NCBI GenBank assembly: GCA_038999725.1
Contig: JAWBWS010000001.1
Coordinates: 64,001 to 128,000, forward strand
DNA: 64,000 nucleotides
Direction of reading: 5' to 3'
From: Candidatus Aenigmatarchaeota archaeon
Lineage (GTDB): Archaea; Aenigmatarchaeota; Aenigmatarchaeia; CG10238-14; SCSR01
Shown here: positions 1 through 64,000 of the stretch, in pieces
Numbering within the stretch: position 1 is the stretch's first letter
Layout of the letters: each line of letters begins with the position of its first letter
Notes under the pieces: model-generated
What the model was told of the DNA's origin: nothing
The model's input: the letters and a program-made list of their open reading frames with translations, nothing else
The model's database searches: none
Position numbers and translations under genes: made by a program

Positions 1-840
1 AAGTGGGAAGACATAGGTGATTTGGAAGAAGTGAAGCAACAACTTAAGGAAATGGTGGAATGGCCTTTGAAACATCCAGAAAGTTTTGAGAGACTTGGGA
101 TTACCCCTCCAAAAGGAATTTTGCTTTATGGACCTCCAGGCTGTGGAAAAACTCTGCTTGCAAAGGCTGTTGCAAATGAAAGTGGGGCAAACTTCATAAG
201 TGTTAAAGGGCCTGAAGTTTTTACGATGTGGTTTGGAGAATCTGAAAGAAAGATAAGGGATTTGTTCAGAAGAGCAAGACAAGTTGCTCCAGCCATAATT
301 TTCTTGGATGAAGTAGATGCTTTGGCTCCGAGAAGAGGTTATTATAGGGGGAGCGCCGCAACAGAAACAGTTGTATCTCAACTTTTGACAGAGCTTTCTG
401 GGATAGAAGAAACCAAGGGAGTTGTTGTTATTGCAGCAACAAACAGACCAGATATGGTCGATCCTGCTCTGCTCAGGCCTGGGAGAATTGATAGATTTGT
501 TCTTATACCACCACCAAACTTAAAGGCGAGACTTGAAATTTTGAAGATTCACACTAGAAACATGCCTTTGAAAGGAGTTGATCTTAAAGAAATTGCTGAG
601 AGAACGGAAGGATTTTCCGGTGCCGACTTAGAAGCACTTTGTAGAGAGGCTGCCATGAATGCATTGAGAGAGGATATAAAAACAAAAGCTGTGGAGAAGA
701 GGCACTTTGAAGAAGCTTTGAAAAAAATGACGCCAAGCTTGACGAAAGATGTTTTAGCTTATTATGAGAAGTTTGTTGAAAGGGCTAGGAAAGTAAGAAA
801 GCCTGAAGAAGAAAGAGAACAATTCGGCTACATAGGATAA
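1..840 (+). CDS. cdc48: CDC48/VAT AAA+ ATPase, C-terminal D2 part (5' truncated by window)
   Basis: Frame open from base 1 ([13 protein letters not shown]); Walker A GPPGCGKT, Walker [32 protein letters not shown]. Confidence 0.95.
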
Positions 841-873
841 AAATTTGAAAATTAAATTATTATAAGGAGAAAA

Positions 874-1299
874 ATGTTGATAAAAGACGTGATGAATAGG
901 AGTGTTGTGGTAGTTAAACCCAACATTAGCTTGAGGGGAGCTTCTAAACTCATGTGCGAGAAACATATAGGAAGCTTAATAGTTGTTGAAAATGAAGAGA
1001 TAGTTGGAATCTTAACACAAACGGATATTTTGAAAGCAGTGGCGGAAGAAAGAGATTTGGATTTAACAACAGTAGAGGAAGTGATGAACAAAAAGGTCTT
1101 CACCATAGATTATGAAAAAACTATAGAGGATGCTGTGGATCTCATGATGGAAAAGAAGATAAAAAGGCTGCCTGTGACAAAGGATGGTAAACTGGTGGGA
1201 ATAATAACCGCAAGCGATATAATAACGGTTGAGCCAAAACTGATAACAGGGATTGCAAGTTTGCTTTCGATGAAAATTCCTGGATATAAGGGCGGCTAG
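874..1299 (+). CDS. CBS-domain pair protein
   Basis: Two CBS repeats (IGSLIVV...IVGILTQTDI; IKRLPV...LVGIITASDI); AGGAGA upstream. Confidence 0.9.
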   Translation: MLIKDVMNRSVVVVKPNISLRGASKLMCEKHIGSLIVVENEEIVGILTQTDILKAVAEERDLDLTTVEEVMNKKVFTIDYEKTIEDAVDLMMEKKIKRLPVTKDGKLVGIITASDIITVEPKLITGIASLLSMKIPGYKGG

Positions 1300-1455
1300 G
1301 TGAGAAAGATTCTGGCAAGATGCTTTTGTCCAAAACACGGTAAGCTAACCCTTGAAGAGATAGTGATTAAGAATGGAATTCCTATTTGCTCTAAGTGCTC
1401 CAGTGAACTCCAGTTTGGTAATGTGAGACCTAGATTTAACTTCAAGAAGAGATAA
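1300..1455 (+). CDS. Small zinc-ribbon protein (51 aa, not in ORF track)
   Basis: GTG directly after CBS stop; MRKILARCFCPKHGKL...PICSKCSSEL (CxxH and CxxC). Confidence 0.65.
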   Translation: MRKILARCFCPKHGKLTLEEIVIKNGIPICSKCSSELQFGNVRPRFNFKKR

Positions 1456-1456
1456 A

Positions 1457-1597
1457 ATGGTGGAATGCCCAAACTGTAAGTCAAAGAACATAAAGTTTAT
1501 GCCCTGGCTTGGAATAATTTACGAGTGTAAAGATTGTGGATACAGAGGACCTATAATAATCAAGAGGAAGACCAAATCCCAATCTTCCTTTCCCTAG
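1457..1597 (+). CDS. Small zinc-ribbon protein (46 aa, not in ORF track)
   Basis: MVECPNCKSKNIKFMPWLGIIYECKDCGYRGP, CxxC...CxxCGY; starts 1 nt after previous stop. Confidence 0.75.
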   Translation: MVECPNCKSKNIKFMPWLGIIYECKDCGYRGPIIIKRKTKSQSSFP

Positions 1598-2006
1598 CTT
1601 CTTGCTCTGCTTTTTGAAGGCAATTATAATATTTGCTGTTTTCCCTTCCTACATTCTTGGCAAACCCAAGCCTAACCAACTCACAATTGACAAGCTTTCC
1701 ATCTGAAAAAACATATCTCAAGAGTCTCCCATACTTATCTCTCTCCAAAAAAGGGTCTTTCTCTAGGACAATTTTTCCTCCCTCAACCATTTCTCTTAAA
1801 GCAAGGGTAGCTTCTTGGTAAAAAGGTTCTGAAGCCTCTGGGGCATCTATATCAAGAAGCCTTATTCTCTCACCGTTTTTCAACTCTATTGTATCCCCAT
1901 CTATAACTAGAATATATTCTTCCCCAGCATCTAGGTAAATTGACTTCATTAGCCAAAAAAAGATTAAGAGGATTGTTGGGAGAAAGTAGATTATTCTCCT
2001 AAGCAT
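1560..2006 (-). CDS. Thermonuclease (SNase-like), membrane-anchored or secreted
   Basis: VIDGDTI, IRLLDIDAPE, DKYGRLLRYV, EQEARERKIGIWS; N-terminal hydrophobic helix. Confidence 0.92.
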   Translation of the reverse strand: MLRRIIYFLPTILLIFFWLMKSIYLDAGEEYILVIDGDTIELKNGERIRLLDIDAPEASEPFYQEATLALREMVEGGKIVLEKDPFLERDKYGRLLRYVFSDGKLVNCELVRLGFAKNVGRENSKYYNCLQKAEQEARERKIGIWSSS

Positions 2007-2131
2007 GTTCCATTTCTATCTTTTGATGCAATTAATCTTTCTTCACCTACTCTATAAGATAGGAAAAATAACCACTTTACAGTAGAGTCAGAGATAGGTT
2101 TTTAAATACAGTCCTACAAAGTATGGTTAAG

Positions 2132-2245
2132 ATGAGTATGACATTACCACAACTTAAACTATGGCAATGGGCCGTTGTTGCAATAGTAGTAATAGTTCTT
2201 CTAGTGCTGCTGGCCCAGTATATGGGATGGATAACCCTATTCTAA
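2132..2245 (+). CDS. Small single-TM membrane protein (37 aa; alternative start 2123)
   Basis: MSMTLPQLKLWQWAVVAIVVIVLLVLLAQYMGWITLF; TTTAAATA ~25 nt upstream and T-rich tract downstream. Confidence 0.6.
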   Translation: MSMTLPQLKLWQWAVVAIVVIVLLVLLAQYMGWITLF

Positions 2246-2281
2246 ACAAACTTTCCAAACCTTTTCTTTCTTTTTTTAAAA

Positions 2282-2513
2282 CTAGCTAGCTATGTTTTTC
2301 TCGAATTTTATTCCCCTCTCGAAAGCTTTCTCATCTACATGCCCATATTTTTCTATGACTTCAGAAGATCGTGTTTCCCCAAGCTTTTTTGAACAATCCT
2401 CACAAACCGTCACAACCCTTTTTACTATCTTCATCCCCAAGGGTGAAAACCTTCCCATTTCCTCCACATAAGTCACATTTGCCTTCAAAAGTGGCCGAAA
2501 GCTTTATTCTCAT
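2282..2513 (-). pseudogene. Zinc-finger protein (CxxC...CxxC) split by a +1 frameshift (pseudogene or assembly error)
   Basis: MRIKLSATFEGKCDLCGGNGKVFTLGDEDSK joins RVVTVCEDCSKKLG... if one A is removed from the A5 run at 2419-2423. Confidence 0.65.
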
Positions 2514-2544
2514 TATCACTATTTGTTCCCCATCCTATTTAAAC

Positions 2545-3012
2545 TCAGAGTCTATCCAGGAGCAAGTGAAGGGAATAGAGGGAGTAAATTAAAGAGAAAG
2601 AAAGGAGAGAATCATGAAAGTTAAAGTTAAAGGTTAGACAAAGGAAAAAAGTTGCTAGGAGTGAAAAGATGAGGGAAAAGGCAAAAGTGTGAGTAATTCC
2701 TCTATGTTTGCTTGGCCAGAGGGTTATTAAGAAGTAGGAGAGAAAAAAATAGGGAAAAGCGTAGTACCATGTGTTTGGAAAAAGGATAAAATAAACTAAG
2801 GCAAGAAGTGATGAAAAAAATAGGGAAAAGGTTTTTCTTGATTTGGATTTTCTCATATCTATATCTGGAAAAATGCTTACAATTAGAGTAAGTAAAATGA
2901 AAACAAGGATTTTTCGGAAGCTTAGGTTAAAGATGGGAAGAAGTTGATTGAAAGCAATAAAAAGAGAAAATAGAAGGAGACCAAAAATCAAATGAACTTT
3001 CCAATCTGGCAT
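2545..3012 (-). CDS. Membrane-bound metal-dependent hydrolase (YdjM/DUF457-like)
   Basis: H near N-terminus, FPDID, HRGITHT, HLLLD motifs in a hydrophobic protein. Confidence 0.85.
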   Translation of the reverse strand: MPDWKVHLIFGLLLFSLFIAFNQLLPIFNLSFRKILVFILLTLIVSIFPDIDMRKSKSRKTFSLFFSSLLALVYFILFPNTWYYAFPYFFLSYFLITLWPSKHRGITHTFAFSLIFSLLATFFLCLTFNFNFHDSLLSFSLIYSLYSLHLLLDRL

Positions 3013-3025
3013 CCAACCACAAAAA

Positions 3026-3137
3026 TAGCCCCGGGCAGATTCGAACTGCCGTGTTCAGGTTTCTTTCTTCATCTTTTATCCGAGCTTTAGACTTTAAGTC
3101 CAAAGCCTGACATCCTTGACCGCTAGATGACGGGGCT
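3026..3137 (-). tRNA. tRNA-Gln(UUG), 39-nt intron at 37/38 (3061-3099)
   Basis: AGCCCCG/CGGGGCT acceptor, TCAGG-CTTTGG[intron]A-CCTGA, GGCAG-TTCGAAT-CTGCC. Confidence 0.93.
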
Positions 3138-3173
3138 GTCTAAAAATAATTTAATCTTTTTATAAAATTTATT

Positions 3174-3404
3174 CTATTTATCCATTCCCACGACTTTAAT
3201 CCCCTTTGTTGTCACCACATAACTGCTTGAACCAAGGGGTGAAACTTTAGCTAAATAGCCCTTCTCTTCCAGGGATTTAAGTACATTCTCTAAAACAACA
3301 AGATCAGCTTTACCTTCAACCAACTTGAAAAGCTCCTCCTTGCTCATCACAAGCTTTTTAGCAATTTCCTCAAGAATTTCTTTTTCTATTCCATCAACTT
3401 CCAT
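3174..3404 (-). CDS. Small winged-helix protein
   Basis: LENVLKSLEEKGYL...YVVTTKG wing signature. Confidence 0.7.
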   Translation of the reverse strand: MEVDGIEKEILEEIAKKLVMSKEELFKLVEGKADLVVLENVLKSLEEKGYLAKVSPLGSSSYVVTTKGIKVVGMDK

Positions 3405-3938
3405 TCAAGCCACCAGCTGCTCTTTAAGCTCCCAGGCTTTTTCCCTTCCCAAAAGCTTTTCAACTATAGCTAAAGCGAATTCGAGGGCAGTTCCTGGCCC
3501 TTGGGAAGTTATAATATTTGCATCTACAACAACCCTTTCATCTCTTGGGTATGGTAATTCTTTTTCCATTCCAGGATAAATTGTTGCCTTTTTATTATCT
3601 AACAAATGGTATTTTGCTAAGATTGAGGGAGCAGCGCAAATAGCTGCTATAAGCTTTCCCTTTTCATTCATTTTTTCCAAGAATTCTTTGACTTTGCTTG
3701 ATTTCAAAAGATTGGCAACACCTTTCGAGCCTCCTGGCAACACAATTCCATCGTATTTTTCCAAATCAACTTCATTCATCTTCTTATCGGCCATTACTCT
3801 TATATTATGACTCCCTGTAACCCAGCCGGCTGTTATGCCAACTGTATCAACCTCCATACCAGCTCTTCTCAGCACGTCTATTACAGTAATTGCTTCTATC
3901 TCTTCAAAACCATCTGCAAGCAAAACAAGAATTCTCAT
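3405..3938 (-). CDS. DJ-1/PfpI (ThiJ/YajL) family glyoxalase/deglycase
   Basis: GFEEIEA, LPGG, AAICAAP, ITSQGPGTA. Confidence 0.93.
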   Translation of the reverse strand: MRILVLLADGFEEIEAITVIDVLRRAGMEVDTVGITAGWVTGSHNIRVMADKKMNEVDLEKYDGIVLPGGSKGVANLLKSSKVKEFLEKMNEKGKLIAAICAAPSILAKYHLLDNKKATIYPGMEKELPYPRDERVVVDANIITSQGPGTALEFALAIVEKLLGREKAWELKEQLVA

Positions 3939-3969
3939 AAATTAATTTTTGTTTTCATTTTATTTATTT

Positions 3970-4317
3970 ATGAGAAAATTCAAGCAGGTGATTCTTGTAA
4001 GAACAGATTTGAAAATGGGAAAGGGAAAGATAGCAACTCAAGTCGCACACGCTGCCATAGGTGCTTTAAAGCTGGTGAATGAAGAAATAATAAAAAAATG
4101 GGAAAGAGAGGGGAGCAAAAAAGTTGTGTTAAAGGTTAAAAATGGGAAAGAATTGGAAGAAATTTGGAAGAAAGTAAAGAAAGAAAGAATTCCTTGTTTT
4201 CTTGTGAAAGATGCTGGTTTAACTCAAGTCGAGTCAGGAACTATAACAGCTTTAGGAATTGGGCCTGTAGAAGAGGAAAAAATTGACAAGATAACTGGTA
4301 AATTAAAGTTGCTATAG
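3970..4317 (+). CDS. pth2: Peptidyl-tRNA hydrolase Pth2
   Basis: KQVILVRTDLKMGKGKIATQVAHA, DAGLTQV, TALGIGP; ATG at 3970. Confidence 0.95.
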   Translation: MRKFKQVILVRTDLKMGKGKIATQVAHAAIGALKLVNEEIIKKWEREGSKKVVLKVKNGKELEEIWKKVKKERIPCFLVKDAGLTQVESGTITALGIGPVEEEKIDKITGKLKLL

Positions 4318-4325
4318 ATGATTAA

Positions 4326-5801
4326 ATGATAAGTGGAAAATCAGTTGAAAGGGTAAATCTGAGAGAAAATGCAATGATTCTCATTATTTTTTTTCTTTCC
4401 ACAATTTGGTTTATTTTTCAGCACCGTGTTTGTGTAGGTTGGGATTTTGCCGCCTATGTTCTTAACGCAAAATATTGGTTTGGTGAAAGAATTTATTTTG
4501 AACCTTTAAGGCCACCTCTCACGCCTTTCATCATTGGTGTTTTTGGTTCTGTTTTTGGTTGGAAGGCATCAGAATATTTATACATAATTTTAACTTCTTC
4601 CATTTTTCTTTTCTCAACCCTCAAATTGGCTAAAAGTTTGAATTTAAACAGACTCTGTTTTTATGCAATTTCCTTAAATATTTATGTTTTATTAACTGGT
4701 CTTTTCGTTGGCACCGAATTGCTCTCTTTTGCTTTTCTTCAACTCTTTATAGCAGGTTTGATTGAAGGGAAAAATTCTGGCCACTTTCTAGCATTATCTT
4801 CCTTGACAAGATATAATCTTTTGTCAATGCTTCCTTTATTAATTTGCTATAAAAAACCGAGGAAAATTATAAAAAATTTTCTCTTATTCTTTTTTGTTTG
4901 GCTTCCTTGGCTCATTTACAACTATTTTTCATATGGAAACATTTTAGCTAGTTTCTTTGATAATTACTTGCTTAATATAAAAGAGAGGCAGTATATGTAT
5001 CAAACATTTAATCCAACTCATATTCTACTTGTTACAAATTTTTTAACTCCCTTCTTCTTCCTTAGTTTGTTCCATTTCCTGCTCAGCTTGAGAAGGAAAC
5101 CCATCACGCTGAAATTTTTATTGAGCAAAAAAATTGAATTTTTAATGTTGTTAATTTTTATAATCACAATCCTTCTCTACATTAACACGCCCCTCAAAGA
5201 TCCTAGATTTTTGTTTAACCTAACCCTTCCTGTAGTTTATTTTTCTAGTATTGCCTACCCCTTCAAAAAATTCAGGAAAAGCCTCATGTTATTTTCTATA
5301 ACAATATTCATATTTTCATTGATATCTTCATTGCTTTTGTCTCCCCAAGAAACTGATTCTTGTCTACAACCTTATAAGGCGGCAGTTGAAAGAATAGAAA
5401 ATTTAAATCTGAAAAACTGCTCGATGATGTCCAATGGTTGGGTATACCTCAACTATTTAGGTCAAGCTTCTAAACCAAGCCTGAGAAAAGAATTAGTTTT
5501 GCCTTTGATTCAAGAAGGAGAATTGATCCTACTTTTTTACCACATAAGTGAGCCAGAATATACTAAAAACTCCACATTTATTGAAAACCTACCAATAATT
5601 TATAAGGACAACAGATATGTCTTGATTGGGAATTCCAGATGTAAAGAAAAAGAAATTTTCGATATGTCATACTTAAACCAATTGGCCCAAATCATTCAGA
5701 AGATTTACAACTATTCTATCGATGAAAACTATTGCAAACTTATATTTGATAATGATGTTTTAGCGAAACTTTGCAATCTAGCCACTTACCTAAAAAACTA
5801 A
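4326..5801 (+). CDS. Polytopic GT-C-like glycosyltransferase
   Basis: WDFAAY...LRPPLTP, TELLS, LTRY, KDPRFL motifs; many TM helices. Confidence 0.65.
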   Translation: MISGKSVERVNLRENAMILIIFFLSTIWFIFQHRVCVGWDFAAYVLNAKYWFGERIYFEPLRPPLTPFIIGVFGSVFGWKASEYLYIILTSSIFLFSTLKLAKSLNLNRLCFYAISLNIYVLLTGLFVGTELLSFAFLQLFIAGLIEGKNSGHFLALSSLTRYNLLSMLPLLICYKKPRKIIKNFLLFFFVWLPWLIYNYFSYGNILASFFDNYLLNIKERQYMYQTFNPTHILLVTNFLTPFFFLSLFHFLLSLRRKPITLKFLLSKKIEFLMLLIFIITILLYINTPLKDPRFLFNLTLPVVYFSSIAYPFKKFRKSLMLFSITIFIFSLISSLLLSPQETDSCLQPYKAAVERIENLNLKNCSMMSNGWVYLNYLGQASKPSLRKELVLPLIQEGELILLFYHISEPEYTKNSTFIENLPIIYKDNRYVLIGNSRCKEKEIFDMSYLNQLAQIIQKIYNYSIDENYCKLIFDNDVLAKLCNLATYLKN

Positions 5802-6433
5802 ATTAGCTTCTTTATTTTTTCCATATCCTGAAATCCTGGATAAACCTTCTCATTGATTACCAATGTAGGCACAAAAGTTATTCCATACTTTTTCTTTAAA
5901 GCAGCTATGGCTGGGTTTTCTATATCAAAATCAAAGGCGTAAATTGTAACTTTTTCTGGATATTTTTCATAAATGTGATCCAACACAAATCCCTGATTCT
6001 CGCTTTCTGTGACATTTTCGCGATTTGAATAGAAAAAAATTATAATCGTGACATTTTTACCACATTTTTCTTTCCATGTTTGTATAAGCAAAAGATGATT
6101 AATTAAAAGTAATTCATACTCTTCTTTCAACCTCAACACATACACATCGTTTTTTCCTCTCAAGTTTTCTAGCATTGCAACTTCTCTTCCCAATTCAAGT
6201 TTTTCTTTACCCATTTCTTTCAAAACATCATAATTACAAATCTCTCCCTCCAAAATTTTTGCTTGAAGTATAGCACCACTTATCTTGTTTTTTATTTCAT
6301 CATAGGTCGAAAACATCTCTTTTATCCTAAAATCTGATATATAATAACCCAAGAAAATTCCTAGGAGGAATATGGAAAGTGTTATTATTAAAGCTTCCAC
6401 ATACCTTCCTGTGCTCAATTTTCTTTTTTGCAT
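5798..6433 (-). CDS. Membrane-anchored protein with C-terminal thioredoxin-like fold
   Basis: N-terminal TM; IIFFYS...YGITFVPTLVINEKVYPGF; no CxxC. Confidence 0.6.
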   Translation of the reverse strand: MQKRKLSTGRYVEALIITLSIFLLGIFLGYYISDFRIKEMFSTYDEIKNKISGAILQAKILEGEICNYDVLKEMGKEKLELGREVAMLENLRGKNDVYVLRLKEEYELLLINHLLLIQTWKEKCGKNVTIIIFFYSNRENVTESENQGFVLDHIYEKYPEKVTIYAFDFDIENPAIAALKKKYGITFVPTLVINEKVYPGFQDMEKIKKLI

Positions 6434-6458
6434 ATTATTAATTGTAATTAAAATAAAT

Positions 6459-7670
6459 TTACCATTTTGGTTTTTTCCTGAAGAAGAGTCTAGAAAGAGT
6501 TATAATTTCAAATAAAGACAAAACCCAAGAATAGAAAAGAATATGGACTAGAAATCTCTTAAACTTAATTTTTCTATTCTTTCCTCTTATTAGAAGAAAA
6601 AACAAAATCGAAATCAAGAACATGAAAATAAATGCAAAAGTTCTTATGTCAAGTAGTGTGTAAAACAATACTGTGCTTGAGAAAATAGATTTAGTATTGA
6701 TTTCATAATTCACAAGTTGTAATAATTCAAGTGATCTCAGAGTGGTGGTAATAGTGTTGAGGATATTTAAGAAAATTACTAGCAAGAGTGCTCCAATGCA
6801 TATTAAAATTTGGGGTAGGATGAAAGCTCCCAAATCACCGTATTCAAGTCCTAGCAACTTTCTATATTTTATCAATTCAACAAAAGTGCCGTACCTCCAT
6901 CTTACCCTTTGTCTCATCAAACCTCTGAAATTATTTGGGACTACTGTGTGAACTTTAGCATCATAAGCATGCGCGATGTTGAAACCATGAAGATTTATTC
7001 TCAAACCAATCTCAAAATCTTCCGTGAGACTATTTTCATCAAACCCACCGTATTTTTTGAAAAATTGAGATTTGAAGAGTACTGCGGCCGGTGCAACTGG
7101 AATTGAGTAAATTGAGGCTGTGAGCTTTCTGAAGAAATTCATGATGATGTATTCTGTCTCTTGTATTTTTTCTAAGAGATTTCTAGGCTTATAAACTTCT
7201 ATTGAAGGCAATACAGCAACCGTATCTTTATCTTGAATTTCTGAAACCATTTTAATCAAAGTGTTTTTTTCAAGAAAGCAATCTGCATCCATAGTCAAAA
7301 CAAACTCACTTTTTACCTTTTTAAGACCATAATTTAAAGCACTTGCCTTTCCTCCCTTTTCTTTCCTATATACTCTTACACCCTGCTTTCTAAATTTACT
7401 TACAATCTCATAAGTTCTATCGGTAGAGCCATCATCCACAACAATTATCTCTAGCTTATTTTTGGGATAGTTTGAATTCAAAATGGATTTAATTGCTTTT
7501 CCTATGTTTTTTTCTTCATTGTAAGCTGGAATTATCACAGAAATCTTTGGAAATTTTCCACTAAATTTCTTACCATCAAAATCACTAGATTTTTGGATAA
7601 AAAGAAGAAAAAACCAAATTGCTATGTAAGTGTAAATGAAGCAAACTGCTAGTATGATAAACAACATCAC
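6459..7670 (-). CDS. Processive GT2 glycosyltransferase (cellulose synthase/PgaC-like)
   Basis: IIPAYNEE, VVDDGSTD, GKASALN, DAD, TED, RQRVRW (QxxRW). Confidence 0.92.
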   Translation of the reverse strand: MMLFIILAVCFIYTYIAIWFFLLFIQKSSDFDGKKFSGKFPKISVIIPAYNEEKNIGKAIKSILNSNYPKNKLEIIVVDDGSTDRTYEIVSKFRKQGVRVYRKEKGGKASALNYGLKKVKSEFVLTMDADCFLEKNTLIKMVSEIQDKDTVAVLPSIEVYKPRNLLEKIQETEYIIMNFFRKLTASIYSIPVAPAAVLFKSQFFKKYGGFDENSLTEDFEIGLRINLHGFNIAHAYDAKVHTVVPNNFRGLMRQRVRWRYGTFVELIKYRKLLGLEYGDLGAFILPQILICIGALLLVIFLNILNTITTTLRSLELLQLVNYEINTKSIFSSTVLFYTLLDIRTFAFIFMFLISILFFLLIRGKNRKIKFKRFLVHILFYSWVLSLFEIITLSRLFFRKKPKW

Positions 7671-7701
7671 TCCAATCTAAATCTTATTTGACTGTAAAAA
7701 A

Positions 7702-8280
7702 TTAAACTTTTATCTCAAGTATAGACATTAAGAATTTAACTACAGCCAAATCAAAATTTTTCAACTGCTCCCTTAGGCTTGTCGCATTCCTGCCTTGAAT
7801 GTAAACAACATGATCTTCCAGTTTTACTGAAGTTTCATTTGAAAAGACTGGATGAACGAGGGCAATTATCGGATTTTCTCTTCTTCCTCTTAGATTTTCA
7901 TAACTTGTAACATTAACAACTTTGAAGTTTGGCATGTAGGCAAAATTAAGCTTGTAAGCTATTGCAAGCTTGTTCACTATTTCAAAAACTTCAATTGCAT
8001 AATGGGCATTGGTTTGGTTTTCACCTGGTTTAAAAACTATTGTTATGTTTTCTACAAGCTGATTCATAATTTCTTTGCGAATCGTTTCTTCGCTTGGATA
8101 AACTACCACATCTTTTACATCTCTTAAATTAACTCTGAATCTCATCTTGACTCCCATATAGTTTACGGAATAGATTGGAAATGGTATATAGGGGTATAGT
8201 GTTATAAGTAATAAGATTGCTAGCAAGAAAAATGTCAAAACTATAATCTTTCCTCTTGTTATAATTACCTTAACTTTCAT
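7702..8280 (-). CDS. Hypothetical membrane-anchored protein
   Basis: 192-aa ORF with N-terminal TM, downstream of the S-layer gene. Confidence 0.65.
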   Translation of the reverse strand: MKVKVIITRGKIIVLTFFLLAILLLITLYPYIPFPIYSVNYMGVKMRFRVNLRDVKDVVVYPSEETIRKEIMNQLVENITIVFKPGENQTNAHYAIEVFEIVNKLAIAYKLNFAYMPNFKVVNVTSYENLRGRRENPIIALVHPVFSNETSVKLEDHVVYIQGRNATSLREQLKNFDLAVVKFLMSILEIKV

Positions 8281-8351
8281 AGAATTAGAATTTGTTTTTC
8301 AAAAATAAAAAGAAAGGGAAAGCTGTCAAAGATTCCAGCAAGGCATCAGCC

Positions 8352-10442
8352 TTAAATCGGCGTGATACCTGCTGTTGTGGCTGCAGTGACCTTAACAGCT
8401 TTAGCTGTCTGGTCTTTAAGTAATGTATCGTATTGTTGAACCACAGAGCATGCTGTTCTTGTGTTAGCTGCTTCCCATCCTGCCACAACTATTGTGAACT
8501 TGCCTTTGGCAGGATAGTCTTCAACTACTTTTATTATAGCAGCATTCTCTGGTATTGTTGAAGCTGCTCCACAAGCTGGGAATGTTAGACCCAAAGCTGC
8601 GGCAGCTTCCTTGTTGACACATGGTCCACCAACTACGACAAGATTCTTTGTCTTGTCTGTAGCAGTAAGCTCAGTGTCAAGTCTTGCTATTGGCATTGTA
8701 ACTGAGACATATTTCTTGTAAGTTTGTCCTTCTACTGCTGCTCCCAGCTTACCAACATAGACTTTTGCCTTTTGTTGGTCAGCCGGAAGGCTTATTACAA
8801 CCTTGTTTGTTACTGAGTTGGACTTAATTCCCTCTATCACTGTTCCATAGTCAAGAGTTTCTTTCCATTCTTGTGCTCCTTTTTCACTCGTTCCTACTAT
8901 TACATCTACTCCTTCAGCTTCTGATTCTTTATAACCAAGGATGAACTTCTTTGCTGTTGCATCGTAAGTGAATAGAGATTTTATGAGGTCTGTGTCTTGT
9001 GTATCTATCGTTAATGTAGCCACAGTTGGTGGTAATGATGCACTTGTAGCATTGTTGTATAGTATGTTGAATGTATGCTTGTCATATTTTCCTGAAAGTG
9101 CTATACCATTATCTAGTGAAGTATTGGTCCAGGCGCTACCACTCACTATCTTACCAAGCGAATCATCATAGTATGCCAATCGTAAGTGTTCAGAACCACT
9201 AGTGTAATTGTAAGCAATGTATGCCTTGCTATATTGCTCTCCATAAAATACTGGCTTGTCAGCTGTAATAACAATAGCCGGCAATTCTGCCTCCAGCTTT
9301 GTATCTGGATTAGCTATGTTGTAAATTCCACCATATGTCTTTCCTGGTGTAATTGTTAACTTGACGAAATCTTTAACTGCTAACTCATGGAAGCCTAAGT
9401 CGAAGTAATCATTTGGAACAATTACTTTCTCTCCAGCCTTTAGATATTTGTTCGTCTCGTTTATTAGGGAATAAGTCAAAGCTATGTAATCTAGATTTTG
9501 TGTTGATTTTGTGGCTTCTATGTCAAATGTCCAATAGTCGTTCAATGGGAAGGCGTCTCCGTCACCATATTCCTTGAGGGTCTTGCCTTTTGGTCCTACA
9601 ACAATATCTGCTTTTACCACAACATTGTCACTTGTAGCAATCACGTCCAGGAGCATTACCTCTAAGCCGGTGACCGAACTTGTAGCTGCAGTAGATCCTT
9701 TTCTAGGCCAGACTGTGTCAACTCTACTGTCTCCTTTCATTATGTTTATTTTCGCCCAATCAGTACCACCCATCTCTGCGTAAAATGTGTACTCACCGTA
9801 TGTTAGTCCAGTTTTTCCATCAATCGATCCTGTTACACCTGTCAACACTTTGATTTTATCATCATCTGTAACATTCACGATTGAGAACTCTTGACCAAAC
9901 AGCTTTACTTTGAACAACTTGTCATAACTTCCTGCCAATTTTATTGGTGTCGTGAACTTTACCTTGTATGTTAGTAGGGTTGTCGCAGAGGAAAGATCTA
10001 CATATACAGTTCCATTTAGCTCTGCATCATGTTTAACTACAGCATTAGGAATTGTAATTTCTTCTACTAGCCAAGAGCTTTGGTCTTCATAGGTTATTGT
10101 TTCTCTTCTCAAGAGGGGTACTTGAGTTTGTGTCAAAGGATCTGTACCGAATTGGGTTGTTAGATCAGCATCGAATGCTACTGATACCTCTTTTCCTGTC
10201 ACCGCTGCAGCTGCTCCTGGTAATGTAACCTCTTCTGTTGATAGCCCTGCCAAAGTTATTGCTATGTCTGCTGCTCCTACAACATCCTCAGGCTTGGCAG
10301 TTGCTCCAATTACTATTAGCCAATCTTCCACTGGCGTACCAAGTGAGGGTATGGCATCGCCAAGGGTTACTGCCAAGACCGGATAAACTGTTGTAAGAGC
10401 GGTCAATGCAGCCATAAGGCCTGCAATCAACTTTTCTTTCAT
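8352..10442 (-). CDS. S-layer protein (Methanococcus/Thermococcus-type N- and C-terminal domains)
   Basis: Signal peptide; IVIGATAKPEDVVGAADIA at N-terminus; NLVVVGGPCVN and IVVAGWEAANT at C-terminus; several NxS/T sequons. Confidence 0.88.
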   Translation of the reverse strand: MKEKLIAGLMAALTALTTVYPVLAVTLGDAIPSLGTPVEDWLIVIGATAKPEDVVGAADIAITLAGLSTEEVTLPGAAAAVTGKEVSVAFDADLTTQFGTDPLTQTQVPLLRRETITYEDQSSWLVEEITIPNAVVKHDAELNGTVYVDLSSATTLLTYKVKFTTPIKLAGSYDKLFKVKLFGQEFSIVNVTDDDKIKVLTGVTGSIDGKTGLTYGEYTFYAEMGGTDWAKINIMKGDSRVDTVWPRKGSTAATSSVTGLEVMLLDVIATSDNVVVKADIVVGPKGKTLKEYGDGDAFPLNDYWTFDIEATKSTQNLDYIALTYSLINETNKYLKAGEKVIVPNDYFDLGFHELAVKDFVKLTITPGKTYGGIYNIANPDTKLEAELPAIVITADKPVFYGEQYSKAYIAYNYTSGSEHLRLAYYDDSLGKIVSGSAWTNTSLDNGIALSGKYDKHTFNILYNNATSASLPPTVATLTIDTQDTDLIKSLFTYDATAKKFILGYKESEAEGVDVIVGTSEKGAQEWKETLDYGTVIEGIKSNSVTNKVVISLPADQQKAKVYVGKLGAAVEGQTYKKYVSVTMPIARLDTELTATDKTKNLVVVGGPCVNKEAAAALGLTFPACGAASTIPENAAIIKVVEDYPAKGKFTIVVAGWEAANTRTACSVVQQYDTLLKDQTAKAVKVTAATTAGITPI

Positions 10443-10465
10443 ATTTTTACCTCAATTTTTCCTTT

Positions 10466-10546
10466 CTGTTCAGTACAGCAAGGGCTATACTGAACAGTCT
10501 CGGGATTTTTCTTAAATAAAAATTAATTTTTGTGGCTATATATAAA
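10466..10546 (-). promoter_or_regulatory. S-layer promoter (TATA) and 14-bp 5'-UTR hairpin
   Basis: TTTATATA at ~10537-10546; CTGTTCAGTATAGC-cctt-GCTGTACTGAACAG at 10466-10497; GAGGT SD at 10449-10453. Confidence 0.65.
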
Positions 10547-10686
10547 TTTCCTGAAACAATTTATAAGAAATTGAAACTGTTTCACCAAACCCATAAAAAC
10601 AGGTTTATAGCCAATTATAAAATCGCTAATTGTTTCTAGAGTAAAAATATGACAAAAAATATAAAAATAAAGCTTTATTTAGACTT

Positions 10687-11592
10687 TTAGAAAAACTTAA
10701 ACTTTTTCTTCACAATTTTCAGCTTGTTTGTCCTCCCAAGTCTCTTGATTTCTATTAACCCACGATCTGCCAAGCTTCTAACAACCCTTGAGACCTTTGC
10801 TTTTGATAAGTTTGTGATCTGAACCACTTTCTTCTGGTTAACTTCTCCACCTGCAGCAATTATAGCGTCCATAACTTTTCTCTCAAATTCATCCAAAACA
10901 GAAAGAATTATCTTCTCCGACTTCTTGAAAAATCTGAAGTAAATCAAAACTGAAGCGAAAATTGTAACAAAAAGGGAAATGCCCAAGTAAAATAAAGCTT
11001 GTGAGAATCGATCTTCCTTAAATTTTTCATAAATTATCCTAAACCTTAGCTCTTGATCTTCAGAAATATTCAGCAACTTCCAAGTTACTATGTGATGCCT
11101 GCCATCACTAAATATTGTCACGTTCTGTGGAAAAGAAAGCCTTCCTTTTACTTCCTCACCAACCAAAGAAAATCCCTCTGGGAGTTTGACCGAAATAAAG
11201 ACGCTTGTTATTTTTCTACCCAAACTAAAATCTGCATCAAAGATGTGATTTTTATCAATAACTTTAACAAAGTCACTTGTCTCGAAATTCAGCTCAATTG
11301 TTCTTCTCTCTTGTGTTAAGTTTAGTTTACATTTAACAACACTTATGGCTCCTGAATTTAAACTGCAATCGATTGGCAAACCCATGCTACTTGCATTCAA
11401 CTTTTCCATTCTCCCTATCAAACTCAATTCAAATTCTCCTTCGGGTTGAAGGAAAGTTATTGTTAATTTGGTTTTAGTTCTTCCCCTTTCGTCTATTACA
11501 GCATCTATACCATAATATTGAATTTGAGCAAAAACTGTGGAAGAAAGCAAAGCTAAAACCAAAAAAAATGATGTTAAAGCTAAAAGTTTCAC
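10687..11592 (-). CDS. Membrane-anchored protein with C-terminal winged HTH (COG2512-like)
   Basis: Signal peptide, extracellular domain, TM, then QKKVVQITNLSKAKVSRVVRSLADRGLIEIKRLGRTN. Confidence 0.85.
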   Translation of the reverse strand: MKLLALTSFFLVLALLSSTVFAQIQYYGIDAVIDERGRTKTKLTITFLQPEGEFELSLIGRMEKLNASSMGLPIDCSLNSGAISVVKCKLNLTQERRTIELNFETSDFVKVIDKNHIFDADFSLGRKITSVFISVKLPEGFSLVGEEVKGRLSFPQNVTIFSDGRHHIVTWKLLNISEDQELRFRIIYEKFKEDRFSQALFYLGISLFVTIFASVLIYFRFFKKSEKIILSVLDEFERKVMDAIIAAGGEVNQKKVVQITNLSKAKVSRVVRSLADRGLIEIKRLGRTNKLKIVKKKFKFF

Positions 11593-11627
11593 AAATAAAA
11601 TGAGTTTTCTTGTTAATTTATATTTTC

Positions 11628-12626
11628 CTATTTCAACACAAGATTAATCCCGAGTCCACACTTTGGGCATCTCCCATCTACCAAGTTTATCTTCTTTGTG
11701 GAAAGGTTTTCCCTTATTATTAAAGGTTCTTGACAATTGTAACAATAGGTGTTTTGATTTGGATTTTTCGATACATTGCTTATGTAAACGAACCTTAAAC
11801 CTGCAGCCCTAGCAACATCGGCACATCTCTCTAAAACACTAATTGGCGTGGCAGGCAAGCCTGGAAATTTTGGACTTGGATGAAATTGCAACACGTGAAA
11901 GGGAATTTCTGAACCAAACTCCATGTTTATGAGCTCGGCAAGCTTTCTACATTCCTCTAAATCATCCCCCACTTGTGGAATTATTGTATTGGCAATTTCA
12001 AGGAATATCCTGTGTTTTTTCATTTGTTTAAGTGTATCTATAACTGGAGAAATCTCAGGAATCAAACCGTATTGTGTCATGAATTGTTTAGAGCCAGAAG
12101 CTTTAAATCTTACGCTTGCTGCATCAAGATATTTTGCTATTTTCTTTACAGCATCTTCTGTCACATAGCCGTTAGTCACGAAAATATTTTTTATATTGGC
12201 TCTGTGAGCATATTTTGCTATCTTGAATGTAAACTCAAAAGATATTGTAGGTTCTGTAAAAGAATAGGATATGCTCTTACACCCTTTCTTTTCTGCAGCC
12301 TCCGCCACATCTTCTGCTGAAATCTCCTTGGCTTCTAAATTTTCCAAAGCAGAACCATTTATACAAAAATTATCATTCAGCTCACAACCTGGAAGTGAAA
12401 CAAAAAGGCTTTTGGACTTTGGTAAGAAGTGAAATAAAAGGCTTTTTTCTACCCAATCAACATTTAAACCTAAAACTTTCTCGTAGTTAAGGGTGTAAAG
12501 TTTATTGTTTTCATTTTTTCTAACTTGGCAAAGGCCAAATTTTTCTTTAGAGATAAAGCATCTTGCATGGCAAAGGTCGCAACGCACACCATTTCTTTCC
12601 TTGTGCCAAAGCATAGCTTCTTGCAT
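11628..12626 (-). CDS. AmmeMemoRadiSam-type radical SAM protein (PflA-like) with CxxxDxxC motif
   Basis: N-terminal CDLCHARC...GLCQVR, EKxxLFHFLP, YSFTEPT, VTNGY, C-terminal CYNC/CPKCG. Confidence 0.85.
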   Translation of the reverse strand: MQEAMLWHKERNGVRCDLCHARCFISKEKFGLCQVRKNENNKLYTLNYEKVLGLNVDWVEKSLLFHFLPKSKSLFVSLPGCELNDNFCINGSALENLEAKEISAEDVAEAAEKKGCKSISYSFTEPTISFEFTFKIAKYAHRANIKNIFVTNGYVTEDAVKKIAKYLDAASVRFKASGSKQFMTQYGLIPEISPVIDTLKQMKKHRIFLEIANTIIPQVGDDLEECRKLAELINMEFGSEIPFHVLQFHPSPKFPGLPATPISVLERCADVARAAGLRFVYISNVSKNPNQNTYCYNCQEPLIIRENLSTKKINLVDGRCPKCGLGINLVLK

Positions 12627-12686
12627 TCTCTTCCCCTTAAAAAATCTACAAATATAATATTAGTCGTGTAAAGAAATATAGATTAG

Positions 12687-12770
12687 GCCCCAGTAGCTCA
12701 GCCTGGAAGAGCAACTACCTCGTAAAGTCGAAAAAGTAGTGGGTCGAGGGTTCAAATCCCTCCTGGGGCT
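12687..12770 (+). tRNA. tRNA-Thr(CGU), 10-nt intron at 37/38
   Basis: GCCCCAG/CTGGGGC, ACTAC-CTCGTA[aagtcgaaaa]A-GTAGT, GAGGG-TTCAAAT-CCCTC. Confidence 0.9.
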
Positions 12771-12844
12771 TTATTTAATCCAAATCATTAAACCTGCACT
12801 AGCAAATAGAATGAATTAAAGGTTTTATAAGTTAATTCAATCTT

Positions 12845-13786
12845 ATGATAAGAATACTATTTTTCTCCAGTAAAGAATACTTTAGCTATGGTTTTGAAAA
12901 CCATCCTTTCTCTAGAGAGAGATATGAAGAAACCATTAAAGAAATGGAAAGAAGGAATTTGTTCGATAGAGAAAATTTAAAAATAATTGAACCGAAAAGA
13001 GCAAGCGAAAAAATTTTAAGGCTGTTTCATTCTCAAGATTACATAAATATAGTGAAAGAGCTTTCTGAAAAGGGGGAAGGTTATTTAGATCCAGACACAC
13101 CTGCTTTCAAAGGAATGTTTGAAGTAAGTAGCACAGTCGTAGGGGCTTCTGTGGAGGCTGTTGAAAGAGTTTTAAAAGGCGAAGCTGACAAAAGCTTTAA
13201 CTTGGTTGGTGGATTACATCACGCAAAGAGGCAAGGAAGCTCGGGATTTTGTATTTTTAATGATGTGGCAATTGCAATAAGTTATGCTTTGGATAAGTTA
13301 AAAGCCAAAAGAATTTTTTATGTTGATGTAGATGCTCACCATGGGGATGGAGTCTTTTATAGTTTTTATGAGGATGAAAGAGTTTGGATTGCTGACATTC
13401 ACCAAGATGGTACAACTTTATTTCCTGGGACAGGATTTGAGTTTGAAGTTGGGGGAGGAAAAGCCTATGGGACAAAGAGGAATTTTTCCCTACCTCCTTA
13501 TTCTGGAGACAAAGAATTGATGGAAGCTTTATGTAAAATTTTAGAGTTCGGTGAAAAAGCTGAACCTGAAATAATCCTGCTTCAAGCAGGAGCTGATGGA
13601 ATAAAAGGAGATCCTTTAACTCAATTGCAATATTCTTTGAAAGCCCACTCAAAGTTTGTGAGAGAAATAAATGAATTGGCAGAAAAAATTTGTGAAGGTA
13701 AGCTTATAATTTTTGGAGGAGGAGGCTATAACATAACCAATTGTAAGAAGGCTTGGTCTAATGCATTAGAGATATTGTTGAAGTGA
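12845..13786 (+). CDS. Histone deacetylase family protein (AcuC-like)
   Basis: GGLHHA, SGFCIFND, DVDAHHGDG, FPGTG, QAGADG, GGGGY. Confidence 0.93.
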   Translation: MIRILFFSSKEYFSYGFENHPFSRERYEETIKEMERRNLFDRENLKIIEPKRASEKILRLFHSQDYINIVKELSEKGEGYLDPDTPAFKGMFEVSSTVVGASVEAVERVLKGEADKSFNLVGGLHHAKRQGSSGFCIFNDVAIAISYALDKLKAKRIFYVDVDAHHGDGVFYSFYEDERVWIADIHQDGTTLFPGTGFEFEVGGGKAYGTKRNFSLPPYSGDKELMEALCKILEFGEKAEPEIILLQAGADGIKGDPLTQLQYSLKAHSKFVREINELAEKICEGKLIIFGGGGYNITNCKKAWSNALEILLK

Positions 13787-13845
13787 ATTTAAACTTGCAA
13801 TCATCAGGCTTAAGAATTAAAATTGCAAAATAAAAATGAGGTGAA

Positions 13846-14172
13846 ATGATGGAAATCCTGCTTTGGATAGAGCAAAAGAATTTGCAAAAGGTTAAGGATA
13901 TTTTGCTTAAAGATGATGTTGTGTCAAGAGCTAGTATAACTTTCAAAGAAGCAAAAATAATGACTAACAAAGAAGGTTACTATTCTTATATTTCTGGTAC
14001 AGAAGAGCAATGTGTGAGGGCTTTAGAGATAGTAAAACTTAAAAATGAAAAAACAGGTGAAATAGTTGAATTAGCCAGAGAGGTAAAAGAAGAAGAAAGG
14101 AAGGAAGTGATAAATAAAATTAAAGAAGAAGAAAGGAAGGCAATGGAAGGATTTGGGGGTATATTTGGATAA
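13846..14172 (+). CDS. Hypothetical protein
   Basis: GAGGTGA SD; 108 aa ending AMEGFGGIFG. Confidence 0.75.
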   Translation: MMEILLWIEQKNLQKVKDILLKDDVVSRASITFKEAKIMTNKEGYYSYISGTEEQCVRALEIVKLKNEKTGEIVELAREVKEEERKEVINKIKEEERKAMEGFGGIFG

Positions 14173-14187
14173 ATTGCATTTCAACTC

Positions 14188-14304
14188 GCGCTGGTAGTCC
14201 AGTCGAGAATGACTCTGGATTGGTCTAAGACGTCGATTTAAGCGGAACCCTGCCAACCAGAGGACAGAGCGGCGGAGACCCGGGTTCAAATCCCGGCCAG
14301 CGCA
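14188..14304 (+). tRNA. tRNA-Gly(GCC), three introns (D-loop 14204-14221; 29/30 14236-14247; 37/38 14256-14269)
   Basis: Removing the three segments gives a 73-nt cloverleaf: GCGCTGG...TCGCC-CTGCCAC-GGCGG...CCAGCGCA. Confidence 0.9.
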
Positions 14305-14439
14305 TTTAACTTTTTTCTTCAATTCTCCTTTCTTGGAAGCTTGAGTAGTAAGCCAACTGACGATGTTGCTGGGTTTGGAGGGCTAGAGTGCATTTAAGCT
14401 TATATTTCTGAATTCTAAATAATTTTATTGTTGATTTCC

Positions 14440-14949
14440 ATGATTTTTGGAAAGAAAAAAGATGAAAAAGAAGAACAAAAAATTTTTTCAAAAATTGAAG
14501 AGATTAAGCTCCCTACACTTGAAGAAATTAAATCACAAGAAACTCTAAAAGAGCAAGAAAGGAAGATTGAATCCAAGCCCTTGATTGAAGAACCTATACA
14601 TCCTCAGCCATTGCCACAAAAAAGTGAAATTGTGAGAAAATTGCCCCTTTTTGTAAAACTTGAAAATTACGAAGAACTTATTACAGCGATAAGTGAACTA
14701 AAAGAAGTTTTGAGTTTGATTAAAACCTCTTTTTCTTTGCTTGAAGAGGGTGAAAGAACAAAAATTGAAGCTATGGGAACAATCAAAGAAAACTTAAGCA
14801 AGGTAGAAGAAAAAATTTCCTATTTGAATTCAAGTTTGCTGGCTTCCGTACAAGAAGAAAAGAAATACCAAACTGAAGAAATCAAGAATTCTCTTTTAGA
14901 ATTGAAAGCAAAAATTGAAAAACTTAAACAAGAAATGCAGAGAATTTGA
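14440..14949 (+). CDS. Hypothetical coiled-coil protein
   Basis: E/K-rich ORF, PLFVKLENY followed by heptad-like region. Confidence 0.7.
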   Translation: MIFGKKKDEKEEQKIFSKIEEIKLPTLEEIKSQETLKEQERKIESKPLIEEPIHPQPLPQKSEIVRKLPLFVKLENYEELITAISELKEVLSLIKTSFSLLEEGERTKIEAMGTIKENLSKVEEKISYLNSSLLASVQEEKKYQTEEIKNSLLELKAKIEKLKQEMQRI

Positions 14950-14987
14950 TAAATTTTTTTCTTTTCTTTTTAAAAATAATTAATTGG

Positions 14988-15105
14988 GCAGGGGTAGCCA
15001 AGCGGTTAAAGGCGGCAGGCTCAAGTTTGGTTGAGCTTTGATCTGAGATGAAAGAAGGAACCTGCTGGCTTAGTGCCTTCGTGGGTTCGAATCCCACCCC
15101 CTGCA
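14988..15105 (+). tRNA. tRNA-Leu(CAA), 34-nt intron at 37/38 (15026-15059)
   Basis: GCAGGGG/CCCCTGC, GCAGG-CTCAAG[intron]A-CCTGC, long variable arm GGC-TTAGT-GCC. Confidence 0.93.
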
Positions 15106-15159
15106 TGATTTTTCTAACGTGCACCAGTCTTAATGAAATCGAAAAACTGAGTACAGAAT

Positions 15160-15319
15160 ATGAGAGTTGATATACACAATTATGAGAAGAGATTACAATA
15201 TTTTCTAAATAGACTGAATGGAATAGACAAAGAAAATAAAGAGGATATTTTTAAAATTTGTTAAGTATCTTTTTGCTGAAGGAATTTCAAAGGGAAGGAT
15301 TGCCAAGTATGTTTTTTGA
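15160..15319 (+). pseudogene. Truncated, frameshifted N-terminus of a tRNA-adjacent tyrosine recombinase/integrase
   Basis: MRVDIHNYEKRL...ENKEDI / LKFVKYLFAEGISKGRIAKYVF* resembles the N-terminal SAM-like region of archaeal integrases; extra T in the run at 15248-15252. Confidence 0.6.
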
Positions 15320-15354
15320 TAATAAATAATCAATCTATAAAGCAATATTAAATT

Positions 15355-16065
15355 ATGTTCAATCGGAAATCACTAAGAGAAATAGAAATTGATGCATACA
15401 GAAATTGTCAACTCAAAATTTTGTCTTTGCTAGATCCTCCAGAGGGAGAGAAAAATTTAAAACTTCTTGACATTGGTTGCGGTGATGGTAGCTTTTCACT
15501 TGAAGTAGCTAAAAAATGTAATGCAAAAGAAATTCATGGATTGGAAATAAATAAAGATGTTTTAGAAAAAGCGAAAAAGAAAGGAATTAAAATACACGAA
15601 GGGGATGCAAATAAAAAATTTCCTTTTAAAGACAATTTCTTTGATGTGATTATAGCCAATCAAGTTGTTGAACATTTATTAAATCCTGACAATTTTTTTG
15701 AAGAAATTCACAGGATATTGAAACCAAATGGATATTGTATAATATCCACCCCCAATTTATGTTCACTACATAATAGAATTTTTATATTGCTTGGGTGGCA
15801 AATCACGAATATTTCACCAAGCACAAAAGTTGTTTTTGGTAATCCTAACAGAGGTGCCCAAAGTAATATGTGGGGTCCATATAGACATTTAACTATATTC
15901 TCCCCACCTGCATTAAAAGAAATGTCCGAGTTTTATGGACTTAAGGTGGAAAAAATTACTGGAAGTGGGTTCCATCCCTTTAAGTCTCCAATGTCAAATT
16001 TCCTATCGACAATTTTTCCAAAATTGTCTGTCTTTCTCCTCGTAAAAGCGAGAAAACTAAAGTGA
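15355..16065 (+). CDS. Class I SAM-dependent methyltransferase
   Basis: LLDIGCGDG, FDVIIANQVVEHL, RILKPNG...STPN. Confidence 0.9.
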   Translation: MFNRKSLREIEIDAYRNCQLKILSLLDPPEGEKNLKLLDIGCGDGSFSLEVAKKCNAKEIHGLEINKDVLEKAKKKGIKIHEGDANKKFPFKDNFFDVIIANQVVEHLLNPDNFFEEIHRILKPNGYCIISTPNLCSLHNRIFILLGWQITNISPSTKVVFGNPNRGAQSNMWGPYRHLTIFSPPALKEMSEFYGLKVEKITGSGFHPFKSPMSNFLSTIFPKLSVFLLVKARKLK

Positions 16066-16236
16066 TTTTGTTGATTCTTCTGCTAAAGTCTGTTAAAAAT
16101 TTTGTTAATATGTGTTATGGTAATTACTGGAATTTACCGTTGCTTAGCTTTTTAAGCTCCTTAACTATTTCCTCTTTAAACGAAAAGTCTATTGTGGAAA
16201 ATAAAAAAAAGAAAGAAATACTAAAGTTTGTTCCTT

Positions 16237-16515
16237 CTAGAACACTTCTACCAATGTTTCATAGATTATGAGCAAGGCCCCAAGCAAAGCTAAGAGCCAG
16301 GCTACAAGCTCAAAAGCCTCTTTGATCAATCCAATTTGTGGTGAGACGTACATTGTAACGGCCGGAACTGACCATGCTGCTACAGACAAGAAAAGAGCGG
16401 CAGCAACGGCTATGAGTTGCCATCCTTTTGTCATCTTTATTTTTGCGTACTGTGCCAAAGCTACTGCTAGAAGGAACCCTACACCCAAACCAAGAGCTCC
16501 TTCAAATATTACCAT
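16237..16515 (-). CDS. Small membrane protein (3 TM)
   Basis: Hydrophobic ORF; AGGTGA upstream of ATG at 16515. Confidence 0.7.
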   Translation of the reverse strand: MVIFEGALGLGVGFLLAVALAQYAKIKMTKGWQLIAVAAALFLSVAAWSVPAVTMYVSPQIGLIKEAFELVAWLLALLGALLIIYETLVEVF

Positions 16516-16644
16516 AGCTTCACCTAATTTCAATTAAAGTAAGACAAGTATTAAAAGCTTTCTTCATCACCCAACATAAACTATTGTCTAGTGATAAAAA
16601 CTCTTCAGCTGTTTAATAGAATTTAAAAACAAGATTTTAATTAG

Positions 16645-17187
16645 ATGAGAATAGAACCTTCAAAGGCTTACAAACTTCTATCTCCAAGGATTGTTGTTTT
16701 ACTTACAACAATAAACTCAAGGCATGGAATGAATGTTATACCGATTGATTTCATCAGTCAAGTAAACCATTCTCCTCCCATAATTATGGTGGCAATTCAA
16801 ATAGGTAGCCAAACTTACAAGAACATAAAAGAAAATGGAGAGTTTGTAATAAACATTATGAGTAGAAAGCATTTTAATGAAGTGATGAGGTGTGCAACAA
16901 GATATCAAGAAGGAATAAACAAGATACAACAAGTTGGCTTACACCATTTTTCTTCTCAATTAGTCAAGGCGCCTAGAATAAAAGAAGCAAAAGCTTGGTT
17001 GGAATGTAAATTTGTGGATGAAATCCTTTTTAAAGATCATGCAGCAATCTTTGCTGAGATAATTTCTGCAGAGGTTTCTGACGAAATTGTGGTTAATGGT
17101 GAGATAGAATTCTCAAAAATTAATCCAATTCTCTATATTACAAAAGACTACAAAATAGAGTTCAAAGTTATGAAAAAGAAAAAATAA
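16645..17187 (+). CDS. Flavin reductase-like (flavoredoxin) protein
   Basis: PRIVVLLTT, TYKNIKENGEFVINI, VKAPRIKEAKAWLECK, DH. Confidence 0.88.
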   Translation: MRIEPSKAYKLLSPRIVVLLTTINSRHGMNVIPIDFISQVNHSPPIIMVAIQIGSQTYKNIKENGEFVINIMSRKHFNEVMRCATRYQEGINKIQQVGLHHFSSQLVKAPRIKEAKAWLECKFVDEILFKDHAAIFAEIISAEVSDEIVVNGEIEFSKINPILYITKDYKIEFKVMKKKK

Positions 17188-17201
17188 AAAATAATGAATC
17201 G

Positions 17202-17285
17202 CTACTCTTCTTCTGTTTCCTCTTCTTCCTCTTCTTCCCACTCTTCCTCTTCATTCCAAGTCTCATCAAATTCTTCAAACTCCAT
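17202..17285 (-). CDS. Hyper-acidic 27-aa microprotein
   Basis: MEFEEFDETWNEEEEWEEEEEEETEEE; AGGTGA SD and TTTAAATA upstream. Confidence 0.55.
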   Translation of the reverse strand: MEFEEFDETWNEEEEWEEEEEEETEEE

Positions 17286-17431
17286 TTTTTTCACCTATAT
17301 GTCTAAGTAAAGAAACGTCAAAGTATTTAAATCTTTACTATTTTTTAAAAAATCACCACTTTAGAGTGATTTTTCTGGATTGAAAAAAAAAATATAAAAG
17401 CTTAAATTTACTATTTCCTTATTTCTTTTTT

Positions 17432-17717
17432 GCAGGAGGTCCCTGGTCGGAGAGCTAGGCCCTCTCTACTGGCCTTGCCAGTGGCAAATGGTCTATATGG
17501 CCGACCAAAGCTCGAGGGCGGTGTAGCTCAGTGAACTATTCCAAGCTTGTCGACTGAGAAGTCTTGTCCCACAGGACCGACTTCCCATCAAACCCAGCCA
17601 GGCGAGGAATCGAGCAACTGTAAGATGGGTTGATCGGTGCTTGTGGCAAACAGGATGGAGAAGACGGCTTGGGTTAAATAGTTTGTTGAGTTACATCCAC
17701 CGAGAGCGACCTCCTGC
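17432..17717 (+). ncRNA. ffs: Signal recognition particle (7S) RNA
   Basis: Terminal helix GCAGGAGGTC/GACCTCCTGC; helix-8 motif GCCAGG-CGA-GGAA-TCG-AGCAAC; GCTAGGCC near 5' end; T-run after 3' end. Confidence 0.92.
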
Positions 17718-17749
17718 TTTTTTATTTTGAAAAAAACAAGTGATTTAAT

Positions 17750-18490
17750 ATGAAACGTTTATCTTTGCTTTTAATTTTTGTTTTTTTGATTAGCCTAATC
17801 ATCTTGAATTTTTTCACTATAAGCTTCATACCAACAAAAACTGAAACAATAACGATAACTCCCGCTGAAAAAAATCTCTCTTCAAAAAATGTAATTAAAC
17901 TAAAAGTGCCAGCAATTGATGAAAATGGAAATGGTGTTTTAACTATTTTGATAGTGGAAGCTGTTCCTGGAAAAGGAAGGGTCCTTACAGATATAGATCA
18001 CCTCATCTTCTTCATCGATACTCAAAATTCAATTCAAATAGCAAAAGCCGTTGCACAAAATATAACTGGAATAGATACTTCAAAGGTTGATTTGATTTAT
18101 CAGATAGAGACGAATGCCTCGGCAATAGGTGGGCCTTCTGCAGGGGCCGCTCTCACTATAGCGACTATAGCAGCTTTGGAAAATAAGACATTGAACGAAA
18201 AAGTTGGAATAACTGGAACAATAAATCTTGATGGTAGTATTGGCCCTGTGGGGGGAATAGAGGAAAAAGCCAAAGCATCAAAAGAAGCTGGAATAGAAAT
18301 TTTCTTGGTTCCAAAAGGTCAAGGTACAGGCATTACATACATACCAAAAAGGGAATGTAGAAAAATAGGACCCATTCTATTTTGCACTACTGAATATTCA
18401 ATAAAAAAGGTTGATGTAAGTGAAAGTGTTGGCATCAAGGTTAAAGAGGTTAGCAACATTCAAGAAGCCTTAAAATACTTTTTAGAATAA
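17750..18490 (+). CDS. Membrane-anchored S16 (Lon-like) serine protease domain protein
   Basis: IGGPSAG, ITGTINLDGSIGPVGGIEEKA. Confidence 0.9.
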   Translation: MKRLSLLLIFVFLISLIILNFFTISFIPTKTETITITPAEKNLSSKNVIKLKVPAIDENGNGVLTILIVEAVPGKGRVLTDIDHLIFFIDTQNSIQIAKAVAQNITGIDTSKVDLIYQIETNASAIGGPSAGAALTIATIAALENKTLNEKVGITGTINLDGSIGPVGGIEEKAKASKEAGIEIFLVPKGQGTGITYIPKRECRKIGPILFCTTEYSIKKVDVSESVGIKVKEVSNIQEALKYFLE

Positions 18491-18500
18491 AGTGATTATC

Positions 18501-19061
18501 ATGAGTTTGATAAAACTTTTCACAAAAGATGAAATAAAGGATTTAACCATTTCGGTGTTAGCAATTTCTCTGATTTTAGCTTTTCCCAGGTTTGAGCTTT
18601 TTTTATTATATCTAATTGTGGTTGTCATAGCTTTTGTTTTTCATGAACTAGCTCACAAGTTTGTAGCAATGAAATTTCATTGTGCAGCATTTTATGAGAT
18701 GTGGCCTCTTGGTTTATTCTTTGGACTTTTACTCATGATCTTTGGAATCAAAATTCTTGCTCCTGGTGCTGTGATGATAATGCCATATAGATTTGGGAGA
18801 TGGGGATTTAGAATAGCAAGATTAACTATTCCTGAAATTGGAATAATAGCTTTAGCAGGACCTGCTGTAAACCTTGCTTTTGCTTTAATTTTCTACCCCT
18901 TTCCTAGTTTGAGTTTTCTTTCAGATGTAAATGCTTGGCTCGCTTTTTTCAATCTACTTCCAATTCCTCCCTTGGATGGAAGTAAAGTTGTGCAATGGAA
19001 ACCTTGGCTTTGGCTTTTGCTCATAATCTTTGCTTTTATTCTTGTTTCAAGATTCTTTTAA
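18501..19061 (+). CDS. M50 (site-2) zinc metalloprotease
   Basis: HELAH, IALAGPAVN, FNLLPIPPLDGSK. Confidence 0.93.
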   Translation: MSLIKLFTKDEIKDLTISVLAISLILAFPRFELFLLYLIVVVIAFVFHELAHKFVAMKFHCAAFYEMWPLGLFFGLLLMIFGIKILAPGAVMIMPYRFGRWGFRIARLTIPEIGIIALAGPAVNLAFALIFYPFPSLSFLSDVNAWLAFFNLLPIPPLDGSKVVQWKPWLWLLLIIFAFILVSRFF

Positions 19062-19070
19062 GTGAATTGA

Positions 19071-20336
19071 ATGAAAATTGTGACTGACTTCCATTTACAT
19101 TCATTTTGGAGTAAAGCAACAAGCAAAGAGATGAACCTTGATGGAATAGCTAAAGGTGCGAAAATCAAGGGTTTAAATCTCGTGGGCACCGGTGATTTCA
19201 CACATCCCATGTGGTTGGCTGAGCTAAAAAGGAAATTGCAACCTGTGGAGGGTAGTGGCCTATTCAAGTATAAGGATATTTGGTTCATGCTTACAACAGA
19301 AGTAGGTACAATCTTTGAATTTAAAGGAAAAATAAAAAATATTCATCACATCATCCATACATCATCTTTTGAGATTGTAGAACAAATAAATGAAGCTTTA
19401 TCAAAGTATGGAAACTTGAAAGCAGACGGAAGACCAAATCTTAATCTTTCTGCACCCGAACTTGTCGAAATTTTGATGAACATTTCAGAAGATATTATGA
19501 TAACAAGTAGCCATGCATGGACACCATGGCGGTCTGTTTTAGGAAGCAAGTCAGGATTTAATTCAATAGAAGAATGTTACCAAGATCAAACTAGATATAT
19601 TTTTTCAATAGAAACAGGTCTAAGCAGCACTCCTGACATGAACTGGAGATTGTCTTCTTTGGATAAATTCACTTTGGTTTCCAATAGTGATAGCCATTCT
19701 CCTCATCCTTGGCGTTTGGGAAGGGAAGCAAATGTCTTTGATTTAAAAGATGTAAATTATTGGGAAATTATAGATGCGATAAAAAAGAAAGACAAAAAAA
19801 GGTTTTTGTACACGATTGAAGTTGATGCAAATTATGGTAAATATCACTGGGATGGTCATCGTAATTGTGGAATATCTTTGCACCCAAGAGATGCGGTTAA
19901 ATTGAATAACATTTGCCCAAAATGTGGGAAAAAATTAACTATTGGAGTTCTGCATAGAGTTGAAGAATTAGCTGATAGGCCAGAAGGCTTTATTCCAAAA
20001 GATGCGATACCTTTTAAAACTCTTTTACCTTTGTATGAAATAATTTCTTTTGCTTGGGGTATTGGAGAGCTTTATTCAAAAAAAGTTTTGGAAGAGCATG
20101 ATAAGTTGATAGAAAAATTTGGGAGTGAGTTGAATGTTTTGCTAAATGTAACAAAAGAAGATTTACTAAAAGTTACGAATGAAAAAATTGCTGAAGCAAT
20201 AATAAAGGTTAGAGAGGGAAGAGTTAAATATAAACCTGGTGCAGATGGGGAATATGGCACCCCTATATTTGATGAAAATTTTAAAAGAGAAAAAGAAAGT
20301 TTTCAATCTCAAAAGAACTTAAGACAATTTACCTAG
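19071..20336 (+). CDS. endoQ: Endonuclease Q (PHP domain + Zn ribbon)
   Basis: DFHLHS...ATS, GTGDFTHP, ETGLSS, SNSDSHS, GKYHWDGHRNC, CPKCG...GVLHRVEELA, GxDGEYG. Confidence 0.9.
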   Translation: MKIVTDFHLHSFWSKATSKEMNLDGIAKGAKIKGLNLVGTGDFTHPMWLAELKRKLQPVEGSGLFKYKDIWFMLTTEVGTIFEFKGKIKNIHHIIHTSSFEIVEQINEALSKYGNLKADGRPNLNLSAPELVEILMNISEDIMITSSHAWTPWRSVLGSKSGFNSIEECYQDQTRYIFSIETGLSSTPDMNWRLSSLDKFTLVSNSDSHSPHPWRLGREANVFDLKDVNYWEIIDAIKKKDKKRFLYTIEVDANYGKYHWDGHRNCGISLHPRDAVKLNNICPKCGKKLTIGVLHRVEELADRPEGFIPKDAIPFKTLLPLYEIISFAWGIGELYSKKVLEEHDKLIEKFGSELNVLLNVTKEDLLKVTNEKIAEAIIKVREGRVKYKPGADGEYGTPIFDENFKREKESFQSQKNLRQFT

Positions 20337-20548
20337 TTTAAATTGATTTAATGAAAGAAATCATGAAATTGAAATTCCATCCTTTTGGACCTTTTGAAAT
20401 TTGCAATCGGGAATAAGACGTGAAAGTTGTGTTAAAACTAAGGAGAAATGAAAAATAGGAAAACCTATTAATTAAAAAGAAATTCATAAATTTTCGTTTA
20501 ATTTAGAAGCTACTCAAATTAAATTTATGAATGTAATAAATTATTAGT

Positions 20549-20630
20549 GGGTCCGTGGTCTAACGGTAGGACGCCAAGAAAGCGGAACCCTCACACGGTG
20601 GAGAATTGGGTTCAACTCCCAACGGACCCA
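20549..20630 (+). tRNA. tRNA-Val(CAC), 11-nt intron at 29/30 (20577-20587)
   Basis: GGGTCCG/CGGACCC, CCA[agaaagcggaa]CC-CTCACAC-GGTGG. Confidence 0.9.
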
Positions 20631-20662
20631 CAAATTTAAACAAATAAAATAATTTATTCTAT

Positions 20663-21436
20663 ATGTTTGAAATCCTGAAAGAGTTTTTTCATTTCATGTT
20701 CCTACCCCAACCAGAATACACTTTTTTGAATACTCTTGTTTATTCAATTGGCTTTGTTATTGCGTCCTATCTTTTCTTCCTATTTTTAAGAAGAATGAAA
20801 ATTAAAATAGATAAAAAGTTTGCGATTTCTATCTTTCCCTTCTTGATTCTTGGTAGCAGCTTAAGGGTTTTTGTGGATGATAAAATTTTTGAAAGCATTT
20901 TTCTTGTAACTCCATTGATCTACCTAACAATTGGCTTCATTTTCACTCTTGTTTTATTATTTTCAATTTTCTTGGAAAGAAAATGTAAAATACCCTACTT
21001 TAAAATAGTTTTTTGTACAGGAATTTTATTATCTCTACCATTTCTCCTAATTCTTTTGATTAAAGCCGTAAATCTCCCTGCTTTCCTTCTTGTATTGCTT
21101 TTTCTCTCGCCTTGGCTTATCTTGCTAAAAATTATAAAATGGAAAAATGAAAATAAAATTACATTTCTTGCCCAAATTTTTGACGCAACTGTTACCTTTG
21201 TTGGCATAACTTTTTTCGGTTATAAAGAAATGCATGTCCTGCCAAAAATTTTAATTCAATCATTTGGCCCCCTCTCTTTCATATTTTTGAAAGCTCTTGT
21301 GATTTTTTCTATTCTAGCTTTGCTTGAAAAGGTAAAGGGAAAGAAAGAGATCAAAAGCTTCATCAAGCTGATGATAAGTATTCTTGGTGCTTCAACCGGG
21401 ATTAGAGATTTTTTAAGGATTTTACTCTTAGTTTAA
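20663..21436 (+). CDS. DUF63-like membrane protein
   Basis: YTFLNTLVY, GSSLRVFVD, FDATVTFVG...YKEMHVL, GIRDFLR. Confidence 0.8.
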   Translation: MFEILKEFFHFMFLPQPEYTFLNTLVYSIGFVIASYLFFLFLRRMKIKIDKKFAISIFPFLILGSSLRVFVDDKIFESIFLVTPLIYLTIGFIFTLVLLFSIFLERKCKIPYFKIVFCTGILLSLPFLLILLIKAVNLPAFLLVLLFLSPWLILLKIIKWKNENKITFLAQIFDATVTFVGITFFGYKEMHVLPKILIQSFGPLSFIFLKALVIFSILALLEKVKGKKEIKSFIKLMISILGASTGIRDFLRILLLV

Positions 21437-22536
21437 TATTGAGAAATCGTTAGAGTGACATCTTCAAGTGAATAGGATCCTCCCTTTTCTGTGGAAAATG
21501 AAATTGTGTTTATGCCGGCTTTAAGCTCAACTTCCTCCCCAAACCTTTTAACAAGGTAGTATGGTGGCACTTCATTGTAAATTATCTTATCATTTATTTT
21601 GATGATTAGATTTGTTGATTTTGGTGGTGAAATTATTTCATGTGTCTTTGTGAATAGAGAAATTTTCCCTTCTTTGAAATTTTTAACCTCAAAATCTTCG
21701 AGAGAAAAATTAAATTCTCTGAAAATTGTTCCATTGTATTCTACCATGAATTTAACTAAAGGTATTTTGTAAAAAGAGGTTGACCAAAATACAAAACCTG
21801 GTGAACCTGCCCTCAAAACTATTGAATTAGACTTTTTGATTAAATCTTTTGGAATTTCTACAATCACTTCACCAACTCCAACTTTTTTGTCAAAAATTTT
21901 GTTGTTATTAAACTCAACTATCAAACTCCCTAAAGAATTTGTTTGGTCGATTACCATTTGCAAGTAAGCATTTAAAATTAAAGGCAACTTCTCTTCAGGA
22001 ACTATTACTGCAAAACTTGAATAAAACTCTGAAAAGTAGCCTTTTTCCACTTTGAGATTTTCCACTTCCCTTATAACTTCCTCACCAACGATATAGCCAA
22101 CATTAAAATCATCAAAAGAGAATGAAATTTTCTTTTCTTCTGTTTTCATCGAAACATTCACTGAGATTGGAATTACTTTTTTAAAACCAAGCGTTTCAAC
22201 ATAAATTTCTCCCCAATGTACACCGTAAGATGCCCAGAATGGGACATTTACAAAAACTCTAACCTTTTCCTCTTTTTCCACGTTAAGTCTATCTCTCTCA
22301 AAACTTATCCAATTTGCAATTTCTCCAGAACTTCTTAAAGTCACATTAGAAGCTGTGCCATTCATGAAGATGTAAAAAGAGGAAGAAGACCCTCTCTCTA
22401 TGGTTAAATACTTTGACTCTGGCATGACTGTTATTTGAGTTGAGGCCTGTGAACTCCAAACAATAACCAAAATACCTATCAATATCAAACCTGCCATGAG
22501 AACAAACGCAAATTCATCAATTTGAGCTTTCATCAA
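21433..22536 (-). CDS. Secreted protein with class III-like signal peptide
   Basis: MKAQIDEFAFVLMAGLILIGILV followed by beta-rich domains. Confidence 0.65.
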   Translation of the reverse strand: MMKAQIDEFAFVLMAGLILIGILVIVWSSQASTQITVMPESKYLTIERGSSSSFYIFMNGTASNVTLRSSGEIANWISFERDRLNVEKEEKVRVFVNVPFWASYGVHWGEIYVETLGFKKVIPISVNVSMKTEEKKISFSFDDFNVGYIVGEEVIREVENLKVEKGYFSEFYSSFAVIVPEEKLPLILNAYLQMVIDQTNSLGSLIVEFNNNKIFDKKVGVGEVIVEIPKDLIKKSNSIVLRAGSPGFVFWSTSFYKIPLVKFMVEYNGTIFREFNFSLEDFEVKNFKEGKISLFTKTHEIISPPKSTNLIIKINDKIIYNEVPPYYLVKRFGEEVELKAGINTISFSTEKGGSYSLEDVTLTISQY

Positions 22537-22574
22537 AAGCCCCTTAATTTTAATTATGTTTTAAAAAGAATAAG

Positions 22575-22772
22575 TTATTTTAACTTCTCTTCCCTCTTTT
22601 TTATAGAAGTTATATAGCCTGCAATTATATTCCTTATCCTTTTTGAGTTTATGTCAATAAGTTGACCAACAATTTTCTTGTTTGTCTCAAAATCTGTAGA
22701 AAATTTATCTCCATTTTTTTCAAGTAAATATCTTGCCACTCTCTTGACAAAAGAAGTTTTAATTCTTCCCAT
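22575..22772 (-). CDS. rps17e: 30S ribosomal protein S17e
   Basis: MGRIKTSFVKR...DFETNK...SKRIRNIIAGYIT. Confidence 0.96.
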   Translation of the reverse strand: MGRIKTSFVKRVARYLLEKNGDKFSTDFETNKKIVGQLIDINSKRIRNIIAGYITSIKKREEKLK

Positions 22773-22787
22773 CGAATCACTGAATCT

Positions 22788-23354
22788 CTATGGAGTAAGG
22801 CGCTTAATTTCGTAATAAGTGCAATCATTCTCTCTGTCTACAACCGCCCACACGAAAGTCGCCCTTATATTATGTGCAAGTCTCACTGCCCTCGACATTT
22901 CTGGTAAAGAAAAGGCTGCTTCTTCTGGAACAGCATGAACTACAAATTTTGTGTGTTCATGTGGGGCTTTTGGTCCTCTTACAAGCTTTACTCCTCTTTC
23001 GTAAACTCTGAAATGGGCACCAAATTTAAAACCAGTTTTCACCAGATAGCCTCTCTCCCTCAAGTCGCGATAAACTACAAATTGAGGATGAAATTGGTTT
23101 ACTATTTTTGTTGCAATTTCTAAAAACTCCTTCAAGTCTACATATCTCCTCTTTTCTCCCTCTTTTAAAAAAACTTTCATTCTCCCTTTCTCTAAAAGAT
23201 AGGCTGCCTCCACGAGCTCCAATTCAAGCCTACTGGGATTTTCTTCAGGAACTGGTTTACCAAAACCAGAATCATCATAAAGTCTAACAGCATCCTTATC
23301 CCAAATTATTACTCTGTTTTCCACTAATTCTCCTTCCCAAATTTTCTCTGCCAT
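22788..23354 (-). CDS. endA: tRNA splicing endonuclease
   Basis: LELVEAAYL, VYRDLRERGYLVKTGFKFGAHFRVY, RLAHNIR. Confidence 0.93.
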   Translation of the reverse strand: MAEKIWEGELVENRVIIWDKDAVRLYDDSGFGKPVPEENPSRLELELVEAAYLLEKGRMKVFLKEGEKRRYVDLKEFLEIATKIVNQFHPQFVVYRDLRERGYLVKTGFKFGAHFRVYERGVKLVRGPKAPHEHTKFVVHAVPEEAAFSLPEMSRAVRLAHNIRATFVWAVVDRENDCTYYEIKRLTP

Positions 23355-23399
23355 ACAACTATTTTTATTTTACTAGGTTTTAAAAACTTTTCTTAAAAA

Positions 23400-23912
23400 C
23401 TACACCCAAACTTTTTTACGACAACTTTGGCAAAGCTCTTTATTTTTCCTGTCCACATCACCAATAGTGTTTGAAAAACTCATCACACATGTTGAAATTG
23501 AGCAATGACCTAAACCAAGCATATGACCAACCTCATGAATTGCTTCTTTGACTGCTCTTTCTATCAGAAGGTTTTTATCTGGTTTTTGTCTATAGAAAGT
23601 TGGATCAAGTCTATGGATTGAAACAACACCATAATTTCCATGATAATAAGCTTGACCAAAAACAAAATTCAAATTTTCGGCATAAAGATCTTTATCTGTA
23701 ACCCCTAAAGTTTTATTTTGAAATTTTTCCGATAAAAATTTAAGTACAAGAGGAGCGGGATATTGGTGCCGAATCTCATTGTAAATTTCCTTCGGAATCT
23801 CTATTGGTCTTGTTGTCTCTGTACTCAACTCAAATTTTTCTCTTAATTCCGAAGCTATCGCCGTAAGTACCTCCTCGGGAATTTTTCCAAGCTGAACAAT
23901 TGTGATTTTCAT
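23400..23912 (-). CDS. amzA: Archaemetzincin (M54)
   Basis: LNFVFGQA, KEAIHEVGHMLGLGHC...CVMSFSN...CQSC. Confidence 0.93.
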   Translation of the reverse strand: MKITIVQLGKIPEEVLTAIASELREKFELSTETTRPIEIPKEIYNEIRHQYPAPLVLKFLSEKFQNKTLGVTDKDLYAENLNFVFGQAYYHGNYGVVSIHRLDPTFYRQKPDKNLLIERAVKEAIHEVGHMLGLGHCSISTCVMSFSNTIGDVDRKNKELCQSCRKKVWV

Positions 23913-24095
23913 AAAGATAATTTAAGTTTAAAAAAAGAAAAAACAAGAGGATACATTAAAATTCAATTAACTCCACATTTTGTATTTTTATCATTCTTTA
24001 TAGACTTTATTTAACCTTCTTCTGTGATTGTAAATGTCTATATTTTCGCTTTTTTGATTGCCATTAAAGAAGATGAATTTAAATTGAGTTTCTTG

Positions 24096-24200
24096 TGGGG
24101 CGGGTGGGATTTGAACCCACAACACATCGCTCTTCAGGCGATCTAGAGCCAAATGGTTGCTCTCCCGGGTTGAGCTTGCGGTAATTAACATTACCGCCCC
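24096..24200 (-). tRNA. tRNA-Phe(GAA), introns at 9/10 (24176-24191) and 26/27 (24143-24157)
   Basis: GGGGCGGTA[..ccgcaa]GCTCAACCCGGGAGAGCA[..ctctag]ATCGC-CTGAAGA-GCGAT...CCGCCCCA; both introns fit BHB geometry. Confidence 0.9.
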
Positions 24201-24316
24201 GCTCCGCCCCATTTTTTAATATTTTATTTTTAATAATTTATCTTGTTTATACTTTGAATAATTCTGGATCAAATCTCTGTAATTTCCAATAAAATTATAA
24301 AGATTAATTCTACACT

Positions 24317-25003
24317 TCAATTTATTCTTAACCTATATTTTATTCCTTCTTTAATCACAAAAATCAAAACCCCAAAAACCATCCTGATTCCTCTTAAAAA
24401 TCCTGATTTTTTCTTGTAAGTTATTGTTACAGGGACTTGAGCAATTTTAATTTTATTTTTCACTGATGAAATCAACATTTGATCTTCGAGGATATACCCC
24501 CCATGGATGTCATCTTTAATCTTTTCCATGGCTTTTCTAGAAAATGCAACAAAACCGCAATTCGTGTCTTCCAATTTTTGCTTAAACAAGAGATTAAAAC
24601 TTGTCTTCCAGATAAAATTACCAAGCCTGTGCCTCAATGGCACTTTTGACCAATCTCTCTTCCCCATGACAAAATCCGCCTTTCCCTCTTTTAGAGGCTT
24701 AAGAAGATTTATCGCTTCATCTGGTAAATATTGCATGTCGGCATCAACAATAACAACATTCTCAGTAGAAGGATATTTTTTGATTAAAAAATTGATGCCT
24801 GTTTTGATAGCTTCACCTTTCCCTTTATTTTTCTCATGTCTCAAAACAAGTGCTCCAGCTTTCTTTGCCAACTCAAATGTTCTATCTTTTGAGCAATCGT
24901 CAATTACAATCACCTTTAAGCCAATTTTTTTCAATCTATAAACAACCTCACAAATAGTTTTTTCTTCATTATAGGCTGGTACGAGTGCTATTTGCATAAT
25001 CAA
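24317..25003 (-). CDS. GT2 glycosyltransferase (dolichol-phosphate sugar synthase-like)
   Basis: VPAYNEE, IDDCSKD, NKGKGEA, DADMQY, DFVMGKR, DTNCGF. Confidence 0.9.
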   Translation of the reverse strand: MIMQIALVPAYNEEKTICEVVYRLKKIGLKVIVIDDCSKDRTFELAKKAGALVLRHEKNKGKGEAIKTGINFLIKKYPSTENVVIVDADMQYLPDEAINLLKPLKEGKADFVMGKRDWSKVPLRHRLGNFIWKTSFNLLFKQKLEDTNCGFVAFSRKAMEKIKDDIHGGYILEDQMLISSVKNKIKIAQVPVTITYKKKSGFLRGIRMVFGVLIFVIKEGIKYRLRIN

Positions 25004-25056
25004 TCTTTGAAATTTAAAATTATTTAAAAACAGCTAAAACCTTTCAATTTCTAACA

Positions 25057-26181
25057 CTAATCGAGGAAGTCCTTATTTTTGATTTTTTCTGGAATGTATT
25101 TATCTGAAATGAATGTTATACCTTTAGAGGAAAGTGCAGCCAATTCTACTTTCCCATTTAATTCTTTTAACATTTTGAATTGCCTTTGCCAATCTTTGTT
25201 ATTTTTAAACCATGGGTATTGTTCTACCTGTTTCATTCTTTTGATATCAGCTTCTTCAAATTTTATCAAATGTCTCTTCAACTCATATTTTATCACATCA
25301 TCAACAGTAAGACCCAAGAATTTTGCATTTGGTATAGCCAACTTTTCTGATATATGAGATAAACTTATACTCCCATACTTTATCACAGAATAAATATAGA
25401 AACCCCAAACATCAAGATCCGTTAAAACATAAATCGGCAATTTGTGTTCCAAATGAAGCCTTTGTAAAAGTCTTCTAACCCCTCTTGTAGCCTGACCTTG
25501 AGAACTAACTATCACACAATTCAATTTTTCCCAGACTCGATCTTCATGTAACCTTTCCCACTCAGCAGCTTTCTCCATATATATCACAAATTTTGCATCC
25601 ACCTTCTTGAAAATTATATCTTCGACATTGGAAGGAATGCTCCAACCTCCGGAACCAAGCTTGCTCCAGTCAATCACATCACCCTTATCTTCAATCACAA
25701 CCTTTCCAGCAACGGAACCCATCTTGTTTGCATTTATGTGGAGCTGCTCTCTAGAAGCATTTGCTATAAGCTCCAAATCTTCTATAGCTTCATTCGATTC
25801 TGTTTGCTCATCAACAAGATTTATGTTCGAATTTGGTAAAGTCCTCTTCATCCTATAGAAAGCTTCTCTCAAGCTCAAATGCTTATCCATCTCAATTAAT
25901 TCTTTTGAAAGTGCGGCCGCCTCTATTGTTTGAACAAACTTCCTCACATGTGCTATGTTGAAGAAATACCTTTTTGCTGTAGCATTTCCCAAAACGAGCA
26001 TTTTTGTTTGTTCATCAAACCTGACGTTACTTAAAGCTCTTATAGGTATCTCTAAGCATGGGTTTCTCATGGCTTTTATATCCTCCAAGATCTTTTCCCC
26101 TATTTTCTCAAGATTCCTCTTTACTTCCTTCTTCTTTTCCACCCACACCACCCTTCTCCAATATTTTTTCCAAACCTTCAA
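25057..26181 (-). CDS. top6A: DNA topoisomerase VI subunit A (start uncertain)
   Basis: SLREAFY (catalytic Tyr), EQTESN, YMEK, GQATR, TDLDVWG. Confidence 0.95.
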   Translation of the reverse strand: MKVWKKYWRRVVWVEKKKEVKRNLEKIGEKILEDIKAMRNPCLEIPIRALSNVRFDEQTKMLVLGNATAKRYFFNIAHVRKFVQTIEAAALSKELIEMDKHLSLREAFYRMKRTLPNSNINLVDEQTESNEAIEDLELIANASREQLHINANKMGSVAGKVVIEDKGDVIDWSKLGSGGWSIPSNVEDIIFKKVDAKFVIYMEKAAEWERLHEDRVWEKLNCVIVSSQGQATRGVRRLLQRLHLEHKLPIYVLTDLDVWGFYIYSVIKYGSISLSHISEKLAIPNAKFLGLTVDDVIKYELKRHLIKFEEADIKRMKQVEQYPWFKNNKDWQRQFKMLKELNGKVELAALSSKGITFISDKYIPEKIKNKDFLD

Positions 26182-27679
26182 TTATTTTTTGCTTTTTCTC
26201 ATTTGTTAGCTTTTCTAGAGATTCAGCAAACTCTGGTATATACTTCTCAAATAACTCCCTCCTTAATCGAGATTCTCTTGCTTTCTTTATTTGTCTCACA
26301 TAGCTAGCAAGCCTCCTTCCAGCCTCTTGTAAAGCAAGTTTTACCTCACGCAGGATCTCTGGGTATTTTGCTATTGCTTGTTTTCCTTCAGAAGTGAAAG
26401 GAACCCAAACTGAAGCAAAATGAATGAAGATTACCAATGGTCCAACGGGAAGTTGACCTTGAGATTGTGATAAACCATAACGACGAAAATCTGTTTCTAT
26501 CGTAGCTTCAGTCAAAGCACAATCACCTTGGTGATATAGCAAAGGAACTTTATTAGCAAACCTCAACAGCTCAGCTGTTTGATCTTCTGGTAAATTTCCC
26601 CCATAAGCTAAACCCACTTCCACCAAAAATGGGTTGCCACGATAAACTGCAGGTGACCTGGTGACTGCAACCACGTATTCGGCACCTGTCTCTTTTTCCA
26701 GCCCTTCCCTTATCAGTTTTTCACCAAGAGGGGAAAGACAATCTGTGGGCGGTGCTTTTAGTTTAACAAGCTGCATAGCTTTATGTAACCTCTCAGACTC
26801 TTCATGAGTAAGTTGACTTGGCTTTTTGTTCGGTTCAAGCTTTGCAAGCCTACAAATTTGCTCAGCAGACCTTTTTCCAACTCTAGAAAATTCAGAAGTC
26901 AAAAATTGTAAAATATTTCTTGTTTTAGTTGAAGAGAGCATTCTTCTGAGCAAACCAATTTCAACACCGTAAGGATGTGGTTTGATTTCCCTTGGTTCTC
27001 TTGGCATCTCTTCAACAGCTCTTTCAAAAGTTGTTTTACCACTTGGTCCGTCAAAGATTATTTTAGCATATGGATTTGCTATTGCTGTTTGCCTTAGATA
27101 TTCAGTTATTGATTGTGCCCTTTCCACATATTTACCTTCGATTTCCATTTCTACTTTAACACCATGCCACTTACTTGGATTTTTTTCTACTGTATGGGAA
27201 ACAATTATAGGCTCATTTTTAACTACATCAATCATAAGTTCAAAGATGTGAATATCTTTGCCTATGCTTGTTGTGATTTTTGTTGGTTTTCCTGTTGTGA
27301 GTTGAGAATAAAGAACTGCACCATGAATTCCCAGGCCCTGGATTCCTCGAGACTGTTTTAGCCTATGGAATTTTGAGCCATACAAAAATTTACCAAAAGC
27401 ATAAGGCACTTTCGATTCAACAACCCCAGGACCATTGTCTTCAACCATAACTCTAAATCTTTCCCCACTTGTCGGTTTAACAACAACTTTTATTTCTGGT
27501 AAAATTCCGGCTTCACAGCAAGCATCTAGAGAATTGTCAACCGCTTCTTTAACTACAGTCAACAAAGCTTTTGTTGGATTCTCGTATCCAAGCAAATGCC
27601 TGTTCTTCTCGAAAAATTCGGCTACCGAAACTTCTTTCATCTCTTTTGCCATTTTTTCAGCTATACTTTCTTCAACCAT
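26108..27679 (-). CDS. top6B: DNA topoisomerase VI subunit B
   Basis: SVAEFFEKNR, KEAVDNSLDA, EDNGPG, QSRGIQGLG, RFANKVPLLY. Confidence 0.97.
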   Translation of the reverse strand: MVEESIAEKMAKEMKEVSVAEFFEKNRHLLGYENPTKALLTVVKEAVDNSLDACCEAGILPEIKVVVKPTSGERFRVMVEDNGPGVVESKVPYAFGKFLYGSKFHRLKQSRGIQGLGIHGAVLYSQLTTGKPTKITTSIGKDIHIFELMIDVVKNEPIIVSHTVEKNPSKWHGVKVEMEIEGKYVERAQSITEYLRQTAIANPYAKIIFDGPSGKTTFERAVEEMPREPREIKPHPYGVEIGLLRRMLSSTKTRNILQFLTSEFSRVGKRSAEQICRLAKLEPNKKPSQLTHEESERLHKAMQLVKLKAPPTDCLSPLGEKLIREGLEKETGAEYVVAVTRSPAVYRGNPFLVEVGLAYGGNLPEDQTAELLRFANKVPLLYHQGDCALTEATIETDFRRYGLSQSQGQLPVGPLVIFIHFASVWVPFTSEGKQAIAKYPEILREVKLALQEAGRRLASYVRQIKKARESRLRRELFEKYIPEFAESLEKLTNEKKQKIIEGLEKILEKGGVGGKEEGSKEES

Positions 27680-28160
27680 ACCTACCCTCAATCAAGGCCT
27701 TGAAGACCGTTGAATGTTTTCTCCCTTGAATCAAACTTTCTATGGCTCTCCTTGCTTTTTGAACCTCGTCCCACTTACCTATCATTGAAACTGTTTTACC
27801 ATAAATTGCAATTTTAACATTTGTATATTTCTCTATTAATTTTTTTGCTTTACCTTCTCTCCCAATTACTCTACCTTTTACCACAATCATTCTTTTCCTC
27901 GATTTACCCAAAATTTGTTGGAGATTTATGGTCTCTAAGCAATATTCCTCATCCAACAAATTTAATGCAACGTCCAAATCAAAACCTCTTCCAAAAGCAT
28001 TCACCACTTCTTTTATTCTCATCAGTAACAGCGAATTCTCTGCTTCAATTGAAATTTCTTCATTTATTTTGATTTTGCAACCCAAAAGCTTTTCTAATTT
28101 ATCTACATAATTCCTAAAAATTTTCAACCTTTCTTCAGGAATTTTCACAAAATCTATCAT
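27672..28160 (-). CDS. KH-domain ribosome biogenesis protein (Dim2/Pno1 family)
   Basis: AFGRGF, KGRVIGREGK, IAIYGKTV, GRKHSTV. Confidence 0.9.
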   Translation of the reverse strand: MIDFVKIPEERLKIFRNYVDKLEKLLGCKIKINEEISIEAENSLLLMRIKEVVNAFGRGFDLDVALNLLDEEYCLETINLQQILGKSRKRMIVVKGRVIGREGKAKKLIEKYTNVKIAIYGKTVSMIGKWDEVQKARRAIESLIQGRKHSTVFKALIEGRYG

Positions 28161-28161
28161 A

Positions 28162-28497
28162 CTACTCTATCTGAATGTTTTTAATAAACCCCTTTTTCTT
28201 GAGCCAACCAGCTTGGGTTGGGGTGTACTTGAAGATTACATCCCCTTTCTCATTGCTTTGAACTTTCCATGGTTGTATGAGAACCAAATCGCCTGCACCT
28301 ATCCAAACCTTCTTCCTCAGTCTGCCAGGAATCCTGCATATTCTTGTATTTCCATCATCACATACAACCTTGAGCTTATCCCCTCCCAGCATCATTTCAA
28401 CCGCACCTAAGACTTCACCTTCTCTTGGAATTCTAATTCTAGCTATCTCAAGTTCTTCTTGTGTTGGCTCATATTTTTTTGTCATGTTACCACTCAT
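28162..28497 (-). CDS. eif1a: Translation initiation factor aIF-1A
   Basis: CDDGNTRICRIPGRLRKKVWI, KGDVIFKY. Confidence 0.95.
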   Translation of the reverse strand: MSGNMTKKYEPTQEELEIARIRIPREGEVLGAVEMMLGGDKLKVVCDDGNTRICRIPGRLRKKVWIGAGDLVLIQPWKVQSNEKGDVIFKYTPTQAGWLKKKGFIKNIQIE

Positions 28498-28509
28498 TTA
28501 ATTTTTCAT

Positions 28510-29184
28510 TCAAGAAATAGAAATTAGTATCGTATCTCTATAAACTTTTTTCCCTCTAACTCTTCCTCCTATTTTTCTGGTGATCTTGACTTTAGCCATA
28601 AACTTAGATTTGAGGATTCTTGCTATTTGGTGAGCAGAATTTTTAGAACCTATAAAAACATCGAAGCCATTTTTAGTTTCTTTTAGACTTGAAATAAACG
28701 CTAACCTATCATATTGATTTAGATAATTGATTTGACTTTCAATCTCATCTTTAATTTTTTCTAACAAATCTTTAGGTGCTCTCACTTGAAGAACTGCTTG
28801 AAAATATCCGGAGCTCTTCATGAAGCAAGCTTGGCAAGTTATCTTCTTTATCTTCAAATCTATTACCTTCTCCTCACTTTTTTCCAAATCATTTGTTTTT
28901 AAATTAAGCGTTAGGTAAATTTTACCGTCAGCTATCCTGTAGAAAAGAGAGTTTAATTCTTCTTCCCTAAAAAGCTGTTGGAAAAACCCTTCAATCAACT
29001 CTTCTATATTTGAAGAAGAATAGCTTCTAAAGAAAAATCTTCCACATGATACACATTCTTTAACTTCCAATCTTTCTGACAGTTTACCCAAAAAAGAAAA
29101 TTTTGAGAGGAAACATACTTCACAAAGTCCTTCATACAACTTTTCAGTTTTCTTTCCACATTTTGGACAAAACTTTTCTCTCAC
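28510..29184 (-). CDS. nmd3: Nmd3 family protein (short form)
   Basis: FCPKCG...LCEVC...ECVSCG...CQAC...GYFQAVLQVR, GFDVFIGS. Confidence 0.88.
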   Translation of the reverse strand: MREKFCPKCGKKTEKLYEGLCEVCFLSKFSFLGKLSERLEVKECVSCGRFFFRSYSSSNIEELIEGFFQQLFREEELNSLFYRIADGKIYLTLNLKTNDLEKSEEKVIDLKIKKITCQACFMKSSGYFQAVLQVRAPKDLLEKIKDEIESQINYLNQYDRLAFISSLKETKNGFDVFIGSKNSAHQIARILKSKFMAKVKITRKIGGRVRGKKVYRDTILISIS

Positions 29185-29234
29185 AAAAAGAAAATTATTT
29201 TTAAATTAGTTAAGCTTAAATAAAATTTTAGGAA

Positions 29235-29328
29235 GCCTCGTTAGCTCAGTTGGTAGAGCATCCGAAGAGTTAAAACTCTGGTGAACCTTGTAAGCGGAGG
29301 GTCGTGGGTTCAAATCCCACACGAGGCT
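29235..29328 (+). tRNA. tRNA-Thr(UGU), 21-nt intron at 30/31 (29265-29285)
   Basis: TCCG[aagagttaaaactctggtgaa]C-CTTGTAA-GCGGA; BHB helix CATC/GGTG. Confidence 0.92.
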
Positions 29329-29340
29329 TTCAAGCAAATT

Positions 29341-30375
29341 TTACAATAGATCTATGTCTAGTAATCTCGCCAAGTTTGAGAGATTTAAATTTTTTATTAG
29401 AGAAAAAAGGAATGGTTTATCAGAAATTTTTGATAAAAACCATTTCACCAACAATCCTTTTTTTATGGGCCAGGCAAGTCTTCCTTTCCATTTTTTATCA
29501 TAATTCTCCATCAAAAAATCTCTTGAGAAATTGTTTGTTTCTATAGCTTTTACTATAGCATCTCCAGCAATCTCTGCGCAAATCTTATTGTACACCAGAC
29601 CACCTGCAGAAAAAGGTTTAACCTGACAAGCAGCATCTCCTACAAGCAAAACATTATCAGAAACTGACTCTTCAATTAAACCATATCTTATCACATCACC
29701 TATCCTATTAGAAAAAATTTTTTTATCAAACCTTAATTTTAGGAAATTTTCCAAATAGTTGTTTGGGTTTTTGTTTGTCATTAAACCAACTCTAGCGATT
29801 TTTTCATTTTCGGGAACAACCCAAGCAAAGGAGCCTGGAGCAATTTTGGAACCAAAATGGAGTTCAACACTCCTAGCTTCAAAATTTGACTCCACCTTCA
29901 CTTGTAAAGCAAATAGAAAATTTTTGGGCTGGTTTATTCCAGCTTTTTTGGCAACAGTTGAATTTGGGCCATCTGCACCTACTAGAACCTTACATTTAAA
30001 TTTTCCCTTGTTAGTAAAAATTGTGTTGCCTTTGAAATCTAAAAATCTTGTTGATGTTTTAATTTCAGCTCCAGCTTTTTCAGCCCTTCTTGCAAGCCAT
30101 AAATCATATTTTCTCCTATCTAAAACAAACATTCTTTCTCTTGAGTTAATTTCAAAAAATTTATCTCCAGAGAAAAATCTTGCTTTATCAATTTTGTTTA
30201 AAATCATATCTTTTGGAATTTTACCTATCCTTTTACTAACCAAGCCTGTGCATTGAACAGGCTCTCCAATTTTTGAGTGCTCTTCTAATATTAAGACTGT
30301 GTACCCTTTTCTGGCAACATTCTCACCTGTGATACAACCAGCAGGGCCTGCGCCAACAATAATACAATCGAACAA
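29341..30375 (-). CDS. Geranylgeranyl reductase family FAD oxidoreductase
   Basis: IVGAGPAG, GEPVQCTG, GADGPNS, FAWVVP, LVGDAACQVKPFSAGG. Confidence 0.9.
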   Translation of the reverse strand: MFDCIIVGAGPAGCITGENVARKGYTVLILEEHSKIGEPVQCTGLVSKRIGKIPKDMILNKIDKARFFSGDKFFEINSRERMFVLDRRKYDLWLARRAEKAGAEIKTSTRFLDFKGNTIFTNKGKFKCKVLVGADGPNSTVAKKAGINQPKNFLFALQVKVESNFEARSVELHFGSKIAPGSFAWVVPENEKIARVGLMTNKNPNNYLENFLKLRFDKKIFSNRIGDVIRYGLIEESVSDNVLLVGDAACQVKPFSAGGLVYNKICAEIAGDAIVKAIETNNFSRDFLMENYDKKWKGRLAWPIKKGLLVKWFLSKISDKPFLFSLIKNLNLSNLARLLDIDLL

Positions 30376-30520
30376 ATCAATCCCCTAAACAAATATAATA
30401 TCCAAAAATTAAAATCCATCTAGAAGATCTTGGCATAACGAAACATTAGAATAAAAGATGATTGGAAACATTCACTAAAATAATAGTTGATTAATTTTAC
30501 TCTGTTCAATAATTCTCATC

Positions 30521-31266
30521 TTACCTACCAAAATTCCTTTGTATAGAGTTATACCATTTAATTGCCTTAATCAAATCTTTTTTGGAGAAATCTGGCCAAA
30601 GCTTTTTGGTAACATAAATTTCTGCATAAGATGCTTGTATCAACATGAAGTTTGAAAGTCTGGAAAAGCCCCCAGTCCTTATCACAAGGTCAAGAGGAGC
30701 AGGAACAAGCAAATTAGCTTCTATGTCTTTTTCTGTTACTTCTACTTTACCAATTTTTATCGCTTTTTCTACAATTTTTTTTATCGCTTGAGTTAATTCA
30801 AATTTGCTTCCGTAGGCTATCATTATGTTTAAAACCCTTTCCTGATATTTTGCGGTATTTTGCATTATTTTCCCCATAAGCTTAACGAGCTTTGGTGGTA
30901 ATTTTTCAAGGTCGCCAATAAACCTAACTTTGACTTGATATTTATCCAAAAATCCCCCTTCCTTCTTTTTCCCCCTCTCCCACTTTTTCAAATAATTGTA
31001 GAAAATCTTGAAAATTTCTTCCAATTCCCTTTTTGGTCTATTCAAGTTTTCTGTAGATAAAACATATGCCGAAACTTGTGGTATTCCTAACTCTAGACAC
31101 CAGTTCAAAAACTCTTCAAACTTTTTTGTGCTTGTGAGAGTTTATCCTCTCAACAATTTGCACCATATTTATGTCCTTCCCAAGGTTGTAAACCATGAAG
31201 TCTTGCCCATCTTCTGTTTCCATCCAAAATTATTCCTAGATGATTTGGGAGTGTCAACTCGTTCAT
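30521..31266 (-). CDS. uppS: cis-prenyltransferase UppS; join of exons 31266-31158 and 31125-30521 (237 aa)
   Basis: Exon 1 PNHLGIILDGNRRWA...GHKYGA with GGAGGTG SD; exon 2 YVLSTENLNR, DLVIRTGGFSRLSNF, QASYAE, LWPDF, RNFGR. Confidence 0.9.
31126..31157 (-). other. Predicted 32-nt BHB-type intron in uppS mRNA
   Basis: GUGC-AA|A-UUGU(U)GAGAG-GAUAAA-CUCUC-ACAA-GCAC-AA|A; removal restores GAKKFEEF in frame. Confidence 0.82.
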
Positions 31267-31335
31267 CGATACACCTCCATTTTTTCATAAATTTTAAATA
31301 ATATAAATATTTTTAAAAACAAAAAAGTTTGAAAT

Positions 31336-31439
31336 GGGGTCGTCGTCTAACCAGGTAGGACAGCAGGCTCCAGGTTCAATGGAGCTCTGACAAAAGATGA
31401 AGAAACCTGTATGTGAGGGTTCAAATCCCTCCGACCCCA
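31336..31439 (+). tRNA. tRNA-Trp(CCA), 31-nt intron at 37/38 (31374-31404)
   Basis: GGGGTCG/CGACCCC, GCAGG-CTCCAG[intron]A-CCTGT, GAGGG-TTCAAAT-CCCTC. Confidence 0.93.
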
Positions 31440-31492
31440 TCTACTTTCATTTTTCAATTATTGATAAAAATTCTAATTGATAAACACTATTT

Positions 31493-32461
31493 ATGTCAAT
31501 AGATGTGATTGGAGGGGGACCAGCTGGTTCTGCTGCTTCGATTTTCTTAGCTAAAAGAGGATTTGATGATATAAGGCTATATGAAAAATCTCCTAAATTA
31601 AGAAAACCATGCGGTGGTGGTTTAACTTGGAGAGTTTTTGAAAGATATGGCTATCTCTTAGAGGGTTTGAAAACAAATCCAATCAAAACAATTATTGTTG
31701 ATCTTGAGAATACTATGGTGAAATTTGAGTTCAAAAAAGCGGTGTTAAAAATAGTAGATCGCCTAAGACTCGACAAACATTTAAGAAAAATTGCCAAGAG
31801 CTTTGGTGTTAAAATAATTAAAAAAATGTTGAACCAAAAGAATTGAACAGTAAACTTGTGATTGATGCTAGAGGATTTGATTCAGAACAAGATTTTTCAA
31901 TCGCAAAGGTTGCCATTTGTAAAATAAAGAATTCTGTCGCTACTTTTGTCTTTAGGGAAAAAACTCATAAGTAGAGGTTACTTTTGGATTTTTCCAATAA
32001 ATAGAAAATTAGCTAACATTGGTTGTGCTGGAACTAGAAATGGTCTTAAAACCACCTTAGATAAAGCTTTTGAATGGTTTCTTGAGGAAACTGGTGCTAA
32101 ACCCTTAGTCATCATGAAGTATCCTGTGACTATGTACAATAAAATCAGCAATTTGATTTACAGAGATGGAGATAAAATTGTGGTTAAAGTTGGGGAGAGG
32201 GCTGGTCTTGTTAACCCGCTGACCGGAGAGGGAATTTATCATGCGATAAGAAGTTCAGAAATATTGAGTGAATGTATAGGGGACGATATTTTTTCATACC
32301 AGAAAAAGGTTGAGGATGAATTTAGAAAAGAACTCACGATTTCCAAATTCTTGGTCGGTTCTTTTCCAATAATACCAAATTCTCTAAAAATTTTTTTATT
32401 AAAACACACCGTGAAAATTATGTTCCCGTCTACTAAAATCATTGAAGAGTCTAGAAATTAA
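31493..32461 (+). pseudogene. Second GGR-like FAD oxidoreductase broken by two homopolymer frameshifts
   Basis: IGGGPAG/KPCGGG in ORF1; VIDARG in a second frame; GYFWIFP and VGERAGLVNPLTGEGI in ORF2; shifts at A7 (31820-31826) and A6 (31958-31963). Confidence 0.75.
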
Positions 32462-32462
32462 A

Positions 32463-33137
32463 TTATTTTTCTATCAATTCAACAAAAACCACTGGTCCCA
32501 AATTTTTCTTGATTATTCTTCCGTCTTTAGCTTTTTCCAGACAAATCAAATCTTGTTTGTAAGTTGGCCCCAAAGGTGTGACTAAAATTCCTCCCGGCTT
32601 AAGCTGATCAATCCAAGCTTTTGGTATTCTTTCCTTGGGAGCAGCACTTGAAACTATTTTATCAAATGGAGCATACTTTGGTAAGCCTTTTGAACCATCT
32701 CCCAAGATAAGCTTGACTTTGTCCCAATATCCTGTTCTCTTCAAATTTTTCTTTGCAAACTCGTAGGTTTCTGGGATTATTTCTATTCCATAAACTTCCC
32801 CCTTTTCACCAACAATTTCTTTCATGTAAGCTAATAAAATTCCTGAACCAGCACCAATCTCAAGGACTTTTTCTCCAGGCTTGAGCTTTAAGGCCGAAAG
32901 GAAGATTGCATGTATATGCTCTGCCGAAATTGTAACATTCCCCGGAATTGGTAGAGGTGTGTTTGAATAGGTTTGATCTCTATATTCTGGAGGAACAAAA
33001 TCTTCCCTTTTAACCTTAAGCATTGCCCTCTTAACAGCAGGATATTTTATGTAGCCACAATTCTCCAAGAATTGAATCATCTCCTTTCTCTGTTTATCCA
33101 AGTCCACATTTATTATTTGGAAAAAAATAAATTTCAT
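32463..33137 (-). CDS. pcm: Protein-L-isoaspartate O-methyltransferase
   Basis: REDFVP, TISA, VLEIGAGSG, GDGSKGLPKYAPFDKI, QLKPGGILV, VVFVEL. Confidence 0.92.
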   Translation of the reverse strand: MKFIFFQIINVDLDKQRKEMIQFLENCGYIKYPAVKRAMLKVKREDFVPPEYRDQTYSNTPLPIPGNVTISAEHIHAIFLSALKLKPGEKVLEIGAGSGILLAYMKEIVGEKGEVYGIEIIPETYEFAKKNLKRTGYWDKVKLILGDGSKGLPKYAPFDKIVSSAAPKERIPKAWIDQLKPGGILVTPLGPTYKQDLICLEKAKDGRIIKKNLGPVVFVELIEK

Positions 33138-33139
33138 TT

Positions 33140-33958
33140 ATGCAGAGCCCTGAGCAAGTTGTTAACAGAATAAAGTCTGTCCAAGTTCAAGGTGCAAAAG
33201 AAATAGCTCTTTATTCTTTAAGATATTTAAGAAAGTTTTGTGAAAAATATGGTTTTGGATTGAAGTTTGAAGTCGTTGCTATGATGCTTGAAAATGCTAG
33301 ACCAACCGCTGTTGTTTTACACAATTGCTTAGAAATTCTCAAAAAAGAGAGGAAACTTAGAACAATCGACAAGCTTATAAAAGAATTACAAGAATCCACA
33401 AAAAAAATAGCAAAGATTGGACAAAAAATAGTAAAGAATAATCAAAAAATTTTGACTCATTGCCACTCGGGAGAAGCCTTATCTATAATAAAAGAAGCTG
33501 CAAGACTTGGTAAAAAAATCTCTGTTTATGCAACAATTACAGAACCTTTAAAGCAAGGTATCAAAACAGCCCGAGAGCTGGCAAGAGAAAAAATTCCTGT
33601 AACTTTGGGTGAAGACATAGCTGTAGGTCATTTGATGTATTATGCTGATATTATAATCGTGGGCTCTGACGCCATCAGGAAAGAAGGTTTTGTCAATAAA
33701 GTTGGTACTTGGTTAATAGCAGAAGAAGCTAAAAGACATAAAAAACCTTTTTATGTGGTCGGGAGCCATTTCAAGTTCGACTCTAGAAAGAAGCTTGTAC
33801 TTGAAGAAAGACCTGCTTCTGAAATTTTACCAAAACCGATAAGAGGGGTGAAGGTTAGAAATCCTGCTTTTGATCTTGTACCTTGGAGTTATGTCACAGC
33901 TGTAATAACTGATAAAGGGATTTTTAAACCGGAAAAAATAAAAGAGATGATAAGATGA
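33140..33958 (+). CDS. Ribose-1,5-bisphosphate isomerase (eIF-2B-like)
   Basis: ARPTAV, LTHCHS, VGSDAI, NKVGT, RNPAFD; directly upstream of RuBisCO. Confidence 0.88.
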   Translation: MQSPEQVVNRIKSVQVQGAKEIALYSLRYLRKFCEKYGFGLKFEVVAMMLENARPTAVVLHNCLEILKKERKLRTIDKLIKELQESTKKIAKIGQKIVKNNQKILTHCHSGEALSIIKEAARLGKKISVYATITEPLKQGIKTARELAREKIPVTLGEDIAVGHLMYYADIIIVGSDAIRKEGFVNKVGTWLIAEEAKRHKKPFYVVGSHFKFDSRKKLVLEERPASEILPKPIRGVKVRNPAFDLVPWSYVTAVITDKGIFKPEKIKEMIR

Positions 33959-35175
33959 AATATTCAGACTATCTGGACTTCAAATATAAGCCTGGAAAAA
34001 ATGATTTGATTTGTTGTTTTAGAGTTGAACCTGAAAAGGGAGAAAGTATAAAAGAGGTGGCAGGAGCTATTGCTGCTGAAAGTAGCATAGGAACTTGGAC
34101 TGAAGTTTCAACAAAACCATATGTAAAGAAATTAGCTGCAAGAGTTTTTGAAATAAAAGAAGATTTTGTGAAAATAGCTTACCCGCTTGACTTGTTTGAA
34201 CCAGGAAACTTACCAAGCATCTTGAGTGGAATTGCTGGGAATATTTTTGGTATGAAGCATCTGAAAAATTTAAAGTTGGTTGATGTGAAATTTCCAGAAA
34301 AAATTTTAAAAAGTTTTAAAGGACCTAAGTATGGGATAGAAGGAATAAGAAAGATTTTAAAAGTGAGGGGAAGACCATTGATAGGAACTATAATCAAGCC
34401 TAAGATTGGTCTTAAAAGTGACGATCATGCAAAAGTTGCTTACGAAGCTTGGGTTGGTGGTTGTGATCTTGTCAAGGATGATGAAAATTTGAGCTCTCAA
34501 AAATTCAATAAATTTGAAGAGAGGTTGAAAAAGACTTTTAAGATGAAGGAAAAAGCAGAAAGAGAAACTGGAGAAAAGAAGGCTTACATGATAAACATAA
34601 CAGCTGAAACTGAAGAAATGATCAAAAGGGCAAAAATTGTTGAAGAAATTGGAAATGAATATGTGATGATTGACGTTATTACAGTTGGGTGGTCTGCCTT
34701 ACAGACTTTAAGAAATAAAGATTTTGATCTTGTGCTTCACGGTCATAGAGCTGGACATGCTATCATAACAAAAAACCCAAAACATGGGATTTCTATGAAG
34801 GTTTTGGCAAAGCTTATGAGGATTATTGGCATTGATCAATTACATGTTGGTACTGGAGTTGGAAAGATGTTTGAAAGTAAAGAAGAAGTGTTGGAAAATT
34901 GTAGGGTTTTGAAAGAAAAGATGTGGAAATTTAAGCCTGTGATGCCTGTTGCTTCTGGTGGTCTTCATCCTGCCTTAATTCCAAAAATTGTTGAAATTTT
35001 TGGAAAAAATGTTGTTATTCAAGCTGGTGGTGGAATACATGGTCACAAGCTCGGTACAAGAGCAGGGGCGATTGCCATGAGACAAGCAATTGATGCTGTA
35101 GAAAGAGGAATTCCTTTGAAAAAATATGCGGCAAGCCATAAAGAGCTTAAAGTTGCCTTAGAGGGGTTTAAATGA
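33955..35175 (+). CDS. rbcL: Form III RuBisCO
   Basis: AAESSIGTW, IIKPKIGL, DLVKDDENL, HGHRAGH, GVGKM, ASGGLHP, QAGGGIHGH. Confidence 0.96.
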   Translation: MKYSDYLDFKYKPGKNDLICCFRVEPEKGESIKEVAGAIAAESSIGTWTEVSTKPYVKKLAARVFEIKEDFVKIAYPLDLFEPGNLPSILSGIAGNIFGMKHLKNLKLVDVKFPEKILKSFKGPKYGIEGIRKILKVRGRPLIGTIIKPKIGLKSDDHAKVAYEAWVGGCDLVKDDENLSSQKFNKFEERLKKTFKMKEKAERETGEKKAYMINITAETEEMIKRAKIVEEIGNEYVMIDVITVGWSALQTLRNKDFDLVLHGHRAGHAIITKNPKHGISMKVLAKLMRIIGIDQLHVGTGVGKMFESKEEVLENCRVLKEKMWKFKPVMPVASGGLHPALIPKIVEIFGKNVVIQAGGGIHGHKLGTRAGAIAMRQAIDAVERGIPLKKYAASHKELKVALEGFK

Positions 35176-35450
35176 AAAAACATCTATTTATATTGGTGTT
35201 ACTTTTTGTGTCGGCTTTTTCAGTTATAGTTTTCCATAAACTAACAAAAAATATTTGTGTTTTTGACTTGGAGTGTAAGTGGAAAATAACAAATTGCTGC
35301 CCTGAGAGTATGGGAGCAAAATGGGAATGTGTAAACATAAAATCTTTTAATGAACTTGAATGCCCAAAATATGTGATTTGCCCGCAATTTTTATCTCCAA
35401 AACCAAATTTATCTTGTAAGTGTGAAAGGGGAGGTTGTGTGGTAAGATGA
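35172..35450 (+). CDS. Small secreted Cys-rich protein
   Basis: Signal/TM segment followed by ~10 Cys; ATGA overlaps at both ends. Confidence 0.7.
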   Translation: MKKHLFILVLLFVSAFSVIVFHKLTKNICVFDLECKWKITNCCPESMGAKWECVNIKSFNELECPKYVICPQFLSPKPNLSCKCERGGCVVR

Positions 35451-36988
35451 AAGTGAAGGTAAAAATCTTGGAGCTTGAAACAGGTGGCAAACCCATACTC
35501 ATAGTTAACAAGGAAGATGCTGAAGAGTTGGGGATAAGAAGCTTGTCTAGAGTTGTGATAAAAAAGGGGGGAAGAAAGTTAACTGGAATAGTCAACATAA
35601 CCACAAAACTTGTTGATCAAGGGAAGATTGGTGTTAGTGAAAGTGTTGCCAAAAATTTGAATTTAACCAACAGGGATGAAGTAGAAATTGAAGTTGCAAG
35701 ATTTCCCTCTTCCCTCCAACACATTAAAAATAAACTCAAGGGAAAAAAGTTGAGTTATGAAGAAATTTTTGAAATAGTTAGGGATGTTGTTGAAGGAAAT
35801 TTGAGTGAAGCTGAAATTGCCTCTTTTGTTGTTGCTTTGGAAACAAAAGGTTTAGATTTGGATGAAGCAGCAAGCTTATCTTTAGCAATGGTTGAAACTG
35901 GAAGAAAGCTTGAACTTAAGAAGAAAGTTATAGTTGATAAACATAGCATAGGGGGGATTGCTGGGGATAAAACTACTCTGCTTGTTGTGCCTATTGTTGC
36001 AGCTGCTGGCTTAACTATACCGAAGACTTCCTCTCGAGCTATAACAGGAGCTGCTGGAACTGCTGATAGGGCTGAATGTTTGATGCCTGTCAATTTAAGC
36101 ATAGAGGAGATGAAGAAGGTTATCGAAAAAACAAATGGTTGTATAGCTTGGGGTGGAGCTCTGCATTTAGCTCCTGCTGATGATGTGTTCATCCAAGCAG
36201 AATATTCTTTAACCATAGACCCATTACTTTTACCTTCTATAATGGCAAAGAAAAAGGCTGTTGGCGCCAAATTCTTGGTTGTTGACATACCAACAGGAAG
36301 AGGAGCAAAGATGAAAACCATAGGGGATGCTAGCTTGCTTGCAAAAGACTTCATCGAGCTTGGTAAACGATTGGAAATAAAAACTAGATGTGCTATAACA
36401 GATGGTGAGCAACCTCTAGGCTATGCAATTGGTCCTGCCTTGGAAGCAAAAGAAGCTCTAGAAGTTTTAATGGGAAGAAAAGTTCAAGATCTTGTAGATA
36501 AAGCTGCTCACCTAGCAGGAATTTTGTTTGAGATGGTTGGGAAGAAAAATGGTTATAAGTTAGCTCTTGAAATCTTGAAATCTGGAAAAGCTGAAAGAAA
36601 GATGAGGGAAATAATTGCAGTTCAAGGAGGGAATGAAAATATAAAACCAGAGGAAATTCAGGTAGGAGCAAACAAACTTGATATAATAGCTGAAAAAAGT
36701 GGTATAGTCCTTTGGCTTAATAATGCTGGAATAAATGAAGTTGCAAGAGCTGCAGGATCACCAAAAGATAAAGGTGCTGGCATATTGCTTTATAAGAAGC
36801 TGAATGACAAAGTCTCTAAAGGCGAAAAATTGTTGACAATATATGCAGAAAAATCAAGAAAGCTGGAGAGGGCGAGAGAAGTTTTTGAAGAGGGGAATGT
36901 AATTGGTATTGGTGATAGGAGAGAAATGTTAATTCAACAAATAGAAGAAATTCCAGTACACAAAAAGACTTTCATCCTTGAAAGATAA
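35447..36988 (+). CDS. AMP phosphorylase
   Basis: DKHSIGGIAGDKT, PKTSSRAIT, GTAD, ARAAGSPKDKGAG; archaeal N-terminal domain present. Confidence 0.94.
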   Translation: MKVKVKILELETGGKPILIVNKEDAEELGIRSLSRVVIKKGGRKLTGIVNITTKLVDQGKIGVSESVAKNLNLTNRDEVEIEVARFPSSLQHIKNKLKGKKLSYEEIFEIVRDVVEGNLSEAEIASFVVALETKGLDLDEAASLSLAMVETGRKLELKKKVIVDKHSIGGIAGDKTTLLVVPIVAAAGLTIPKTSSRAITGAAGTADRAECLMPVNLSIEEMKKVIEKTNGCIAWGGALHLAPADDVFIQAEYSLTIDPLLLPSIMAKKKAVGAKFLVVDIPTGRGAKMKTIGDASLLAKDFIELGKRLEIKTRCAITDGEQPLGYAIGPALEAKEALEVLMGRKVQDLVDKAAHLAGILFEMVGKKNGYKLALEILKSGKAERKMREIIAVQGGNENIKPEEIQVGANKLDIIAEKSGIVLWLNNAGINEVARAAGSPKDKGAGILLYKKLNDKVSKGEKLLTIYAEKSRKLERAREVFEEGNVIGIGDRREMLIQQIEEIPVHKKTFILER

Positions 36989-37006
36989 AAAAAGAAAGGG
37001 AAAAGC

Positions 37007-37288
37007 TTACTTTGCAAGAGTTATTGTTATTGTTGAAACATTGATCTTCGTCTTGTCTTCAAGCTCCTTTTCTTCAGTCCCTATTTCAATGTGTTTGACT
37101 TTTGCATCTGGAACAAATCTCTTGGTAACAATCTCTGCTACATCCACTGCTCTAGAAATAGCCTTTCCTCTTGCTTTTACCTGTACTTCCTTCTTGCCGT
37201 TGTTGAACTGGGTTATCACAGCCAACACATAAGCCATGGAAGGCTTCTTACCGACGAAGATCACATTGTCTTCTGACTTTTCTGCCAT
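37007..37288 (-). CDS. albA: Chromatin/RNA-binding protein Alba
   Basis: [38 protein letters not shown]. Confidence 0.96.
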
Positions 37289-37360
37289 TCAATCACACCT
37301 CCTGTTTTTGAGAGTTGTTTATTTAGGTTAATTAAATTTAGTTTAGAAATATTTAAAAGC

Positions 37361-38608
37361 TTATTCACAACCTGTACACCAATCTCCATGTGGGCATATA
37401 CAATTACCATTGGACTCTATGCAAGATGTTTCCTTATAACAGTTACTTGACTTTAGCTTAACCATAGCGTGAACGCTGAAAGTCAAATGTCTGTCACCTG
37501 AAACTGAAAGCAAATATTTATTATCGGTGCAAGAGAAAACTGCCTCCATTGAGCCTTTTGTCTCGGCCCAAGCTTTACACTTTTTGTTCGAACAAATGTC
37601 AGAAAAATAAATTTGGCTTTTCGGTTTTTGGAAGAAAGAAATTGATAATGGGATATAACCTAAGCTCTTACTCTCCCTCATTCCAAAGAGAATGGATTTA
37701 GAGCATAGTTCTCCTGATGCTTCTACAAAACAATTGTTGCAAGCAGGTGCATCTTCCCAATTCATGCATCCAAATGTGGTAGAACAAGGTACAAGCTCAT
37801 GATAGCAACCTATCAGATTTGTTGTACATTTAACATACTCATCAAAAGAATCTTGCAAAATTTTTCTCGCATCTTCAATCACATTCTCCAAACATAACTG
37901 AAATTCTGGGCAAGTTGATGAGCAAAATGCACAACCTCCAATATAATTAGAATTTCCACAAGCACATATTTCTGAAAGACAGTTACACACACCTCTAACC
38001 AAAATTTCTGACCCAAGAGGTAACCACTCCCTAAATTTCCTGTACATGTACCAAAACCTGTTCTGTGCTATTTGCTCATAAACCTCATTTGAAGATGTGA
38101 CAGAATTTTCTTCAAGTGTTATGTTAATTTTACTGCCGTAAGCACCAACACTAAATTTTTCATCATTATCTCCAGAAAGCACAGAAATTTCATTTACATC
38201 ATAATCAACACAAGTTGAGCTTGTTATGTTTATGACTGGTAAATCTTGAAGCTTAAAATTTCTCAGGTATTCATTTAAACTCCTCCTTGTTTCTTCTGAA
38301 AGGAAAAATCTTACTTCATCCACTTTTGGCGAAACATCACCATTGCAGATCCAACTTCTTGGAAAGCCTGAACTGCTTGTCTGTCCACCTTGACCTGCAA
38401 CATATTTTGTCTCAGCATAGACAGCAAAGATAAGGGCATTTCTCGTGAATCCCTTAACATAATCCAGATATTTTGAAATTTTGGAAAGTATTGTCTCTTG
38501 AATAATCCTTTGGGATGAAGTTGTGGTAGAAAATGTTGATATCAACCAAAAGATGAAAAAAACTGCTACAAGAAAAACCAAAACTAACAGACTCGATTGA
38601 GATTTCAT
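37361..38608 (-). CDS. Pilin-like (class III SP) Cys-rich surface protein
   Basis: MKSQSSLLVLVFLV N-terminus; Cys-rich C-terminal half. Confidence 0.7.
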   Translation of the reverse strand: MKSQSSLLVLVFLVAVFFIFWLISTFSTTTSSQRIIQETILSKISKYLDYVKGFTRNALIFAVYAETKYVAGQGGQTSSSGFPRSWICNGDVSPKVDEVRFFLSEETRRSLNEYLRNFKLQDLPVINITSSTCVDYDVNEISVLSGDNDEKFSVGAYGSKINITLEENSVTSSNEVYEQIAQNRFWYMYRKFREWLPLGSEILVRGVCNCLSEICACGNSNYIGGCAFCSSTCPEFQLCLENVIEDARKILQDSFDEYVKCTTNLIGCYHELVPCSTTFGCMNWEDAPACNNCFVEASGELCSKSILFGMRESKSLGYIPLSISFFQKPKSQIYFSDICSNKKCKAWAETKGSMEAVFSCTDNKYLLSVSGDRHLTFSVHAMVKLKSSNCYKETSCIESNGNCICPHGDWCTGCE

Positions 38609-38609
38609 C

Positions 38610-40142
38610 TCACCACACCTTTAAATGTAAGTAAATTATTTCTCCTCTCCAACTTGGTATTGGGATTGGGGCGAAAAATGTTGTAATCCTGTCTGTAGGC
38701 TTTGGTTTATAGCCAAACTCAACACTCTTTCCTGTTGTTATTGGAGGAGTATTGTAACTAGTGAAAAAGTTGTAAACATAGTGCCCTGAACCAAATTTAT
38801 TACTTATTTCAAGTTTAAGGTTCCTATCAAATCTTTGAATCTCGGTATTTAAACATGTAACCCAAATTTTGCCCAAGATGTCTATCCCCACCCCCGTTGG
38901 TTCTCTGCAAGTTTTGCTCCTGTCCAATTCATTACCATCTTTATCATATTTCACTATCAAGTCTTTTTCTGAAGAAACTGCATAGATGTTTTCCTCACCA
39001 TCTACCATTACTCCTCTACCTTTCCTTAATTCTGGTTTTTCTAGATTAAAGATGACTGAGCCTGTAGTTGTGTTGAGTTTTATTAGTCTTGAATCAGTCC
39101 AAGAATTAATTACAATACAATCTTCAGAATAGCATGGTGCTATTCCATACACCATATACCCTATATCTATTGGCTTAAAAATCTCAGTTGAAGGATTAAA
39201 CCCAAGTAATTTTTTTTGGTTAACAGCAGAAATCCAAACTATTCCATCTTTATCAACAAAACAACCATAAGGATTGACCCAAAGCTGAGCTAAATCCCAT
39301 TCATCTAAAATTTTACCGTCAATCGAAACTTTGAAGAATTTTTTCTCTCTATACAAACCAACATAAACAACATTTTCTTTTTCACTGAAACAAACTGCTC
39401 TAACACCTTCTGCCCCGAAATTTCCATAATCATTGCCCCCTAAAAAAACTTCTGCCAAAAGACATTCGTCCTCACCAAAGGGAAGAACCTCATTATCATC
39501 TATGATGCCATTGTTATTCAAATCTTCTGAAGTTTCAATTTTTCCATCACCATTCCTATCAACACATTGACCATTCTCTTTTAGACCAATCTTCACCAAA
39601 GTTCTTGTTCCTCTGTTACCAACCCACACATTCCCCTCTTTGTCTATAGATACTCTAGAGGGATTGCCATTTTTACCTTTTGGTACAGTATAATATCTCC
39701 CAAGCTCTCTTCCGTCAAGAATAGAAACTTTTGAAACAGAGTTACCAGAATCGGAATTTGGTATCCAGAGTACATGAAAAACTTCGGTCTTTGCTGTAAG
39801 ATTTAAGTTCCACTTATCTTGAAAGTGGAAATCGAAATACTCGTAAATCAATTTTGTCACATTTATTCCACCGTATTTTTCCCCGTAATTCACAATATCT
39901 TCTCCACCGTTAACAATCATATCACCAAGCATTTGGCCATAAGTTTTGTCGAATTTTGGAATTTTTATGTAAAAGAAGTTTCTTACAGCTTCAACCACCC
40001 TTTCATATTGGTATTGGGCGGAAACCATAGCCATAGATTCTTGACTCCTTGAAGAAGAAAAAAAGTAAGTGATGAAAAATAAGATTGAAACACCAACAAC
40101 TAAAATTAATAGATCCATTAATTCTGTGGTCTGGGCTTTCAC
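38610..40142 (-). CDS. Pilin-like protein with beta-propeller (Vgb/NHL-like) domain
   Basis: GTG start at 40142 (KAQTTELMDLLILVVG); repeats SIDKEGNVWVG, VDKDGIVWIS, IDILGKIWV; DxNxDG motifs. Confidence 0.75.
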   Translation of the reverse strand: MKAQTTELMDLLILVVGVSILFFITYFFSSSRSQESMAMVSAQYQYERVVEAVRNFFYIKIPKFDKTYGQMLGDMIVNGGEDIVNYGEKYGGINVTKLIYEYFDFHFQDKWNLNLTAKTEVFHVLWIPNSDSGNSVSKVSILDGRELGRYYTVPKGKNGNPSRVSIDKEGNVWVGNRGTRTLVKIGLKENGQCVDRNGDGKIETSEDLNNNGIIDDNEVLPFGEDECLLAEVFLGGNDYGNFGAEGVRAVCFSEKENVVYVGLYREKKFFKVSIDGKILDEWDLAQLWVNPYGCFVDKDGIVWISAVNQKKLLGFNPSTEIFKPIDIGYMVYGIAPCYSEDCIVINSWTDSRLIKLNTTTGSVIFNLEKPELRKGRGVMVDGEENIYAVSSEKDLIVKYDKDGNELDRSKTCREPTGVGIDILGKIWVTCLNTEIQRFDRNLKLEISNKFGSGHYVYNFFTSYNTPPITTGKSVEFGYKPKPTDRITTFFAPIPIPSWRGEIIYLHLKVW

Positions 40143-41536
40143 ACAATCACCTTTAAAGTATCGTCTTGATTTTTGGTGTAAACCTTGTATTTCCCAGGCG
40201 AAAGATTGAAAGATTCTATTTTTTTGTTGCAACCAAGTCTTTGGCAAATTTTCTTTCCCCCAATTTCTAGACATATTTTATTTACAGAAGATTCAAAAGA
40301 AAGTGGATAATGAAAGGTGAATGTATCTTGAAAATCTGTGTTTGTTAAACAACTCTTGTCTAAGAAACCTCTGAACTCTTCTAGCTCTCCGTCCACAATT
40401 GTTATAGTTATCTTTCCGGGGATTATCGTTGTTTCATCGACTAGAACATTTATTGGAGAGGAAATCGAAATAACTTGCCTTAAAGCTTCCTTTTCTGAAA
40501 ATTCCTCATCACCAAAACTCCATATCATGGGGGGAATTTCCACATCAAGATATTCTTTTGATTTTGAGACAAGCTCTTCACATGTTCTTGCATCAAAGAA
40601 TTGGCCATTGGTTAGTGATGCTATTTCTTCTAGTATTACCACATCCGCATCTGAACCATATGCAACTGTGTAAACTGGAATACCTGTGAATATATAGCTC
40701 TTCGAAACTTGGATGCTCGAGCCACATATGTTTTCTATTCCGTCAGTGAGCAAAACTATGGCTTGACCGCCATTTGATGTAGCATATTCGAACCCCTTTT
40801 TAAGGCCAGAAGCCATGGGCGTGGAATCGAGGGGATTGAGTGAAGAAATTTTAGCTTTAAGACTATTCCTTATTTGCAAGTTATTCAATTTTGTGAAGGG
40901 GAAAAGCAATTTTGGATTACAACTATTTTCATCTCCATAAGGAATTACGGCAATTTCACTTTCATCACTCATTTTTTCAATAAAGCCATACATGAAAAGT
41001 TTTAAACAACAGATTTTTGTGTCTTTAAGCACATCAGCATCACATTTACCACCAAAGTCAAACATACTTCCCGAGACATCTAGAACAAAAACCACTTTTT
41101 TACCATCTATTAGAGAAAATAATTTTTTGAAGACAGCTCCCTCGAAATTACTCCCTCTTATAAGTTCAAAAGAACTTATGTTTAAAGGAAGTGTCTCTAT
41201 TTTAACCTTATACCCAAACTCAAAATCCCTTGCACATGTGGGTTGCATGTCTTTGAATTTCAAGAAGTAGTCGAGTTTTTCCTTATCTAAAATTCTATGG
41301 GAACTAAGGTTTATTGCTCTTTTCTCCACACCACCTTTTTCCTTGTAGGCTAAGCAATTGATATTGCCTGTAAGAATATCCAACAATCTATTTGCCCTTT
41401 CTGTGAGCAACAGGCTCTTTTCTTGTTTAACAGAAATGAGGTTGGAGTAAAAAATTTCGTTGAGAAAAATTGCTATGGTAACTAAAACCAAAATAATGTA
41501 AATTCCCTTTATGAGCAAACTTGTTTGACCCCTCAT
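40139..41536 (-). CDS. Pilin-like protein with von Willebrand A domain
   Basis: MRGQTSLL; MIDAS FVLDVSGSM, STPM, VLLTDG, YTVAYG. Confidence 0.85.
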   Translation of the reverse strand: MRGQTSLLIKGIYIILVLVTIAIFLNEIFYSNLISVKQEKSLLLTERANRLLDILTGNINCLAYKEKGGVEKRAINLSSHRILDKEKLDYFLKFKDMQPTCARDFEFGYKVKIETLPLNISSFELIRGSNFEGAVFKKLFSLIDGKKVVFVLDVSGSMFDFGGKCDADVLKDTKICCLKLFMYGFIEKMSDESEIAVIPYGDENSCNPKLLFPFTKLNNLQIRNSLKAKISSLNPLDSTPMASGLKKGFEYATSNGGQAIVLLTDGIENICGSSIQVSKSYIFTGIPVYTVAYGSDADVVILEEIASLTNGQFFDARTCEELVSKSKEYLDVEIPPMIWSFGDEEFSEKEALRQVISISSPINVLVDETTIIPGKITITIVDGELEEFRGFLDKSCLTNTDFQDTFTFHYPLSFESSVNKICLEIGGKKICQRLGCNKKIESFNLSPGKYKVYTKNQDDTLKVIV

Positions 41537-42105
41537 CTCACAACCTTTATCTTATACATAAGAAAAATTATTAGCACAGCCATACTGCCAATAAGAATCA
41601 AGTATAGGTAAGTTGGAGTTGTTGGTGAAGAAGGAGTTGTAATGGAGCAATCATCTCTACAGTTTAAAAAGGTTTCTCCTCTCCATGGCTCACAGACGCT
41701 ATTAAAATTGCAAATTTTGATGGAAAAAATCAAACTATCACCATGATAAATTTCTATTCTCTCCGCCTCTTCAAAATAAGGTAAACGTATGTTGATTAAG
41801 ATTTTCTCAAGATCTTTTGGTTCTTCTGCGAATGTTTGATAATGGATTGTAAATGATATTCCCAAATTAGATTTGAACAACCTTTCATTTTTGTAAGAAA
41901 TGATTTGGATGTAATAGCCAGTATCGGTGGAGGGGAAATGGCTTTGCATCCCAACCTCTACAGAAAATTTTTCTAAAACTACAGTATCGTTCTTGAAAAT
42001 TATGAGTAGTAGAGAATAGATTTTTTCTTCTTTTATTTCTTGAGCTTTGATTGTGGAAAAAATGATTAGAAAGCTTAACACTAACACAATAAAGTTAAAT
42101 CTCAA
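41533..42105 (-). CDS. Secreted protein with C-terminal TM anchor
   Basis: Signal peptide, CNFNSVCE...NCRDDC, Ser/Thr/Pro linker, TM. Confidence 0.7.
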   Translation of the reverse strand: MRFNFIVLVLSFLIIFSTIKAQEIKEEKIYSLLLIIFKNDTVVLEKFSVEVGMQSHFPSTDTGYYIQIISYKNERLFKSNLGISFTIHYQTFAEEPKDLEKILINIRLPYFEEAERIEIYHGDSLIFSIKICNFNSVCEPWRGETFLNCRDDCSITTPSSPTTPTYLYLILIGSMAVLIIFLMYKIKVVR

Positions 42106-42109
42106 GTTA

Positions 42110-43381
42110 TCACCTACAATAATTACTTAACTCTCTCTCTAAATGAGCATAACTAGTTTGCCCAAATCTATTACCATAGCTACATCCTCTACCACAGTAA
42201 TCAAAACTGCACATTATGCTATTTTGTTCTGGTGTATTTGGACAACAATGTCCTACACCAGAACAACCAAATCTGCCTGTGTTACAAATGGTTGAAGGGC
42301 AGTTTGGACATAAAGAGTTGCCATATCCTTCGTCACACAAACCAAATGTATGTCCAAGCTCATGGCTACATACTTCTTCAATATTGCTGTCTGTCGTTAC
42401 AACAATTTCATAATTTTTTAAGGTATATCCAAGTACTCCACACACAGAAGACCCATGTTTAACACCAACTATCCTCGTGTATTTTCCACCATACCCCCAT
42501 TTATCTACACATTTTAGTAAATATTCAAAAGCGTTACATTCATCAGCTCTACAAATTTTATCTTCTATTGCTATTGCCTCAACATTCCATGGACATTTAG
42601 AAAGTGGTGTGAGAGAAACCCAAGCATTTTTACATTTTTGTGCCAATGAGTTGAAATTTGGAACTTGGGTATTCATTTGAACAAATAAGATGACAAATGT
42701 CGCTTTTTTACACCCAACATTCTCATCATTATATTCAATTTCACTCATACACCTTGGTTTACCCTCTTTTGGAGCTTCGCACCACTTTGGTTTATCAAGA
42801 GGGCAGCAATGTCCTTTGGTACAAATTGGTGTCTCAAATGGACAACATTCTCTCCCCAAAGAATCTTTTTTAACTTCTTGTGCCCCCACACAAATTCTCT
42901 CGCTAGGACAAATTGGTGCTTCCTCACATTTTTTGCTAGTTTGGTTACAATAGCCTGAACAACAAAGTAAGGAATCTGCACAAAATTCTCCAAATTCTAA
43001 ACATTTACACATTAAAACTATCTTTCCATCTTTTTTTAACAAAAGGATTTTTTCACAATCTTCAAATCGATTTTCCACAATCTCAAGAGCTCTTGAGAAA
43101 CTACTTTGCTTTCCAGAAATTTTATCAAAAAGTTTAACCACATTATTCTCAATTTCAATCCTGTATTGTTTTATGCTCGGATAATAAACAAAGGCTACAT
43201 CACCTGTTGTTGCTATAGCTCTATCAACTATAGCTTCCAAATCTTTTGCAAAAGATGAAACAACTTCTTCTTCACCTAGCTCTTGTTGAGCGATGTAAAT
43301 TCCTCTCAATTGAAAAACTGTAATACCAACTGCAATCAAAACTCCAATACTCAAAATTATTTCTGTTGCTATAGCTTTCAC
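42110..43381 (-). CDS. Pilin-like protein fused to Cys-rich linker and metzincin-type protease
   Basis: MKAIATEIILSIG; HELGHTFGLCD; Met-turn-like NSIMC. Confidence 0.8.
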   Translation of the reverse strand: MKAIATEIILSIGVLIAVGITVFQLRGIYIAQQELGEEEVVSSFAKDLEAIVDRAIATTGDVAFVYYPSIKQYRIEIENNVVKLFDKISGKQSSFSRALEIVENRFEDCEKILLLKKDGKIVLMCKCLEFGEFCADSLLCCSGYCNQTSKKCEEAPICPSERICVGAQEVKKDSLGRECCPFETPICTKGHCCPLDKPKWCEAPKEGKPRCMSEIEYNDENVGCKKATFVILFVQMNTQVPNFNSLAQKCKNAWVSLTPLSKCPWNVEAIAIEDKICRADECNAFEYLLKCVDKWGYGGKYTRIVGVKHGSSVCGVLGYTLKNYEIVVTTDSNIEEVCSHELGHTFGLCDEGYGNSLCPNCPSTICNTGRFGCSGVGHCCPNTPEQNSIMCSFDYCGRGCSYGNRFGQTSYAHLERELSNYCR

Positions 43382-43409
43382 AAATATATGTTGGAAATCA
43401 GATAAAAAA

Positions 43410-43931
43410 TCAAGTGATTGTAATTAAAACTTCATCTCCAAAGCTCTTATTTATCAAAACTTCATAATCTCTTCTTGGTGATCTTCCCAAAATTTTGTTC
43501 ACAGCAACAAAAATATCTTCATGCTCAGGCAAAACTCCCAAATAAGGCATTTGAATCTTACAAGGAAAGTGTTTTGGTGGTTCTTGACAACATCTTAAAT
43601 ATTGTTCATCTTTAAATTGCAAACAAATATTCTTTCCATAACTAACCTCTTGATTTTTTATTTTACCTAAGACAGTTGGTAAGATGTTGTTGACATCTTC
43701 TGTTGCATAAATTACCCTTACCGCCATTGGGAAACTATATTTTTTGGTCAAAGAATTTCCCAATTCTTGAACACAAACTACATTCACACTATAGCATAAA
43801 TCTGAAAATTGTGTTAAAGCATCTTGCCTTTGAGAATAGTTTATTGTGTTAGAAAGTAAAGTGTAACCAATTACCATAGCAAGAACAGCAACTACTATTC
43901 CACCAAAAACATAAACCCACATTTCAGGCAT
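43410..43931 (-). CDS. Pilin-like membrane-anchored protein
   Basis: N-terminal hydrophobic helix MPEMWVYVFGGIVVAV; position within pilin cluster. Confidence 0.65.
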   Translation of the reverse strand: MPEMWVYVFGGIVVAVLAMVIGYTLLSNTINYSQRQDALTQFSDLCYSVNVVCVQELGNSLTKKYSFPMAVRVIYATEDVNNILPTVLGKIKNQEVSYGKNICLQFKDEQYLRCCQEPPKHFPCKIQMPYLGVLPEHEDIFVAVNKILGRSPRRDYEVLINKSFGDEVLITIT

Positions 43932-43956
43932 AAATAAGAATTGTATTTGTTAAAAC

Positions 43957-44481
43957 TTATTTTCCCCACTTCTTGTATAGCTCTTCATAAGATTTCTTTT
44001 TACCTCCTTTTTTCAAAAAGAAAAAGTAGGATAAAAAGAGAATTACCAATATCAATATTACAACTAAGATTATTAGTGTATAATCAACCCCACCTCCCTC
44101 GCTAGTTGGTGTGGGTTTAGTGGTTGTGGTTGGAAGTGTTGTTGTTGGTTTAGTGGTTGTGGTTGTTTCTTCAGCCATTCTTACTGTTATTAAAGTACAG
44201 TCTGATTGTGTTTTACCATCTTCACATAGAGCTTTTAAGTAATAGCTTCTTGCAGACTCTGGACTCCATTTCAAGTAGCCATTAGAAAATACAAACTCGT
44301 AGTCTGGCATCATGGTACACGTTGCTGAGGAAAAAATATCTACAATACCAGAATCACAATCAGTTATTGTACATCTACATTCTCCAACAAAGCAATTTTT
44401 GCAAATTACCTCTGCATAGACTAGAGGTTGTGATAGAAGAATTGTTATCAAAAATATGATGCTAATCTTTTTCATCAACAT
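43957..44481 (-). CDS. Secreted Cys-rich protein with Thr-rich stalk and TM anchor
   Basis: CKNCFVGECRCTITDC, TTTTTKPTTTLPTTTT, TM plus basic tail. Confidence 0.75.
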   Translation of the reverse strand: MLMKKISIIFLITILLSQPLVYAEVICKNCFVGECRCTITDCDSGIVDIFSSATCTMMPDYEFVFSNGYLKWSPESARSYYLKALCEDGKTQSDCTLITVRMAEETTTTTKPTTTLPTTTTKPTPTSEGGGVDYTLIILVVILILVILFLSYFFFLKKGGKKKSYEELYKKWGK

Positions 44482-47400
44482 GTTATATTCCTCATTTCTC
44501 CTAGTTTAGACCAAAGAATTGGGTTTTTTGTATCCGAGGCTTTGAAAGCTTTCCAAGAAATCAAATATTTACCTGAACCCAATTCTTTACAATCTATAAG
44601 ATAACTTGCAGTACCCTCACCAATCGGTGCTACATACTTTTTGTTCACAGCTTTACCATTTTTGTTTAAAGTGAGAACAATTACTACTTCCTCTTCAAAT
44701 TTGTTTGAATAATCTAACTTGATTCTGTAAGAACTATCTAAACTGGTTAAGTGGAAATTGCTTAAAGAAAAGGTTTTTCTTGGCTCGATTTTTCCTCCTA
44801 TCACAATTTCTCTTTCTACATGAACTACTGGATTGTAACACACAACACTCACCTCAACAACTCCTGTCTTATCTGAAATAAAAGATGTGGCGAAATCTTT
44901 GGTATCTATCTTTTCTCTCCATTTGAGTAATGTAGTACCCAAAACAGCACTAAATCTACCATCACTACAACCTCTTACTCTACATGTACATGGTTTAAGA
45001 ACTTCACAATTTTTATCACACTCAAGGAAAGGTTCTTTGACCTCTAGCGTGTATTGGGTTGTTTCTATTTTGGAATCTTTAAAACATAGTGCTGTGATTA
45101 AAATTTTTCCAGAAGCATTTGGCTCAAATTGTATGGTAGTTGGGGGGAGCTGAAGGGTTATTGTGGAGCTTAAAGGTTTTGCTTCTTTGTTCTGTAGCAT
45201 CCACAAACCGTTCTGACAAGCTGTAGTTAATGTACATTCACATTCTGATCTTGCATAACACTCTTCACATTGAATTCCTGTAGGTAATGTGGGTGCAGTG
45301 GTGGTTGTGGTTGGGAGTGTTGTTGTGATAGGACAACTAACAGAAAGTTTTACACTTCTTTCTTGATTACCATAACAAGCATAATAAGTTCCTGCATTAC
45401 TGTTTGAAGTAACAACAAAAGTGGTTGAACTTGATGTTGAACCATCGGAAGTAGAAATTGTGGCAACTTCTTGGCCAGAGCAACTATTCATCCTTATCGA
45501 AACTACTTGAGAACCACAGTTAGAGCTAGAATAGGTTATTGAAGCTTTTATGGTTGAAGGGCAAGTTGAAACAGAATCTGGAGTCAAAGAAAAGGAATTA
45601 AGCGAGAATGTACATGAAGGTGGTGGAGATGTTATGACAATATAACTGCCAGTAGATTCTCCATAGTAACTTGTTGCTTCGCTATTTGTTACTTTTACCT
45701 TGAATGTATAAGTTCCTGGTGAAGTTGTGGGGATGGAAGTAACACTTATAGTTAAAGAATTTGTTGAACCAGGAGAAATAGTTAGTGAAGAACTACTTAA
45801 GCTACAACTCCATCCTGAAGGACAATATGTCACTAATAAATCGAAGGAGGAAGAGCCACAAATAGAATTATCATTATTTTTTACACTAACAGTATAAGTT
45901 AAAGTTTTACCAGCCGAGCTCGATTGGGATGAGGGAGTAATTGAAATTGAAGGGTTAGCTCTACCACAATCGAGAAAGTTGGCTATCTCATTTATTGGAT
46001 TGTTTATAGTTATTGTAGCTGAACTTAATGTGCCTGAATAACATCCTGAACCAGAACAAGTCCAACCACTAAAAATATAACCTGGGTTGGGAGTAGCGGA
46101 TATTGTAATGCTTGACCCCATATCATACCATCCTGACTGGGGGGATGTTTTTCCTCCCATGGATGGGTTTACCGACATTTGTAAGTAATACTGAGTTTTG
46201 TAACTTGCTATTTTATTATCGCTTGAGCTTAATGAGCCGGAGCAGCTTGCTGTGCATATGTATTGAGTGCCTGTTGTATTGCTAACGATAGAGTCATATT
46301 CATAATTGACAACCCCGCTTAATCCTGAAACTGTTATACTTGAAGATGTGGATGTATATCTAATTCCCCCCACTTTTACGCCCCACAATACACCGAAAGG
46401 TATGCCTGATTGAGAGAATGTCACTGAATATGAAGGTGGTGGGGCAATTGTATAGCTTTCTATATTTCCCTTTTTAGTCTCATAGCCTGATTTTGAACAT
46501 AAACAGTACCAATCATATGTGCCTGGAGATAAAGTAGATGTTTGATATCTGTATGAAGGTTTTTCTAATTCAGAAATATAGTTTGTAGGGTATGGGATGT
46601 TATTAATATACACCTTACAATCTGCATCTCCTATTCCTTTTCCAGTTATCTTATCATAGTAACTGCAATAAAAACTAATTAGTGTTCCTTGTTGTGATGG
46701 ACTTTGGGGTTCTACCCATTGAGAAAGAGTTGTTGGATAACCAGAACTACTACAAATAAGTTGGCCCGATGATCCATATTTAACACCATCAACAAACACA
46801 TCGTAATTGTAACTTCCTATTGATACTTCCCAATTTTTTCTCATGGATAAAGGAGTGAAACTAGAAAACTTAATCTCACCAGTTTTGGTATCTTTAACTT
46901 CAATTTTTCTACCCTCACAATTGGAACTCGCTTCAAAAAATATCTCACAAGTATCCATACCACTTAAGATAAAGTTATAGGAGATTGAGCACGGCACAAC
47001 TCCTCTTTCTGGATCACAGAAATTGTACTTGGGATCATAACATTCATATTGTTTAACAGATTCTTGAGAATATGAGCAACATTTTTCTCCACTTGAACAA
47101 ACCTTTCCACCACAATATATTTCTTTACAACTTCCTCTTTCACATGTGCATTCTTCCACAGCTACACATATCCCTGGATTACCATATAAATAACAACACT
47201 TGGAGTAAGACCCTGTTTTACAATCGCTTTCACTTAATATTCTACAATACTCACTAAAACTTTTATAACATGTACAAGGCCAACTACAATAACCTCCCTC
47301 AAAACAACCTTTGTTCATCCAGCATTCATACCACCAACATCCTGCACCAATACAAGAAAAAGCATCGGCGTAGCCGCTACAAGTGGTAAAAGTTTGGCCG

Positions 47401-47537
47401 CCGGTTATAGTATATGGAATTGAGGGAAACAATAAATTTTTTAGCCAGTCAATTAGTGATTGTGCCTTAGCTTCTTTTGTAAAAACAAGTAGAATTAGTA
47501 TGAATAAAAATGGGAGCAAAGTTCGCTTTTTCCACAT
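44475..47537 (-). CDS. Large multidomain surface adhesin-like protein (1020 aa)
   Basis: Cys-rich N-terminus; YSVTFSQSGIP..W; YYLQMSVNP..GWY..ITISATPNPGYIFSGW (InlB-B/Flg_new-like); GKTLTYTVSVKN..PSGW (NEW3-like). Confidence 0.8.
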   Translation of the reverse strand: MWKKRTLLPFLFILILLVFTKEAKAQSLIDWLKNLLFPSIPYTITGGQTFTTCSGYADAFSCIGAGCWWYECWMNKGCFEGGYCSWPCTCYKSFSEYCRILSESDCKTGSYSKCCYLYGNPGICVAVEECTCERGSCKEIYCGGKVCSSGEKCCSYSQESVKQYECYDPKYNFCDPERGVVPCSISYNFILSGMDTCEIFFEASSNCEGRKIEVKDTKTGEIKFSSFTPLSMRKNWEVSIGSYNYDVFVDGVKYGSSGQLICSSSGYPTTLSQWVEPQSPSQQGTLISFYCSYYDKITGKGIGDADCKVYINNIPYPTNYISELEKPSYRYQTSTLSPGTYDWYCLCSKSGYETKKGNIESYTIAPPPSYSVTFSQSGIPFGVLWGVKVGGIRYTSTSSSITVSGLSGVVNYEYDSIVSNTTGTQYICTASCSGSLSSSDNKIASYKTQYYLQMSVNPSMGGKTSPQSGWYDMGSSITISATPNPGYIFSGWTCSGSGCYSGTLSSATITINNPINEIANFLDCGRANPSISITPSSQSSSAGKTLTYTVSVKNNDNSICGSSSFDLLVTYCPSGWSCSLSSSSLTISPGSTNSLTISVTSIPTTSPGTYTFKVKVTNSEATSYYGESTGSYIVITSPPPSCTFSLNSFSLTPDSVSTCPSTIKASITYSSSNCGSQVVSIRMNSCSGQEVATISTSDGSTSSSTTFVVTSNSNAGTYYACYGNQERSVKLSVSCPITTTLPTTTTTAPTLPTGIQCEECYARSECECTLTTACQNGLWMLQNKEAKPLSSTITLQLPPTTIQFEPNASGKILITALCFKDSKIETTQYTLEVKEPFLECDKNCEVLKPCTCRVRGCSDGRFSAVLGTTLLKWREKIDTKDFATSFISDKTGVVEVSVVCYNPVVHVEREIVIGGKIEPRKTFSLSNFHLTSLDSSYRIKLDYSNKFEEEVVIVLTLNKNGKAVNKKYVAPIGEGTASYLIDCKELGSGKYLISWKAFKASDTKNPILWSKLGEMRNITC

Positions 47538-47568
47538 AATTAAAAATTTGAATTTTAAAAAATATAAA

Positions 47569-48468
47569 CTAACCTACAGAAAGCTCTACTGTTGACATCT
47601 CGTCCCCGCATACAAGAACAGCTGTGTAGCTTCCTGCTTCTACAGGACCAAAGATGTAGCTTCCTGTTGGTTTGTTTTCATCTTTGTAAAAACTTCCATC
47701 GCTCAAGAAAATGGTAACCTCACCTATCAAAGGACAACCAACCCAACTGCATTTGATATTTTTACCTTCTCCCACACAATTAAAGACAGTTGGACTTGTT
47801 ACCCCTCCTGTTACAGCTACTTTCTTCGCTATCTCCCCATATCCCGCACTCCACCACCACCAATCGGCAGGCAAGTTACATCCAGGTTCTTTACCGTATT
47901 TCCTACATTCATAATCACTTAGTTTGATTGGTGTATAACCTTCATAGAATTTCTTTCCCCATTTGGCAGGGTCTGGATCACATTGACCTGGGTTTACTTG
48001 GGTAACTATTATTTGATTTGCCGTATTTTCTAACAACCCCATTTGGTTTATGTAGTAATCTTTCATCAAAGCTAAGCATCGTTCGGCATTTAAGATGAAA
48101 GAACCACAACCACACTCTGTTATGTGAAAACAATAAAGGCCATCTTCGCAGTATGGAATTCCTGCTATCAAGCCACCATGCCCTTTCTCTCCAGCTCTAT
48201 AATTTCCATCTATGTCTATGTAAACTCTTTCTTGACAAAAGGAAACTGCCCTCGATAAATCAACACAGCCGCTTCCTGTGTAAGAAGAGCATAAGTTGTT
48301 GCATTTGCTTTTTTCCCTATCATAATTATAAGTTGATTTAAAATCGTCTATTTTGGGCAAAGATTCTGGTGTAACTTTAGAGGTAAAAAGATTTATCACA
48401 ACCAATGTTACAACAATGAGAATAAACATAGCAAAAACTATCTCCAGTGCACTCATCCCCTTTTTGCT
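47569..48468 (-). CDS. Class III signal peptide (pilin-like) protein
   Basis: MSKKG|MSALEIVFAMFILIVV with Glu at +5. Confidence 0.8.
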   Translation of the reverse strand, partial: SKKGMSALEIVFAMFILIVVTLVVINLFTSKVTPESLPKIDDFKSTYNYDREKSKCNNLCSSYTGSGCVDLSRAVSFCQERVYIDIDGNYRAGEKGHGGLIAGIPYCEDGLYCFHITECGCGSFILNAERCLALMKDYYINQMGLLENTANQIIVTQVNPGQCDPDPAKWGKKFYEGYTPIKLSDYECRKYGKEPGCNLPADWWWWSAGYGEIAKKVAVTGGVTSPTVFNCVGEGKNIKCSWVGCPLIGEVTIFLSDGSFYKDENKPTGSYIFGPVEAGSYTAVLVCGDEMSTVELSVG

Positions 48469-48476
48469 CATTTTAA

Positions 48477-48923
48477 TTACCCACAAATTAGAACATCACT
48501 ATTTTTAATTTCTCTCCTTGTAATATTAATGCTTTCACCCGTCAAGAAAGAGTTGTCACAGCAAATATAAACTGAATGTGTGTTTGTTTCTAAGAATTTG
48601 CATTCGGTAAGCTTAATCAGGTTTATCCCTTTATCAATTTCTTTTACAACTCTTTCTATATCTTCAAAGGTAACATCTTGACTTAAAGTGGAATGAAAAT
48701 TGTTGCATTGATCTGTCAAAAAACCATAAAGAACTACTTTAAGATTTTCTAAATTTATTTTACTGTTATTGTATTGGGAGCAAGTGTATTTAGCGTTAGT
48801 AAAATCTTTTGGTCTCAATATGAACTCTGGTTTGATTATACCTGTGATGAAAGCAATTGAAATACAAATCACAAAAACTGTTATGGTTATAGCAGAAATA
48901 TATTCTAAAGCTATCCCTTTCAT
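48477..48923 (-). CDS. Pilin-like protein
   Basis: MKG|IALEYISAITITV. Confidence 0.78.
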   Translation of the reverse strand: MKGIALEYISAITITVFVICISIAFITGIIKPEFILRPKDFTNAKYTCSQYNNSKINLENLKVVLYGFLTDQCNNFHSTLSQDVTFEDIERVVKEIDKGINLIKLTECKFLETNTHSVYICCDNSFLTGESINITRREIKNSDVLICG

Positions 48924-48924
48924 C

Positions 48925-49329
48925 TCAACACTCTATGAAAATTTTTTTCATTAAATGACTATAAGAAAAAATCAAACTTGTGGCCATTTTATTGCATTTC
49001 AAAATACAATAATCGCTTAGAGTGAATTGAGTTGGAGAAAAGTCCCCACTCACGACATAGCAAATACAATCATCTTTATAATTTTTTGCTCCAGTTTTTT
49101 GCCAGCAAAATCCACAATATTTTTCAATCACGCTTTCTGTTAAACTTTTTTCGCTTGCCTGAATTGTTGTACATTCTTTAGTAGCACATCCCCCTGGTAA
49201 ATACTCACAAAGATGAAAATAAGATAAAATTTCATCTCTGAAATGGATTATCAAACTTATGATAACCAAAACCACCACTAAATACAAAAACAGTTTGAAA
49301 ATAAATTCTAATGCAAGTCCCTTCATCAA
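48925..49329 (-). CDS. Pilin-like protein
   Basis: MKG|LALEFIFKLFLYLVV; CGFCW motif. Confidence 0.78.
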   Translation of the reverse strand: MMKGLALEFIFKLFLYLVVVLVIISLIIHFRDEILSYFHLCEYLPGGCATKECTTIQASEKSLTESVIEKYCGFCWQKTGAKNYKDDCICYVVSGDFSPTQFTLSDYCILKCNKMATSLIFSYSHLMKKIFIEC

Positions 49330-49829
49330 ACCACCATAATTAATTTACTCGTTGAATTGTAAAAGATTCCAATTGATTTTGGGGTTGTTATCTCATTTGC
49401 CTTCCATTCCATAATTTGCTTGTAATCTCTTGGTAATTGAGATTTGACGCTACTTTCATTAACACTTCCCTCAATCCTTTTGATAACAAGCTCATAACAA
49501 TTTATATTCTGACCCACATTTATTTTTCCTGTAATTTCCCAACAAGCCATCACATAACTTGCTATATCAAATGAGATTTTTTCCGGGTTTGAACTCTCTA
49601 TGTAAACTAAATTTTGAGTTGGAGATTGTCTGCAAAAGGGTGGTAAAGAAGGTCTGAAAGTCGCTGATAAAGGTAAAAAACCGATAAGGCCTTGCACAAT
49701 TGAACAATAGCTCTCTTTTAAAGCATTTGGTATATTGCTTCCAACAAAAGAAATTAAAACCGTGATTGAAACTATTGCTATCAAGAATAAAGCTATTGTT
49801 GAAAGGGCTATACCCTTCATATTTTTCAT
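49326..49829 (-). CDS. Pilin-like protein
   Basis: MKNMKG|IALSTIALFLIAIV; MACW motif. Confidence 0.78.
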   Translation of the reverse strand: MKNMKGIALSTIALFLIAIVSITVLISFVGSNIPNALKESYCSIVQGLIGFLPLSATFRPSLPPFCRQSPTQNLVYIESSNPEKISFDIASYVMACWEITGKINVGQNINCYELVIKRIEGSVNESSVKSQLPRDYKQIMEWKANEITTPKSIGIFYNSTSKLIMVV

Positions 49830-49851
49830 TTCTCTTTTGCTTAGTAAATAA

Positions 49852-50244
49852 TTAAGCTGGTTTCTCAAACAAAATCAAACTTATTTCTTTTCCTGTTGAA
49901 TTATATCTGATTTTTATTCCATAAACAACACTCGGTTCTAAAGAATCAAAGTAAACTTTTGTCTCACCTCCAAAGAAGCTCTCCATTTCATCTTTTGTTA
50001 TTCTTGTGCTGGAATTCACTTTAACCAAATAACAATCATCAGAATAGATATCTTGACCAAAATTGTGTTTTGACCAGCAGAGCTTTATACAATTTGATAA
50101 AGAACCTAAAACTGAAAATTTTGTTCCTGTTATTTCTTCCTTACATTCTGAAATAAACTTGGCAGAAAGGGAAATGTATACAATCACTGCCACTATTGGA
50201 ATCACAACAAACAAGACATAATTCAACATTTTTCCTACTTCCAT
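49852..50244 (-). CDS. Pilin-like membrane-anchored protein
   Basis: TM followed by CIKLCW...DDCY, paralogous to neighbours. Confidence 0.7.
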   Translation of the reverse strand: MEVGKMLNYVLFVVIPIVAVIVYISLSAKFISECKEEITGTKFSVLGSLSNCIKLCWSKHNFGQDIYSDDCYLVKVNSSTRITKDEMESFFGGETKVYFDSLEPSVVYGIKIRYNSTGKEISLILFEKPA

Positions 50245-50252
50245 TTTCGCAC

Positions 50253-52367
50253 CTAAGCTTGTGTAATTGTTATTCTCAACCCCCAAAAGACTAGAAGAGC
50301 AAGTAAGTTAACAAAACCGTATACTATTATAGCCTTTATGAGATTTTGGGAAATCTCCCAGTCTCTTGCAGTCTTATCAAAACCATTTTCTATTCCACTC
50401 AAAAGTAGGGAGAATAAAGTTACTGCTTCTACTGTGTAAATTCCTATAGCTGCTTGAAGAACTGTTAATGGCATTATATTTTCAAAACCACCGACCAAAA
50501 TGTCTATGAATGATTTTGCTCCTTCTCCGACACCTCCTGGAAAGAGTGAAGCTCCAAACATTTTTTCTATTTCCCCAAGTTTTTCAGCAAGTATCCTTAA
50601 CATTTCAAGGATGAAGATTGCTAGAGCACCTATAATTCCCGTTATCATCGGAACTATAAAACTTGCTTGTAATTTAAGTGAAGACCTTGTCTCTTCTAGC
50701 AGCTCTCTTATCTTTTCTTCAATTGCGTAAACATTCTCAAGGTATCCAGCTATAGTTTTTGCAATCATGCCCAAAAGTACCGCACTTTTCTCAGACGCAT
50801 CAGCAAGAATTTTCATTATATCATCTATGAGAACTGAAGGATAGAACTTGAGTATTCCTTCTTTCTTATCAAACAAAGCTCTTTTAAATGTCATACCAAA
50901 ATTCTTGATGTTAAGATAAAGTGTGTGAAAGAAGAAATAAGTTGGTCTTTTTTGCATCCCAAGTTTCTCATATTCTTCCAAAGTCTTCTCTATTCCAACC
51001 TCTATGGGATAACCTTCAGAAAGATAATTGCCTAAAGAGAAGAGGCCGAGCCTAAATTCCTCTTCTATATTCTTAATCTCATTCCTTATCTTGATTCTTT
51101 GAAAGCTTCTTAAGTAGAAATAAAGAATGCTTATTGCAGCAAAACCTGCTGTTATTGAAAATGTGGCAAAAAGATTTTCTGGACTCATCTTAGCTTCATT
51201 CATCAGAACACATTTCTTTGGCGATACTCCTGTTGGACAACCAAGCTTAAAGATCAAATCTGGAGGGGGGTAATTTAGGTTTATTATAAGGTCTATAAAG
51301 TGGAAAATTCCTGGTAGCATCACCAAAAAGCCTATGAGAATTGATAAGATGATTATGGGCATCCACAATTTTGCTTTACCTATACTTACTTCAAAATAAT
51401 TTTCTGGTGGCAATTTCGGATGTTTACTTATATCTGGAACCATGAAAGCTCCTGGTCTTTTGTGAAGAATTCTATTGATTAAGAAGTAGTTGAAAAGGGG
51501 TAAAATGAAGATGTAGCCTAGAATTAGTTGAGGTGTGCTAATCTGTTGGTGGAGAAAGATTGAAAGCATGGGGAACATTATCAGCCCCATCACAGGCAAT
51601 AACAAGCCCATAACATGTAAGAGCATGATTGGTGATGTTATCTCTTCTACATACTTTTTCATCTTCCCATGGGTGGATTCAAGTATGAAACTTAAAGCCT
51701 TCCTCAAAATTTCTTCTCTTCCTTTTTCTGTTGGCTCTATCAACACACCATAAATCAAGCTCAAAGCTCTCACAAAATCTTCATTCCACCAAACCCATTT
51801 TTGTGTGTATTGTCCTAAAGCATCCTCCACTGTCCTATATTTTCCAATCTGTAAATCCCACATTGCTTTTTTGATATCTTCTGTTATTGGGCCCTTTGAA
51901 TGTTGAACTGCAAAGTTGATTGCATTTTCTAAGCTTGGGTTTAACTTTAAGTAAATTGCCATATAAAGAATGATTTTTATGGCTTCATCCCCTGCTTGTA
52001 CTCTTAACACATTAGCTTTAAAAGAAGGGTAAGTATAAACGTACCAGGCCAAACCAAGAGGAATTAGAAGTAAAAAGGCAGTTGCTGAAATATCGTTAAG
52101 GTAAATAATTAAAGGTAAAATAGAAAGGAGAGAAAGAAGAAAGATAAGAATAGTTGCAGAAAAAACTCCTGTTGGAGAAACATTTAAAGAAGAAAAAACT
52201 ATGTGGAATTTCAATTTTTCTTCCATTGATTTTGATGGTGTTATTCCCAAACTTTCAGCAAACTTACAAAATTTTTCGTAAAAGCTTTTAAATCCTCTTG
52301 TTCTTTGCTCTTGAAGAAGGAATTCAAGGTATTCTTTCGAGATTCTTTTTTTCAACTTTTCTTCCAT
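50253..52367 (-). CDS. Type II/IV secretion platform protein (TadB/TadC-like, two T2SS-F-like halves)
   Basis: Polytopic; YMAIYLKLNPSLENAI and LGNYLSEGYPIE halves; heads the pilin cluster. Confidence 0.7.
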   Translation of the reverse strand: MEEKLKKRISKEYLEFLLQEQRTRGFKSFYEKFCKFAESLGITPSKSMEEKLKFHIVFSSLNVSPTGVFSATILIFLLSLLSILPLIIYLNDISATAFLLLIPLGLAWYVYTYPSFKANVLRVQAGDEAIKIILYMAIYLKLNPSLENAINFAVQHSKGPITEDIKKAMWDLQIGKYRTVEDALGQYTQKWVWWNEDFVRALSLIYGVLIEPTEKGREEILRKALSFILESTHGKMKKYVEEITSPIMLLHVMGLLLPVMGLIMFPMLSIFLHQQISTPQLILGYIFILPLFNYFLINRILHKRPGAFMVPDISKHPKLPPENYFEVSIGKAKLWMPIIILSILIGFLVMLPGIFHFIDLIINLNYPPPDLIFKLGCPTGVSPKKCVLMNEAKMSPENLFATFSITAGFAAISILYFYLRSFQRIKIRNEIKNIEEEFRLGLFSLGNYLSEGYPIEVGIEKTLEEYEKLGMQKRPTYFFFHTLYLNIKNFGMTFKRALFDKKEGILKFYPSVLIDDIMKILADASEKSAVLLGMIAKTIAGYLENVYAIEEKIRELLEETRSSLKLQASFIVPMITGIIGALAIFILEMLRILAEKLGEIEKMFGASLFPGGVGEGAKSFIDILVGGFENIMPLTVLQAAIGIYTVEAVTLFSLLLSGIENGFDKTARDWEISQNLIKAIIVYGFVNLLALLVFWGLRITITQA

Positions 52368-52400
52368 AATCTAATCTTTACTTTCTAGAGAAATAAGCAC

Positions 52401-53315
52401 TTATAACTGCTTTTTTAAATCTTTGACAGCTTGGTTGATGTAATTTTGGGCTTGTTTTACATCAGCTTGCTGTATAGCTTCTGACAATAGAGCCCCTGTA
52501 GAAGATGGAATTACATCAGCAAACCTTTGTAGAATAGATGGTGCTTGGTTTTTAATTGTGTTAAGATCTGCATTTTGTAGTGCCTCAACTTCTTTTAGTG
52601 CATCTTTCAATCTCTCCCTTCTTATATCTGTCAGCTTTTTAAGTGCTGCTTCTTCTTTTACAACAATACCAGCCCCACGCAATAAAGCTCCAAGAATAAA
52701 AGTTGCTGTGAATATTACAACAGACCAAATACCCATAAAACTGAAAAGTATCCAAACTATTTTCACAAACCACCCTAAGGGAATTGTCATGAATGCTATT
52801 ATAAGGGCAAGAATTCTATCCACTCTTCCCAATCCTTCAAAAATCTTAAGTGAATTTAGGGAAGACCAAACAAGTGTATAAATTGCAGCAAAGGGTAAAA
52901 TGAAAAGGTAAATTATCGCCGGTACATAACCCCACTCTTCTGGTAGACCAATAAGCTTCAATACATCTATAGCTGCTTTTGGCAATGGTTGATATTTAAA
53001 ACTTTCTGGAGTTTCCATATATTCTGGAAACGGAATATATTGTGGTATAATGAACATGAGTACTATCAGAATAAGAAAAAGTATAGTAGCAATCGATAAC
53101 CTGCCGCTTGGTCTTGGCAACACTCCACCCATCATGAGTAAAATCCATATGAAGATGAGGATAAAAATCACACCAACAAATTGTGAGAGAAGTGAAGATA
53201 TTTGAGAAACTATCTGAGAAGCAACATCTTGAGCAAGAACTGGGTTGCTAAAAATAAGTATGAATAACCAAAACAAAAAGATTTTTTTCATCATAAATTT
53301 TACTTGAACTTTCAT
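52401..53315 (-). CDS. Polytopic membrane protein
   Basis: YLFILPFAAIYTLV..LKIF; paralog of 55508-56473. Confidence 0.7.
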   Translation of the reverse strand: MKVQVKFMMKKIFLFWLFILIFSNPVLAQDVASQIVSQISSLLSQFVGVIFILIFIWILLMMGGVLPRPSGRLSIATILFLILIVLMFIIPQYIPFPEYMETPESFKYQPLPKAAIDVLKLIGLPEEWGYVPAIIYLFILPFAAIYTLVWSSLNSLKIFEGLGRVDRILALIIAFMTIPLGWFVKIVWILFSFMGIWSVVIFTATFILGALLRGAGIVVKEEAALKKLTDIRRERLKDALKEVEALQNADLNTIKNQAPSILQRFADVIPSSTGALLSEAIQQADVKQAQNYINQAVKDLKKQL

Positions 53316-53344
53316 GAATATAAGTTTAATTTATTATTTATCTT

Positions 53345-53593
53345 TTAGATCTTTTTTCTAGAAAAGTACAATAGAGCTAGGGAAAAAATGATAAAAAGGA
53401 AAATAAATAGAAACGCTAGAACTTGTACAAGACTCTCAAAATAATAAATAGAAGCAAAAAGTACGTAAAAAGCTGTTAGAAATGATATTATAAAGCTCAC
53501 ATTAGATTGAAAAATCTTAATTTTTCTCAACAATCCATAAAAAAGTAAAAATGAAAGAAGGGGGAGTAAAAATTGAAAGATTGTTTTGATCAT
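53345..53593 (-). CDS. Small membrane protein
   Basis: LLPLLSFLLFYGLLRKIKIF. Confidence 0.65.
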   Translation of the reverse strand: MIKTIFQFLLPLLSFLLFYGLLRKIKIFQSNVSFIISFLTAFYVLFASIYYFESLVQVLAFLFIFLFIIFSLALLYFSRKKI

Positions 53594-54126
53594 TGGCTTC
53601 TACCTATCCCACCCATGGTTTCTTCATATTTTTTATACCACTCATAATCATGAAGATTTATACCTAACTTTTCGGCTATTGGTTTAATCTTCTCAACCTC
53701 GTTTTTCATCTCTCCTAATAACATTAATTTCTTATTAATATCTTTTTCTGATTCAAATCTTTCCCATATTTTCTTACAATTTTCTACTCCTTCCTCAAAT
53801 TTTTTCTTATCTCCTTTTACTTCCTCTTCATAAAAAGCTACTTTCTTTAGAGCATAATTACCTATACCATATACATACACTAATAAGAAGCTTGCGATAG
53901 TTAAGAAGGTTGCGAGGAAAGGAAGCCATGTTGTAAGGCCCATATAATATAAAGAGGAGATGCTTAAGGCGGAAATGACTAAAGCCAAAAGCAAGTTAAG
54001 TCTTTCAGTTTTTTCTCCAAAAATACTTGATTTTCTTAACAAAGCATAAATCAGTAGAGAAAAAAATAGATATGGTAGGAATATTGAAAAAACAACAGTT
54101 TGGATGGAAAGTCCAAATACTTCCAT
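53590..54126 (-). CDS. Membrane protein with C-terminal charged tail
   Basis: FLPYLFFSLLIYALLRKSSIFG; ATG at 54126. Confidence 0.7.
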   Translation of the reverse strand: MEVFGLSIQTVVFSIFLPYLFFSLLIYALLRKSSIFGEKTERLNLLLALVISALSISSLYYMGLTTWLPFLATFLTIASFLLVYVYGIGNYALKKVAFYEEEVKGDKKKFEEGVENCKKIWERFESEKDINKKLMLLGEMKNEVEKIKPIAEKLGINLHDYEWYKKYEETMGGIGRSQ

Positions 54127-54486
54127 AAAATGTATTTGTGAGAAAGGATAAAAATTGACTTTTGATTGAGACTCCAAAGTTAAAATAATTACTTAAAGTG
54201 TTTTCTGGTATTGAAAAAGTAAGAACACTTGTAAGAAAAATAGTGGCCAAAAAGATTATTTTATTCAGCAACTGGAATGTGGTGTTAATGAATATCAAAT
54301 TCTTTTTCAATCAGCCTTTTATTTCTTCTTTTCTAAAACTTAGTTTAAGCCATTAATAACCCAACTGTTTTTATTTCTCTTCAATATTTACAAAAATTTT
54401 TGTTCATCTTAAACATAAAAGCCCCACAAAATCTAGTTGACAACACAGAAAAGTTTAAATAGTTAACGTTTTAATTTTTTACCAAG

Positions 54487-55503
54487 GTGGAAAAAATGAA
54501 AAGAATGGGTAAAAAGAGTGGGGAAGTATCTGGTGAGAATAATATAACTTTCACAACAGGTACAGAAAACTTGGTAGTTTCCTTCCCACTTCAAGTAGAA
54601 AGAAAACCTTACATGGCCTATAAAATTGATGGTGCATATCTTCTTCTGGAAGAGAGTATCGCTCCTCAAGTAATACCACAAGAATTTTCTGTAACTATAA
54701 AAGAAATTAAAGAAAAGATTTCAAACCTAGAAACAACTCTTTATAAAATATTTCCCTCAGAACTTATAAAGTCGAGTGAAAAAACAAATTCCAGAAAAAA
54801 CAAAAGTAATAATAAAGAATCCTTTCTTGAGATTTATATTAGGAGGATAGTTAAAGAAGAATTGGGAAAATATCTTCAAGAACAGAATAAAATACTTAGT
54901 GAGTATCAAGTGCGATTATCCGAACTTGAGAGAAAAATAATGGAACTACCAAATATAGTTCTCAAAACGTTAGAAGATAGAATGAAACCGAAGATAGAAA
55001 ATGAAGATAAACAAAAAAAAGCAAAAACTCCTCCACAACCTATTTTACAACCCATTTCACAACTCAAATTTGTTACCCCACCAATGAAAAAGATGAACAT
55101 TTCAATCACACAAGAAATGGCAACAGAATTTGATGAGTTGCTCAAACGATATACCACGCCTAAGAAGTATTTCTCTGAAGGAAGTTTATCAGATGATACC
55201 TTACTGGAGATATGGAAATTAAGTTACGAGCTTCTAGAAAAAGATAGAAACAAAGAAATAAAAGGCCCTCTACTTATTTGGTATGCTCGTGGATTTAAAG
55301 GCTATCCAAGAAACTACGTACCTCTTGTGGTTTATCAACGTATGTTCACATACTTCCCAAATGAAGGCCCATTTGAATACACAGGAATAACTGAAGATGA
55401 AAAGAAAGTTTGGGAAGAATTTTTATGTAAATTTACACCTGAGCAATCTCAAAAATATATAAAAAATATAATAGTTGGAGCGGCTCCTCCCGAAGACAAC
55501 TAA
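54487..55503 (+). CDS. Hypothetical protein (coiled-coil)
   Basis: 338-aa ORF, no recognised motif. Confidence 0.65.
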   Translation: MEKMKRMGKKSGEVSGENNITFTTGTENLVVSFPLQVERKPYMAYKIDGAYLLLEESIAPQVIPQEFSVTIKEIKEKISNLETTLYKIFPSELIKSSEKTNSRKNKSNNKESFLEIYIRRIVKEELGKYLQEQNKILSEYQVRLSELERKIMELPNIVLKTLEDRMKPKIENEDKQKKAKTPPQPILQPISQLKFVTPPMKKMNISITQEMATEFDELLKRYTTPKKYFSEGSLSDDTLLEIWKLSYELLEKDRNKEIKGPLLIWYARGFKGYPRNYVPLVVYQRMFTYFPNEGPFEYTGITEDEKKVWEEFLCKFTPEQSQKYIKNIIVGAAPPEDN

Positions 55504-55507
55504 GAAG

Positions 55508-56473
55508 TCAAAACTTTTTTAATACTTTATTTATTGCTTTATCACTAGGATTGGATATAAGATCTAAAATGATCCGCCTAACTCCTTCTCTTATAGCAGG
55601 TGAGAGTCGAGATAGGGGCGAGTCTGGGCTATTTGCTAAAGTAGTTAGTGCATCTCTTCTTGCAGATGGAGTTCCAAGCTTTTTAATCTCCTCCAATTTC
55701 ATCTTTATTTCTTTTATCACTTCTTTGTCTATACCCATTTCTATCATTACAGCTTTTCTTGTCTCTTCTGCCATTTGCTCGATACCGTACCAACCTTCCA
55801 TCATCTTTTGCACTCCTTTCGTGAATAAAATTGCTCCAAACACTCCTGCCAGTCCCCAAGCACCATACCCATAAAAATCGAGAAGGAAAAAACCAAAGAT
55901 TTGTCTGCTAGAAAACATAGCTATGATGAAAGATAAGACAACACTAACCCATTTCACATTAAAGAAGTCCTCAATTCCCACACCCTTCATCAAACCATAA
56001 AGGAATGTCCAAATAAACGCAAAAGGCAACAAGATGTAAAAGAGGAAGAATACATTCCATTCAAGACTTGAATAACTTTTGGGATATCGCCCAAGCGTTG
56101 TACATGACCATACCGCAAGTATATCCCATACTTCTGTTGGTTTTTCTTTGCTTCCAAAAAGACTTGTACAAATTTCTAAAGTAATTTCAATCGGTTTGTA
56201 TTCAACAAACACCATTTTTAAAATACCTAATTCTAAGATTATCACAAGAGTGAAAAGAAAGAAACAACTGAGCTCCCTGAATATTTTCCCCCATTTATAT
56301 GGAAGAAAGCCACTCACAAGAAGTGGTAATGAAGTAAGTAATATGACTGGCCAGATAAAAGGATAAAAATTTGGTGGTATTTGTATGTCTAGTGCTGGAA
56401 GAATAATAAAAGCTAATATCCAAAAGACAATTAGGAATACTACTCCAGTAAGTATCGGGGCAAATTTTACCAT
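55508..56473 (-). CDS. Polytopic membrane protein
   Basis: FYILLPFAFIWTFLYGLM; paralog of 52401-53315. Confidence 0.7.
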   Translation of the reverse strand: MVKFAPILTGVVFLIVFWILAFIILPALDIQIPPNFYPFIWPVILLTSLPLLVSGFLPYKWGKIFRELSCFFLFTLVIILELGILKMVFVEYKPIEITLEICTSLFGSKEKPTEVWDILAVWSCTTLGRYPKSYSSLEWNVFFLFYILLPFAFIWTFLYGLMKGVGIEDFFNVKWVSVVLSFIIAMFSSRQIFGFFLLDFYGYGAWGLAGVFGAILFTKGVQKMMEGWYGIEQMAEETRKAVMIEMGIDKEVIKEIKMKLEEIKKLGTPSARRDALTTLANSPDSPLSRLSPAIREGVRRIILDLISNPSDKAINKVLKKF

Positions 56474-56518
56474 TAATTAATTATTAGAAGTTTGTAGTTA
56501 AATTATTAAAAAGAGTGG

Positions 56519-57739
56519 ATGTTTGATAGCTACAAGTCTTTTAAAGAATATATGAGATGGTCCATTCTCTCTCACTTAGATTCCATAGGAAAAATTAAAC
56601 ATGTTTTAGATTACGAAGTTGTTGTTAAAAACAAAATTTGTAGTGTAAGTAGCCTTGCAAACATGTATTGTATACTTGATGTCGATTTTACACTTACAAA
56701 AGATAGCAGTATATTTGAGGAATTTTATTACAATAGTCTGCCCGAAGTGAACAAAAACATAAAGAGAGATTTACAGATGATAAAAAAGATTATAAAGGAT
56801 ATTGGTAGCTCACCGTCAGATTTTAGTGAACCTCATGCAAAGTTGGATAAATTCCTTAGAAAATGTGAACTCACAAAAGAACAAGTTATAGAAGCTGCCG
56901 TGATGACGGGGGAAAGTAAAAATGTGAAAATAATTCCATATGCTTTTGAAGCTATAATCGAGCTTGAAAAAATAAATTGTAAAGTGGGGTTAAACACGGG
57001 TTCTGTTAAAGAAGTGGTAGAAGAAGTTTCAAGAAAAAAGATTGGGATTGAGACAAAAAATATTGCAGCAACAAGATTTTTTTATGATAAAAGGGGTGTT
57101 TTCTTAAAATCATGGCTAAATCTTGGAAAAAATAAAGAAATCAGCATGAGTAACTATTTCTTACCAGAAGCTTATTGTGATTTATCAATAACCACTCATC
57201 CAGAACTACCGAAAATTATTTATGTAGCTGATAAAACTCTTTCCCCCTTTGAAAGGTATGTTGCCGCAAAAGTTGGCTCATGTTTAGGGATTGTTTTGGA
57301 AGTTGGGGAGAACATTTACAAAAGAAATGAAGAATTTGAGTATGTGGTTAATGCAATAGAAATTAGAGAAGATTTGAGAAAAATTAAAGACTATGTACAA
57401 GCTTACAGGATAGCAACTATTTATCCTTTCCTTATAAAACCTGAAGAAGCTTATGAAGCAATAAAACTCGCGGAAGAAATAAACCTGTCGAACTTTAAGA
57501 ACTTTGAAGAACTTTTGTGTAAAATTCAAGATTTCATATCTTTAGAAATTTTGTTCCCAACTTTAACAACAAAAATCGATAAAAAATTGAGAGGGTTAAA
57601 AGAAAAACTAGGAATTGGTCTGAAAAGAGAAGATGTTGAAGAAATAGTGAATATTTTGAAATCTTTTGACTTTACATTTCATGTTAAAAAAGAGAGGAAG
57701 GAAGAACTTGAGTGGATTATTCACTCAGCCTATCAATGA
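56519..57739 (+). CDS. HAD-superfamily-like protein
   Basis: ILDVDFTLT (DxDxT), GLNTGS, IYVAD. Confidence 0.55.
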   Translation: MFDSYKSFKEYMRWSILSHLDSIGKIKHVLDYEVVVKNKICSVSSLANMYCILDVDFTLTKDSSIFEEFYYNSLPEVNKNIKRDLQMIKKIIKDIGSSPSDFSEPHAKLDKFLRKCELTKEQVIEAAVMTGESKNVKIIPYAFEAIIELEKINCKVGLNTGSVKEVVEEVSRKKIGIETKNIAATRFFYDKRGVFLKSWLNLGKNKEISMSNYFLPEAYCDLSITTHPELPKIIYVADKTLSPFERYVAAKVGSCLGIVLEVGENIYKRNEEFEYVVNAIEIREDLRKIKDYVQAYRIATIYPFLIKPEEAYEAIKLAEEINLSNFKNFEELLCKIQDFISLEILFPTLTTKIDKKLRGLKEKLGIGLKREDVEEIVNILKSFDFTFHVKKERKEELEWIIHSAYQ

Positions 57740-58667
57740 TTTTTTTCCTTATCCTCTCTATCCCTTTTTCTTTTTCATTCACATAGTCTATTATTTCCAT
57801 TGCTATTTTTTGGTATAAAAGCCTAAAACTTTCCTCACTTAATGGCAAATTTTCTTTACATATCTTATCTAGTTCTTCTGTTTTCAAAAGTGACTTATAG
57901 AATTCTTCTTGTGTAAGATTTGCTTCTTCTAGTTTTTCTTTCAATTTTTTCCTCTCCATTTTCAAATTTAAGTATGGTTCAAAAAGATTTCCCGCCATTT
58001 CTTTTAGTTTATTCGCATATTCTTTTATTTCCAAGTAAAGTTCTGGGAGCATTATTTCGACCTTTGGCTCCCATTTTTCTTTTCTTTTCTGTTTGAAAAT
58101 ATCAATAAAAACTTTTTTCTCATCAACTATTATTTCATAATTCGTTCTTAGTTTTGAAACACCAGGCAAAAACAAGAAATCTTTAGGATTAAAGGCTATG
58201 TAGATTTCAGAAGGATTGAATGAAGAAGTTAAAGGTACATATACTTCTATGCCTTTCGCCTTTAATTCGACGTCATAATATCTCACAATAACATCAAGCT
58301 CTATTGAAAGTCCATCAATATCTATGTTATAGAAACTAAACAAAAGTGGATGGAAACCAACCCAATTTTCTCTTACATCTTCTCTAATCAAGATTGTTTT
58401 ATTTTGAGTCTTTTCAAAAATTTCTTTCATGTAAGGATAAATCTTCTCTCTTATGTCTGTATAACTTATATCTGAAAAAATAGGTCCACCAAACTCTCTA
58501 AAAAACAGGCAATTTAAAATAACTTGGAGGTAGACATCAACCTCTTCTATACAGCTAGGGGCATCTTCAAAAACCGATAGCCTTTCTAAAAGAAGCTTGG
58601 GATTCTCATAATATTTTGCTATGATTTCAAGTATTTTTGAAATCCTTTCCAGTTTTAAATTACTCAT
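57717..58667 (-). CDS. Hypothetical protein
   Basis: 316-aa ORF. Confidence 0.65.
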   Translation of the reverse strand: MSNLKLERISKILEIIAKYYENPKLLLERLSVFEDAPSCIEEVDVYLQVILNCLFFREFGGPIFSDISYTDIREKIYPYMKEIFEKTQNKTILIREDVRENWVGFHPLLFSFYNIDIDGLSIELDVIVRYYDVELKAKGIEVYVPLTSSFNPSEIYIAFNPKDFLFLPGVSKLRTNYEIIVDEKKVFIDIFKQKRKEKWEPKVEIMLPELYLEIKEYANKLKEMAGNLFEPYLNLKMERKKLKEKLEEANLTQEEFYKSLLKTEELDKICKENLPLSEESFRLLYQKIAMEIIDYVNEKEKGIERIRKKIIDRLSE

Positions 58668-58720
58668 AATAAAAATTCAAGGAAAATAAACATAAATTTT
58701 ATCCTAATAAATAAGTTATT

Positions 58721-59566
58721 ATGAAGGTTTGTCTGTTATTCTTATCGTTATTAATCATTGTTATATTTATTTCAGGTTGTATTTCTCAAGAAGAGAAAAA
58801 AGTAGCTGGCGTTGGTTTAAGCTCCACACTTACTGTTGATGTAAAAGAAGTAAAAGCTTCTACACCCATGAGCTTTATTTTGACAGTTAAAAATCTTGCT
58901 TCCGAAGCAGCAGAAGACATCTCGGTACATCTTACAAACTTAACTGATTGGAAGATAGAAAATGAGATTCAAAGATTAGAAAGCCTCCCTCCAAATGATT
59001 TGTATAAATTCTCTTGGGTGGCTTATGCTCCTCAACAAAATGGAATTTTTATTCCAACTTCAAACATTTTCTATTTCATGAAAACAAGAGCAAATTTAAA
59101 GATAAGAGTTTATGATAATGAGTATTTGAATACATTAAAACAAGAAGAAAGGGTAAAAATAAAAGAAAGATCTGCTGTGCTGTCTTATGTAGCAAGTAAA
59201 AACACACCAATAACCATACAAGTAAGTCTTCAACAACCTTTTATTTTAACGCGCTACAAGGAAACTTTTTCTTTTGTCTTGGAAATAAAAAATGTCGGTC
59301 TTGGTGAAGTTTATAGCGAGTTGAGCACTTACCCTCCTTATGATGGAAGTAAAGATTATTTAACTTTTGAATTCAATGGAAATGCTACAATAGAATGCGA
59401 TTATGAAAGCTATAGTTTGATAAAATTAAGTAACAATAGTAAAAACATTGTTTGTAGGGTTATAGTAACGAAAGACGAATTGGATAATTATGTAGATTTT
59501 TCCATTGATTTTGTGACAAGCTACAAGTACCTTGACAAAGCAACGACAAAAATTGAAGTTAAATAA
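58721..59566 (+). CDS. Putative lipoprotein with Ig-like domains
   Basis: Hydrophobic leader ending ISGC; FILTVKN and LEIKNVG motifs. Confidence 0.7.
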   Translation: MKVCLLFLSLLIIVIFISGCISQEEKKVAGVGLSSTLTVDVKEVKASTPMSFILTVKNLASEAAEDISVHLTNLTDWKIENEIQRLESLPPNDLYKFSWVAYAPQQNGIFIPTSNIFYFMKTRANLKIRVYDNEYLNTLKQEERVKIKERSAVLSYVASKNTPITIQVSLQQPFILTRYKETFSFVLEIKNVGLGEVYSELSTYPPYDGSKDYLTFEFNGNATIECDYESYSLIKLSNNSKNIVCRVIVTKDELDNYVDFSIDFVTSYKYLDKATTKIEVK

Positions 59567-59604
59567 ATCCTTGTTTTTTAAATTTGTAAAACCAACTTCA
59601 TTTT

Positions 59605-60591
59605 ATGGAAGATGTTAGCCTGGTGCTTGTTATTTGTCTAATAGCTGTTATTGTTATTGGCTGCTACTTAATTTATGAAAGTTTAAAAACCAAGGTTGTT
59701 ATCGAGGTTTCAAAGCCGAGCATACCAAAATTTGCTGATCTCAATTTCTTTTTTGGAACTGAAAGTGAAGAAGGTCTCCCCACACGATTTTTGGATATAA
59801 AAAAAGGATATTTTGAGTTTCCTTTCAATGTTAAAAATTTGTTCAACGAAAAAGTTAGGGTTAAAATCTGTCCAAAAATTGTTACTAAAAGTTTAGATTT
59901 GACATCTTCCATAGAAATTGATTGTTTAGAACTTGAATTGAATAAAGGTGAAGGTAAAAAATTGAATATAAAAATCCCATTCTCTGGAAAAGAAGAAGAA
60001 CTTTTAAATTCAACGAAAACTGTTTTAAGAGTAGAAGTGGAGTATACGGGCCTAATAAGCAGCTTCTGTGATTTGTATTTATTCGTTGGCTACCCATACT
60101 GTGAAGTTTCAGATTCAGCTTCCCTCAAAATATCACCAGACTTAAGACCTAACCCAATAAATTTGGATAAAGATGAAAAATTCTCTGTTTATCTAAAGAT
60201 AAGAAAATTTTCAGAATTCCTTGAACTTGAAAGGGTAGAAATCTTACCAATTGAAACCAAAGTCAGGATAATTTCTTATGGTAAAGAAAGGGTAGAAACA
60301 ATAACCCTTGAAGAAAATTATAGCTCTGAGTTATCTTATGTTGTTTCTTTGCCTGAAGACTACATCTTCTTACATGAGTTCAATGCCCCAAAGATAAGAG
60401 TCGAAGAAGGTGAAAAAAAAGAATACATAAATATAAGATGTGAAGATGAAGCCGTAAAGAAACTTAAGATTTGTGAGCTTAGATTTAAAGATGAAAAAGT
60501 CGATCAAGCATTCAGGAAACTTACCTTAGAATTAAAATTATTTTTCCTAAGCAAAAGATCAATAGAAGAGAATCTGCAGGTAACTAAGTAA
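59605..60591 (+). CDS. Membrane-anchored hypothetical protein
   Basis: N-terminal TM, beta-rich body. Confidence 0.65.
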   Translation: MEDVSLVLVICLIAVIVIGCYLIYESLKTKVVIEVSKPSIPKFADLNFFFGTESEEGLPTRFLDIKKGYFEFPFNVKNLFNEKVRVKICPKIVTKSLDLTSSIEIDCLELELNKGEGKKLNIKIPFSGKEEELLNSTKTVLRVEVEYTGLISSFCDLYLFVGYPYCEVSDSASLKISPDLRPNPINLDKDEKFSVYLKIRKFSEFLELERVEILPIETKVRIISYGKERVETITLEENYSSELSYVVSLPEDYIFLHEFNAPKIRVEEGEKKEYINIRCEDEAVKKLKICELRFKDEKVDQAFRKLTLELKLFFLSKRSIEENLQVTK

Positions 60592-60940
60592 CTTGGCAGT
60601 TACAGCTCTTTAAACAAAGGTCAAAATTCTTGTACTCGAAGAATTCGCAAACTTCTCCAAATGTTGCTTTGTTTATATCAGCATTTCTGTTGTTCGGGTC
60701 TGGTAGCCTTTTGCCTATTTGATCATAAAAGATTCCGCTCTTTTCATATTCTAAGTTTGGCATGTAAGCGTTGATGCATCCTCTTACATTCATTTCTCTA
60801 CAAAGCTCTTGATGCCCTGTTATTCTAAATATCCAAGTTTTAAACGGCCCAAACTGACCGCCAAACAAAGCAATAACAGCTACTGCCACCACTATGATTA
60901 TTACAAGAGCTGCAACTATCCAAAAAGTTTGCTCAGCCAT
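60584..60940 (-). CDS. Pilin-like protein
   Basis: MAEQTFWIVAALVIIIVV; C-terminal C...CxxxCxC. Confidence 0.65.
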   Translation of the reverse strand: MAEQTFWIVAALVIIIVVAVAVIALFGGQFGPFKTWIFRITGHQELCREMNVRGCINAYMPNLEYEKSGIFYDQIGKRLPDPNNRNADINKATFGEVCEFFEYKNFDLCLKSCNCQVT

Positions 60941-60990
60941 GAATAAATTTTAATTTTACTGTAATTTAAATTTAAATTTGTTTGATGAAT

Positions 60991-61404
60991 TTAAGGCGAA
61001 AACCTAAACTTCACAAACTTTGATAAATTTACCTCTTTTTCTAAATCCTTGTAATTATATGTTATCTTACCTTCAACTATGAAAAAATCATCTTCTTGAT
61101 AAGCATTCAAAAATTCAAAATGTGAATTAGAATTTTTTAAATTAAGGGTAATTGTTTTGGATATCTCTTTTACAATATCTCCGTACGAATAACCTCTCCC
61201 TCTACTTTCCAAGCATTCGTTTTCTAAATATTTCCTGAAATAGAATTGGGAATACTCCACTTCATTCACGATTTCAGAATATTTTCTAGATATTGTTGAA
61301 ATTTCTATCTCACTATCCAAAAGCTCACCTAAAAAGTAAAAACCTATAACCATCAAAATACAAACAATGAATATAGCAACTATATAGCCTATTACTCCTT
61401 TCAT
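60991..61404 (-). CDS. Pilin-like protein
   Basis: MKG|VIGYIVAIFIV. Confidence 0.7.
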   Translation of the reverse strand: MKGVIGYIVAIFIVCILMVIGFYFLGELLDSEIEISTISRKYSEIVNEVEYSQFYFRKYLENECLESRGRGYSYGDIVKEISKTITLNLKNSNSHFEFLNAYQEDDFFIVEGKITYNYKDLEKEVNLSKFVKFRFSP

Positions 61405-61790
61405 ACCATAACCTCTATTTTTATTTTTTTATTGTCTTCAACTAGTTCGAGAGATGTTTTTTCTTCAGAAACTAGCTTAGGATTTCCTAAAATCTTATCA
61501 GCTACTGTAATTTTATAAGAAGGTAGGACTTTATTTATCTCCGATTCTATTTCAGCTTTATCGATTTTCCCTTCTAAATAATCTAAAATTTTTTCACTCA
61601 TATCAGACTGGGCTATAGCTATAGAAAGTGCTTGGGATTTAAGTGGATTGTAAATTGGTTTATAGATTATGTCAACTTCTATCTTTATTTGTAAGAAAGA
61701 CATGATAACATACAATATGCTACAAAATATTATGAAAATCACTAGGAAAATCACAAAGTTAAATATTTTAGGCAAAAGCTGGCCCTTAAT
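61401..61790 (-). CDS. Pilin-like protein, probable ATT start at 61790
   Basis: ATT-AAG-GGC-CAG gives (M)KG|QLLPKIFNFVIFL; TTG at 61775 is the alternative. Confidence 0.6.
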   Translation of the reverse strand: MKGQLLPKIFNFVIFLVIFIIFCSILYVIMSFLQIKIEVDIIYKPIYNPLKSQALSIAIAQSDMSEKILDYLEGKIDKAEIESEINKVLPSYKITVADKILGNPKLVSEEKTSLELVEDNKKIKIEVMV

Positions 61791-62193
61791 AGCCTACCAC
61801 CATTTTCCCAAATTTGAATTTTCCATTTGAATAAATCGTAATTGGAAGTGTAATCTTAACTCTATTCTTTGATGATCCAAGCCTCCATATGGTTTTAAAA
61901 TCAGTTATTTCTACTTCAAAGTAATTTGAATCAAAGCAAAGATCTCCTCGATTCAATTTTTTTTCATCAAAAATGCCTCTGTAAAAATTTCCAGCCTCAT
62001 CTTCATATATCAAACATTTATTGCCCATGATTGAGTTAATTCCATCAAAAATTATTCTGTTATCAATGGTGTCCTTAATTTTTATGTTATAAACTGTAAA
62101 CAGTAAGAATAAACCAAGTAAAAAGGCTATTGTTAAAAGATTTTTAAGTATGTCTATCATTTCTTCCGGTATTATGAAAGCTTGTCCCTTCAT
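61786..62193 (-). CDS. Pilin-like protein
   Basis: MKG|QAFIIPEEMID; CLIYE...GIFDEKKL motif shared with 40139-41536. Confidence 0.72.
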   Translation of the reverse strand: MKGQAFIIPEEMIDILKNLLTIAFLLGLFLLFTVYNIKIKDTIDNRIIFDGINSIMGNKCLIYEDEAGNFYRGIFDEKKLNRGDLCFDSNYFEVEITDFKTIWRLGSSKNRVKITLPITIYSNGKFKFGKMVVGY

Positions 62194-62570
62194 TCTATCC
62201 AAACCTCATCTCCCACTTTCTTTATGGTTATAAATGTATTAGGACAATTTGAGCTGCTGTCCTTAATTTTGACATAATTTGGAGAAATTATTTCATTGGA
62301 ATAAGTGTCATCTCCTATTCTCACAATAACTTTACCTTCAGAAATTTTAACATCACAAGATTTTCCAACAAGAATTTTTGACGAAACATTAAAAGTTGAA
62401 GATGAAATGGAAGAAATTACACTTGCCAAGGTTTCTGAAAAAAGTTTACTGTTCATCCAATTCCTTTTGAATAGGGATAAACCAACAATGTAAGAAGAGT
62501 ATATTATTAACAAAAGAATAACAATGTTAGCAAAAAACTGTAAAAATTGGATTAACAAAGAGCCTTTCAT
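62190..62570 (-). CDS. Pilin-like protein
   Basis: MKG|SLLIQFLQFFANIV. Confidence 0.72.
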   Translation of the reverse strand: MKGSLLIQFLQFFANIVILLLIIYSSYIVGLSLFKRNWMNSKLFSETLASVISSISSSTFNVSSKILVGKSCDVKISEGKVIVRIGDDTYSNEIISPNYVKIKDSSSNCPNTFITIKKVGDEVWIE

Positions 62571-62573
62571 AAT

Positions 62574-63998
62574 TTAATTTAGGCTTGATATTTTAAAGTC
62601 TATTAAAGTTGGGTTGTTTTTGTAAACATCCGGATAAATTAACTGTGTTTCTCTGTAGACATCTATGAGAAGCCCTACAAATCCTGAAACTACTGAGCAA
62701 AGGCCAGGGAATTTGGGTCCAAAGCCTAAACATGTTTTTATCACATCAGGAATGGTTAAAGGTGCGAGTGTTCCTCCTGAGAGAAGTGTTCCACCTACAG
62801 CACAAAGTGCTGAAGAAACACACCTTGACAAATATTCTCCGGCTTCTGTTCCAATATACCAGTTTACAAGACCGGCTGTTGCATAACAGTAATTCTTTTT
62901 GTTGTGAGCCTCCGGCATATAGGGCTCAACATATATAGTGCCCCCCTCTTGATAAATTCTAAGTTTTGCATAACATGGGCTTACCAAGTAAAATCTTGGG
63001 TCTGGTGCTACTATGCTACCTCTCTTCAACTTTATTGAATCTATGCCTTTAGCTTGACAAGCTTGTAATGGATAAGCCCTAACACAAGCACCTAATTGAA
63101 CACAAAGAGCTCCATCTTGGCAAGATGTTTGACAATAGCCTTCTGGTGGTTTCTCTCTAGACGGATAGCCATAATAAGAAAAATACCTATCCCAATAAGT
63201 TGCTCCTAATGGAGTATAAAGATCCTGAGTTCTAAGAATAGCATAGCCTAAAGTTCCTCTTGAAAATATTTCTACATCTTCTTTCAATCTTAATCTTTTT
63301 TCGTTAAGTAGATCCCATAATTTTTTAGCTTCTTCAGGATCTTTAAAAACATCATTATAATCCTCTTTAACAATATTTTCTGTTCTATAAGAAAGAATAT
63401 TGAGGAAATCCTCTCGACTTGGTAAAGGTCTCAAGAAGATATCTGACTCTATTAAAAGCTCTTCATATAAGTTCAGGGCCTCCTCGTCCAAACTGTCAAT
63501 CAACTTCTCTAATTTTGATCCTTTCTCCATAACTACAAAAAACAGGCCTTGACTCGCTTCTTCCTCCAATCTAGCCAACCTTAATGAGATTATTCTCAAT
63601 GCTTCTTCTTCATCAGCAACCTTAACCCCAGCACGTTTAAGAACATCTAATGCTTCACTTGGATTTTCTTCAAAATATTTTTTAAGATGCTTAGCCATAA
63701 TTGAAAATGAGTCAGAGTCTATAACTTTATCGCTCATTATCTTTTCTTCTAGCAAAGCAATTTTTTCCTCAAAAGGTAAAACAACTTTTTCTTTTAGTTT
63801 AGTTAATAGGCTTTTCTTATCAGCTATAACTTCTTTAATCCCGGTAATTTTATAATCTTCCCTCTCATATACAATCGTAAAAATTCCATCAACTCTATTC
63901 GGATATCCTTTTTCTTTAAGGTATTCTTCTAATGGATTTATTATGTTTTCTAACGCTTTTTTAGAATCTTTTTTAGCAATAATTTTCCCTGTTACTTC
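62574..63998 (-). CDS. Large hypothetical protein, C-terminal part (5' truncated by window)
   Basis: Frame open to window edge; acidic helical region then Cys-rich C-terminus. Confidence 0.75.
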   Translation of the reverse strand, partial: EVTGKIIAKKDSKKALENIINPLEEYLKEKGYPNRVDGIFTIVYEREDYKITGIKEVIADKKSLLTKLKEKVVLPFEEKIALLEEKIMSDKVIDSDSFSIMAKHLKKYFEENPSEALDVLKRAGVKVADEEEALRIISLRLARLEEEASQGLFFVVMEKGSKLEKLIDSLDEEALNLYEELLIESDIFLRPLPSREDFLNILSYRTENIVKEDYNDVFKDPEEAKKLWDLLNEKRLRLKEDVEIFSRGTLGYAILRTQDLYTPLGATYWDRYFSYYGYPSREKPPEGYCQTSCQDGALCVQLGACVRAYPLQACQAKGIDSIKLKRGSIVAPDPRFYLVSPCYAKLRIYQEGGTIYVEPYMPEAHNKKNYCYATAGLVNWYIGTEAGEYLSRCVSSALCAVGGTLLSGGTLAPLTIPDVIKTCLGFGPKFPGLCSVVSGFVGLLIDVYRETQLIYPDVYKNNPTLIDFKISSLN

Positions 63999-64000
63999 AT

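Follow-up and report, generated by a model that had tools for sequence, protein, structure and literature searches.

A prenyltransferase gene in two pieces

The window analysed here is a 64,000-nt stretch of the genome of an Aenigmatarchaeota (DPANN) archaeon, an assembly of 729,769 bases (about 730 kb) that is 93% complete. We refer to this genome as G000; other G-numbers denote genomes of its relatives, L-numbers denote loci or metagenome contigs, and X-numbers denote sequencing runs. On the minus strand of the window (all features below lie on this strand, in window coordinates), the cis-prenyltransferase gene uppS is split into two pieces that are read in different frames. The upstream piece is a 38-codon open reading frame (ORF) that starts at ATG 31266, ends at a TGA at 31152–31150 and encodes the catalytic N terminus of the enzyme. 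A Shine–Dalgarno-like GGAGGTG, read from the sequence at 31272–31278, lies 5 nt upstream of its start codon. The downstream piece, an ORF of 195 amino acids at 31108–30521, encodes the remainder of the protein.

The original prediction had described the annotated ORF as a UppS that lacks its catalytic N terminus, with the missing part running from ATG 31266, behind GGAGGTG, into an in-frame TGA. This arrangement is plain in the sequence and agrees with the profile matches. The Pfam family Prenyltransf (PF01255) is matched by exon 1 over positions 1–34 and by exon 2 over positions 24–219 of 219, so the whole profile is covered; the 195-amino-acid ORF of exon 2, taken alone, matches positions 31–219 with 181.5 bits (E = 2e-53). 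Exon 1 (31158–31266) extends from the ATG through the second A of the 5′ bulge described below and includes the catalytic N-terminal region with its DGNRRWA motif; exon 2 (30521–31125) includes the stop codon at 30521–30523. When the 32 nt between them (31157 to 31126) are deleted by script, the exons form an open frame of 711 nt, or 237 codons, which is the full-length enzyme that the proposed cut after the second nucleotide of each bulge had been expected to give. In an alignment with the intact orthologue of the closest relative, G002, the spliced protein is free of gaps at the junction, and exon 1 has 89% amino-acid identity over 36 codons.

A profile search of the whole 93%-complete genome found no second uppS; the two pieces are its sole Prenyltransf matches. 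Near uppS, at 31493–32461, lie GGR-like ORFs that are broken by frameshifts.

A relaxed BHB motif at the interruption

The 32-nt insert (31126–31157) has the layout of a BHB mini-intron of the HBh′ type, and is made up of the third A of the 5′ bulge, a stem–loop, the tetranucleotide GCAC and the first two A of the 3′ bulge. The 5′ strand of the central helix, GUGC (31160–31163), is exonic and falls in the Gly-Ala codons of exon 1; it pairs with the intronic GCAC at 31131–31128. Two AAA bulges (31159–31157 and 31127–31125) lie on opposite strands with this 4-bp helix between them. Behind the helix is the inner stem–loop (31132–31156), in which UUGU/ACAA and GAGAG/CUCUC form 9 bp with one bulged U. 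The core of a BHB motif, two 3-nt bulges on opposite strands spaced by 4 bp, is therefore present in G000, together with the inner helix h′.

The original prediction had read this helix, the two bulges and the inner stem directly from the sequence. The minimum-free-energy structure given by RNAfold for 81 nt spanning the insert (−17.3 kcal/mol) contains the 4-bp helix, the 5′ AAA bulge and the inner stem, although the folding energy by itself is unremarkable (z = −1.8). The outer exon–exon helix h next to the 3′ bulge, already suspected to be weak, has 0 contiguous pairs in G000. Because of this weak outer helix, the motif belongs to the relaxed HBh′ kind and not to the strict hBHBh′ kind; the relaxed form is described in the available text of PMC5829648. 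An outer helix shifted by 3 nt seemed plausible from three sequences, but with five sequences only 16 of 20 cells are paired, and it is not claimed here.

Motifs with this geometry (a 4-bp helix, 3-nt bulges and an inner stem of at least 4 bp) are numerous in a scan of the G000 genome, with 61,437 among about 1.59 × 10^8 position pairs, which corresponds to about 4 × 10^-4 per fixed pair of ends. The ends of the insert in uppS are set independently by homology, and the same cut rule fits 17 further inserts in relatives.

The insert is real and the gene is maintained

Three sequencing runs from two studies (X1, X3 and X5) carry the insert, and every run in which the sequence occurs is a hot-spring metagenome. 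A 4,973-nt contig from X1, which may be the source sample, spans 30400–31362 without a gap. The same interval is spanned by a 2,826-nt contig from a different sample, X3, that is gap-free at the insert, and X5, which belongs to a different study, has a 175-nt contig that spans 31058–31232, again gap-free and with a single mismatch. None of the contigs of those metagenome runs joins the exons without the 32 nt. Its recovery from three runs in two studies shows that the insert is not an artefact, which the original prediction had listed among the outcomes that would overturn it.

Decay of this copy beside an intact uppS elsewhere was another such outcome. The gene is the only uppS in G000, and both of its exons are under strong purifying selection: dN/dS between G000 and the intact gene of G002 is 0.069 (0.052 in exon 1 and 0.072 in exon 2, with dS of about 1), and the value between two intact genes, those of G002 and G007, is 0.061. 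Between lineages that have the intron at this same position, dN/dS at saturated dS is 0.09 (G000 and G004), 0.10 (G000 and G140) and 0.17 (G004 and G140). Beyond the inserts themselves, there are no further stop codons or frameshifts in the spliced genes of G000, G004, G140, G021 and G022. Strong purifying selection on an interrupted gene means that the interruption must be removed or bypassed during expression. Judged by its sequence, uppS is an essential-looking single-copy gene, and is not dead.

Mini-introns at three sites in uppS

A first sample of 40 relatives contained 31 with a match and returned 30 uppS loci, 24 of them uninterrupted and 6 interrupted. This comparison of orthologues, which the original prediction had proposed, revealed presence and absence at exactly the codon concerned, hereafter site b, between the Ala and Lys codons that follow GH. 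Site b is occupied by 32 nt in G000, by 29 nt in G001 and G004 (same genus) and by 52 nt in G140 (another genus). A motif pattern scan of metagenome contigs added L135 and L166 (30 nt each) and L149 (29 nt), giving a total of four genomes and three metagenome contigs from seven separate assemblies. That scan returned 49 loci, only 3 of which are in uppS; one 52-nt match with 22 copies is an unrelated conserved sequence.

The structure at site b is conserved with compensatory changes. Across the five distinct sequences that form the covariation set, 20 of 20 cells of the central helix and 100% of the cells of the inner stem are paired, and five of the nine inner-stem pairs are compensatory. When the partners were slid by 1–3 columns, pairing was 31–54%, and the observed covariation score was reached by 0 of 500 shuffles. 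The AAA at both bulges and the bulged U of the inner stem are kept in all five sequences.

The survey was extended to 370 genomes of the phylum, 315 of which have a uppS match. It covered the best 150 of 360 matches, and those with a truncated N terminus or internal stops were followed up. Two further sites, which the original prediction had not mentioned, came to light. Site a is the Asn codon of DGNRRW, and is occupied in 11 genomes from four families (G001, G004, G021, G022, G038, G140, G127, G125, G099, G051 and G071) by inserts of 13–33 nt. Site c, just before PDG, is occupied in G264, G267 and G055. The inserts at sites a and c are likewise BHB mini-introns of 13–33 nt, and all three sites fall within the first 40 codons of uppS. 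Among the best 150 of 360 matches, at least 15 of the 315 uppS-bearing genomes, in five GTDB families, have one or two uppS mini-introns.

At site a, 96.5% of the cells are paired over ten distinct sequences, versus 16–44% when the partners are slid, and there are four compensatory pairs; here too, the observed score was reached by 0 of 500 shuffles. One covarying pair at site a is formed by the synonymous third base of an exonic Asp codon and an intron base, and occurs as C-G six times, U-A three times and U-G once. The spacing of bulges and helix seen at site b is also found at both other sites, where the stem sequences are unrelated. Insert lengths span all three classes modulo 3, and the in-frame inserts contain stop codons. 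A cut placed two bases into each 3-nt bulge brings back DGNRRW or PDG every time, and this rule holds for 18 inserts of 13–52 nt. The version in G071, which is 13 nt long, is without an inner stem and has an A-G mismatch in the central helix, may not be spliceable.

A search of the phylum with the site-a pattern gave 41 matches in 38 of the 370 genomes, versus about 20 for the reversed pattern. Ten of the 41 are the uppS intron and the other 31 look like chance.

Splicing machinery of the host

The sole RNA-splicing endonuclease gene of G000 encodes EndA (22788–23354, minus strand), a protein of 188 amino acids with a single catalytic unit and the presumed cutting enzyme; it is the one PF01974 match in the genome. 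EndA of G000 is a single-subunit, alpha4-like enzyme with a full-length match to the homotetrameric enzyme of M. jannaschii (1a79; E = 1e-28). Compared with 1a79, it is longer by six residues immediately in front of the catalytic His, a place at which the ARMAN-2 enzyme (4fz2) is also longer. In the available text of PMC5829648, the loops L1 and L2 that broaden the substrate range of EndA lie near the catalytic His and L3 lies in the C-terminal region, away from the six residues. By alignment their position matches that of L1/L2, and they may have the same broadening role. The same text reports that DPANN alpha4-type EndA proteins with inserts co-occur with many disrupted tRNA genes.

The gene for RtcB is also present; like the EndA gene it is uninterrupted, as are metK and cbf5 of G000. 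The window further contains an archaeal SRP RNA and six tRNA genes of 82–118 nt, all of which exceed the length of an intron-less tRNA. Aragorn predicts introns in most tRNA genes of G000, and its anticodon calls are unreliable for such genes.

Taking these observations together, we consider it highly likely that 31126–31157 is a genuine BHB mini-intron in the uppS pre-mRNA that is spliced by EndA and RtcB. The uppS transcript would fold so that the GUGC/GCAC helix carries one AAA bulge on each strand, with the 9-bp inner stem behind it, and the single EndA would cleave both bulges behind their second base. RtcB would then join the uppS exons, and probably also circularise the released 32-mer. 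Only the spliced mRNA would yield the 237-amino-acid enzyme, and the unspliced mRNA would yield a 38-amino-acid peptide.

A linked LAGLIDADG homing-endonuclease gene

A LAGLIDADG-type ORF lies immediately upstream of uppS, in the same orientation, at 11 of the 18 intron-bearing loci. Conversely, all 11 LAGLIDADG-bearing uppS loci have an intron, and none of the 24 uninterrupted uppS loci of the first sample has a LAGLIDADG gene. We attach no P value to this link because kin are not independent; G001 and G004, for example, are near-identical.

The ORFs fall into at least two families. Family 1 comprises those of G004 (Pfam LAGLIDADG_3, 55.5 bits), G140 (44.3 bits) and G267 (52.2 bits), together with those of G001, L166 and L149, which are 99.5%, 69% and 62% identical, respectively, to the G004 ORF. 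Family 2 comprises the ORF of G038 (29.8 bits) and homologues that are 50–55% identical in G127, G051 and G099. A further LAGLIDADG ORF lies upstream of uppS in G071 (46.4 bits). Site b is accompanied by the family 1 endonuclease in five of its seven loci.

The intron-bearing loci without an upstream LAGLIDADG gene are those of G000, G021, G022, G125, G264, G055 and L135; the gene upstream of uppS is instead a peptidase M48 in G264 and an HTH protein in G055. In G000, there is no LAGLIDADG_3 (PF14528) match anywhere and no tblastn hit. Starting about 45 nt before the start codon and continuing downstream, the two metagenome contigs L135 (without the endonuclease gene) and L166 (with it) share 91% identity; they diverge only farther upstream, where L166 has the endonuclease gene and L135 resembles G000, with a tRNA gene.

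This association with a homing-endonuclease gene, which the original prediction had not mentioned, favours a selfish, mobile origin of the introns over a regulatory one. Because G000 is without the endonuclease gene, this part of the argument rests on its relatives, which as kin are not independent samples. We give about an even chance to the proposal that the uppS mini-intron originated in a mobile cassette with a free-standing LAGLIDADG endonuclease. According to this proposal, the mini-introns at the three uppS sites travel with the free-standing LAGLIDADG gene directly upstream, and the intron probably interrupts the DNA target of the endonuclease, so that both could spread together by gene conversion. 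G000 would have lost the endonuclease gene, leaving an orphan intron that is kept harmless by the tRNA-splicing machinery.

A more general form of the hypothesis is that DPANN BHB mini-introns are one half of a two-part selfish element, in which the endonuclease gene adjoins a conserved gene and an ORF-less intron of 13–52 nt masks the target. The 5′ end of uppS would then be a hotspot, with three sites and at least two endonuclease lineages, and orphan introns would be remnants of decay. We regard this generalization as equally poised between right and wrong. If it is true, it would provide a route by which protein-spliced archaeal introns enter protein-coding genes, and would give them a life cycle that resembles the one of group I introns.

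Alternative explanations

One rival reading is that uppS is a pseudogene or is only now being lost, and that the hairpin-like 32 nt are a scar, for instance of break repair or of a small mobile element, that stays in the RNA. DPANN archaea often rely on their hosts for lipids, 55 of the 370 genomes of the phylum have no uppS match, the GGR-like ORFs nearby are broken, and the outer helix of the motif is weak. However, low dN/dS in both exons (also between intron-sharing lineages, where dS is saturated), the five spliced genes that are otherwise free of stops and frameshifts, and the covarying stems of inserts that obey one cut rule all speak against an unspliced insertion, to which we assign a small chance. 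Translation offers another way around the break. In gene 60 of phage T4, ribosomes bypass a gap that contains a stable hairpin and has a stop codon soon after the break. The interruption of uppS has both features, so a hop over 32 nt could make splicing unneeded; but uppS lacks a matched pair of take-off and landing codons by which the frame could be regained, and GCA, the one codon that is repeated, leads into a frame with a stop after seven codons. The inserts at the other sites, moreover, can be as short as 13–16 nt and have only the BHB geometry in common. Bypass is accordingly very improbable.

A reading closer to our own accepts removal from the RNA but attributes it to another nuclease and ligase, or to a self-cleaving activity, in place of EndA and RtcB. 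The motif is relaxed, and the alpha4-like type of EndA is thought to be strict, as far as the available text of PMC5829648 goes. Yet the features that are conserved at all three sites, among unrelated stem sequences, are exactly the geometry that EndA measures, no Rfam ribozyme family matches within the window, and the six-residue insert by the catalytic His of EndA sits at what appears to be the position of L1/L2 (PMC5829648). This leaves only a slim chance for a different enzyme. Finally, the genome is metagenome-assembled and may itself derive from two of the runs, so the 32 nt might be absent from the DNA of the organism and reflect an error of assembly or sequencing. The gap-free X3 and X5 contigs, the consistent lack of a joint that skips the insert, and the seven separate assemblies with a site-b intron reduce the probability of an artefact to almost nothing. 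Splicing by EndA and RtcB thus remains the reading that we favour.

Relation to known systems

The only archaeal protein-coding gene with a BHB intron that we found in the literature searched is cbf5 of Crenarchaeota, which encodes a pseudouridine synthase and has the intron in its pre-mRNA (PMC2738675, available text; Watanabe 2002, Yoshinari 2006, Yokobori 2009). In the available text of a 2026 review of non-canonical splicing (PMC13149111), ‘cbf5’ occurs 0 times. Like uppS, crenarchaeal cbf5 has a short BHB-type intron in its coding sequence, whose presence among related lineages is patchy, with gain and loss; the cbf5 intron is removed by the tRNA-splicing endonuclease, as that of uppS would be. 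The uppS case adds a different gene, which is the only copy in the cell, from a different superphylum (DPANN Aenigmatarchaeota). It also differs from cbf5 in its three insertion sites within 40 codons, and its splicing is predicted. EndA is a single subunit in G000 versus heteromeric in Crenarchaeota, and a free-standing LAGLIDADG gene is linked to uppS in relatives.

The original prediction knew of no report of a BHB intron in uppS. The literature that we searched, full texts outside subscription journals, contained none, nor any paper with ‘undecaprenyl’ together with intron terms; it also contained no BHB intron in any Aenigmatarchaeota or DPANN protein-coding gene, and no free-standing endonuclease paired with a BHB intron. 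The HBh′-type BHB mini-intron in uppS is real, conserved and very probably spliced, and belongs to a homing-endonuclease-linked family that is undescribed in this literature.

Some LAGLIDADG homing endonucleases, such as I-DmoI and I-PorI, are found within archaeal BHB introns. BHB introns of archaeal rRNA and tRNA genes, some with a LAGLIDADG homing endonuclease inside, are described in the available text of PMC4496867 and PMC2602781, and would have in common with the uppS case the BHB motif, the pathway of EndA plus ligase, the LAGLIDADG family and mobility by homing. Unlike them, the uppS introns are only 13–52 nt long and ORF-less, the host gene encodes a protein, and the endonuclease gene lies outside both intron and host gene, directly upstream.

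This architecture, an ORF-less intron at a conserved coding site with a free-standing endonuclease gene beside it, is the same as that of collaborative (trans) homing in phages, in which an ORF-less group I intron is paired with mobE/I-TevIII in T4 (PMC2790892) or with F-CphI beside psbA in cyanophage (PMC6083498). In those phage cases, as far as the available text describes them, the intron protects the allele that carries it, and intron and endonuclease are co-converted. In contrast to the self-splicing group I introns of phages, the uppS intron would be a protein-spliced BHB intron; its hosts are cellular archaea, and its endonuclease partner is putative. Splicing of HAC1/XBP1 mRNA, in which IRE1 cuts and tRNA ligase, or RtcB in metazoa, joins the exons (PMC13149111, available text), resembles the uppS case in having a short, frame-changing mRNA intron and in combining a protein endonuclease with a tRNA ligase. 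The nuclease and the recognition motif differ, and HAC1/XBP1 splicing is regulated by stress, whereas nothing in uppS indicates regulation.

Because the only copy of uppS is interrupted, the cell would need its tRNA-splicing enzymes to make the lipid carrier of its surface glycans. The invasion of one short stretch of a gene at three positions, with clear covariation, provides a natural series of 13–52-nt substrates with which to define the cutting range of a single-subunit DPANN EndA, and the tight LAGLIDADG link makes the entry of protein-spliced introns into genes, and their movement between genes, directly testable. Gene callers split or truncate genes of this kind, and metabolic reconstructions of DPANN archaea will consequently score them as missing when they are not.

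A search for further mRNA introns in G000

The original prediction had also suggested a genome-wide scan of broken ORFs for BHB motifs. A loose scan of both strands of G000 gave 153,926 motifs, which we combined with an ORF-fusion test. Fusions numbered 6,006 at the predicted cuts versus 6,034–6,393 with the cuts shifted by 1–2 nt, and are thus not in excess; the scan is uninformative because neighbouring genes overwhelm the test. A tblastn comparison of the whole G000 genome with G002 covered 605 of 621 kb and is blind to introns common to both genomes. Of the seven split-alignment candidates that it returned, uppS alone is a protein gene carrying an intron-like insert; the remaining six are tRNA genes or ORFs that are intergenic or antisense. 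One tRNA gene has an insert at different places in G000 and G002.

Inserts in tRNA genes

All six tRNA genes of the window (3026–3137, 12687–12770, 14988–15105, 20549–20630, 29235–29328 and the tRNA-Trp gene at 31336–31439) are 82–118 nt long and therefore carry inserts; the Aragorn anticodon calls are wrong for several of them. Between the tRNA-Trp gene and uppS, which lies downstream of it on the opposite strand, there are 70 nt.

One tRNA gene has a 12-nt insert in the genome of the window (G000:C4, about 13,850–14,150); in its counterpart in the relative G002 (G002:C4, 13,014–13,120) the insert is 11 nt long and sits elsewhere in the gene. This difference suggests turnover of tRNA introns inside a single genus.

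uppS and its neighbours in related genomes

In the relative G071, the uppS insert in the Asn codon of DGNRRW is only 13 nt long (loci L081 and L122, G071:C5), without an inner stem and with an A–G mismatch in the central helix. A LAGLIDADG gene is present upstream of this uppS despite the reduced structure of the insert. Such an insert may mark the lower size limit for splicing, or it may be a dead end.

The relative G125 has a second, partial uppS copy on a different contig from the first (locus L077, G125:C98:2500–3282), with an in-frame TAA past the GH motif. It shows no BHB geometry. The G125 genome is only 56% complete; the copy may belong to a second strain or be a pseudogene.

Downstream of uppS in the relative G004, a 445-amino-acid open reading frame with HTH domains (L006:92–1426, minus strand) occupies the place that a geranylgeranyl reductase gene has in G000 and G021. 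Its weak similarity (25–34% identity) is to family 1 of the LAGLIDADG endonucleases encoded directly upstream of uppS in relatives, so that uppS may be flanked by a second endonuclease gene in a degenerate state.

In the window, a geranylgeranyl-reductase-like gene at 31493–32461 (plus strand; FAD-binding N terminus GGGPAGS) is broken into three open reading frames in frames 2, 1 and 2, and looks like a pseudogene or the product of homopolymer errors rather than a gene split by BHB inserts. The frame switches fall close to A-runs (around 31820–31830 and 31955–31965). An intact paralogue lies at 29341–30375 (minus strand).

Follow-up and report, generated by a model that had tools for sequence, protein, structure and literature searches.

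Nm34, the modification at issue here, is placed on the CAA and UAA forms of tRNA-Leu and on tRNA-Trp by protein-only wobble 2'-O-methyltransferases, TrmL in bacteria and Trm7-Trm734 in eukaryotes, which work with no RNA guide and are presumed to tune wobble reading. The closest described RNA-guided counterpart is the tRNA-Trp intron guide, in which the strand for C34 lies upstream of the D' box. In the passages that treat it, a 2014 review calls this intron of the Euryarchaeota the unique example of an intron guiding modification of its own tRNA (PMC4090602), and a 2024 review cites the tRNA-Trp case only (PMC11408192). The same passages describe a box C/D RNA with two motifs, nested in the intron and about 65 nt or longer, that directs both Cm34 and Um39 and acts in trans (PMC4090602, PMC11408192). 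Another study describes four Pyrococcus C/D sRNAs that target position 34, those of tRNA-Leu(CAA), Leu(UAA), Met and Trp, the Trp one being the intron (PMC7994747). On the question of how many motifs are needed, Hardin and Batey (2006) report activity without site specificity for a single-site box C/D RNP, specificity needing both motifs (PMC1635284); the second motif is described as essential in archaea (PMC8413462). Our literature search, with most subscription journals outside its coverage, returned no description of single-motif guides in several tRNA introns.

Here we describe such modules in a Candidatus Aenigmatarchaeota assembly of 729,769 bases (9 contigs, 93% complete, GC about 31-38%), whose source runs are labelled hot springs metagenome. 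The analysis started from a window of 64,000 nucleotides, positions 64001-128000 of contig C1, in which an Rfam search found the archaeal SRP RNA and six Rfam-level tRNAs; no Rfam family matches the intron module. In default mode ARAGORN returned two odd tRNAs only in the window, and with introns allowed it misnamed many anticodons, so the arms were re-parsed by script and by eye, several multi-intron tRNAs of the genome being left outside this parse. An alignment of 24 anticodon arms (A1) was the basis of a covariance model (R1), and a second alignment of 100 arms (A2) was fitted to that model. The features are collected in Table 1.

Table 1. Introns, guide modules and related features. Positions without a contig name are those of the window; guide nucleotides carry negative numbers counted upstream from the D' box.
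Feature	Position	Strand	Details and basis
tRNA-Trp(CCA) gene	31336..31439	+	31-nt intron at 37/38; Rfam tRNA 53.1 bits; arm parsed
Trp intron	31374..31404	+	R1 match 31363-31410, E 4.4e-23
Trp arm and intron string			positions 27-37 GCAGG CUCCAG; intron GUUCAA-UGGAGC-U-CUGA-CAAAAGAU-GAAGA-A; position 38 onward A CCUGU
Trp target strand GCUCCA	31367..31372	+	tRNA positions 31-36; C34 = 31370; pairs with 31380-31385
Trp guide UGGAGC	31380..31385	+	-7 to -2 upstream of D'; -5 = G31382, opposite C34; sequence
Trp D' box CUGA	31387..31390	+	GA invariant in the 24 arms of A1
Trp C' box U-GA-AGA	31398..31403	+	covariation-supported register (N1-N6)
tRNA-Leu(CAA) gene	14988..15105	+	34-nt intron 15026-15059; R1 match 15015-15065, E 3.9e-18
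Leu(CAA) guide UUGAGC	15031..15036	+	pairs with positions 31-36 (15019-15024); -5 opposite C34 (15022)
Leu(CAA) D' box UUGA	15038..15041	+	commonest D' form
Leu(CAA) C' box U-GA-AAG	15049..15054	+	A-U, A-U and G-U pairs with U-UU of U-UUGA
tRNA-Gln(UUG) gene	3026..3137	-	39-nt intron 3099-3061; R1 match 3110-3055, E 2.3e-18
Gln guide UAAAGC	3084..3089	-	pairs with positions 31-36 (3106-3101); -5 opposite U34 (3103)
Gln D' box CGGA	3079..3082	-	
Gln C' box U-GA-AGA	3066..3071	-	
Gln purine tail AAGAA	3061..3065	-	beside the 3' splice site
tRNA-Met(CAU) with module	C4:61186-61291		ARAGORN with introns, by eye
tRNA-Lys(UUU) with module	C5:707-818		ARAGORN with introns, by eye
tRNA-Glu(UUC) with module	C7:275-383	-	ARAGORN with introns, by eye
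tRNA-Arg(UCU) with module	C2:124413-124522	-	ARAGORN with introns, by eye
tRNA-Leu(UAA) with module	C1:198336-198502	-	second intron also present; ARAGORN with introns, by eye
tRNA-Ser(UGA) 5' leader module	C3:100968-101005		CUCAAGG-U-CUGA-UAAAAGAUGAUGAAAA, abutting the tRNA 5' end
16S rRNA gene intron, ~81 nt			directly after CCCCGGUA; contains GGGUAUCU-U-CUGA-UUCAAGAU-GAAGA

The initial annotation of the window had noticed that the introns of tRNA-Trp, tRNA-Leu(CAA) and tRNA-Gln(UUG) share one layout, guide-U-NNGA-5 nt-GAUGA, and its coordinates and strings proved exact. Each guide 6-mer is indeed complementary to positions 31-36 of its own tRNA, Gln having one U-G pair at position 36, and in all three introns the fifth nucleotide upstream of D' stands opposite N34. 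That the remaining introns of the window lack the motif agrees with the R1 search, which matched these three arms only, the next match having an E-value of 0.033. Inspection of the three intron sequences revealed no further GA boxes. In the Trp intron the AGA of the C' box pairs with U-C-U of U-CUGA, and its GA would make tandem sheared pairs with the GA of D'; in Gln, the RNAfold minimum-energy structure adds four further pairs into the intron to the guide helix. A strict scan of the 730-kb genome (6-bp hairpin, 1 nt, YNGA, 3-8 nt, GAUGA) found 25 places against 8.85 in shuffles, and eight of the 25 are tRNA anticodon arms; the co-occurrence of hairpin, YNGA and GAUGA in tRNA arms is not chance. 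A loose whole-genome scan (hairpin, NNGA and UGA) gave 495 matches and was uninformative, and a genome-wide scan for complements of all tRNA arms was equally noisy.

Reuse of the module on several tRNAs, as proposed in the annotation, is borne out, although the number of three was too low: five more tRNAs carry it, and the set in this genome is Trp, Met, Leu(CAA), Leu(UAA), Gln(UUG), Lys(UUU), Glu(UUC) and Arg(UCU). Among the parsed arms of the genome, it is absent from Lys(CUU), which is intronless, from Ile(UAU), which has an ordinary intron, and from Arg(CCU), Thr, Pro, Val, Ser(CGA/GGA), Ala, Asp and Leu(CAG/GAG/UAG). A covariance-model search of related genomes, suggested at the outset as a check, gave R1 matches in 40 of 40 genomes, at 1-11 places per genome, the positive relatives belonging to 7 families and 27 genera. 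From the matches listed, 114 were combined with A1 into a table of 138 arms, of which 130 were parsed and eight dropped, namely five unparsed arms (because of an extra intron or shifted stem in three, truncation of the guide in one and the wrong strand in another) and three without UGA. The parsed arms carry the anticodons CCA (30), CAU (21), UUG (21), CAA (20) and UUU (16), more rarely UUC (9), UAA (8), UCU (4) and UGA (1), and all 130 belong to C34 or U34 tRNAs. Across a phylum-wide sample R1 matched in 94 of 151 genomes, and 20 matches from six other families parse identically (CCA 12, UUG 3, CAU 3, UCU 2). Given these phylum-wide matches the Trp module is widespread; sets covering several tRNAs occur mainly in this order and in one other family. 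Full-length tRNA-Trp genes were recovered from 22 relatives, and all of them keep (U)GGAGC-N-YNGA-loop-UGA-purine tail, with a guide that is invariant save in one truncated case and a 5' loop part of 3-13 nt. Introns with the module are 19-49 nt long, that of tRNA-Trp measuring 31 nt here and 19-46 nt in relatives; the parts that drift are the 5' loop (2-16 nt) and the K-loop (5-10 nt), while GA...UGA stays constant.

The guide co-varies with its own anticodon, a claim first made from the three window introns that now extends to nine anticodon types, D'+5 being always N34. Guide positions -2 to -7 pair with tRNA positions 31-36 at six of six positions in 124 of the 130 arms and at five of six in the other 6. 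In the model-fitted alignment A2, N34 and -5 form a Watson-Crick pair in 100 of 100 arms (U-A 52, C-G 48), as do U33 and A at -4 (100/100); C32 pairs with G at -3 in 99 of 100, and position 31 with -2 in 96 of 100. The guide thus lies directly 5' of D', is paired continuously with its target and holds the target nucleotide at its fifth position. Past position 36 the helix continues for 0-5 extra pairs, more of them where the anticodon is AU-rich (means of 3.25 for UCU, 2.6 for UUG, 2.1 for UUU and 2.0 for UAA, against 0.5 for both CCA and CAA); such lengthening fits a stability requirement, unlike the fixed 4 bp of a bulge-helix-bulge (BHB). The guide duplex is 6 bp long in 57 of 130 arms and reaches up to 11 bp; typical archaeal guides of 8-12 bp are longer than this 6-bp core, a point against the guide reading. 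Hairpin loops measure only 3-4 nt in 57 of 130 arms, and the guide hairpin looks like the outcome of selection for a stable intramolecular duplex. Against a guide reading, it must be said that the constant register could reflect a structural constraint, with N34 in place by coincidence, because the helix begins directly at the anticodon stem.

Downstream of the guide, all 24 arms of A1 have the GA of D' and the UGA that follows; the 130 arms were parsed by these two elements, whose counts in that table are hence not independent. The D' forms there are UUGA (83), CUGA (29), CGGA (7) and others (11). As in a K-turn or K-loop, an NNGA box and a GA-containing C/C' box sit beside a short stem, and this flanking stem covaries. 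The annotation had taken GAUGA as the C' box, a register that we rejected: it occurs in only 100 of the 130 arms and does not covary with D' position 1, whereas UGA-NNN does, which places the C' box, read as U-GA-NNN, 3 nt further downstream. In an alignment-free count that takes the last UGA of each intron, the first D' nucleotide (N1) is paired with the second base after UGA (N6) in 125 of 130 arms (U-A 84, C-G 39, U-G 2), against a mean of 98 and a maximum of 107 in a shuffle control. Of the five exceptions, four contain an additional UGA in the tail and regain the pair when an earlier UGA is taken; the fifth forms it in the upstream GAUGA register only. The same positions are C-G in 12 and U-A in 12 arms of A1, none being unpaired, and U-A in 72, C-G in 26 and A-U in 1 of 99 arms of A2. 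Both C-G and U-A states occur inside the CCA, CAA, UAA, UUG and UUU families, so the pair has switched several times. Standard pairs also join -1 to N7 in 93 of 130 arms, and N2 to N5 in 81, with U-U in a further 35. What stands opposite N2 of D' is mostly a Watson-Crick A-U partner, as against the U-U of classical boxes, and this counts against the guide reading. A tandem sheared G-A geometry would be the natural arrangement of D' and C'.

The annotation had itself raised the possibility that the complementarity is nothing but the BHB helix. This does not apply: the central BHB helix is made by the purine tail at the intron's 3' end, and the module-free Ile(UAU) intron of the same genome ends in the same GAAGAA/A tail (slash, splice site), so the guide is not the BHB strand. 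Via the tail, two 3-nt bulges, a 4-bp helix and splice sites within the bulges are all found. In Gln, for example, AAAG (3066-3063) pairs with C32-U35 as a canonical 4-bp central helix with bulges AA/A and GG/A. Over the 130 arms, intron position n-2 is G opposite C32 in every case, n-3 is paired with U33 in 121, and n-5 is paired with N35 in 105 and covaries with it (C-G 32, A-U 28, U-A 24, U-G 21). At n-4, A faces U34 in 55 arms and makes a C-A mismatch with C34 in 65, that is, in 65 of the 71 C34 arms. The helix of 32-35 with n-5 to n-2, a canonical hBHBh' helix, has four of four pairs in 49 arms, three in 63, two in 17 and one in 1, and is perfect in 21 of 21 UUG and 15 of 16 UUU arms; DPANN endonucleases are reported to accept relaxed substrates, in the part of PMC5829648 that concerns them. 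The 3' bulge is AA/A in 104 of 130 arms, and in 93 of the 130 two or three of the positions i2-i4 are paired with n-6 to n-8. These introns thus have in common with archaeal BHB and relaxed BHB introns the pairing of intron with anticodon loop, the 37/38 site and the AA/A bulge at the 3' splice site; they differ in that the BHB strand is accompanied by the guide as a further complement, longer at 6-11 bp. Because C' nucleotides enter the BHB helix where the tail is short, the guide/K-loop fold and the BHB fold are mutually exclusive. For Leu, Arg, Met, Lys and Glu the RNAfold minimum-energy structure is a three-way junction of anticodon stem, guide hairpin and D'/C' hairpin. In 56 of 130 arms guide-helix pairs enclose the 5' splice site, and with this site buried a refolding step has to be assumed.

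Weaker R1 matches in the genome led to sites outside tRNA introns. In the 5' leader of tRNA-Ser(UGA), CUCAAGG pairs with C31-G37 of the adjoining tRNA and puts -5 on U34, and the 12-nt intron of this tRNA itself is without a module. The leader module is kept at the loci of 5 relatives, and in another relative the Ser(UGA) module lies in the intron instead; the other tRNA flanks of the genome hold none. An intron of the 16S rRNA gene carries a further module, whose guide pairs with AGAUACCC, part of the conserved sequence GGAUUAGAUACCC lying a few bases upstream, and places -5 opposite the U of AGAU. Four relatives retain both intron and module, and three others have no intron at this site. The pattern C[UCG]GA-N2-7-GAUGA[AG]GA has 7 matches genome-wide, 5 of which lie in the Ser-leader, 16S-intron and 23S-leader precursor segments. 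The 23S 5' leader contains two CUGA-N8-GAAGA strings.

How does the module relate to the described systems? It is equivalent to the half of the known Trp intron that contains D' and C'. As described in the parts of the reports that deal with it, the euryarchaeal guide (Pyrococcus sR50, Haloferax volcanii) sits at the same 37/38 site, spans the anticodon with its pairing, addresses C34 at D'+5 and likewise makes guide pairing and BHB mutually exclusive (PMC7994747, PMC4090602, PMC11408192). The sR50 type, on that description, combines C/D and C'/D' motifs with two guides (for C34 and U39) and occurs in tRNA-Trp only, whereas here there is one K-loop with one guide, in introns of 19-49 nt and up to nine anticodon types, plus the leader of one tRNA and an intron in rRNA. 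A length of 19-49 nt accommodates a single NNGA...UGA pair and offers neither room nor boxes for a second guide; with the terminal C/D motif and the second guide missing, the module lacks a defining feature of the C/D family, though it would function like its members. The free Pyrococcus C/D sRNAs for N34 of Leu(CAA), Leu(UAA) and elongator Met address the same nucleotide of the same tRNAs, but in the section describing them they are separate two-motif genes acting in trans (PMC7994747); here the guide is embedded in the precursor of its own target. Set against the Pyrococcus targets listed there, the module covers all four and adds Gln(UUG), Lys(UUU), Glu(UUC), Arg(UCU) and sometimes Ser(UGA). 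One K motif with one guide is also the make-up of the engineered half-mer or hemi RNPs (Hardin and Batey 2006; Xue et al. 2010). These assemble with L7Ae, Nop5 and fibrillarin (PMC1635284, PMC6239191), have a K-turn and terminal stem, act in trans and lose specificity, whereas the module here would have a K-loop and a hairpin-tethered target.

The genome encodes the C/D core proteins, whose presence the initial annotation had wanted confirmed: fibrillarin (PF01269, E 6.1e-84), Nop5 (PF01798, E 2.7e-62) and L7Ae (PF01248, E 8e-31), all above the curated cut-offs. A crude pattern scan of the genome for two-motif C/D sRNAs gave 0 strict and 3 loose matches, against 1-5 in shuffles. ELP3 and the PP-loop thiolase family PF01171 were not found in this 93% complete genome; ELP3 is present in 67 of the 151 genomes of the phylum sample and in 11 of 31 same-family genomes, at least three module-rich ones included. 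Substitution of Um34 guides for the ELP3/thiolation pathway is therefore unsupported, and a simple replacement story fails.

Apart from the C' register and the number of tRNAs, the initial reading held wherever computation could check it. Taken together, we consider it likely that these modules are natural half-size, cis-embedded guides of the box C/D type, directing Nm34 on their own pre-tRNA. Under this proposal, the intron strand directly upstream of NNGA (D') would pair with tRNA positions 31-36 and often further, and NNGA together with the downstream UGA-NNN (C') would fold into a K-loop with tandem G-A pairs atop a short Watson-Crick stem. The K-loop would be a binding site for L7Ae, which would bring in Nop5-fibrillarin, and fibrillarin would 2'-O-methylate the base facing guide position five upstream of D', in every case N34, yielding Cm34 or Um34. 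The RNA would then refold, the purine tail displacing the guide from positions 32-35 to make the BHB, and the intron would be excised. From these features we infer that L7Ae binds, that N34 is methylated, that this comes before splicing and that the guide acts in cis and not in trans. The poor specificity of single-motif particles is the main caveat, to which hairpin tethering of the target might be the answer, by supplying the missing site constraint. Cis action, already suspected in the annotation, is favoured because the guide helix often extends across the exon-intron junction and continues into intron-intron pairs.

A guide that works mainly in trans, as an RNP of the excised linear or circular intron and perhaps as a dimer of half-guides on the Nop5 dimer that methylates other tRNAs, is in our view rather unlikely. 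Trans action has been argued for the Haloferax tRNA-Trp intron in the pertinent passages of the reviews (PMC4090602, PMC11408192), two half-guides together would restore a two-motif particle, and in Gln the extra guide pairs could form with positions 38-39 of the mature tRNA no less than with the intron. For Lys, Arg and Met of this genome, however, the helix continues as intron-intron pairs, with C at -9 opposite G1 of the intron and not A38; the loops of 3-4 nt are what a selected intramolecular hairpin would show; and the leader-borne Ser module is lost in 5' processing, which fits action on the precursor.

We also regard it as quite unlikely that the K-loop binds L7Ae or another protein merely as a folding or timing device, holding the loop until splicing with no methylation involved. 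L7Ae serves other archaeal RNPs too, and the module might work as a switch given that its guide and BHB conformers are mutually exclusive; for methylation in vitro, moreover, one K motif makes a poor platform (PMC1635284). Such a device would nevertheless leave unexplained why the distribution is confined to C34 and U34 tRNAs, among them the four known archaeal Nm34 targets, why the exact 1-nt spacing puts -5 on N34 in 130 of 130 arms, and why tRNA-Ser(UGA), which has an ordinary intron of its own, keeps a module in its 5' leader. Shared ancestry within a mobile intron family, with the anticodon complement owed only to the endonuclease's need for a BHB helix, would account for modules that are alike in sequence, and intron transposition among archaeal tRNA genes is known in Thermoproteales. 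We hold this to be highly improbable: the central BHB helix is formed by the tail and not by the guide, compensatory changes preserve the K-loop stem across lineages and tRNA families, variable parts drift freely while GA...UGA stays, and the module is found as well in the leader of a tRNA and in an intron of 16S rRNA.

To return to the cis-acting guide that we prefer, a bolder extension, which we regard as possible yet doubtful, is that in this order fibrillarin-Nop5-L7Ae works mainly or only via single-K-loop cis guides in precursor RNAs. Those precursors would be tRNA introns, a tRNA 5' leader and the 16S intron, and free two-motif sRNAs would not be the main clients. If true, natural half-mer C/D RNPs would exist whose site specificity comes from tethering of the target, and the half-guide could be near the ancestor that gave rise, through duplication, to the C/D RNAs with two motifs. 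The module would be the first natural single-motif box C/D-type guide, and it makes testable why archaeal guides need two motifs; at about 25 nt and self-contained, it may also be a handy design for tethered RNA methylation. The lone case of tRNA-Trp would be extended to eight or nine tRNAs, including the wobble-uridine set of Gln, Lys, Glu and Arg(UCU), and introns at 37/38 would gain a selectable function on a wobble-sensitive class of tRNAs. The finding would thereby bear on the persistence of introns beside the anticodon, and on how wobble decoding is tuned in a 0.7-Mb genome.

The guide and K-loop module was also found outside tRNA introns, in a small intron of the 16S rRNA gene and in a tRNA 5' leader. 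This intron is inserted immediately 3' of CCCCGGUA and carries the string GGGUAUCU-U-CUGA-UUCAAGAU-GAAGA, whose guide is complementary to AGAUACCC within the conserved GGAUUAGAUACCC segment a short distance upstream, so that the fifth nucleotide upstream of the D' box (-5) lies opposite the U of AGAU. Both intron and module are retained in four relatives (G007, G002, G011 and G030), and three others (G009, G026 and G031) lack an intron at this 16S site. The length of the 16S gene relative to its model implies at least one further, larger insertion. From about L206:3050 the sequence is AT-rich, and this stretch may represent an ORF-containing intron.

In tRNA-Ser(UGA), the module is placed in the 5' leader, adjoining the 5' end of the tRNA, and not in an intron. 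Its guide, CUCAAGG, is complementary to positions 31-37 of the tRNA with -5 opposite U34, and this arrangement is kept at the loci of five relatives. K-loop-like strings also occur in the 23S leader, the second of which is enclosed by a UUCGC/GCGAA hairpin.

Features with and without the module (G000, this genome; C, contig; L206 and L207, loci)
Feature	Coordinates	Remarks
Small 16S rRNA intron with module	L206:2788-2868 (G000:C4)	outside window
16S rRNA gene	L206:2052-4405	2354 nt vs 1478-position model
Module, tRNA-Ser(UGA) 5' leader	G000:C3:100968-101005 (L207)	outside window
CUGA-N8-GAAGA, 23S 5' leader	L206:9405-9421; L206:9513-9529	two strings
tRNA-Arg(UCG)	G000:C8:3849-3936	minus; 12-nt intron UUUCUUGAUGAA
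Other intron-bearing tRNA genes of window	29234-29329; 12686-12771; 14188-14304	last, C1:78188-78304, multi-intron

The intron of tRNA-Arg(UCG) contains a C-box-like UGAUGA but neither D' box nor guide, and the motif may be a remnant or chance. Other window tRNA genes have several introns or introns at non-canonical positions; Thr-UGU (intron near 30/31), Thr-CGU (10-nt intron) and the multi-intron gene all lack the module.

Crude pattern scans of the whole genome found no free-standing two-motif box C/D sRNA (strict, 0 hits; loose, 3 versus 1-5 in shuffles), despite the presence of genes for fibrillarin, Nop5 and L7Ae. Among 130 parsed anticodon arms from relatives with the module in their intron, A rather than G faces C34 in the central helix of the bulge-helix-bulge (BHB) fold in 65 of the 71 C34 tRNAs, and this conserved C-A mismatch falls on the exact base targeted by the predicted guide.

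Neither ELP3 (TIGR01211) nor PF01171, the family of NcsA/TtuA/TilS-type PP-loop ATPases, was found in the whole genome at 93% completeness. A tRNA-Ile(UAU) gene is present, which is consistent with AUA decoding without a modified CAU tRNA.
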